The position numbers and the translations under genes are program-made. Positions 1 through 42,591 of a stretch of 42,591 nucleotides of DNA are shown here, piece by piece. The DNA comes from Pachysolen tannophilus NRRL Y-2460. Its lineage: Eukaryota. The stretch is taken from positions 1,514,724 through 1,557,314 of the forward strand of contig KV454011.1 of the NCBI GenBank assembly GCA_001661245.1, read 5' to 3'. The notes under the pieces are model-generated. The model had not been told where the DNA came from. It ran no database searches and saw nothing but the letters and a program-made list of their open reading frames with translations. Within the stretch, counting starts at the first letter, position 1. The number at the start of each line of letters is the position of its first letter.

Positions 1-1457
1 TCAAACAATTCTTCAACTGATTTTGTGAATCTATTTGTTGCCTCGGTGATAGTTGCATGATCAGGTGGAGATGCAATAGTCAACCTAACGAAATTACAAT
101 GTTCATCTGCTAAATTGTCGAAAGCCATATTTGGACCATGAACCACTGCAACACCATTTTCTATTGTTTTGTAAAACAAGTTTTTGGAAGTTAATTGTTT
201 ATACTCTGCAGGTGTATATTTTGATTTATCATAGTTTATAACAACAGTGATAAACATACCTGCATCTGGATCAATGACAGTGATAAGATTTTTCTTGTAA
301 GCGTCAGAAGCATACAAGGCATCAAGCATAACATTTCTTCTAATGATATATTCCCTTCTAACTTTAATGATCCATTCTAACCAACCATCAATCCCTCCTA
401 AATGTTGAATCACATTATTAACTAAAAATTGAGATGGACCACTTGGAGATCTAGTTGAAATATTAGAATAATTGTTAATTGCCTTGATAAAACTTTTATT
501 AGCAATGATATAACCTAATCTTAAACCTGGTGCAAAAACTTTTGAAAAAGTCTCAACTCTTACAACTCTTTTTGAAGTATCAATTGTTAAATAAGATGGC
601 GCCAATTCTTTAACAAAATTGTCCACAGTGACAGGAGCATCAACATCAAACTTACCGGATTTGACATCTTTATAAGGTGGTAAAGTTAAATAACCATATG
701 GATCATCTTCCAAGATACCAAAATCAAATTTTTCAGCCAATTTATAAATTTTCTTTCTTAATTCAAGAGGTTGAGTTAAACCTGTTGGATTTTGACCTGT
801 AGGAATTGTATATAAAAATTTAGGTAATGGTAAACCTGGATGTAAAATTTCCCAATTTTCTAATTCATATTTTAAATGATTATAATCTAAACCTTTACCT
901 TGAAAATCAAGTTTAATAGGAATTGGAATACCTCCACAGTTTTCAACACTTTGTAAGAAAGGTGTAAAAGTAAACTCTTCTACTAACACAACATCACCAG
1001 GATCTAAAAATAAATCACAAACTTTGTTTAATCCATTACCAGCACCATTATTAAGTACAACTTCCCAATCATTATAAGCTGGAGGATAAACTTTTTGAAC
1101 AAATTCTTTTAAAAATAAAAGTAATGGTTTCAAACCTTGAATATAAGAATATTGTAACCCATTTTTTAAATCAATAATATCATCTGGTCTATCAGTAACT
1201 TTTGGAATAATAACAGGATTTTTTGATTTTGAATCCAGTTTTAAAGTTTCAAGTTTCTTATCAGAAAAAGGTGCATCTGTCAAATGAACCGCAATAGACT
1301 CAACTGGGAAAAACCCATAATGAGGCATCCCACCACCTAAACTTAAAGGCTCAGGATGTGCCTTAATATGAGCTGGTGCTGTATTCTGAGAAAAATGACT
1401 CGAATATCTTGCGGCTGCTCTTTTGGAAATCAAATGTTCCAAATCCGAAGTCGTCAT
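1..1457 (-). CDS. ARO9: Aromatic amino acid aminotransferase (PLP-dependent class I), 3' end runs off the window
   Basis: Absent from the ORF track because it has no stop in the window. Manual translation from the ATG at 1457 gives MTTSDLEHLISKRAAAR...LSLGGGMPH...YTIPTGQNPTG...ILEDDPYG...RVETFSKVFAPGLRLG (PLP lysine motif), open to base 1. ARO9 rather than ARO8 rests on recalled similarity. Confidence 0.85.
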   Translation of the reverse strand, partial: MTTSDLEHLISKRAAARYSSHFSQNTAPAHIKAHPEPLSLGGGMPHYGFFPVESIAVHLTDAPFSDKKLETLKLDSKSKNPVIIPKVTDRPDDIIDLKNGLQYSYIQGLKPLLLFLKEFVQKVYPPAYNDWEVVLNNGAGNGLNKVCDLFLDPGDVVLVEEFTFTPFLQSVENCGGIPIPIKLDFQGKGLDYNHLKYELENWEILHPGLPLPKFLYTIPTGQNPTGLTQPLELRKKIYKLAEKFDFGILEDDPYGYLTLPPYKDVKSGKFDVDAPVTVDNFVKELAPSYLTIDTSKRVVRVETFSKVFAPGLRLGYIIANKSFIKAINNYSNISTRSPSGPSQFLVNNVIQHLGGIDGWLEWIIKVRREYIIRRNVMLDALYASDAYKKNLITVIDPDAGMFITVVINYDKSKYTPAEYKQLTSKNLFYKTIENGVAVVHGPNMAFDNLADEHCNFVRLTIASPPDHATITEATNRFTKSVEELF

Positions 1458-2202
1458 AATTTTTTTTTTCTTATTTATCCAATAAAATTTATTCCTACTA
1501 ATTTATGATATTCAACTTATACAATACTATAAATCCATGATATGATTAATATGAATAAAAAAAACTGAAACAGAAATAATCAAATAATATCAATAGCATA
1601 TATATATATATTTATATATATCAAACAAAAGTTAACAAATATTAATAACCTATGAAACCTATGGCTTAATTTCCATAACCTATTTGATCGGCAACTCTTA
1701 TCGCCGCCTAAAGTCCAGGAAAAGGCAGCTTCTCTAATCCGGAAGACTAAAAAAAAAAAAAAAAACTACTTGTGTACGCGTGTGTAAGTCCTGTTATCAA
1801 AGGCTGTTTATCCTTATCGTACCTATTTAGCTAAACCTTTAGAAACCGTAATTGTTTACGGCCACTTTTTTTTGAGGTCCTGTTTAGTGGAGTACCGCTT
1901 TCTCTTTCTTCGATATGGATAATTGCGTAGTTTGTAAGCGAGCCACCAAAGTACACACACAAATGATAAAGAGAATATCCACAGAGAATATCCCCGTGTA
2001 GAAGTATGGCTCACCGATTAGATGTTATAACTACTATAACTATTATTATTGTTTTTTTCTTTACTCCTATTTCCATTATTTAACAAGCAAAATAAAATTA
2101 AAAAGCATCTATAATACTACAAGAAAGAAAGAAAGAAAGAAAGAGAGAAAAAACGCCAAAAACGCCAGCCATCATAACAAAAACTTAATTAAAGCTGTAA
2201 GC

Positions 2203-3712
2203 TTAACCTAACATTTCAGCATCTTCTTCATCTGCAACAGCTGTACTCAGTATACCGAATTCTTCATCTTCTTCATCGTCTTCTAAATATTTCATAGATT
2301 CAGAATTTCTATATTCATCAATTAAGCTCTCAACCATGTCTCTACTATTTTGAAATTCTTCCAAGATATCAAACCCATCATAGTTATGTTTTCTGTATGC
2401 TTCTACAAAAGCATTTCTTTTCATTAATTTATCATATTGTGATAAGACTTTATTAAACAATGATACAATTGAAGTTTGATTAGATAGCATCAATCCACTT
2501 ACCGGTGTTCTATTTATTTTTTGTTTTAAAAAAGGAGATCTCTTCGATTTAGCCAAATGTACAGAGGATGAAGTCCAAGGAACAAATTCTATTCTTTGTT
2601 GTGCTTTTATTAACCCTTTTTGAATATCTGATTGTTCAATATCCCCCTGGATTATATCCAATGCTGAGATATATAAGCCATGATTATCTGGAGATGATTT
2701 AACCATTTTCAATTTCTTATCCAATAGTTCCAATATAACATCATATGCTGTACTTTTCCTGATATCTCTTGCTTCAGAAACAAAATCTGAGGTAAAAGGA
2801 GTATACGTTGGAGTTAAAAAATGTAAATCAGGTGTTGGTATAAGAGTTGATATAATTGAAGTCATTGTATTATATGAATAACTTGGAAATCTTAATGGAT
2901 TTGTTATTGCAGACATAACTGTGGAAACTAATTGATTTGTTTGTTCAAATGATGGACTCTTGACTTGTAAATTATTCAATGCTATTGAAGATAGAGCACC
3001 ATTATCAAATACTATATTTGCATCACTACTTTCAATTAACCTTTTCAAAGTTAATACCGTGTTATATGGCTGAACAACAACATCAGAAGTTTGTTCCATC
3101 TCAGGAAATATAGAAAATGTAGTGTTTAATTTCTTGGCATACCTATCGGATAACATCTCTAGTAAATAAGAACCAACACCTGAACCAGTACCTCCAGCAA
3201 CTGAATGAATCAATTGGAAACCTTCTAACGAATCACATTTATCCAATTCTTTATCTAACATGTCCATAAATTCATCTGAATGACCAGTCGCGTATTTATA
3301 ACCTTGAGCCCATATATTCCCAGCACCACCACCATTAGAAGCAAGATGTATATTCCTAGGATTAAACATCGTGAAATTTGACGTGATACTAGAAACAACT
3401 CTTGGTTCCAAATCTATCAATAACGCTCTCGGTGTATATCTATTATCATCACTATTCGATTGGAAAAAAATATTCGTCTGATCTTCTCTTATTTTAACAC
3501 TATCAGGAACAGGCATCCCAGTACCATCAGGTAATATCCCATGTTCATTGCACAATTGCTGCCAAAACTTTTGACCAATCTGGTTCCCACATTGACCTAG
3601 AAATATAACATTTGTTAGTACACAACTAAAAACCCTTTTGAAAAAAATAAAGATAAAAACACCATCTAATAAACAACATACCAGCTTGTATTGTTATAAT
3701 TTCCCCAGGCAT
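2203..3712 (-). CDS. TUB4: Gamma-tubulin, 2 exons (3682-3712 and 2203-3596)
   Basis: The spliced N-terminus reads MPGEIITIQAG/QCGNQIG. PRALLIDLEPRV, the GGGTGSG tubulin signature, DVVVQPYN and an acidic tail are present. Confidence 0.95.
3597..3681 (-). other. Spliceosomal intron of TUB4 (85 nt)
   Basis: GTATGT donor at 3681, TACTAAC branch point at 3614-3620, TAG acceptor at 3597. Splicing restores the conserved G-Q-C-G frame. Confidence 0.93.
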
Positions 3713-4078
3713 GATAAATTCCAAATAATCTATTATACACAATAGAAAAAGAGAAAAAAAAGACCCCTAGTTCACAAAAGCCTCTTCTAGTCTTCTAGTC
3801 TTCAAATCTCTTTCTGTCTTTTGTTATAATAATCTACTTGTATAATTAAAACTTCCATCTTTAAAAGCGAATTGAAAGAAATTTGTAAACAAAACTCATT
3901 TCGGTCATTTGTGTTTTTTGTGAACTACCGCAATTTTTCAGATTAGCCGATGAAGAGGTATTAATGTTTGCGAAATGGATTTATGTTAAGTGGACATTGG
4001 ACTTATTGGGAGTATAAATAGGAGTAGAAGTAGGAGTAGAGGTAGGAATAATAGAGGTAGGAATAGAATTAGTTTAGT

Positions 4079-5638
4079 ATGAACATATATCCCACGTCTC
4101 TGGCGGCATCTGTTGTTTCGAGGCCTGAGTCTGCATATATTTTAAGAAAAGAGAGAGAAGAGCAAGAGAATAATCATGATCAAGTAGAGTTGGACGATCT
4201 TGATGCTGGAGTTGGTAGGTCAAGTGGGTATGTCAATCGGGTTGAAGAAGATGGACAGAATCTAAGTGAGAAATCCATTCAAAGGTCTGTATTGGTTGCT
4301 GAACAGTCTGCATCATCATCTGATATTATGGATGGTTTAGATGATCATTCGAAATTTCCCGATAGTGGGCTTACCGCTTGGATTGTTGTTGTTGGTTCCT
4401 TTGTTGGGTTATTGGGAGGATTGGGTGTTTTAAATACTACTGGTGTTATTCAAGCATATATTCAAAATAATCAATTAGCAGATATTAAAGTTTCTACAGT
4501 TAGTTGGATTTTTTCCATATATACTTTTTTATCATTTTTTGGAGGTTTTATAGTAGGACCATTATTTGACTATGCTGGGTGTCAAATCCCAATGATAGCT
4601 GGTATCTTATGTCTTTGTGGAGGGTTAATGGGCTCTGGAAGCTCTACAACTGTTTGGCAATTTGTTTTATCATTTGGAATTGCTTCCGGATCTGGAACAT
4701 GCCTTTTAATGACACCTCTTATTGGTGTTATATCTCATTGGTTTTTAAGGAAAAGAGCAATAGCTGTTGGTTTTGCAATGGCAGGCTCTGCCATTGGTGG
4801 TATTGTTTATCCATTACTCTTGAGATCGTTATATGTCAAAGTTGGGTTCCCATGGGCAATGAGAATCCTTGGTTTTGTATGCTTTGCAGTATTATCTGTT
4901 TCTTTAATATTGGTTAAAGATAGGTGTAGTGAAATGAGGATTTATAGATTACAAAGATCAGGTTATTCTGATGAAGATATTCTGAATTTAAAAATTGATT
5001 CCAAAAAAATTATTAAAGAAATTTTTGGATCAATGGATTTTAAAGGTTTTAAAGATAAAAGTTATTTATTTTTCACAATTTCAGTGTTATTTAACGAAGT
5101 ATCGTTATTCATAGTCTTGACATATTTTGTCTCTTATGCCATGGCTCAGGGAGTTGATGAATCAACAGCAATTGTACTATTAACTGTTGTATCCTCTGCA
5201 GGTGCTCCTGGACGTTATGTCACTGGATATTTAGCAGATAAGTACGGCAGATTCAACGTGATGTTCACCGCATTAACAGTGATGACCATTTTAATGTTGG
5301 TCATTTGGGTAGGATTTGGAAAATATCTAGGTGCCATGTATGCATTTGCAGTTACTTATGGTTTCTTGGGTGGATCCACAATATCTCTTACCCCAGTATG
5401 CTGTGGACAAATTAGCAAGACTGAAGATTTCGGCAAAAGATATGGCACTGCTTATTGCGTGGTCGCCTTTGGTATCTTGGTAGGTTTGCCCATAGCAGGT
5501 GCCATCATTGGAGATAACGGCAGTGTCAAAGGATATCAAAATATGGCAATATTCAGTAGTGTTTTGTGCGCAGTAGGATCTTTTTTCATGTTTTTACTGA
5601 GATATAGTATTGTAGGATTAAAAATAACAAAAGTATAA
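4079..5638 (+). CDS. MFS monocarboxylate-transporter-like protein (MCH4/MCH5 family)
   Basis: FPDSGLTAWIVVVGSF start of TM1, about 12 hydrophobic segments, HWFLRKRAIAVG, ADKYGRFN and CGQISKTEDFGKRYG, all typical of Mch proteins. Confidence 0.85.
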   Translation: MNIYPTSLAASVVSRPESAYILRKEREEQENNHDQVELDDLDAGVGRSSGYVNRVEEDGQNLSEKSIQRSVLVAEQSASSSDIMDGLDDHSKFPDSGLTAWIVVVGSFVGLLGGLGVLNTTGVIQAYIQNNQLADIKVSTVSWIFSIYTFLSFFGGFIVGPLFDYAGCQIPMIAGILCLCGGLMGSGSSTTVWQFVLSFGIASGSGTCLLMTPLIGVISHWFLRKRAIAVGFAMAGSAIGGIVYPLLLRSLYVKVGFPWAMRILGFVCFAVLSVSLILVKDRCSEMRIYRLQRSGYSDEDILNLKIDSKKIIKEIFGSMDFKGFKDKSYLFFTISVLFNEVSLFIVLTYFVSYAMAQGVDESTAIVLLTVVSSAGAPGRYVTGYLADKYGRFNVMFTALTVMTILMLVIWVGFGKYLGAMYAFAVTYGFLGGSTISLTPVCCGQISKTEDFGKRYGTAYCVVAFGILVGLPIAGAIIGDNGSVKGYQNMAIFSSVLCAVGSFFMFLLRYSIVGLKITKV

Positions 5639-6071
5639 GAAGAATAAATATTAGAAATCTCCTCCTTTTTAACAAACTAACCAATCAATACAATACTAGA
5701 TTCCCTCATATTCATAAGAAGTGATAATATGTTTATGTCTTCTTTAGTTTGGACATCAATTCCCAAAGGAACTTATTGCTGAATTTGGATAAAAAAATTT
5801 TTGTCCGCTGCGCTGAAAAATAATAATCGAAAAAAGATTTAAAATGCGGGAGTAATAAATACGGTAGTATAAATATATAATTCAATAGATATATTTATAT
5901 CCATATATATATCTATATATATATATATATATATATATGTGTTTATAAAGTAGAGTTTGGTTGGTTTGGTCTTTCTTCTTTATTTGTTGTTGTTGAGAAA
6001 TCAGAATTAATAAATAAATTAAAAAAAAAAATTTTAATTTTTGTTTTCTTTTGTGAATTAGAATACCAGTC

Positions 6072-6908
6072 ATGAGTTTTAATGTGGTAGCTTTAGGTGC
6101 TAGTACTGCTTTGATTGCAGCTGTTACCTGTTATTTCTTGGTTTTGGCTCCAAGAGAACGTAAAGTGTTGAAATCAGATCAATTTCAAGAATTCCCGCTT
6201 ATAGAGAAGATTATACTTTCTCATAATTCCGCGACTTATAGATTTGCGCTTCCAAGACCAAATGATATCTTGGGTTTACCTATAGGGCAACACATTTCCA
6301 TTGCTGCTGAGATCAACGGTAAGGAAATAGTCAGATCTTACACACCAACTTCTACTGATGATGCTAAAGGTTATTTTGATTTGTTGATAAAAGCTTATGA
6401 AAATGGGAATATTTCTAGATATGTTGCAAATTTAAAAATTGGAGAAACTATTAGAGTTAGAGGTCCAAAAGGTTTTTTCACCTATACCCCAAATATGGTT
6501 AAACATTTTGCTATGATTGCTGGTGGAACTGGTATAACTCCAATGTATCAAATCATCACTGCTATTGCAGAAAACCCACTGGATAAGACAAAAGTTACTT
6601 TACTCTATGGTAATGTTACTAGGGATGATATCTTGTTGAAACCAGAATTGGATCTGATTGTTAAGAACAATCCACAAATTCAGGTCCATTATGTCTTGAA
6701 TTCCCCTCCAGAAAACTGGGACGGAGGAGTTGGTTACATTACAAAAGAAATGATGCAAGAATTCTTTCCTGCTGCTTCTCCAACTACTCAATTGTTATTG
6801 TGTGGTCCTCCACCAATGGTTTCTGCAATGAAGAAATCTGCTGTAGAATTAGGTTTCCAAAAGGCAAAACCTGTTTCAAAATTGGGTGATCAAGTTTTCG
6901 TATTTTAA
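6072..6908 (+). CDS. CBR1: NADH-cytochrome b5 reductase
   Basis: N-terminal anchor, LGLPIGQHI, RSYTPTS FAD motif, MIAGGTGITPM, LLCGPPPM and C-terminal DQVFVF. Confidence 0.93.
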   Translation: MSFNVVALGASTALIAAVTCYFLVLAPRERKVLKSDQFQEFPLIEKIILSHNSATYRFALPRPNDILGLPIGQHISIAAEINGKEIVRSYTPTSTDDAKGYFDLLIKAYENGNISRYVANLKIGETIRVRGPKGFFTYTPNMVKHFAMIAGGTGITPMYQIITAIAENPLDKTKVTLLYGNVTRDDILLKPELDLIVKNNPQIQVHYVLNSPPENWDGGVGYITKEMMQEFFPAASPTTQLLLCGPPPMVSAMKKSAVELGFQKAKPVSKLGDQVFVF

Positions 6909-6987
6909 AATGATGCATCTGATCTGATAAAAATTAAAATTATATTTACATATAAATACATATACATACAATTTTTTTTTTTTTCTT

Positions 6988-7018
<31 letters not shown>

Positions 7019-7250
7019 TTATATATAACTAGCTCTTACTTCTTTTGTCTTTTTTTTTTTTTTTTTTTTTTCTTTTTATCTTTTATTCATTTAGAACACT
7101 TGTCTTTCGCCTAAAAAATATTCATTCATAGTTTAGATTATAATGTAAACATAGCATTATAATAATATAAATATATATATATATATATACAGTCTAAAGT
7201 TTCTTTTTTTGAAAAATTTCATTGTTAATTTTTTTTTTATAAATTGAAAA

Positions 7251-8822
7251 TTAATTATCTTCCAACTTTAAATTCTCTATTCTCGAATCAACAAAATTAT
7301 GAACAAAAAGAGGTTCATCAATAATCTTTGTATGAATTGCTTGTAATGCTCTTAAAGAATCAGATTCATTTATAACACAAGAAATATTGATTTCGTTAGC
7401 ACCTTGACTAATCATTTCAATGTTTATTTTTTCATCAGCCAAAGTTTTAAACATAGTTCCTGCAATGCCTATCAATTGTTTCATATGTCTTCCAACTAAT
7501 GAAACAATAGCCATATTATGGGTGACATCAACTTGTCCAAATTGTTTTAAATCTTCTACAGCCATTTTCAAAAATTTTCTTGATTCTGGTCTATTATGTA
7601 TAGCCATAGAAACATGTACTTCAGAAGTTGAAATTAAATCAACAACTAATTTATATTTATCCAATATTGAAAAAATATGAGCGAAAAACCCATGAGATAA
7701 TGTCTTTTTGTTGGAATGAACATTTACTACAGCAATTGAATCTTTAGTAGTAATTGCTGTTGCTGTTTTCTTATTTGTAAAAATTGAACTTGGTAATCTT
7801 TCAACAGAAGTAGGTGGATGAGGAGGTGTCAGTTCACCATGTTTCCCAACGTTATCGGGGTAAATGATTGTTCCTTGTCCTGTTGGATTTTCTACATTTT
7901 TAATTCTAATTGGAATCTTGGCTTTAATAACTTGTTCCATTGTGAAAGGATGAATAACTTCTGAACCATAATAAGTTAATTCTGCAGCTTCATCAGGTGT
8001 TACAGAAGCAATTAATCTTGCAGATTTAACTTTTCTTGGATCTGCGGTAAATATACCATCAACTTCTTTCCAAACTTGTAATTCTTCAGCATTAATACCA
8101 ACGGCAACTAATGCAGCACATAAATCTGTATAACCTCTACCAACTCCATTTAATAATCCACCTGGGACAATTCCAAAATAACCAGTTAATACTGGAATTT
8201 TTTTTTCAGAAACTTTTTCTACTTCTTTTGCTAAATTTATGGATAAATATTTATAAAAATCTTCATTAAATCCATTAGAAATATCATATCCTTGTGGAAT
8301 AAGTAATGATAAATCCACATATTCTGCAGGAGTACCACGATCATTTAATAATGCTGCAATAAATCTACAACTAAGTTTCTCACCACCAGACATAACAACA
8401 TCCAATGTCTTTGGTGAAATCTCACCAATAACTTGAGAAGCATCTAATAATTTTTTAATTTCTGTAATTTCTTGAATTGTTTCATCAATTAATTTTTTTT
8501 GTAAAAAAACATCTTTAATTTTTAATTTAGCATTATTTACATGATCATTAGTAATTTTTTGTAATATTTCATCATAATCCTTATCATCAGCAGCTAACTC
8601 TGCAGCTAATAATAATCTTGAAGTAGTTCCTTCAGATTTTGTATCTGAAGACCTCGCACTACAAACAACTGCTACTTTATTTGTATCAGCATAAACTTTC
8701 ACTATATCATCAGTAATTTTTTCAGGAAATTTACCAACACTAGTTCCACCAAATTTCTGCACTATCCAACCTTTTCTTGAGCCAGAGCTAGACCTCAGTG
8801 ATAAAGCTGGCGAATTAGACAT
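7251..8822 (-). CDS. HOM3: Aspartokinase
   Basis: VQKFGGTSVG, GRGYTDL, KEVDGIFTADP, ELTYYGSEVIHP and C-terminal ACT domains (NIEMISQGANEINISCVI). Confidence 0.97.
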   Translation of the reverse strand: MSNSPALSLRSSSGSRKGWIVQKFGGTSVGKFPEKITDDIVKVYADTNKVAVVCSARSSDTKSEGTTSRLLLAAELAADDKDYDEILQKITNDHVNNAKLKIKDVFLQKKLIDETIQEITEIKKLLDASQVIGEISPKTLDVVMSGGEKLSCRFIAALLNDRGTPAEYVDLSLLIPQGYDISNGFNEDFYKYLSINLAKEVEKVSEKKIPVLTGYFGIVPGGLLNGVGRGYTDLCAALVAVGINAEELQVWKEVDGIFTADPRKVKSARLIASVTPDEAAELTYYGSEVIHPFTMEQVIKAKIPIRIKNVENPTGQGTIIYPDNVGKHGELTPPHPPTSVERLPSSIFTNKKTATAITTKDSIAVVNVHSNKKTLSHGFFAHIFSILDKYKLVVDLISTSEVHVSMAIHNRPESRKFLKMAVEDLKQFGQVDVTHNMAIVSLVGRHMKQLIGIAGTMFKTLADEKINIEMISQGANEINISCVINESDSLRALQAIHTKIIDEPLFVHNFVDSRIENLKLEDN

Positions 8823-8873
8823 TTTTTTTTCAAAAAAAAACTGAATCCAAGAAAAGAAAAGAAATAATAAATG

Positions 8874-8905
<32 letters not shown>

Positions 8906-9483
8906 TTGAGTATTACTTAGCACAGCACACAGGAAAGTACTATTAAACTTACTCAAACGCAAAACGTAAAACCAATCAAGAAAAAGAAAAAGATTTTAAA
9001 CTTTTCCAGAAAATCAAAAAAAAAATTCCTTTGAGTATCTGAAACTTATACGGAAAGCTAGAAGAATAATAACTAATGAATGAATGAATGAATGTATAAG
9101 TGAATGAATTTTTTTTTTTTTTCACCAGTCAAGAGATGATGATTCATACCTGTATTCGGTTCCCAAAGGGTTATGTTAACTCAATCCTGTTTGTAGAGGT
9201 AAGCCACACATACAAAAACCCTTCCAAAACCATAAATCTTATATATCTCATGAATCTCATAAGAACATAAGAAACATCACAGCATTCGTCATTCCGGTTA
9301 GGCCAGGGACAATAGGAGACAGAAAAAAAAAAAAAAAGTTTTTTTTTTCTCAAAAAAAAATTTCTTAAGTACCTCTTTGGAGCTAAATCGGCGGCGGCGG
9401 CGGGGAGATGAAAAGGGAAAAAGGGCCTTGACCGGTCCTAAGATCCCGCTAAAAAAAAAAAAAAAAAAGCTAAATTAAATTCG

Positions 9484-9527
9484 CTGAAAATCCACTGAAA
9501 ATCTGCTGAAAATCTGCTGAAAATTTC
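9484..9527. repeat. 11-bp tandem repeat x4 (CTGAAAATCTG consensus)
   Basis: Units CTGAAAATCCA, CTGAAAATCTG, CTGAAAATCTG, CTGAAAATTTC read directly from the sequence. Confidence 0.85.
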
Positions 9528-10525
9528 GCTAAGAATTCGAAAGAGATTTTCCCCTTCCAAAAAAATTCCCGCTATAGGAAAAATCAAACTGCTTTGTACC
9601 TGTTTGTTTTTCTTTCTCCATGTTTAATTACTTTATATCTGTTGTTGCCAAGCCTCCCCCTATTAAAATGTAACAAATACATATCATCGAATAAATCAAT
9701 CCATCAAATAATTATTAAATAATTCTTCAGTTACTGCCTCCTGAAAAGTGACGCGTTAAATATTGCATCGAAACTTAACTTGATTGATTATAAGAAATCT
9801 TTTCTTGTTATATTTTTTTTTCTTCTTCTTTTTCTTTTACTAGCGCTATTGGTGGTGTGTGTAATTGGTTTTAATATCTCACAAAATTATATACATTTAA
9901 GAATGATGTCCACGTGTAAGGCCAATTATTATTATTATTTAAAAAAAAAAAAATTAAAAAAAAACTTGTTTCCGAATCATTTGAAGTCATCTAATACTAA
10001 AATCATCTTTTTGTTATTCTTTTATTTCCTTTTGAATATACATCCGAACATATCTGGCATGCGTTTATATAATATTAGCAATAGATTTAATTCAAGACAA
10101 TTATTTATTTACTAATTGAACTTAATATGATAATAAGCCCGAGAAAGATTTTCGTCTGAGCGTAATTTTGCATATAGGCGCAATATCATATATATAAATA
10201 TATAAATATATATATATATATGATTCACAAGACAAATTGTTTGATATATATTATTTGATCTAATACATATATAAATATATTTATTTAGATATATATGTAT
10301 ATATATATAAAAGTTGAGTTCTAATTTTTTTATGAGAGATATTTTTATTCATACATATACCTAGCTAGCCTACGTATACTTTGTTTGATTAACTGATTAG
10401 CTAATTTCTTTTGTTTGTTCTTTGTATGATATTTTTCAAAAAATCGGGTTTTTTTACAACGTTGGGGAAGTAGTAGAAGAAGAAGAAGAATAATAAGAAG
10501 TAGAAGAAGTAGAATATTTGAAATC

Positions 10526-12523
10526 ATGAAAGTGAGTCCTCCAATTGATCATCATTGGTTCATGATGTCTTGGAACTATATAATACAAAGATTTAAGAGA
10601 TTGAAACAAATTACAAAAGCGGTATTGATTATAGTACTGATATTAGAAGTTACATTTTTATATTCTTATAAATCTTTTAGTGATCATAGTGTTATTGTTA
10701 CAAAAGTAATAGAAGCTCCTGGACGTGGATTAAGTTATTCTCATTTAATAGATATTTTTGGAGATGATTTTGCAAAAGAAAGTTTAGATTATAAATGTAA
10801 AACTTATTTTGAAGAATTATATAATTATGATCCAAATTGGAATTTAGGTGATTTTAAAGGTTTAAATTTTAATGTTGATTTAGCAAAAAGTTCAAGTTTA
10901 AATAAATATATTCTGAAAATTAATAAAAAATTAAGAAAAGGTGTTCCATTAGGTGAAAGAAGAGAATTAAAAGAAAAAATTGCAGAAAAAGCACTGCAAG
11001 AAGAACAAGTTAATTTATTAATTGAAGATATGATTTATAATTCGGTTGGACATGTTAAAGTTTTTGGTAAATGTTTTATAGATGATAAAGATCGTGAATA
11101 TGGCAACTTTGATGATATAGAAACAAGATTACTTCCTTGGTTAAATAAAAGATTACCAACTTTTATTAGTTGGGATGGGAAAACAGTTGATGACCATTTA
11201 CCTATGACAAATGAACTTAAATTTTCATCATCATCATCAAATTCAAAAAGATACCTGCCTCAACCTTATATTGAAGGAACATCTTTTTTAAAATATTTAA
11301 GCAAAAATATGAGTGGTAAAGGTATTGTTATAAGTTGTAGTGATAGTTTAGTTGAAGAACTTGTTAGATTATTACGTGTTTTAAGATTTTTACATAATGA
11401 TTTACCAATAGAAATTGTTCATAAAGGTGATTTGGATCAAAATCATAGAAATACTTTGATTCAAGCTGCAAGAGATGATTTAATTTTATCTTCAGATATT
11501 AAAATTGATTATTCTCCTCAAGAAATTTGGTTTGTTGATGTTTCATCATGTATTAAACCAGATTTCTTGGCTAATGATACTTTTGAAACTTTTTCAAATA
11601 AATGGTTAGCTTCTCTTTTCACTTCATTTGATGAAATGATCTTATTAGATAGTGATGCTGTACCTTTTTTCAATCCAAGTTATTTTTTCACACATTTAAA
11701 AGGTTATTCTGAAACTGGTGGATATTTTTTCAAAGATAGAGAAATTGATCCTTTAGTTGAAGGTAGTTTTTTAGAATTTTATAAAAAATTATTACCTTCA
11801 GCAATGGATACAAAATTTTTCGAAATTCCTCAAACTACAAGTTCTACAAATAACAATAGATTATTTGGTAAGAAAGCTAAACATTTTATGGAAAGTGGGA
11901 TGGTACTATTAAAAAGATCGACTCATTTTAGTGGGTTATTAATGTCTGTTCATTTACAATTATGGGTTCCAACAAGTTCTCCAGTTCATGGAGATAAAGA
12001 ATTATTTTGGTTGGGTCAAGTTTTGGTTGGAAATGAAAATTTTAAATTCAATAAAAACCCTGCTGCTGCATCTGGTTTAGTAGATAATACTAAATTTAAA
12101 CTGGCAAAAGAAATTTGTTCGATTCAACCAACACATATTGCAGATGATGATCATACTTTATTATGGGTGAATAGTGGACTTCAAATTTGTAAAAAACAAA
12201 CTTGGAATAGAGATTATTTATTAAGACCTTATAGAAAGAAGAAACATACAGTTGAATCTTTGCAACAATATTTCGAATCTCCATTTTTGATAAATGGTGC
12301 TATTATCCCTCCAGATTCTTTGGATAAATATAATAATAAGCTGCGTGAACCAATTACAGGTTGGTCTAAAGCAGATAACTTGGGTTGCGAAAGATATTTC
12401 TTTTGTGCCAGAGACAGAGCAGGCAGTGCAGATGGTGATAGATATGCAAAAGGTATCTTGATTACGTATGATGAAGAAGAACAAATGAGATTTGCAAATA
12501 TATCTCTTGTTTGGGTTGGTTAA
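10526..12523 (+). CDS. Alpha-1,3-mannosyltransferase, GT71 (MNN1/MNT family), copy 1
   Basis: Type II membrane anchor, GKGIVIS, LPIEIVHKGDL, FSNKWLA, DxD motif (LLDSDAVP), FFKDRE, MESG and HGDKELFWLG. Confidence 0.9.
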   Translation: MKVSPPIDHHWFMMSWNYIIQRFKRLKQITKAVLIIVLILEVTFLYSYKSFSDHSVIVTKVIEAPGRGLSYSHLIDIFGDDFAKESLDYKCKTYFEELYNYDPNWNLGDFKGLNFNVDLAKSSSLNKYILKINKKLRKGVPLGERRELKEKIAEKALQEEQVNLLIEDMIYNSVGHVKVFGKCFIDDKDREYGNFDDIETRLLPWLNKRLPTFISWDGKTVDDHLPMTNELKFSSSSSNSKRYLPQPYIEGTSFLKYLSKNMSGKGIVISCSDSLVEELVRLLRVLRFLHNDLPIEIVHKGDLDQNHRNTLIQAARDDLILSSDIKIDYSPQEIWFVDVSSCIKPDFLANDTFETFSNKWLASLFTSFDEMILLDSDAVPFFNPSYFFTHLKGYSETGGYFFKDREIDPLVEGSFLEFYKKLLPSAMDTKFFEIPQTTSSTNNNRLFGKKAKHFMESGMVLLKRSTHFSGLLMSVHLQLWVPTSSPVHGDKELFWLGQVLVGNENFKFNKNPAAASGLVDNTKFKLAKEICSIQPTHIADDDHTLLWVNSGLQICKKQTWNRDYLLRPYRKKKHTVESLQQYFESPFLINGAIIPPDSLDKYNNKLREPITGWSKADNLGCERYFFCARDRAGSADGDRYAKGILITYDEEEQMRFANISLVWVG

Positions 12524-13306
12524 ATATTAGGGTAAAAATTAGGAAACGCAAATTGTGGGATTTGTATTTAAAAAATATAGAATTTTAAAAATTTAGAACA
12601 TTTATGTGTATTATATATATATATCGATCGATATTAAAATAAAAAAAAAAATACTAGAAATTAGTTCATAAATACCACTAAGCTGAGTAACACTGCCATT
12701 TCCATGTTATTATAGTTATTATCGCTGTTGTAATTATTGTAATTGTTGTAGTTTTAATGAATTTTTTTTTTTTTTCTCTCTCGTTTCTACATATTATATA
12801 AAATAACAACAAAAATATAATCTAATCATATTAATATAATTTTACAACTCCAGCACTTAATCAGATCTTTCAAAATGCCAGTAAGCTTATTGGCGATTAT
12901 GCAGTTCGACTGAGTCTAGAAGAAGTCTTTAATCGTTGACACTGCATGAATTCCTGTATGTACGCTAATTAAAAATTGCATAATTCCTAAAAACAACAAA
13001 AAAATATTCAATTTGAGCTTTTTATTATAGATTCATATTCCATATTTAGATTTGTTTCTTAAGCGATAAAAAAATATATAGACAAGCTTATTAGTCAAGC
13101 TTTTATTTATCTTAGAGTTGTTTTACTTGTTTTTGTTATTTGATCATTAAAGGAAATTCTTGAAATATATAAGTCACGAATAGATGCTATTTTGAAAACC
13201 TAAAGAATATTTATTTATTATTTGATAATATATTACCCCAGTTAGTATTAGTATATATGCTTTGAGCTTTTTTATGCTTAGTTTATCGAGATAATATGTT
13301 ACCATA

Positions 13307-15280
13307 ATGTATAAGAGCTCTGTGTTTCCTATGTTATTACTCCCGAATTTGAGGAGACTTAAAAAAACCAGGCTAATCATCCTTTGCCTTACATTGGTTC
13401 TCAGTCAACTAGTGGTTTATAATTTGTATTTTACAATGTTCAATGAGCCGGCGCTCCTTTCTGCTGAAAAATTAGATGATCCCAGCATGACATATAACCA
13501 TTTAGTGGATTTGTTTGACGATGAAATATTTTCAAAAGAGACTTTAGAAAATAAGTGCCTTGGTTATTTTCAAGAATTACATGGTTATGATCCTAATTGG
13601 AATATAAGTAAATTGGAACATCTTACTTACCATAGAAAGATAGCAGATGAAATGGTAGATTTCAAGTCTTATTATAGAAAAGAATGTGAGAATGAATGGC
13701 AAAGGTTAGAGATTGTAGATAAAAAAATGAGACAGCAAGTATGTTCTAGTGTAAGATCTGCTATCTTGGGACAATTTAAAGAAAATAAAATGATTGAAAA
13801 TTCAATTTTTAACTATGTTGGACATTTGAAAGCTTATAACAAATGTTTTATTGAATCAAAAGAAACTGCTAGAAAATTCGGAATTGAACTGGATCGTACT
13901 GTTTTAAAAAACTTAGAACAAAGATTATTTCCTTGGTTAACTGGAAAACAACCCATTTTCACACGATGGACGGGTCAAGCGATTTCAAATTATATTCCCA
14001 AGATTAATAAAGATGGTGATATTACCAAATTAAAAGATAACACGGATCTGGATATTAATTCTTTTTGCATTACAGATTTGACTAATAACATGTATGGAAA
14101 GGGCATAGTAATGACATTTGGTGATCACCAATTAAAGGAAGCCATTAACGCGATAAAAGTATTGAGGTATTTGCGTAATGATTTACCAATTCAAATTATT
14201 CATAAAGGTGATTTATCTCAAGATTCACAAAACTCTTTAATTAGTATTGCTAGGGAAAACTTAACACTGATTGACCACTCCCTTCAAGAGTTATGGTTTG
14301 TAGATGTTTCCATTTCAATTCAAGAATCATATAAAAAAAATTTTGAAAATTTTGCAAATAAATGGTTATCAGTTTTATTCAATTCATTTGATGAAATTTT
14401 TTTTCTTGACCATGATGCTACAGTATTTTATCCTCCAGCTTATTTCTTTGATGAATTGCAACTGTATAAAGAAAATAATGCATTTTTCTTTAGAGATAGA
14501 GAATTCAAATATGATATAAAGGAAAATTATTTGAAATTTTACAAGAGCTTATTACCATCAACTTTAGATAATAAATTGTTTAAAATCGAAATGGACTCAT
14601 CAGTCTTAGAGACAAATTTCTTTAAAGGTCTTTCAAGACATTTCGTGGACAGTGGTGTAGTTTTAATGAAAAGATCAACTCATTTGGGAGGAATCTTAAC
14701 TGCAATCCATTTACAAATGTGGTCTCCAACTAGTGCCTCTGTGTATGGCGATAAAGAATTATTTTGGTTGGGACAAACAATCGTTGGTAATTCATTTGCT
14801 ATTAGTGAAAACCCAGCTGGTTCTTCTGGGTTGATAAAGGGCGATGGAATCACCAAAAAAACTCATGATATTTGTTCCTCTCAATTGACTCATATCTCTG
14901 ATATAGATAATCATTCAATACTTTGGATTAATGGTGGTTTGGAAAGCTGCAAAGTCACTCCTATGGAATTGGAAACAGCTGAGAACAACATCAATCCAGA
15001 AAATGTTGATCCCAATGAGAACGTTGTCCTGGAGAAGACTATGCTTAAAATAGAAGGTGTAATTATTCCTCCAGATGCAACAAATTCTTTTCCAAACTCA
15101 GATGGAGAACCAGAAACTGGTTGGAAATTTAAAATGAATCCTCCAACCTGTGGTGGCTACTCCTACTGTGCTTACGAAAAAGTCGGTCCTTTAAAGAACC
15201 CCGTTCTTGGGAGGTTAATAAGATATGATACACGGGAGGTAGAAAAATATAATAAACTAATTGAAGTTTGCTTTGCTTGA
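13307..15280 (+). CDS. Alpha-1,3-mannosyltransferase, GT71 (MNN1/MNT family), copy 2
   Basis: Same motif set: GKGIVMT, LPIQIIHKGDL, FANKWLS, LDHDA, FFRDRE and YGDKELFWLG. Confidence 0.9.
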   Translation: MYKSSVFPMLLLPNLRRLKKTRLIILCLTLVLSQLVVYNLYFTMFNEPALLSAEKLDDPSMTYNHLVDLFDDEIFSKETLENKCLGYFQELHGYDPNWNISKLEHLTYHRKIADEMVDFKSYYRKECENEWQRLEIVDKKMRQQVCSSVRSAILGQFKENKMIENSIFNYVGHLKAYNKCFIESKETARKFGIELDRTVLKNLEQRLFPWLTGKQPIFTRWTGQAISNYIPKINKDGDITKLKDNTDLDINSFCITDLTNNMYGKGIVMTFGDHQLKEAINAIKVLRYLRNDLPIQIIHKGDLSQDSQNSLISIARENLTLIDHSLQELWFVDVSISIQESYKKNFENFANKWLSVLFNSFDEIFFLDHDATVFYPPAYFFDELQLYKENNAFFFRDREFKYDIKENYLKFYKSLLPSTLDNKLFKIEMDSSVLETNFFKGLSRHFVDSGVVLMKRSTHLGGILTAIHLQMWSPTSASVYGDKELFWLGQTIVGNSFAISENPAGSSGLIKGDGITKKTHDICSSQLTHISDIDNHSILWINGGLESCKVTPMELETAENNINPENVDPNENVVLEKTMLKIEGVIIPPDATNSFPNSDGEPETGWKFKMNPPTCGGYSYCAYEKVGPLKNPVLGRLIRYDTREVEKYNKLIEVCFA

Positions 15281-15676
15281 ACAAACGAGCAAAAAAAAAA
15301 AAAAAAGGCTAATAATATCTTGTGGAGTATTTATTGATTTTCTTTTCTTATAATATGTTTAATTATTTAATTACATAGTTGCTAATAATACCTTGTATAA
15401 TTAATAGATCATTAAATGATGTTGTTCTTATGTATGATCTGATTTCTGTTAAGAGTTTTCTTCGGAGTTTCACCTTCTTCTTTTTTTTTCGGTCTCGCGC
15501 AGTAACCCCACAAAATTGGCTAAAATGATACGAGACATAATCTATATTTATTATATATAATTATATATATTTAAATAAATGGATAAGTATAGATATCGGT
15601 ATACATATTAGTTATAATTTCTAGCTCTATTCTTTATTGGGTGAGTTGGGTTTAATTTTTTTCAGAAAAATAGGAT

Positions 15677-17029
15677 ATGTTAAGACATATTACTAGACCA
15701 AAACTGAAGGTGATATGGTCAAGGTTTAGTTTACCTCGGCTTGATGGTAGTTTTTCTAAATATTCCAATCTTGTTTCCTCTCCGATTAAAATTAAAGATT
15801 ACAATTCATCTTATATTTCCATTGAGTTTCAAGATAGTGATGGTAGTAATGTTACAAATTTTAGCAATTTCTTTCTTAGAGATTCTTGCAGTTTACACAA
15901 TATATCTATTGATCCAAGTTCAGGTCAAAAATTATTCACTACGGGTAAGATACCTACAGATATAAAACCTGCCAAAGAACCATTGATTGTTCAATCAGAG
16001 AATGGAGATTTTTTCTTAAAAATTCAGTGGGATGAAGTTGGGTTAATTGGAAAAGAATCTTTATATTCGGCAGATTTTTTGAAAAAATATTCTGTATTTG
16101 AGAAAAGAAGAAGAGGGAAAGTTTTCTATCAGGATAAATTATTTTGGGATCATCAACTGATTTCTAAAGCTTCTCAAGAAATTAATTTTAATTACAAAGA
16201 TTATATGGATAATGAAAATGATTTTTTTTGTGCTTTAAAATCAATAAATAAGTATGGGTTATGTTTTATAAATAATATACCTCAACAATTATTTAATAGT
16301 GGTTCTTCTAATGAATGGTTTATTGAAAAAATTGCCAATAGAATTGGGTATATAAGAGAAACTTTTTATGGGAAATTATTTGATGTCAAGTCAATTCCAG
16401 ATGCTAAAAATATTGCTTATACCAATAATTTTTTACCTTTACACATGGATTTATTATATTACGAGGCACCTCCTGGTTTACAATTATTGCACTCAATCAA
16501 GAATAAGACATTTGGGGGAGAAAACATATTTCTGGACTCTTTCCATGCTGCAACATACATTAAAGAAAAAGACCCTCAAGCATTCTTAGCATTAACTACA
16601 ATTCCTATTGCATATCAGTATCATAACGATGGAGAATTTTATTATTATGAAAGACCATTAATCGTTGAGCATGACACTGTTGATTATTCCACTGGGTCTC
16701 AAATTATAAAAGAAGTAAACTATTCACCTCCGTTTCAAGCCCCTTTTGAATCAGGAAGCGTAGTTGAAGGCAAAGGTGATTTATTAAAAGATTACATTAG
16801 AGGCATAAAATTATTTGAAAATTTCATAAACGATCCAACCAATCAATACCAATTAAAGATGCAGGAAAACTCGTGTGTTATATTTGATAATCGAAGAGTC
16901 CTACACTCAAGAAATGCATTTGAGTATGGAGAATCAAAAGACCAACAAGAAAGATGGCTTAAAGGCTGCTATTTGGATACTGACACTTTTATGTCTAGAC
17001 TAAGAGTTTACCACGAAAAATTAAATTGA
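15677..17029 (+). CDS. AIM17: Mitochondrial Fe(II)/2-oxoglutarate dioxygenase, gamma-butyrobetaine hydroxylase/Aim17-like (TauD family)
   Basis: Basic presequence, LRDSC N-domain, RETFYG, NIAYT...LHMD (HxD), PGLQLLH, DNRRVLHSR and RWLKGCY. Confidence 0.8.
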   Translation: MLRHITRPKLKVIWSRFSLPRLDGSFSKYSNLVSSPIKIKDYNSSYISIEFQDSDGSNVTNFSNFFLRDSCSLHNISIDPSSGQKLFTTGKIPTDIKPAKEPLIVQSENGDFFLKIQWDEVGLIGKESLYSADFLKKYSVFEKRRRGKVFYQDKLFWDHQLISKASQEINFNYKDYMDNENDFFCALKSINKYGLCFINNIPQQLFNSGSSNEWFIEKIANRIGYIRETFYGKLFDVKSIPDAKNIAYTNNFLPLHMDLLYYEAPPGLQLLHSIKNKTFGGENIFLDSFHAATYIKEKDPQAFLALTTIPIAYQYHNDGEFYYYERPLIVEHDTVDYSTGSQIIKEVNYSPPFQAPFESGSVVEGKGDLLKDYIRGIKLFENFINDPTNQYQLKMQENSCVIFDNRRVLHSRNAFEYGESKDQQERWLKGCYLDTDTFMSRLRVYHEKLN

Positions 17030-18263
17030 CTAGAGAGAACTAATTTAAAAATTAAATAAACTACACTCCTCATTTTCATTTACGATTGCAATAATGACAT
17101 TTAGTCTCAATCACGAGTCTATTTCATTTTATTGTAATTTCAATAAAATTGAAAAAACCAAAAAAAAAAAAAACAATTTTTTTAAGCAGTTTCGGCTTTA
17201 GCCTATCAACCGTTGTAATTAAGTGCCATAGGATAGGATTATTTATTTCCGCAATATATACATATGTATACTATGTATCTAATAAGTATCTAGGTCTTAA
17301 TAAAAGCGTCGATCTTCTAAGTTATTTACAATCAAAATGCACTTTTTTTTTTCTCTTAATGTATGATCTGAGATTTTTTCAGTCTGAGCTTATTAAAACT
17401 CTTCTTGCCCACTCATATTTAGATTATTTAGATCAATCAAACCCATGGGGTATAATTAATGAAAAATAATATAATTTATAATAATATAATATAATACAGT
17501 TACATGATAAATTGTTACCATTAAGCTTTTTTACAGAATCAAAACTTAAAGAAGATGCAATTAGTTTCTAAAAGTTCAACAAATGATATAGCAGTATCTC
17601 ATGAATAGGTTTAATCAACTTTTTTTTCTGATTTTTTTTTTCATTTTTTTCACGCAGAGTTTCTTAGTCTTAAAAACAAACTTGAACTCAACTAAAGCTT
17701 CCTCGGACCGATCATAATGATCAACTACTATTGTTAGAAAAATATTGATGCTTAAGTAAGCCCCATCCCACCTGCAGTTCCCCGTGAACCATTTGGATCA
17801 ATCAGACTTCCCATTGCACGTTTTTATTACCTGTAGTTGGTTCTCCTGCATAAAGCAGGTCAACGAGCATAGATATTTCCTCTTTAGGAAAACGGTAGAT
17901 ACATACGAGCCACACGAAGTTTCACAATTTCAAGTATTTCAGTGAGATAATAATACTCGGATCAACATTGATGTTGATGCCTGACTATTGAATAAGTGCT
18001 TTAGGGGGAAAAGTGGAAGTTTTGATAATGGAAAGTATATACGATTTTGTAATTCGATGTAATTGAGTTGGGTTGCATTGTATTGTAGATATATATATAT
18101 AAAGACGCAAGAAAGTACTTTTTTTATTCTGTTCCTTTGGATTTTTCTTTCTTTTTTTCTGGCATCACAAATAGTTAGTTGAACTCTGTGCTTCTCTGCA
18201 TAAAATAACACAGATAGGTTGAAAACTTGGTAACTTTGAAACTTGGAAAGTTCTCTCGTTATC

Positions 18264-20249
18264 ATGAAAAGTTATTGGTTTTTGCGGGCGCTCAGTTTAT
18301 GCGCTTTTGTTATTCTGAAAGTATCATCCGCTGCAGTAGATGGGAGTGATCTGCCCTTCCCTCCAGAGACTTATGTCTTTTCACTTTGGAATATTAACTC
18401 CACTAACTCAAGCGGGAATGACAGTGCAATCATTAACAGCACTTTAACCAAATTAGAAGCTATTGGTAATGACACTTCACTTAGTGATTGTCAAAAATGT
18501 ACTGAGAGATTATCGTTAGGTAAGAATATTTCACTATCTAGACCAGATTTAGTACCAATTATTTGGACTAAATGGTGCACAGTTACTGGTGTTGACACTG
18601 CCATTGATTGTGAAGTTACATATTCAAGAAATACTGTTCAAAGAACAGGATATGGTACCGATTTCACCAATGTCTTACAATTAATGGATCCTTCTAGTTA
18701 TGATGGCCAATATTACTGTTACTACCAGGAAGATGTTTGTTCTTTACCACTGACACCAGAAGTTGATATTTCATATATGTGGCCTCAAAAACAACCTAAA
18801 CATTATATTGCACCAACTCCTGGTTCAGAAACTTTTAACGTCTTACACGTTAGTGATTTCCATATAGAATTGGATTATACCATTGGTGGAGAAGGTAACT
18901 GTTCTTCAGGTGGTATCTGCTGCACTCCACACTGTTACAGAGAAAAACCTTTCCCATCTGGTTATAATGAGACTTATTATAATACTTCAACTCAATCTTT
19001 CTATAACAGTTCTTATGTCAATGGAGAATTTGTTAAAGGAGATTTTGAATACTATTATAATTCTTCTATTTATCAACCAGCACATACTTTTGGTGAATAT
19101 GAATGTGATGCTCCTGAAGTGTTGATTAATAACTCATTGAAATCAATTACAGACTACCAAAAATTGAAAAATTTAAATTTCCAGTTTGCAATTTTTACAG
19201 GTGATTTAGTTGACCATGACGAAGACCAATATATTAGCTTTGAATCTACAGTTTTATCTGAAGAATATATTTACAGAGATTTAAAATATAGATTACAAAA
19301 TATATCAGTTTTCCCGGTTTTAGGAAATCATGACAGTTATCCTTATGGACAATTAGCACAAAATAGTTCTGGTCATTCAAACTTGTATAATTGGAATTAT
19401 GATTTAATGGCTGAAATGTGGTCAGATTTTGGTTGGTTAGATCTGAGTGCTGCTCAACAAGTCAGGTCTCATTACACTGGTTATGCAATTACTACACAAC
19501 AAGGGTTAAAAATCATTTCTTTAAACTCTAACAGTTGGTACGATGCTAATCTTTATACTTTCTGGAACTCAACTGAACCTGATACTTTTGGTCAATTTGA
19601 ATTTTTAGTTGATGAATTAGTCGCTAGTGAACTGATAGATCAAAGAGTTTGGATTATTGCTCATATTCCACCAATTGTTAGTGATATTTTACCAATCCCA
19701 GCTAAATTATTTTCAGATGTCATTAAAAGATTTTCCCCTTATACAATTGCTGGTATTTTCTATGGTCACACACATGAAGATCAATTTAGTATCTTGTACG
19801 CAGGTAATGGTACAGAAAAAACTCTGGAAAACGTTGTTAATCATGCATGGATTACCCAAGCTGTTACTCCACAAGTTCAAAAAAATCCAAGTTGGAGATA
19901 TTATGAAGTTGATAGCAAGACTTTTTCTATTATGGATTCACAGAATTTTTACTTCAAATTGAATGAGACATTTGACAATAGTGGGAATGAGCCAACTTGG
20001 GAATTTGAATACTCAGCAAGAGATGCATTTGACATTGATTGGCCTTCAACTTCTCCATTAAATGCAAGCTATTGGCATTTGGTTGCAGAAAAGATGAAAA
20101 ACAGTACTTACTATAATCAAATGTATACCAATTATGAGTACAGATTTTCACCTTATACACCAGACTGTTCTTCAACAACTGACTGTAAAGATAACTGGTG
20201 TTATGTTACTAGTTTTACATATGAGAGGTATCTGAACTGTACTAGCTAA
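18264..20249 (+). CDS. Secreted acid sphingomyelinase-like metallophosphoesterase
   Basis: The true ATG is probably 18264 (MKSYWFLRALSLCAF signal peptide); the ORF track starts at a TTG. Cys-rich saposin-like N-region, motifs SDFH, TGDLVDHD, GNHD, AHIP and GHTH, and many N-glycosylation sequons. Confidence 0.88.
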   Translation: MKSYWFLRALSLCAFVILKVSSAAVDGSDLPFPPETYVFSLWNINSTNSSGNDSAIINSTLTKLEAIGNDTSLSDCQKCTERLSLGKNISLSRPDLVPIIWTKWCTVTGVDTAIDCEVTYSRNTVQRTGYGTDFTNVLQLMDPSSYDGQYYCYYQEDVCSLPLTPEVDISYMWPQKQPKHYIAPTPGSETFNVLHVSDFHIELDYTIGGEGNCSSGGICCTPHCYREKPFPSGYNETYYNTSTQSFYNSSYVNGEFVKGDFEYYYNSSIYQPAHTFGEYECDAPEVLINNSLKSITDYQKLKNLNFQFAIFTGDLVDHDEDQYISFESTVLSEEYIYRDLKYRLQNISVFPVLGNHDSYPYGQLAQNSSGHSNLYNWNYDLMAEMWSDFGWLDLSAAQQVRSHYTGYAITTQQGLKIISLNSNSWYDANLYTFWNSTEPDTFGQFEFLVDELVASELIDQRVWIIAHIPPIVSDILPIPAKLFSDVIKRFSPYTIAGIFYGHTHEDQFSILYAGNGTEKTLENVVNHAWITQAVTPQVQKNPSWRYYEVDSKTFSIMDSQNFYFKLNETFDNSGNEPTWEFEYSARDAFDIDWPSTSPLNASYWHLVAEKMKNSTYYNQMYTNYEYRFSPYTPDCSSTTDCKDNWCYVTSFTYERYLNCTS

Positions 20250-20576
20250 TATTTGTTGCTTTCAACTCATAAGAAGTAACGACTCTAAGAAGAGTGGAGA
20301 TTATACTCCAATTACTTACTTTTTTTTCTTTCTTTCTATATTTTCATTTATTTTTTCTTCAACGAAACTTTTATTTTTCACTTTATTCCTGATTGACATA
20401 GGAAACCAAGTTAGATTCTAAATTTTTATTTTGCGATCACTTTTATTTTTTTTTTTATTTAAAAAATACTTTTTTTTTTCTCTTCAAAAACTTGTCATAT
20501 TTTACTATAGACTGCTAGAGCCATTAGACAGTATTTTTTTAGAAGTTAAAATATAATTTTTGATTCCAAGATCAAA

Positions 20577-20708
20577 TGTAGATGATAAAGAAGTGATGAC
20601 GAAGATGGCGGTCAAACCGACCTTTTCTCAATTCAGTCGGGGACTTTCCGACTGCCTCGAAGTGAAGCACCACCACTAGATGAATAAATCCCGACCTTTT
20701 CATCTACA
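20577..20708. mobile_element. 132-bp TG...CA element with 9-bp terminal inverted repeats (solo-LTR-like or MITE-like) abutting a tRNA gene
   Basis: Starts TGTAGATGA and ends TCATCTACA. About 45% GC (60/132) between very AT-rich flanks, with AATAAA near the right end. No target-site duplication is visible. Confidence 0.55.
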
Positions 20709-20709
20709 A

Positions 20710-20781
20710 TCCGATGTAGTGTAACGGCTAGCACGGTCCGCTTTCACCGGGCAAACCCGGGTTCGACTCCCGGCATCGGAA
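20710..20781 (+). tRNA. tRNA-Glu (anticodon TTC), intronless
   Basis: Acceptor stem TCCGATG/CATCGGA, anticodon arm GTCCG-CTTTCAC-CGGGC, T-arm with B box GGTTCGACTCC, and a downstream T-run terminator. Confidence 0.97.
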
Positions 20782-21263
20782 AATTTAATTTTTTATTAAT
20801 TTTTATAATTTTTATATCATCGATGATAATAATACAATTCGCTTACTAGACATCACATTTATATTGGTTCAAAACTAACCTTGTGGTTTTTCTGTAGTTT
20901 TGAAAACAAGTTTGATTTGAAAATGATTTTTTTTTTCTATTTCAGTTTTCTCAATCTAAAAAAGTTCTATTTACAAAAAAAAAGTTTTTTCAAGAAAAAA
21001 AAAATAAAGTTGATTGAACTGATTTAAGAAAAATAAGTCTAGATAAGCAAAAAACGGGAAGAAATACAGAAAGAAAGTTTTTTTTTTTCTATAAGTTTTC
21101 TGCTTTTCAAAAATTTTGGTAACGTGAATCATAATAACGTCAAAACACAAACAAACAAACAAACAAAAAGAAAAAAAAATTAAAACATGAATATCAAAAT
21201 GAAAATCACAAACATTAATGTAAACATTTTCAAGATTAAAAAAAAAGATATATTTCATTTTCA

Positions 21264-22721
21264 TTATTTTGTCCTTGTTAAAATTGAGTTAGTCAAAAAT
21301 TCTAATGCTGAACGTGCATCACTATTTGGTAAAATACTCAAATTTTGTAAAGCACGATTACAATAATCTTGGGCCATCAGTCTAGTTTGTTGAACTCCAT
21401 TACAAGCTTTAACAGCCAGTCTTGCAGTTTCAACATCACCTGGTTCGCTAAACTTTCTACCAATCATCGGTCCTAGCTCTGGTCTTTCTTTCCAAGCATA
21501 CAAGACTGGAGCAGTAGCTAATCCTAATTTTAGATCTGCTCCTGAAGGTTTACCCAATTCTTCATCACTTCTAGTATAATCTAACATATCGTCAACCATT
21601 TGGAAACATAATCCCAAATTTCTTCCAAATTGATAGCAGTTTTCCACAACATCTAATTGTGCACCTGAAAGGATTGCTGCTGACCTTGCCGATTTGGACA
21701 TCAACGATGCAGTTTTTAAATAAGTTTTGTGTATATAATATTCAAATGCAGCATTTACATTTTCCTCATGAGTTATATTGGCTGGGTTTCTTGTTGGGAC
21801 AACAGAATATTCATGAAGTTGAACGGGCACTTTCCCAGTTGCTTGTGGTATTTGTTTATCACCTTCTACAACATTGGTATTTGGCTGGAAAACTGTATTT
21901 TTCAATTGCATGAATTCTCCTTCAACCAAATTTGCTATTGTCATAGACATTAATTCAATAACTTCAGGATTTCTTAACCTTGCAATGGCAACTGAAGCTC
22001 TACCTAATAAAAAATCACCTGCTAAAATAGCCATCTTATTTGTAAAAGCGATATTACCACTTGGTCTTCCTCTTCTAGAATCTGAAAAATCTATAACGTC
22101 ATCATGTAATAAAGATGCTGTATGGATCATTTCTACAATTTCACCTAATCTTCTCTGTTTTGGTAATATCCCATTTTGTTTATCCAATTCTGGCAATTTA
22201 CCCAATGGTTTAGTTAATGGGTCTAACACAATACTAGGATTGATACCATGTAAAATGGCTAATGGTGAAATCGAATCTATGACACTTCTACCTGCAATTG
22301 TCGGTTTGCTCGGAAGACCAGGGAAATTTGGTTGAGTCGTAACATCCAGTTCATCAATTGGAACTCTATTTCTTTGTTCAATTGGAATCTTTGAAAGTGC
22401 TTTTGATAATAGTAAAACAATTAATGGTCTAACATTTTTACCTTCAGCCTCAAAATAATAAGATGATACTCTATTTAAAGTAGGATGACCTGAACTGATT
22501 AAACCAGCAATATTTTTCAGCAATGAAGACATTTCATTACTAACAATAGAAAAAGGATCAGTAAAAGATGATTTCTTAGAAGGTTGCACCAACTTTTCTG
22601 CAGTCTCAATCGCAGTTGCCCATGAAGATCCATTTCGAGAGTATCTAGCAATTGGAGCAATTATCAATTTGAAGTTTCTAGAGTTTCTAGACAGAAACCC
22701 TCTGTGTAAAAATCTCAACAT
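21264..22721 (-). CDS. COQ1: Trans-polyprenyl diphosphate synthase (ubiquinone side chain)
   Basis: Likely ATG at 22721 (MLRFLHRGF presequence). EMIHTASLLHDDVID...RRG, YLKTA, FQMVDDMLD and GKPSGADL. Confidence 0.96.
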   Translation of the reverse strand: MLRFLHRGFLSRNSRNFKLIIAPIARYSRNGSSWATAIETAEKLVQPSKKSSFTDPFSIVSNEMSSLLKNIAGLISSGHPTLNRVSSYYFEAEGKNVRPLIVLLLSKALSKIPIEQRNRVPIDELDVTTQPNFPGLPSKPTIAGRSVIDSISPLAILHGINPSIVLDPLTKPLGKLPELDKQNGILPKQRRLGEIVEMIHTASLLHDDVIDFSDSRRGRPSGNIAFTNKMAILAGDFLLGRASVAIARLRNPEVIELMSMTIANLVEGEFMQLKNTVFQPNTNVVEGDKQIPQATGKVPVQLHEYSVVPTRNPANITHEENVNAAFEYYIHKTYLKTASLMSKSARSAAILSGAQLDVVENCYQFGRNLGLCFQMVDDMLDYTRSDEELGKPSGADLKLGLATAPVLYAWKERPELGPMIGRKFSEPGDVETARLAVKACNGVQQTRLMAQDYCNRALQNLSILPNSDARSALEFLTNSILTRTK

Positions 22722-23326
22722 TGTAAAAAAGTAAACGATTGGAAAACTTTCAAAATGAATTTTTATAGATTCATATATATATATATATATCAATATTTAA
22801 ATGACAAACAAATGCAAATAAAGCTCAATGGTATTTAAAATGCTCTCCCAATTTTCCCTTTTTTTTTTGGTTCCCAACTTTTTGTATTTTTTTCTCTTTA
22901 ATCTTGACTTCACTTGACTTTTTTTCTCTCTCTCCAAAGCCTTCTATAAACAACAAACAATACCAATAGAACCAACAATTGATAATATTAACAAAGATTG
23001 AAAAATTCTATATAATTTATAAAGTGATATAGATTAGAGCAACTGTTAATCAATTTTTAATAAAAAAAGTTTTGCTTTTTTTTACTGATTTTTTGGTTTT
23101 TTTTTTTTTTGGTGCATTTTTTTTTTTCAGGGCGAAAAAAGAGAAGTAAAATAGAAGAACAAATCATAAGTGAATAGATTGATCATAATTTTTTTTTTGT
23201 ATTGCTGTTGAAAAAGAGATTTTGGATCTAGAGTTATTTGAGTTGAATTTGAGTTTTTGTGTGGTGTGAGTGGGTTATTTTTTTGATTTGAGAAAGATTT
23301 GGTAATTTTGGTAACTTTTAATAATC

Positions 23327-24145
23327 ATGACGGAATCATGGATATCGACATTTCCTGGGTATACTCAACTGCTTTCTTTGACCAAGAAATTTTTTGCTAA
23401 TATAATAAAGACGGGTCCGGTGCCTCAACATATAGGGTTTGTTATGGATGGTAATAGACGTTTTGCTAGGAGAAATAAAATTGAACTTAAAGAAGGTCAT
23501 AATGCTGGGTATGAAAGTATGGCTCATACTTTAGAATTATGTTATGAATGTGGTGTTAAATCTGCAACTGTATTTGCATTTAGTATAGAAAATTTTAAAA
23601 GATCTCCAATAGAGGTGGAATGGTTAATGGAGTTGGCCAAATCCAGGTTACTTCAAATAGTTGAACATGGGGAATTATGTGAAAAATATGGTATTAGATT
23701 AAATATAGTAGGAAATATAAAACTTTTACCAAAAGATGTTCAAGAGATTTTAATAGAAGCTGAAAGAATAACAAAGGGTAATAAGAGAGCAATTTTAAAT
23801 GTTTGTATTCCATATACTTCTAGAGATGATATGACACATGCAATTAAATCAGTGGTGAAACAAGTTAAATCGGATAAGTTATCTACTGAAGATATAACTG
23901 CAGATACTATAACTGAAAATTTATATACAGCAGGTGTACCACCATTAGAATTATTAATTAGAACTAGTGGTACACATCGGTTCAGTGACTTTATGTTATG
24001 GGAAGCTAGTGATTCAGGTGTGATGGTTGAGATGATTGATACGTTATGGCCTGATTTCACACCTTTCCAATTATATTTGATTTTATTAAAATTTAGTTTT
24101 AATTATGATAGGAGAAGACTTTGTAAAAAAAAAATAACTTTATAG
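23327..24145 (+). CDS. RER2: Cis-prenyltransferase (dehydrodolichyl diphosphate synthase)
   Basis: PQHIGFVMDGNRRFA, FAFSIENFKR, LLIRTSGTHRFSDFMLW and LWPDF. Confidence 0.94.
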   Translation: MTESWISTFPGYTQLLSLTKKFFANIIKTGPVPQHIGFVMDGNRRFARRNKIELKEGHNAGYESMAHTLELCYECGVKSATVFAFSIENFKRSPIEVEWLMELAKSRLLQIVEHGELCEKYGIRLNIVGNIKLLPKDVQEILIEAERITKGNKRAILNVCIPYTSRDDMTHAIKSVVKQVKSDKLSTEDITADTITENLYTAGVPPLELLIRTSGTHRFSDFMLWEASDSGVMVEMIDTLWPDFTPFQLYLILLKFSFNYDRRRLCKKKITL

Positions 24146-24302
24146 ATGGATTTTTATTTATAGTCATTGAACAATAATATATGTAAATAAATTTAAAAAA
24201 AACTACAAAATTCATTACAATAATAGAATAGGATAACATATATAGATTGAAATTTTTTTTTTATAAAATTATTCTTAATTCTTATTATTACTATTTAAAT
24301 AC

Positions 24303-24920
24303 TTATTTAGCTTCTTTATTAGCTTCTTTAGCCTTTTCGAATTCTTCTTTAAACTTATCAGCATTTTCCTTATTACCAAATCTGATAGCCAATGTTTGAG
24401 CTTCTGGTTCACCTTCTGAAACATCTGCAGTAACAGTATAAACCCATGATCTATCACTTCCAACATTTGGTTTTAATTCATATTCCGGTGAAATAAAATG
24501 ATTAGCACAAGTCTTTAAAGTCTTATCCCTTCTCATCAACAATCTAACCTTGTTCGTCTGTTTATGTTTCAAAAACTTGACATCACCAGTACCTCTTTCT
24601 TTCCATTCTTTTGATTCTGCAGCAAATTTAAATAATTTAGCTCTAACTTTTAATAATACTTCTTCATTTTCTTCATTGGTCTTGACTTCAACTTTCTCAA
24701 GCTTTACCAATGGCTCAAAATGAATCTCTGGTGACTCTGGAGCATCCTCATCATTTTTCTTAGAATCTTCATCATTTTCTTCCTTATCATCATTTTTTTC
24801 TTTATCATCAGATTTCTCCAATTCTGGTTTTTTCTTAGAACCTCCAAACATTGAAAAAACACTGGCTGTTGGTGGAGCTGGAGTAGACTTAACTTCCGGG
24901 GTCTTTGATTCTTCGGCCAT
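24303..24920 (-). CDS. YRB1: Ran-binding protein 1
   Basis: [33 protein letters not shown] and [10 protein letters not shown]. Confidence 0.97.
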
Positions 24921-25232
24921 ATTGTTCCTATATAAATACTATGAATATATAAAAATTCTTTCTTTACTAAATTAAAGAATAATATTATATATATATATAT
25001 AAAGTTACAATATTATTATTGTGATGGATTTCTTTTCAAAATTTTTTTTTAATGTTTTTTTTTTACTTTACTTTTTCCTCATTTCTCTTGAGACAAGAAC
25101 AACAACAAAAAAATTTAAAAAATTAAAAAAATTTAAAAAATTAAAAAAAAACATAAAAATGTTTCCTAAAACGGATGCATTTGAAACACAGACTTCTTTA
25201 AAAAGTAATTCTTGTGATTTGAAGTCAAGACA

Positions 25233-25239
25233 TTACCCG
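25233..25239. promoter_or_regulatory. Reb1-type site TTACCCG in the YRB1/NTH1 divergent promoter
   Basis: Exact consensus, with a second TTACCCA at 25252-25258. Function is inferred only. Confidence 0.35.
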
Positions 25240-26098
25240 ATTTGAGTGTGATTACCCAATGGGGAAACTGCTTCTCACGCGATGGCTTTAAAGAAACAAA
25301 GAGAACAAAAGAGAAAACAAAAGAGATAATGATGAAGGTAATGATGGTGAAGTTTCTAAGAGTTGAAGCAATTGGCGGTCACTTTTAAAAACCCAAGATT
25401 TAGCATTTACAATGGTTTTATAACTAGTGTAAGAAAAAGTGTTCATTATTGATTGATGATTAATGTTTTGTATATATTAAATAGGTTTTGTTTGGATTTC
25501 GAAAAAAATTCAATTATACAAATATTCATATAACAAAGTATTAGATTACAATGTTTTAATAAATTTAATCAAAAACCAAGATTATTCTTATTCTATGTTT
25601 GTTATTAAGAATTACCACTGGTAATCAATTGGTAATCAATTATTATTATTACATGATACAAGATGAGACAAAGTTATTTATATATATATATGTTTATTAA
25701 TAAAAATCTATAAAAATCACCGTATCTATCTATTATAACCACAAAGAAAAAAAAAGAAAAACCAAGAACAAAACATAAATACTACATACTTTTCAATATA
25801 AATACATTTTCTTTTTTTTTTTTTTGCTTTTTTCTTATGTTCATCATATATATATCTCTAATCAATCCATCTATTTATTGTTTATTAGATATTAGTTTAT
25901 TTCTCGAATGATCTGTTTTTTAATGTCGGTTCCTGTGAGTTTCTGTCATTAATTGATTCCTTTCGGTAATTAAAGAAGTAGTAGTAAAAATAAAAAAAAA
26001 AAAAATAATAAAAAGATTGAATATTTAATATCTATATATATATATTTTTTTTTTGTTGGTGGCAAAATCAGGAAATTGATTGAATTAGAAGCCCAATC

Positions 26099-28318
26099 AT
26101 GGAATATTTAATGAAGAAAAAAAAACGGAACTCATCCGTTGGGAGTGATGATATTGATCCATATTCAGACCCAGATATTTATTATGGTCCAAAGACAAAT
26201 CCAACACTTGCAACTAAAGATTCTAAAATAGGTAGAACAAGAACTCTTTCAACAGTAGAACAACTGTTTAATAAGAATTTTCTTAGAGATGAATTTCAAA
26301 CTTCTTTAACAAGAAGAGCTTCATATGATGATAATAGTCAACAAAATAGACGTTTTTTCATTAGTGATATTGACGCCACTTTAAAAGAATTATTAGAAAG
26401 TGAAGATAGTGATAAAAATTATCAAATAACTATTGAAGATACAGGACCAAAAGTATTAAAATTGGGGACTCTTAATAGTAATGGTTATAATCAAGCAGAT
26501 ATTAGAGGTACTTATATGTTATCGAATCTTTTACAAGAATTAACAATTGCTAAAAGATTTGGTAGAGATCAAATGATTTTAGATGAAGCAAGATTAAATG
26601 AAACTCCTGTTAAAAGATTAAGAAGATTAATTGTTACACAATTTTGGAATTCTTTAACTAGAAGATTAGATGATACTAATATAGGAGTTATGGCTAAAGA
26701 TACAAAAATTCATTCAGAAGATGCAAAATATCCAAGAATTTATATTCCATATACTGAAAAGGAACAATATGATTATTTTTGTAATGTAAGAGATTTAAAT
26801 CCACAATTACATTTAGATGTTCAATATTTACCTAAAGAAATTACACCTGAATGGGTTCAATCTGTTAATACTAGACCTGGGTTATTGGCATTAGCAATGG
26901 ATAAACAAATTGATAAAATTACTGGTGAATCTTATCTTACAGCATTCCCATATGTTGTACCAGGTGGTAGATTTAATGAATTATATGGTTGGGATTCATA
27001 TATGATTCTCTTGGGTTTATTAGTTGATAATAGAATTGATCTTGGAAGAGGAATAGTAGAACATTTTATATTTGAAATTAAACATTATGGAAAGATTTTA
27101 AATGCAAATAGATCTTACTATTTGTGTAGAACTCAACCACCATTTTTAACAGATCTGGCAATAAAAATATTTGAACTGATGGGTGGAAAGAGTAATGAAG
27201 TTGCATATGATCTTTTACAAAGAGCTTTTAAAGCTGCAATAAAAGAATACAAAACAGTATGGCTTTCAGAACCAAGATATGATCCAAAATCAGGATTATC
27301 ATGTTATCATGCAATGGGTAAAGGTATACCACCAGAAACAGAAGCAACACATTTTACTACTCTTTTAACACCTTATGCTCAAAAATATGGTGTTTCATTT
27401 GAAGAATTTCAAAAATTATATAATGATGGTAAAATTCATGAACCTAAATTAGATGAATATTTTATTCATGATCGTTCTGTTAGAGAAAGTGGTCATGATA
27501 CTTCATATAGATTAGAAGGTCGTTCTGCAAACTTGGCAACAATTGATTTGAATTCTTTATTATATAAATATGAAAAGGATATTTCTTTTATTATTAAAAA
27601 TTTTTTCAATGATGAATTTGTTTCTTATGATGGAACAATGGAAAAATCTCTGTATTGGGATCTGAAAGCTATTAAAAGAAAAGAAGCTGTTGATAAATAT
27701 TGTTGGAATGAACATGAAGGAATGTATTTCGATTATGATATTAAATTAGAAAAACAATCATCATATGAAACTGTTACAACACTTTGGCCTATGTGGTCAC
27801 AAATGGCTTCAAAACATCAAGCTGAACTATTAGTTAAAAAAGCTTTACCAAAATTTGAAGAATTAGGTGGTTTAGTTGCAGGTACAGAAAGTTCAAGAGG
27901 TATTGTTAATTTACAACGTCCTTCCAGACAATGGGATTATCCATATGGTTGGGCTCCTCATCAAATGTTAGCATGGGTAGGTCTTGAAAATTATGGTTAT
28001 AAAAATGTAGCCAAGAGAATATGTTATAGGTGGCTTTACTTGATAACAAAGGCATTTGTCGATTACAACGGGATTGTAGTAGAAAAATACGACGTAACAA
28101 AAGGTACTGATCCTCATAAAGTGGATGCTGAGTATGGGAACCAAGGAGCAGATTTTAAAGGTGTTGCTACAGAAGGTTTTGGATGGGTTAATGCCAGCTT
28201 TATTCTTGGACTAACCTATTGTGATAACTTAGCCATTAGAAACTTAGATAGCGTGACTCCCCCACATGATTTTTTCCAACAACTTAAACCCGAAGAGAGA
28301 AAAGAATATGGATTATAA
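26099..28318 (+). CDS. NTH1: Neutral trehalase (GH37)
   Basis: PKA sites RTRTLS and RRAS, Ca-binding EDSDKNYQITIED, VPGGRFNELYGWDSY, RESGHD, QWDYPYGWAPHQ and EGFGWVN. Confidence 0.97.
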   Translation: MEYLMKKKKRNSSVGSDDIDPYSDPDIYYGPKTNPTLATKDSKIGRTRTLSTVEQLFNKNFLRDEFQTSLTRRASYDDNSQQNRRFFISDIDATLKELLESEDSDKNYQITIEDTGPKVLKLGTLNSNGYNQADIRGTYMLSNLLQELTIAKRFGRDQMILDEARLNETPVKRLRRLIVTQFWNSLTRRLDDTNIGVMAKDTKIHSEDAKYPRIYIPYTEKEQYDYFCNVRDLNPQLHLDVQYLPKEITPEWVQSVNTRPGLLALAMDKQIDKITGESYLTAFPYVVPGGRFNELYGWDSYMILLGLLVDNRIDLGRGIVEHFIFEIKHYGKILNANRSYYLCRTQPPFLTDLAIKIFELMGGKSNEVAYDLLQRAFKAAIKEYKTVWLSEPRYDPKSGLSCYHAMGKGIPPETEATHFTTLLTPYAQKYGVSFEEFQKLYNDGKIHEPKLDEYFIHDRSVRESGHDTSYRLEGRSANLATIDLNSLLYKYEKDISFIIKNFFNDEFVSYDGTMEKSLYWDLKAIKRKEAVDKYCWNEHEGMYFDYDIKLEKQSSYETVTTLWPMWSQMASKHQAELLVKKALPKFEELGGLVAGTESSRGIVNLQRPSRQWDYPYGWAPHQMLAWVGLENYGYKNVAKRICYRWLYLITKAFVDYNGIVVEKYDVTKGTDPHKVDAEYGNQGADFKGVATEGFGWVNASFILGLTYCDNLAIRNLDSVTPPHDFFQQLKPEERKEYGL

Positions 28319-28370
28319 CTAAAATATTGAAAAAAATTTTTTTTTTTATTTTTTTCTCAAGTATTATTTA

Positions 28371-28406
<36 letters not shown>

Positions 28407-28804
28407 TTACTATTACAGTTTAATACTGATTACTGACTACTATCACGTATTTTATTTCTATCACATTAAGCTTTTCAATAGTGTATATGCATACTCTTAT
28501 TTTTCGGTTCATTTTTTGACCCAATTTTTCCTTTTAGTCCGTTTAAGTTCCTGCACGAAGTTACGTAATCTCTTACGTAAGTCCAAATTCATGATCATTT
28601 AGTAAATAAAAATTTTCTTTGAAGCTTTAAGATAGAGAGCGGTATAAATATCTGGGTATTATTCATAATTTTAACAAACAAGAGTTATTTGAAAAGAATT
28701 GTATATAATCAATTATTTATTGTATTCTTTACTCTCTTTTTTTATTTTTATTTTTTTATATTTTCAAATATTGTTAAATTTTTTATCATATTCATTTATA
28801 AGCA

Positions 28805-29845
28805 ATGGTTAAAGTTGCAATTTTTGGTGCTGCTGGTGGTATAGGTCAAAGTTTAAGTTTGCTTGTAAAGTTGGATCAAAATGTTGATGAATTGGCGTTA
28901 TATGATGTAGTCAATGCTCCAGGTGTTGGTCAAGATCTTTCACATATAAATACCAAGGCTAAACTTTCTTCGTATTTACCTGAAAATGATGGATTAGCAA
29001 AATCTCTTGAGAATACGGATATTGTAGTTATTCCAGCTGGTGTTCCAAGAAAACCAGGTATGACTAGAGATGATTTATTTAAGATAAATGCTTCGATTAT
29101 AAGGGATTTAGCTGAAGGTATTGCAACTTATGGTAAAAAAGATGTTTTCATCTTGGTTATTTCGAATCCTGTAAATTCAACAGTACCAATGGTTGCTGAA
29201 GTATTAAAGAAATTTAAAGTTTATAATCCAAAAAGATTAGTTGGTGTTACTACTTTAGATTTGGTTAGATCAAATGAATTTTTAAAACAAATGTTACCAG
29301 AAGATAAAATAGATTCTTCAAATTTATTTGTACCAGTTATTGGTGGTCATTCTGGTGATACAATAGTTCCATTATTTTCTATTGGATGTCCTGAATATTA
29401 TAAAAAATTATCAACAGAACAAAGAGAATCTTTGATCCATAGAGTTCAATATGGTGGTGATGAAGTTGTAAAGGCAAAGAAAGGTATGGGCTCAGCTACA
29501 TTATCAATGGCTTATGCAGGTTATAGATTAACCAGTTCATTTATTAAAACTTTTAAAAATGAAGTTTCTAAAGAAGTTGCATTTATTGAATTAAATGATC
29601 AATTAAAAGGTGCCAAAGAAGCTAAAAAAATCATTTCTGAAAAATATGGTGGTAGCCATATAGATTATTTTGCATTACCTTTAATATTAGGTAAAGATGG
29701 TATAGAAGAAGTTGATTATAAGATTTTAGAACAAGCTGATGAAAAAGAACAAGAAATGATAGAAATTGCAGTTAAACAATTGGAAAAAAATATTGTTAAA
29801 GGTAAAAATTTCATTAGTGGAATTGAAACTTCATTCTCTGCATAA
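28805..29845 (+). CDS. MDH2: Cytosolic malate dehydrogenase
   Basis: [34 protein letters not shown] and GGHSG. No presequence and no PTS1. Adjacent to RPL25, as MDH2 is in S. cerevisiae. Confidence 0.88.
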
Positions 29846-30241
29846 ATGGAAATTATTATTTATGCTTCATACACATATTTAATTTATACATTTTTTATTT
29901 CATATTTTTGGATGAATTTTTATTTTTTTTATTTTTAAATTATTTTTTTTTTTTTTTTTTTTTGTGGGTATATTTATGTTTTGTTATTGATGATGACTTT
30001 TTTTTATATATATGGGACAATTTTTATTTAAAATTTTCGTGAATTAAATCAATTAATTAATCAATTGTAAAAGCTTTTTTTTTTTTTTTTCAGAAAATGT
30101 GTTTAATTAAATTAACTATACAAAATTGTAACAAATTATTAAAAAAAAAAAAAAAAAAAATATAAAAAACCCAAAATTTAAATTTTTTAAAAACTTTTTC
30201 TACTTTTTACTTTTTTTTTTTTCCTTCTTCTTTTTCCTAGT

Positions 30242-31204
30242 TTAAATGTAACCAATCTTGTTAGCAATATCCAAAGCATCGTAATCAGCTGTTAATCTAA
30301 CATAAGCCTTCTTAGTTCCATTTGGTCTAACTAAAGTGTTAACAGATAAAACTTCAACTTCGTATAATTCCTTGACAGCTTTTTTAATTTGATGTTTGTT
30401 TGATTTTAAATCAACTTGGAAAACTAAGGTGTTACCATCTTCAACTTTTTTCATAGCAGTTTCAGAAGTGATTGGCGATTGGATGATCTTGTAAGAATCC
30501 AATCTGTTGTAGTGTGGAACAGATTTGGTATATTTTGGAGATCTTGATAATTTTAAGGTCTTTGGTAAACGGAAAGTTGTTGAGGTTCTGACTTTCAACG
30601 ATTTCTTACCAGATGTACCTTTTAAGGCTGATTTCTTAGCAGCAGTGGCTTTAGCAGTTGCTATTTTAAAAAAAAAAAAAAATAAAAAGTTAGTATTTGA
30701 AAAGTTTTTTTTCTTCTTTTTGTCACAAAAAGAGTAAAAATCTTGCCATATGTGATGGTGGTTGCTGAAACATGGTAATGGAAATGAAAAGCAAAAAAAG
30801 ACAATAATAAAACGAGAGGTACTCTTTGAAAATAATTGCTTCATGTAAAAATTTTCCACATTTTTTTCATTCGTAAAGTTAATGGATATTATATTGAGAT
30901 AAAAATCACTTTATTAATAATACCATCAAAAACTATCAAAACTAAATTCTTCATGATATAATCTCTTTTATTAAAAAATTAAAACTCATAATGAAGCAAA
31001 GAAATTAGAATAAAATATTTTTGAGCTCAACTCAAGTATAATCAATCAACTCTGAAAAAATGAAAACTTTTTTTTTCTTTCTCTCTTCCTGTCTCTGTCT
31101 ATCTATCTATCCATCTCTGATTATTCATTTTCCATCTCATTCTTTTCAACAAATACACATTTCACTGACACTCTTCTTAATTAACACTTACTAGTTGGAG
31201 CCAT
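30242..31204 (-). CDS. RPL25: 60S ribosomal protein L25 (uL23), 2 exons (31192-31204 and 30242-30660)
   Basis: The spliced protein reads [14 protein letters not shown]...TFRLPKTL...[23 protein letters not shown]. The ORF-track N-terminus is intronic. Confidence 0.97.
30661..31191 (-). other. Spliceosomal intron of RPL25 (531 nt)
   Basis: GTAAGT donor after a 13-nt exon 1, TACTAAC at 30689-30695 and TAG acceptor at 30661. The phase is consistent. Confidence 0.93.
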
Positions 31205-31704
31205 TTTCAAATATTGATAAATCTTGTCTATTGAATACTATTTCAAAAAGCTAACAATAAAATATAGTTAGTTAAATTTTTGGTCGTGTATTTTTCAATG
31301 TAAAAGTTTTTTTTTTTTTTTTTTTTTTTTTTCTTTCTTTCACAAAAATTTTCTTTGTTCTCAAAGTCTCTGGAAAAATAATACTAATATAATTTAATTT
31401 TTCTTTTGTTCATTTTTTTTAGCAGTCACACAAAAAATATTTATTTCGTATAATAAAATTATAAGTTAGTAATAATATTTAGTGATAGGTGTAAGGATGT
31501 AATTGAATATATACACCGTACACCAAATAAGTAAGGGGGGCCAGCAGCCCTAATACGTTAAAAAAAACTACAAAAGTAATATAAATAGATAGATAGATGA
31601 TTAGTTAATTGATTGATTGATTGATTAGTCGATTGATTGATTGGCTATATACATATGTGAGAGGGGTTATAAATTTACAAATTGTCAAGTTAGGGCCATT
31701 TCAT

Positions 31705-32373
31705 TCACAAACGACGTTGTCTTGAAGCTCTAACACCACCGAATTTTAATTTAGAATTATCTGAAATTCTTGTAATTTTTTCTCTAATATTTGTACCTTC
31801 TTTACCTAAAAATGCATCAACAAAACCTTTTCTTCCCTTTCCAAATAATTTCATTATAACTTCAATATTTTTATCTAAATAATTTCTTTGTTCTATAGTT
31901 TGAAACATTTTAGCAGCAAGTTGATATCCAGCTTCATATTCACCTCTTTGAGCTTTTCTAAAACCAACACACCCTGTAGAAAGACTTATTTTAACTTTTT
32001 GTGGTAATTGGAGATAATATAAAGTTTTATCCTTATGTGATAATTGTGGATTATTTTTTTCAAAATTTTTATCTTCAACAACAGCTGCTAATGTCATATG
32101 AGTATTATTTTTAGCAAATGTACAATGAAGAATATATTTAACAACTTCTTCTCTTTTCTTTAACTTGATACTATCATCCAAATTTTTATTTTGTAATGAA
32201 TTTTGTTGTTGTTGTTGTTGATCAGCAATAGACCTAAACGTTACTGGTTGTTGTAATCTTTTATCATTTAACAATTTTACGGATGAAGAAAAACTTCTTG
32301 TAATTTCAAAAAAATTTTTCTTGGGTAAAGATATCAATCTGCAAGAATTGGATAACGAATATCTTAAAGACAT
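31705..32373 (-). CDS. MRPS18: Mitochondrial ribosomal protein uS11m
   Basis: Likely ATG at 32373 ([12 protein letters not shown] presequence). [30 protein letters not shown] and [12 protein letters not shown]. Confidence 0.9.
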
Positions 32374-32530
32374 TATCACAAATAGATTGATCAAAAAAAT
32401 ATTTAGATAATAACTAAAAAACAAACTATATATATTATATAACTTTAAACTTGTTATTTCTTTAGTTTTCATTTAACATTGAAAAGTTTTGTTTTAGATT
32501 CAAAGAAATGTCGTGTCAATAGTGGAGCAT

Positions 32531-32646
32531 AGAAGTACAGAAGTACAGAAGTACACGACTTTGTTTTTTTTTTATCTTTTGAGTTACCTCATGAATTATC
32601 TCTGCATGGGCCCCTCTTCAGGGGCCCCCTCTGCATGGCCCTCTTC
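32531..32646. repeat. (AGAAGTAC)x3 plus a GC-rich imperfect direct repeat containing CCCCT/AGGGG
   Basis: Tandem 8-mer at 32531-32554. CTCTGCATGG(G)CCC(C)TCTTC occurs twice within 32600-32646. Confidence 0.75.
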
Positions 32647-32813
32647 TAGCCTCAAAAGGGTGGCAACGGAACCACAAATTGGGCGGACACTGATGGGAAA
32701 ACCTAAGCGGAAGAATTTCACAAAAAAAAAAAAGAGAAAAAATCTGTAAAAGTAATAGAATCAATTAGTAGTAGCATTAACAGTAACACTTTACTATCTA
32801 TATAAATCTATCA

Positions 32814-32848
<35 letters not shown>

Positions 32849-33919
32849 TAGAAAGTTGTAAAAATGTAAAGCATCAATTAATATATGAATATATATTTAA
32901 TCTTGTAATTTTTCTATATTACTGTGGAACAATTCGTAATAAGTTTAGGCTCTTACTTAACTCATAATGATTTCTTCTTTCTTTCTTTATTTCTACAACA
33001 GTATAGCATTAGAACTAACACTAATTCACTAGAAGCGTACGCGTCAAAAAAATTGGGTTTTTTTTTTGGGTTTTATTAACTAAAAAGTTCAAGGGTTTTT
33101 TTATTAAAAAAAAAAGAAAACCGAAAATATAATTAGCAATAAAGGCAAAAGACAAAGGCGGACCCCGAATTAATTCATCCATTTAATATATAAAACTAAA
33201 TAATTCAAAACGTAATTAAGGTTCTTTTTTCCTTTTTTTATTTTAATTTTTATTTTTATTTTTATTTTTATTTTTTTAATTTTTAATTTTTAATTTTTTT
33301 TGACTTTGTTTCTATTTTAAAATCTATAGTTGAATTCATCACTTAATTATCATCTATCATCACTACCATCGGTTCCGCCGCCCATTTAATTATTATTTTA
33401 TTATCATTTTATCATCATTTTATATGGTTGTGATTTCTGGTTGTGCATTATCCATACAAAAAATAAGCCTCAATACAGATCTTAAAAATCATATCTAGTA
33501 CATTTTTGTAACAAGATAATTAGAAATAAGAGAATAGAGATCATTAAATTAATTTGATCAGTTCAATAGATAGATTAAAGATTCAGTTGTTATTAGAAAA
33601 GGGGGAATAGAGAGTTTTTGTTATTTTTTTTTAATTTTTTATTAATTATTTTTTATTGTTTTTAAAAAAAAAATAATAATAATAATAATAATAATAATAA
33701 AGTGAAAAGAAATAAAACAACGAAAAAAATAAATAAAAAAAAAAAAAAAGGATCCAGATTAATCCCATTAATAGGTGAATAAGTTAACAGTTAATTTTAA
33801 ATTTAATTTTTGGGAACCTAATTTCTAATTCAAGAATTAGTGTTTGATTCTTTTTTTTTTCTTTTTTTTTTTTTTCTTTATTTTTTTTTCCCAAAAAGAT
33901 ATATCAATAAAACAAAGTA

Positions 33920-34963
33920 ATGGAAAGAATAAATCTGTCGTCGGCAGCATCGGGCTCGTCTTCAACAGCGATGGTTCAAAGGGAGTTTATAGTTAAAGAG
34001 GTTACAGATAATAGTACAAATATAACGAGACCCATGGTTATAAAAGAATATAAAAAGATTGGAGAAGGTGCTTTCGGTAGTGTTTTCCAAGCCACATTAA
34101 GAGTTTATAATAATAATAATTATGATTCAAGTCAACCATGGTTAGGTCCATTTGCTATTAAAAAAGTTCCAGCTCAAACAGATTATAAATCAAGAGAATT
34201 GGAATTACTAAGAGTTACAGATCATCCAAATATTGTCAAGTTACGATATTTTTTCAATTATCCCAATAAAAAAGATTATAATAAACTTTATCAACATTTA
34301 GTAATGGAAGCATTACCGTCTACATTACAAGCAGAAATTAAAAGATATAGATTAAGTGAAACAAGTTTACCATTGGAATTAATTAGAGTGTATGCTTATC
34401 AATTAGCAAATGGATTAAGTTATTTACATTCATATTCTATTGCACATAGAGATTTAAAACCTTCAAATATACTTGTGGATCCTCAAGATAGAAGTTTAAA
34501 AATTTGTGATTTTGGTTCAGCAAAAAAATTGGAAAGTAATGCAGTTAGTGTTGCTTATATATGTTCAAGATATTATAGAGCTCCTGAATTAGTAGTTGGT
34601 TGTCAAATTTATACAACAAGTATTGATATATGGGGATATGGATGTATATTAGGTGAAATGATTGTTGGAATGCCAATTTTTCAAGGAAAAGATCCTTATG
34701 ATCAATTTAGAGAAATTATTAAATTAATTGGTCCTCCTTCTCATGATTTTTATTCTAGATTTGTTACTGCAGAACTGGCAACAGAATTGTATAAATTTAA
34801 AGGTTCAAAGAAAACAAGATCTTTTGAAAAAATGTTTGGTTCTGTAGTTAATCTGGAAGGAGTAATGTTATTGAAAAGAATATTAAGATATGAACCAGAG
34901 AAAAGATTAACTGCACTGGAAATCACACATGATGAATTTTTTGAAGCATTGGAGGCTACATAA
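33920..34963 (+). CDS. MCK1: GSK3-family Ser/Thr kinase (Mck1/Ygk3 type)
   Basis: GEGAFG, GPFAIKKVP, KSREL, HRDLKPSN, DFGSAK and YICSRYYRAPEL. Flanked by MRPS18 and VPS68. Confidence 0.9.
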   Translation: MERINLSSAASGSSSTAMVQREFIVKEVTDNSTNITRPMVIKEYKKIGEGAFGSVFQATLRVYNNNNYDSSQPWLGPFAIKKVPAQTDYKSRELELLRVTDHPNIVKLRYFFNYPNKKDYNKLYQHLVMEALPSTLQAEIKRYRLSETSLPLELIRVYAYQLANGLSYLHSYSIAHRDLKPSNILVDPQDRSLKICDFGSAKKLESNAVSVAYICSRYYRAPELVVGCQIYTTSIDIWGYGCILGEMIVGMPIFQGKDPYDQFREIIKLIGPPSHDFYSRFVTAELATELYKFKGSKKTRSFEKMFGSVVNLEGVMLLKRILRYEPEKRLTALEITHDEFFEALEAT

Positions 34964-35360
34964 TTTACGGTAAAAAAAAAGAAAATAAAAAATAAAAAAT
35001 AAAAAAATAAAAAAAAACAATTATCAAAAGGATACATGAAATTTTATTATGAATTATATTCAATTCTTATTATCGTGCTTTTGCTGAGCAGGACTAAATA
35101 TAATTTACAATTAAAGATGATTATACCGTTTTTTATTTTATTTTAATTTTTATTTTTATTTTTATTTTTTTGCTTGTCTCAAACTCCTTTTATTTCACTT
35201 TTTTTCTTCTTCTTTTTAGTCAATGATTGGATGACTGCTTAGACTAGATTACTCTTACGTTTTTCCTCAATTTTGTTTTCTATTTTAATTAATGTTTTGC
35301 TGCTGCTGATTATTATTAATAGCGGATCATTTTATATTATTTCAAATTTTAGTTCTATAC

Positions 35361-35393
<33 letters not shown>

Positions 35394-35972
35394 TTTCTTA
35401 TTCTTATTCTTATTACTATTGTTTGTTTGCACTTTTTTTTTTTACAAACGATTAACTTTTTTAGTATATTTTGCATGCTTTTTTCAATCTTGTTTAGGTT
35501 TTATTTTGTAATGGATATATCAAATATCCTTTAATTTAGTCATTTAAAGATTTCATGAATAGATACTATATGATAATTCGTAAGCACGATAAAGATGTTT
35601 ATAAATATGATAGTAGTAGCAAAATATACAGTTGACCTATGTTTTTATTTCAATGCAGATTTCAAATGAACAAGTATAAAATCAAATTAATATTAAAAAA
35701 AAAAAAAAAAAATAATTAATTTTAAAAAGTTGAAAAAACATAAAACATCTAAAATTTCTCATTTCTTGTGTATCTCTGTATCTGTATATATATATATATA
35801 TATATATATTTGAATTCTTCCTTTTTTTGTTGTAGGATATTATCTAATCAAACCATTTCCATTCAAGTCTCCTTTTTTTTATTTTATTTTGTTTCTCCTG
35901 GTGGGAAGGAAGGGAGGGGGTGGGGGAATACCTATAGAGGGAGATATATATCATTCCTCTTGATGATAAAGA

Positions 35973-36618
35973 TTATAATGATAATGAATAATTGAAACTA
36001 TCATCTTCAATATTCTGCACGACCCACAAAACAATACAACTTAACATGACACAACCATTACTTACAACATTAGCCAATCCCATCCATACCGTTGGAAAAG
36101 TATTGAAATTCTTTACAAGATATTTCAAGATCAATACAACAAAACTACCTGCAAACCCCACTGCTAAAAGTGAAAATCCCATAAATAATATGATCCTAGC
36201 ATGCCATTGCGTTGAAGGGGATGATGCAAAAGAGTCGTTGTTGTTTAAAAGATTGGATTTTTCAATTGAATTAACAATCAACATTCCCAACGATGAACAA
36301 ATTGCAGGAATCCAATCTGTAATGGTAACATGAACTACCGATGCATTTACTGTTTTAGAAAAAATAGATGCATCTACTAGTACCCAAAAACCTATAGCAT
36401 ACTGTTTAAAAATAAAAAAATAAAAAAAAAAAAACATATGATATTCGTATTCGTTAGTAAATCTTATTCTCAAACAAAACGTAACACTTCTATCCTACTT
36501 ACTAAGGCTCCAGAAAGATAGATTCCAATAGATCTAGCTGTTTCAGAAGATGGTAATTTCAAAAAATTGAACTTGGTATGAATTGGTCATTTTGGAAATA
36601 AAATAAATAACGATTCAT
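35973..36618 (-). CDS. VPS68: Vacuolar protein sorting Vps68 (TMEM50 family), 2 exons; start codon unresolved
   Basis: Exon 1 ends ...LKLPSSETARSIGIYLSGAL at 36503. Exon 2 (35973-36401) reads YAIGFW...VHVTITDWIP...IVNSIEK...QNIEDDSFNYSLSL. The candidate ATGs at 36618 and 36590 are both out of frame. Confidence 0.88.
36402..36502 (-). other. Spliceosomal intron of VPS68 (101 nt)
   Basis: GTAAGT at 36502, TACTAAC at 36453-36459 and CAG at 36402. Splicing joins SGAL to YAIGFW. Confidence 0.92.
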
Positions 36619-36944
36619 TTTTCAAAGTATTGATATTGGTTATTTGATTAGAGAGATTTTTTTTTTTTTTTTTTTTTACTGAGAGAGTTAAGAAATAAAG
36701 AAAGAATAATATAAAATATAAAATATAATGGATTCTGCCAATCATAAATTGTTGATACGATAATAATAAATTATTAATATTAATATAGTTAATTATCAAT
36801 TATCCATTATCGCATAGGTGCCCGCTAAAAGTTCTTTACAATGGAGTTTAAACAGGATTTACACGACCAAGTTTTAAATGATAAAAACAAGTACAAAATA
36901 TAGTAGAATTGGAAGAAGATGAATGATGATGATTTGATCTAGTT

Positions 36945-38146
36945 TTAAAGTGTATTCTCGATTTGCAGTAGCAGTAGCAGGTTTGGTAGTCTGAGGTAAT
37001 CATTAAGATCTAATGCTCCGTTAAACATCAAAGATCCCAATACAAGCAAAGCAAAACCAATTAATTGTAAAAATTTAAAACTTTCCCAACCTAAACACAT
37101 TGATACTAACCATACAAGTAATGTTCTGCAAGTATCAACTGTTGACCTTGATGTAGCACTTAGACAAGAGGTTATCGATGTACCAAAGAAATTGAAAGCG
37201 CATATGGAGAGCATTATAGCTATCGACGACAATATCATTGCTGATGATGAGAAAAGTTGGGTTAAAGCATTAACCATATCGAATGGACCTTTATGGCCTT
37301 CAATTGTAGAACCTATTGTGATATAAGTTAATATCATAATGGTAAAAGTTATAGTCCCACCAAATACACCTTCGTAGCCAACTAATTTCAAAGGAGCAAT
37401 GTGGACTTTGGATAAGATATGTTCTTCAATGACAAATTGAGATGCTGAAAACACTTGACCCAAGATTATTAAGAAAATACCCAATGTTACTTTACTAGAA
37501 ATTAGCTCTGATGAAACATCAGCTTCAATTGATGAGCTACTAAATCCAACAAGACCTACACCTATTGTGACAATAATTAAGGACCCCCATTCATACCTTG
37601 TAATGACTCTTTTCAAAAAAATCACAGAAAATGTTGCAACAAATAAAACTAAAGAACCTCTTGTCATTTGATATACACTTACAGGTGTAAATAGTAAACC
37701 AATATGCATCAAAGTAGTACCAGCAATATCACAACATGCTGGAATGGCTAATATTAAAGATTCTTTAAACGTCATGGCCACATCACCATCCAGTTCTCCG
37801 TCTATCTTGTGATACCCAGCTCTCAAAGTCATTTTGACAAAACTTAATATCACCCAACAAAAACTTTCACCTACAAACATCTGAAATGTTTGTAAAACAG
37901 GTTGTTCAAATTTTTTGGGCTCAGAAAATTCACCATCACAATTAGACACACATTGGTTATCCTGATACTTTGTGAAAATCGAATTCAGACACCCACTAAT
38001 TATAGTCCCAGCAACTAATATCAAAAGCTTCTCCAAATATAAAATCTCATAGTTAATAAAAATTTTTTGTTTTAAACCTATTAAAATTCCACCTTATTGC
38101 ACAAACACCAACAACTTACAGAGTATTTACTTGAGACTGAATCCAT
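36945..38146 (-). CDS. SLC35F6-like DMT/nucleotide-sugar transporter; probable short exon 1 (38120-38146)
   Basis: TKYQDNQCV, FEQPVLQT.QMFVGE, PACCDIAGTTLM, SVYQMTRG, QFVIEE, VGYEG and SATSRSTVDTCRT. Exon 1 MDSVSSKYS is followed by GTAAGT. Confidence 0.85.
38028..38119 (-). other. Probable intron with TATTAAC branch point and AAG (or GAG) acceptor
   Basis: GTAAGT donor at 38119 and TATTAAC at 38052-38058. Only non-YAG acceptors keep the frame. Confidence 0.6.
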
Positions 38147-38367
38147 ATTCGCCGGATCTCTTCAACTAATACCAATATAACTTCACCTTTTGATCTTGAT
38201 TCAAACAAGAATCTTCTTTGTTTAACATAAAACAAACGAAATAGTAGATAAAAAAACAGGGCGGCAGGAAATAATATATATATATATATATATAAATCAT
38301 ATTTAAAAGAAGATAATCATTTTATCATTTAAATATACAAGATATTGGATTCAGATGCTGTATATAT

Positions 38368-39103
38368 ATGATGCCTTTTGTGTTGAATAGTCATAAATCG
38401 TTTGTTGCCCAGCCATCAGTTCAGCCGCCTAATATAAGTAATTATAGAGTTAGAAGAAAATCCTCGTTATCCATCACCGAAACTTTTAGCAGTTTGAATA
38501 CAAAAGAAAATGAGCCCGACGACAATAAATATGGATATGATGTTCAGAATAAAAATGCTAATGGTAGTGATTTGAATTTTCCAAAGAGACAGCCATGTTG
38601 CTTTAGATGTACCAGATTGTTGAATTCAGATAATATTCAACTCACGGAAAATGTGAGCTCATCTGTTTTGCAAAATAGTATAACAAAGCCGCTCATGATT
38701 TCACCGCAACGTTCTTTTTCAACCGTTTCATCACAGTCACCATTTAGTGAAACTTTGGGTCCATCGTTTAACAAGGGGACGCGGAGGTTGTCACAGCCGT
38801 TAACTGCAACTTATCAGGAATCATTGCTTTCAGGTAGAACGTCGGGGCTTCAATCTAATCCTATACAGTTTACTGCAAAGATTGGAGTCATCCGAAGTGG
38901 AAATGGCGGAGAAGCAGGTACTTCTAGGAGAAATAATTATAAGCAATACACAATTCCATTTGATGCGGTCTATTACAAATGGGATTTGAATGTTCCTTCT
39001 GTTGGAAATCACGATGATGATGTTAAACAGTCACCTTATGTCGGGAATATTGATTTAGAAAAATTTTTCATTGAGAGAGAAATTAAAGAAAATTTAAATA
39101 GAA

Positions 39104-39137
<34 letters not shown>

Positions 39138-40290
39138 CAACAATAAGCTCAGTCACAGTCAGAATGAAAAGTCCACGAAGAAGAAGAAAAAAAAATTTGT
39201 TGGTGATGAGCTACCATCAAGTGCAGATTCAAATTCTCACGAATCGTCTTCTCAAGAACATCAGCTGGAACAACAGCTGGAACAGGAGCAGAAGCAGGAG
39301 CAGAAGCAAAAACCAGACTATGGTAGAAGGTCATTCCCAGGGATGCTAGTTCCCGAAAAAGGTTTGCTACAAGTAATCATATACAATCAGGAAAAATCTG
39401 TGGCAAATTTCTTGTTATTTCCTTATGATCTTTCTAATTATCTAAAAGATGAGAATTCAAAAACTTTTATAAGAAGAAATAATTATTTTGCTAATGATTT
39501 TACTAAAGTTTTTTTATCCACAATTCAATTTCAATTTGCTAAAGTGAAAAATAATTACGTTATATACAACAATATTAAGATTATATTCCACAATAGAATA
39601 TTACCAATAGTTGGTGCTTCAGGTATATATTCTAACGAAAAGGAGGTCAGTAATGATTTTTTCAATGGACAAAATAATTCTAAAGATAAAAATCAAAATG
39701 AAGGATCAAATAAGGATAATACAACATCATCGGAGACTTCTTCTTCTTCTTCTAAGAAGTACGAGATCACCACTGGTGCGTCTTCTTCTTTGGATTTGCA
39801 GTATTTTAAGAAATGTAAAAATTGCAAAAAATTGGATGCTGAGATTTTGAGAATAGCGAGAAGTGAAGATCCTTGCGTTTTTGGAAATAAAAAAATTGGT
39901 CAAGATCTCTTAAAGTCGAATTTTGTTGTTGGTAATTGTAATATTAATACGAGAAAACATAGCAATAAAGAAGAATTGGAATCTCCACTTAGTTCTAAGA
40001 AAATATCATCATCTTTATTGCTGCTGACAAATAATTCTCACTCTCTCCATTATTATAATATCCATGGAAATCCTAGAAAGCTTTCTTTAATTCATATGAA
40101 TAAAGTTAATACCGATGATGGAGTAATCAAGGCTAAATCTATTTCAAGTATCAAGGAAGTGGATAAGAGCAATAGTAATAAAAATGTTGAAGAACCAACT
40201 CTGATAAAAATTTCATATTTGAATGGAAGATTTGAGAACTATAAAAATTTGAATGTTTTCGATTCTGATTCTGACTCTCAAGAAGAGTAA
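38368..40290 (+). CDS. FAM214/Atos-like protein (DUF4210 plus Chromosome_seg-like domain) with Asn/Gln low-complexity inserts
   Basis: YQESLLSGR...FTAKIGV...IPFDAVYY...SPYVGNIDL, then VPEKGLLQVII...PYDLS...KTFIRR, matching the recalled family pattern. Confidence 0.72.
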
Positions 40291-40729
40291 TTAAAAGGCT
40301 AGAGAGATAAACCGCAGCAATACTTTTTTTTTTTTTTTGATAAATATATTTAATAATTTTTTGGATGGTATTATGATACGAGGATTGGAAAAGGAATGGG
40401 TTGGATATTGGGATTAATATTTTGTAATTAGCAGTTTCCTTTTAATTGGCTAAGATTATATAAATCAAATTTGCTTTTTAATTTTATTGCATTATTTTTA
40501 TTTTTATTTTTTCATTTTTGGTTTTTTTGCTTATTTTTTTGGCTACTACAAGGTAATATAATTCAACAGAGATTTTAACTTCAACAAATTCAGTAAAATT
40601 TAACCATTCCTAATATTAGATAACCGATCTAGAAACCCAACAACAAAAAAAAAAAAAAAAAATAGAATAAAAATAAAAATTGAATAAATAATAGTACACA
40701 GCATGCTGAAGAGTTATAACCTATTACTC

Positions 40730-42238
40730 TTAAAAATAAATCTCACTAAATTGAGTCAACCTTTTACCACAATTATAACCACAACATCTTTTAGGAATAA
40801 TTGCAGTACCATTTGCATTAATCAAAAAATTCTCTCTAATTTCTTCTTCTTTGTTAAGAATAACAGAGATAATTTCTGTCTTTTGTCTCTTTTTCAGTAA
40901 TCCATTTCCTTTACTGTTTTTACTAATCATATCAGTACACCTTCCACAATAAACATGCCCACACTTTGTGAAAAATACTTTTTTCGATAATTCAATCTCA
41001 TCATCTGTGAATGTACGATTATGGAATTGCCATGGATAAGAAACATGATTATCATCTATTGATTTTATTAATAAATCCTTACTGTCATTATTTTCCGAGG
41101 TACTAATAGGTTTAAAATCTTTAGGAATACCTTTACCTAAAGATATACCACATAATACACATATTAAATCCTGTTCCTCGCTTATACTATCTGTAAAACC
41201 ATGCAATTTTTCATCTTTGGTTATTTTTTTTGTTTCCAATTTTTCTTTATAACTATTTGCATGTTTCATTCTTTCAGAAACTCTTTTATCTTGAATTTCT
41301 TCCTCACTTCTTCTTATTTGATCCATTATGCGTTGGTCATCTCCAGGATTAACTCTTCCAAAACCATGAAACATACGAGGGAAAACTGCCAAATGATGAT
41401 AAATATATGGGTTCACACCTCCTTCCACATAATCTGGATCTTCTTCAGAATCATACTCGTATTCATATTGGAATCCATCCATATTTTCAGTGTTTGATGA
41501 TCCATTATTATTCCTACTTCTACTACTTCTCCTTCTACCACGAGATGAGGGTACTACAATCACGCCTCCTCTTCCAAACCTTGGCTGCTGAGAATATTCT
41601 CTTGCCTGCTGGAGCCGCTGATGCTGGCGCAGCTGCTGCAACTGCCTGCGGTGTATTTGCAGCTGTATAAGAGCCGAGTGGCGCTGGACCAGCAGCCGCC
41701 GTCTTTGACGTTCTTCTTCAGATATATAACTAACATTTTGATCTGGTCTAGGGGCCATATTGGCAAAAGAAGTAGTACTTCTATCGACATTTTCCAGAAT
41801 CCTAATAATACCTGTTGGTAAATATATCGGAGTAAATTGTTGATGTTGATGTTGTTGTTGGTCTGGTTGCAATGATGATTGTCGCCGCTGTAAAGGTCGC
41901 CCTGGCCCTTCACCAGTGATTTGAACATCGGTATCCTCATTTTCAATATCAGAATGAATTTCTATTACATCCTGCGCACTGGAATTAAGCTCACTATTAT
42001 TATTATTATTATTATTATTATTTCTTGTCCGTTGTTCTCTTAATTGTTGAGCTCTTAACTGTTCTTTTCTCCTTATACGATCAGCAACATTAAACCTATT
42101 ATTGCTAGCCAGATTGCTTCGACTCCCACTTCCATTCTCATTTCTAACTTCAACTATTTCAAGCTCACTATCAGAACCTGAATCAGAACTGATTTCAACT
42201 ATCTCTTGCTGTCTTTGCTGTTGTGCGGTTTCATTCAT
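40730..42238 (-). CDS. SLX5: SUMO-targeted ubiquitin ligase subunit, Slx5-like RING protein
   Basis: N-terminal SIM-like motifs (IVEIS, LEIVEV, DVIEI, DVQITG), a split RING CVLCGISLGKGIP...LSKKVFFTKCGHVYCGRC and C-terminal EIYF. Confidence 0.82.
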   Translation of the reverse strand: MNETAQQQRQQEIVEISSDSGSDSELEIVEVRNENGSGSRSNLASNNRFNVADRIRRKEQLRAQQLREQRTRNNNNNNNNNSELNSSAQDVIEIHSDIENEDTDVQITGEGPGRPLQRRQSSLQPDQQQHQHQQFTPIYLPTGIIRILENVDRSTTSFANMAPRPDQNVSYISEEERQRRRLLVQRHSALIQLQIHRRQLQQLRQHQRLQQAREYSQQPRFGRGGVIVVPSSRGRRRSSRSRNNNGSSNTENMDGFQYEYEYDSEEDPDYVEGGVNPYIYHHLAVFPRMFHGFGRVNPGDDQRIMDQIRRSEEEIQDKRVSERMKHANSYKEKLETKKITKDEKLHGFTDSISEEQDLICVLCGISLGKGIPKDFKPISTSENNDSKDLLIKSIDDNHVSYPWQFHNRTFTDDEIELSKKVFFTKCGHVYCGRCTDMISKNSKGNGLLKKRQKTEIISVILNKEEEIRENFLINANGTAIIPKRCCGYNCGKRLTQFSEIYF

Positions 42239-42537
42239 TTTCGAATCTGAAACTTATATATTCACCAAACCCACATAAATATATATATATATATATATAT
42301 ATAAAAGAACCCCTTAAACAAACAAACAAACAAACAAAAAAAGACCCAATAGATTTCTTTCTAAACTCCTTCACACTTCTACACTTCTATCAGCAAGTGA
42401 TTTATATATATAAATATATATATTGGAAAGAAAAATTCCAACCTGATTTTAATAAAAATCAAAATGAAACACTAATAATAATAAAAGAAGAAATGATGTA
42501 TAATATCAGTTTACTGGTATTTAATAATTTTTTTTCG

Positions 42538-42545
<8 letters not shown>

Positions 42546-42591
<46 letters not shown>
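42546..42591. repeat. Poly(T) tract of at least 46 nt at the window end
   Basis: Uninterrupted T run. Shorter poly(A/T), (TA)n and (AAT)n tracts are frequent in the intergenic regions. Confidence 0.9.

Follow-up and report, generated by a model that had tools for sequence, protein, structure and literature searches.

The window, i.e. the whole stretch of 42.6 kb of DNA that was analyzed, derives from an AT-rich budding yeast, has a GC content of about 30% and is gene-dense, with open reading frames (ORFs) that lack introns. Within the window, the GC content averages 32% in the ORFs of at least 120 aa and 25% in the remaining DNA. Using Pfam, 17 of the 19 ORFs of at least 200 aa could be assigned to ordinary fungal housekeeping families, including tubulin, aspartate kinase, MNN1-type mannosyltransferases, neutral trehalase, malate dehydrogenase and ribosomal protein L23/L25, while the other two match nothing; none of the 19 contains a gag, protease, reverse transcriptase, integrase or transposase domain. 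Four proteins of the window, including the product of a 43-aa minus-strand ORF, were searched in a collection of 15 billion proteins and gave no exact match, so that close sequenced relatives of this yeast seem to be missing from the collections covered.

The region of interest is located between two convergently oriented genes (Table 1). The upstream gene codes for a PPN1-like metallophosphatase whose best relatives are found in budding yeasts of several families with identities of 56–58%, and the downstream gene codes for a polyprenyl synthetase. Since both genes converge on the region between them, a Pol II promoter of either neighbor is not expected there. The intergenic region harbors the only tRNA gene of the window, a tRNA-Glu(UUC) gene of 72 nt, and adjacent to it a GC-rich block that is closed by an inverted repeat. 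Apart from a 27-aa ORF at 20596–20679 and a low-complexity 97-aa ORF, neither of which appears plausible, no ORFs are present in this region. The other GC-rich non-coding blocks of the window that we inspected (9370–9440, 17750–17870 and 32580–32700) lie upstream of gene starts and resemble promoter elements with repeated motifs. As these blocks are found at gene starts while the genes flanking the block next to the tRNA converge, this last block should belong with the tRNA gene or represent a unit of its own.

Table 1. Position and characteristics of the features at the tRNA-Glu(UUC) locus (position 1 is the first nucleotide of the window)
Feature	Position	Strand	Remarks
PPN1-like metallophosphatase, upstream neighbor	18264..20249	+	Pfam Metallophos; 3′ end faces the block
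GC-rich block	20577..20708	.	132 bp, closed by an inverted repeat
Left arm, TGTAGATGA[T]AAAG	20577..20590	.	13 bp with one bulged T, pairing with 20696–20708
GTGATGA	20593..20599	+	Matches the box C consensus RUGAUGA; underlies noise-level Rfam matches to archaeal C/D sRNAs
Internal hairpin 1	20597..20630	+	In the MFE and centroid structures; z −2.6 when folded alone
Direct repeat CCGACCTTTTC, copy 1	20617..20627	+	11 nt, 100% identity
Internal hairpin 2, CAGTCGGGGACTTTCCGACTG	20634..20654	+	In the MFE and centroid structures; z −3.2
AATAAA	20683..20688	+	Starts 27 nt and ends 22 nt upstream of the mature tRNA
Direct repeat CCGACCTTTTC, copy 2	20691..20701	+	11 nt, 100% identity
Right arm, CTTTTCATCTACA	20696..20708	.	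Includes the tRNA 5′ leader and the region in which Pol III is expected to start
Single A, spacer between block and tRNA	20709	+	Sole unpaired residue linking both domains of the co-fold
tRNA-Glu(UUC)	20710..20781	+	Intact, no intron; ARAGORN; Rfam RF00005, 60.7 bits (cut-off 29 bits)
T6 run	20789..20794	+	Likely Pol III terminator
Polyprenyl synthetase, downstream neighbor	21264..22721	−	Pfam polyprenyl_synt, 2e-62; 3′ end faces the block

Boundaries of the block and its position at the tRNA gene

A first-pass annotation of this DNA had described a perfect 9-bp inverted repeat, extendable to 13 bp, which encloses a stretch of about 45% GC in AT-rich flanks, carries an AATAAA close to its right end and is separated from the tRNA by one A. 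Each of these observations was reproduced in our analysis. The 5′ end of the block, TGTAGATGA (20577–20585), pairs perfectly over 9 bp with its 3′ end, TCATCTACA (20700–20708), and the pairing extends to 13 bp when one bulged T is allowed. A repeat search additionally delineated looser arms of 21 nt (20577–20597 and 20688–20708), which are complementary to 76%. The GC content of the block amounts to 45.5%, whereas values of 22.5% and 20% were obtained for the 200 bp preceding it and the 200 bp following the tRNA, respectively, and both the AATAAA and the single A are found at the positions listed in Table 1.

Inverted repeats of this kind are common in the window. Counting perfect nine-mer inverted repeats with at least three G/C and a spacer of 50–300 nt, we obtained 38 in 42.6 kb, which form about 25 separate pairs, i.e. 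approximately one per 1.7 kb, so that the pair alone is unremarkable. A pair that ends no more than 4 nt from the start of the sole tRNA gene is expected about 0.002 times, an estimate that was made post hoc. Both arms furthermore coincide with the edges of the GC-rich island, and among the 13,841 windows of 132 nt located outside the ORFs of at least 120 aa only 1.5% reach a GC content of 45%. The block is a discrete, bounded and internally organized unit of 132 bp with a composition foreign to its surroundings.

Pol III initiates about 10–12 nt upstream of the mature tRNA according to PMC5911963 and PMC5006619. Applied to the tRNA-Glu(UUC) gene, this start geometry suggests that the right arm encodes the pre-tRNA leader, and the block as a whole would now supply the entire upstream region of the tRNA gene, including the TFIIIB-binding region and the leader. 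No run of at least five T is present from 20562 to 20788, i.e. ahead of the T6 run downstream of the tRNA. A TATAA is located upstream of the block at 20552–20556. For the downstream gene of tandem tRNA pairs, GC-rich upstream DNA has been reported to penalize TFIIIB assembly (PMC2566860). If this penalty were valid here, the tRNA-Glu gene may be weakly expressed or read from further upstream.

Repeated words, hairpins and predicted folding

The interior of the block is rich in repeated words. TAGATGA occurs three times, namely at both ends in inverted orientation and once more at 20677 just inside the right end, GATGA is present in four copies, and CCGAC likewise occurs four times (forward at 20617, 20648 and 20691, reverse at 20636), so that the block contains 4 of the 11 CCGAC words of the window. 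The counts of TAGATGA, GATGA and CCGAC were reached by none of 5000 shuffles. Moreover, an 11-nt direct repeat is present in two identical copies, and two GC-rich hairpins are predicted (Table 1), the first of which contains the palindrome CGG-N5-CCG at 20609, while the second is itself a palindrome, CGG-N7-CCG at 20638. Such CGG-Nx-CCG palindromes with spacers of 3–12 nt are found only seven times in the window outside of the block and the tRNA. Judging by the repeated words and the GC-rich hairpins, the block is non-random sequence.

When folded as RNA, the plus strand of the block reaches −39.4 kcal/mol, corresponding to a z-score of −3.76 with none of 200 shuffles folding as well, and the minus strand shows a z-score of −2.78. 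The interior folds only slightly better than its shuffles (z = −1.6) once the terminal arms are omitted; hence the folding signal stems mostly from the terminal stem and the two hairpins. Co-folding of the block with the tRNA predicts two independent domains, the closed block and the cloverleaf, which are joined by the single A.

The comparison with known families yielded no assignment. No Rfam family scored above its gathering cut-off inside the block, the best match, to archaeal C/D models, being 12.3 bits compared to a cut-off of 42 bits (E about 1), and the hammerhead and other ribozymes were discarded because no Rfam match was obtained. An H/ACA snoRNA was likewise rejected, as no two-hairpin H-ACA layout is recognizable by eye. 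In addition, Pfam identified no family in seven open stretches of 21–43 aa that were tested from the six frames of the block, and a coding fragment was rejected on this ground.

Search for insertion traces and relatives, and comparison with known mobile elements

The first-pass annotation had also stated that a target-site duplication (TSD) is lacking, and this is borne out by our search, in which no direct repeat of 4–6 bp was seen to flank the TG/CA ends. None of the five bases agree between the flanks TCAAA and ATCCG, no repeat of at least 4 bp is in register with the ends, and neither an 8-bp nor a TA duplication is present at the ends of the block. If the ends are moved one base inward (GTAGATGA...TCATCTAC), an 8-bp inverted repeat with the flanks AAT/AAT remains, which is a weak match. 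A shifted register yields a 6-bp ATGTAG/ATGTAG match, which is also weak and forms part of a direct repeat with 9 of 11 identical positions between 20571–81 and the spacer A plus tRNA bases 1–10. When the upstream 300 nt were shuffled, a repeat of this quality appeared 73 times in 3000 trials. It results largely from the inverted repeat together with a 5-bp complementarity between the leader (CTACA) and tRNA bases 6–10 (TGTAG), and we regard it as weak. It is insignificant once the inverted repeat is allowed for and was thus rejected as an 11-bp TSD. The missing TSD would point to an old insertion, to recombination between two copies or to true ends that do not lie exactly at the TG/CA bases.

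Neither a second copy of the block nor, apart from low-complexity tracts, any dispersed repeat was found in the 42.6-kb window. Beyond the window, an 18-mer from the right end of the block matched six phage contigs, yet only 20 nt correspond and these lie inside coding sequence, which marks the matches as chance. The 21-mer of the hairpin had no match in prokaryote genomes, and a blastn search of the block against plasmids and phages produced no match either. The tRNA-Glu gene was used as an anchor with the same outcome: no match was obtained in prokaryote genomes or viral contigs, and both its exact 72-mer and its degenerate 5′ half remained without matches in metagenome contigs. Stretches of the locus searched in the full text of published papers did not match.

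Like the block, the solo LTRs of Ty3 (sigma) and of the other Ty3/gypsy elements Tj1, Tyl3/Ylt1/Tyl6 and beta/Tca8 have TG...CA ends with short inverted repeats, lie directly upstream of a Pol III gene and supply its upstream region (PMC5911963). Ty3 inserts 1–4 bp upstream of the Pol III start (PMC5911963), and the other tRNA-targeting yeast families tabulated in PMC5911963 and PMC5006619 are found 5–30 bp away. In contrast to the Ty3/gypsy solo LTRs, the block ends 1 nt from the mature tRNA 5′ end, i.e. inside the expected leader, and is accompanied by neither an internal region nor a second copy in the window. The Candida albicans LTRs compared here comprise 192–685 bp (beta, 395 bp) and are flanked by TSDs of 4–5 bp (PMC4139406), whereas the block measures 132 bp and lacks a TSD. 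Reading the sequence that adjoins the block, we recognized neither a primer-binding site (PBS) nor a polypurine tract (PPT).

Very short LTR elements are represented by the non-autonomous TRIMs, including Helenus, Ajax and Cassandra, which bear Pol III promoters; TRIMs are known from fungi as well as from other organisms, and they show an association with sequences of small-RNA genes (PMC10886601). While TRIMs consist of two LTRs around a PBS and a PPT with TSDs of 4–5 bp (PMC10886601), a single block without any of these is present here, and the tRNA is a genuine gene outside of the block rather than a tRNA-like part of an LTR. According to PMC5911963 and PMC5006619, the only tRNA-targeting element that docks this close is NLTR-A of Dictyostelium purpureum. 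This is a non-LTR element of an amoeba, however, whereas the block has inverted ends and carries neither a poly(A) tail nor a remnant of a reverse transcriptase.

Among class II elements, mRover1, a hAT-type yeast MITE, resembles the block in being short, non-autonomous and bounded by terminal inverted repeats (TIRs), with repeated subterminal words and a strong DNA secondary structure, and some copies of this type lack TSDs (PMC4316626). The combination of TIRs and subterminal repeated words that characterizes MITEs is thus present in the block. mRover1 elements differ from it by a mean length of 356 bp, TIRs of 18–20 bp, TSDs of 8 bp and no described association with tRNA genes (PMC4316626), as opposed to arms of 9–13 bp and the lack of an 8-bp TSD in the block. 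A hAT element was rejected owing to this missing duplication, and for the superfamily-specific duplications of class II elements (TA, TWA or 8 bp, for instance) the AAT/AAT flanks obtained with ends moved inward are the sole candidate. Helitrons end in the consensus TC...CTRR, to which the ends of the block do not correspond by eye, and a Helitron was therefore rejected as well.

Small structured RNAs that adjoin a tRNA are known from dicistronic Pol III genes such as the Yarrowia tRNA-5S and tRNA-RUF70 genes and the plant tRNA-snoRNA genes, in which the RNA lies within a few nucleotides of the tRNA and is released by tRNA-processing enzymes (PMC2566860). In the dicistronic genes described in PMC2566860 the tRNA leads and carries the promoter, whereas it trails at the present locus.

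Possible origins of the block and their meaning

The best reading of the block, to which we tentatively assign a probability of about 0.35, is that a small mobile element bounded by terminal inverted repeats has left a relic here, which has become the upstream region of the tRNA gene. Either a miniature element of the LTR type, represented by a solo terminal repeat, or a DNA element resembling a MITE could account for such a relic. A small mobile element would have arrived by insertion directly against the tRNA-Glu(UUC) gene, and the latter would keep working via its internal A and B boxes. TFIIIB would assemble on the right third of the block and Pol III would start inside the right arm, giving rise to a pre-tRNA leader that is encoded by the element.

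This origin is supported by inverted ends that lie exactly at the GC step of a stretch to which only 1.5% of the windows compare in GC content, by arrays of TAGATGA and of CCGAC (the latter in both orientations) that exceed 5000 shuffles, by the location between convergent genes, where the block cannot be expected to serve as the Pol II promoter of a neighbor, and by the dissimilarity of the block to any tRNA, rRNA or other Rfam family and, in the stretches tested, to any Pfam family. Transposon ends typically carry such subterminal arrays of words, as exemplified by the hexamer repeats of the yeast Rover elements (PMC4316626), retroelements of yeasts and amoebae classically insert upstream of tRNA genes (PMC5911963, PMC5006619), and with Dp_NLTR-A a precedent is described for a non-LTR element at 2–6 bp from the mature tRNA end (PMC5006619). 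Against a mobile origin speak the lack of a 4–6 bp TSD at the TG/CA ends, of a second copy or dispersed repeat in the window and of any gag, pol, integrase or transposase domain in the 19 larger ORFs. A GC content of 45% is also high for neutral or mobile DNA in a background of 32% and 25%, which would favor a very recent arrival of the block or else selection acting on its structure. To our knowledge, position −1 moreover fits no integrase-TFIIIB geometry, and this counts against a mobile relic as well.

The first-pass annotation had proposed an unusually short solo LTR or non-autonomous element of a tRNA-targeting family that inserts closer than Ty3 and supplies the upstream region of the tRNA. 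What stands of this proposal is the discrete, bounded unit with TG...CA inverted ends, which, judging from the Pol III geometry, would indeed provide the tRNA upstream region. In contrast, the tests on the TSD, the copies, gag-pol, the PBS and PPT and the position lean against a recent Ty3-like solo LTR, and the missing duplication and the odd position make an ultra-short LTR from a family docking closer than Ty3 less likely.

A single copy without a duplication would be accounted for if the block were captured filler DNA of mitochondrial, cDNA or other origin that was patched into a break beside the tRNA gene, or a chance product, i.e. unique, drifted sequence in which the inverted ends are coincidental. 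The single copy within the window, the lack of a TSD and the abundance of 9-bp inverted repeats in the window are all consistent with this explanation, and nuclear insertions of mitochondrial DNA in yeasts have a size range that includes 132 bp and occur near tRNA genes and LTRs. We nevertheless consider filler DNA or a chance product, which ranks second among the readings, unlikely. The word repeats and the two hairpins lie far beyond chance, the arms coincide with the GC step, the block shows neither an rRNA nor a tRNA signal nor a Pfam signal in the frames tested, and translation with two mitochondrial codes (tables 3 and 4) leaves only one open frame, with nothing resembling a mitochondrial protein visible by eye in any frame. 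A GC content of 45% is also unusual for the mitochondrial DNA of an AT-rich yeast. The same word repeats, including GATGA, could alternatively belong to a non-mobile array of protein-binding sites which serves an unannotated transcript or the chromatin at the tRNA gene. Its two CGG-Nx-CCG palindromes, which are rare elsewhere in the window, fit what we take to be the site grammar of fungal zinc-cluster factors, and the promoter-like appearance of the other GC-rich non-coding blocks with their repeated motifs points in the same direction. The block is, however, situated between two gene 3′ ends with no obvious gene to serve, and the intergenic region is devoid of plausible ORFs; in addition, we know of no Pol III genes that use such upstream sites. 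We regard a binding array as improbable.

The predicted folding raises a further explanation, according to which the block is a structured small RNA gene of about 132 nt that is joined to the tRNA and starts at or near 20577–20582. RNase P cleavage at 20709/20710 would generate the 3′ end of this RNA, as is known for the RNase P-made 3′ end of MALAT1-mascRNA, and the 13-bp stem that joins its two ends would protect the RNA. Transcription could be accomplished by Pol III via the TATAA upstream of the block, or by Pol II with the complex on the tRNA gene acting as a roadblock. In line with this explanation, the terminal stem stops one base before the RNase P site and the co-fold comprises two domains, the z-score of −3.76 was equaled by none of the 200 shuffles, the block combines 45% GC with a non-coding background of 25% GC and a tRNA that is GC-rich, too, and no run of at least five T interrupts the path from 20562 to the T6 run. 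The order GAUGA, GAUGA, CCGA, CCGA, GAUGA, CCGA within a terminal stem also recalls the boxes C, D′, C′ and D, and the putative RNA may form a particle resembling the box C/D type in which CCGA replaces CUGA. Its segment GCACCACCAC (20666–20675) may be complementary to a conserved segment of the 18S rRNA, although chance alone would give about every second block of this length a 10-nt match somewhere in rRNA. The penalty on TFIIIB assembly reported for GC-rich upstream DNA (PMC2566860) would likewise favor an upstream start.

Conversely, no Rfam family rises above noise, with 12.3 bits at best, and while GUGAUGA and a terminal stem are present, a box D of the sequence CUGA is missing from the plus strand, where CCGA stands at both candidate sites, and the spacer between C′ and D measures 7 nt. 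By eye, the block does not conform to an H/ACA layout, its interior reaches a z-score of only −1.6 once the terminal stem is left out, and the opposite strand folds about as well, as would be expected of DNA palindromes. In the dicistronic Pol III genes covered by PMC2566860 the tRNA leads and never trails. On balance we regard a small RNA gene with an RNase P-generated, stem-protected 3′ end as improbable, and the specific arrangement of a small RNA first and a tRNA second, yielding a stable RNA of about 132 nt with an RNase P-made 3′ end, as slightly less probable still.

Finally, the block might be the decayed upstream tRNA gene of a former tandem pair or a tRNA-derived SINE head. Its left edge, ATCAAATGTAG, matches the tRNA 5′ end, ATCCGATGTAG, in 9 of 11 positions, and CGGTCAAACC takes up almost the position within the block that CGGGCAAACC has within the tRNA. 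However, the local alignment score of the block with the tRNA equals the mean of the shuffles, 1092 of 2000 of which score as well, the collinear score was reached by 1105 of 3000 shuffles, and the 9-of-11 repeat appeared in 73 of 3000. With an alignment at chance level, and since neither ARAGORN nor the Rfam tRNA model reports a match within the block, we rejected a tRNA relic or SINE head, which we deem extremely improbable.

The meaning of the locus depends on which of these readings applies. Filler DNA would make the block an ordinary scar. If it were an RNA gene, it would reveal a mechanism, new for yeast, by which the end of a small RNA is formed, in an arrangement that is the reverse of the dicistronic Pol III genes described in PMC2566860 and a budding-yeast analogue of MALAT1-mascRNA. 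If the block is a mobile element, as we tentatively favor, no tRNA-associated element of the yeast families in the reviews and tables cited above would be shorter or lie closer to its tRNA. Every transcript of tRNA-Glu(UUC) would then start inside the element, and the locus would be well suited to testing the amount of upstream sequence on which a Pol III gene depends.

Short reading frames and the leader of the tRNA gene

Two short ORFs overlap the GC-rich inverted-repeat block that precedes the tRNA-Glu(UUC) gene (see the table). The plus-strand ORF ends in a C-terminal HHH, and AATAAA lies 4 nt past its stop. Neither the open frame containing this ORF nor the minus-strand ORF gave a match in Pfam, and the sequence of the latter was absent from the protein collection in which it was looked up. 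The block closes with the pentamer CTACA, which is complementary to TGTAG at bases 6–10 of the tRNA (20704–20720). Six bases separate the two, and the pre-tRNA leader could thus base-pair with the tRNA's 5′ portion. Given its short length, this complementarity is probably due to chance.

Open reading frames discussed here
Feature	Position	Strand	Length	Pfam	Relation
Short ORF	20596–20679	+	27 aa	no match (open frame)	overlaps block
Short ORF	20575–20703	−	43 aa	no match	overlaps block
MNN1-type mannosyltransferase	10526–12523	+	665 aa	Mannosyl_trans3	
MNN1-type mannosyltransferase	13307–15280	+	657 aa	Mannosyl_trans3	
Minus-strand ORF	31705–32472	−		no match	32580–32700 lies 110–230 bp upstream of its start

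A/T tracts across the window

The repeat search found long homopolymers of A or T, along with (TA)n tracts, in nearly every intergenic region of the window; these account for all of the 'repeat families' it returned and may limit assembly. The window itself terminates in a run of T longer than 45 nt (42540–42591).

GC-rich non-coding stretches

The two mannosyltransferase genes are paralogues arranged in tandem on the same strand. The divergent promoter region between the first of them and the aspartate-kinase gene (minus strand) harbors a (GGC)n-like run, GGCGGCGGCGGCGGGG, within a GC-rich island (9370–9440) bordered by A17 and A19 tracts. Another non-coding stretch (17750–17870, 42–50% GC) is located upstream of the PPN1-like metallophosphatase gene; Rfam, searched at the gathering threshold, revealed no family in it. 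The stretch may be a promoter element, or else a small RNA not yet recognised as such. The non-coding stretch at 32580–32700 is very GC-rich (57–65%), contains direct repeats of CTCTGCATGG(G)CCC(C)TCTTC and is probably a promoter element carrying repeated factor sites.
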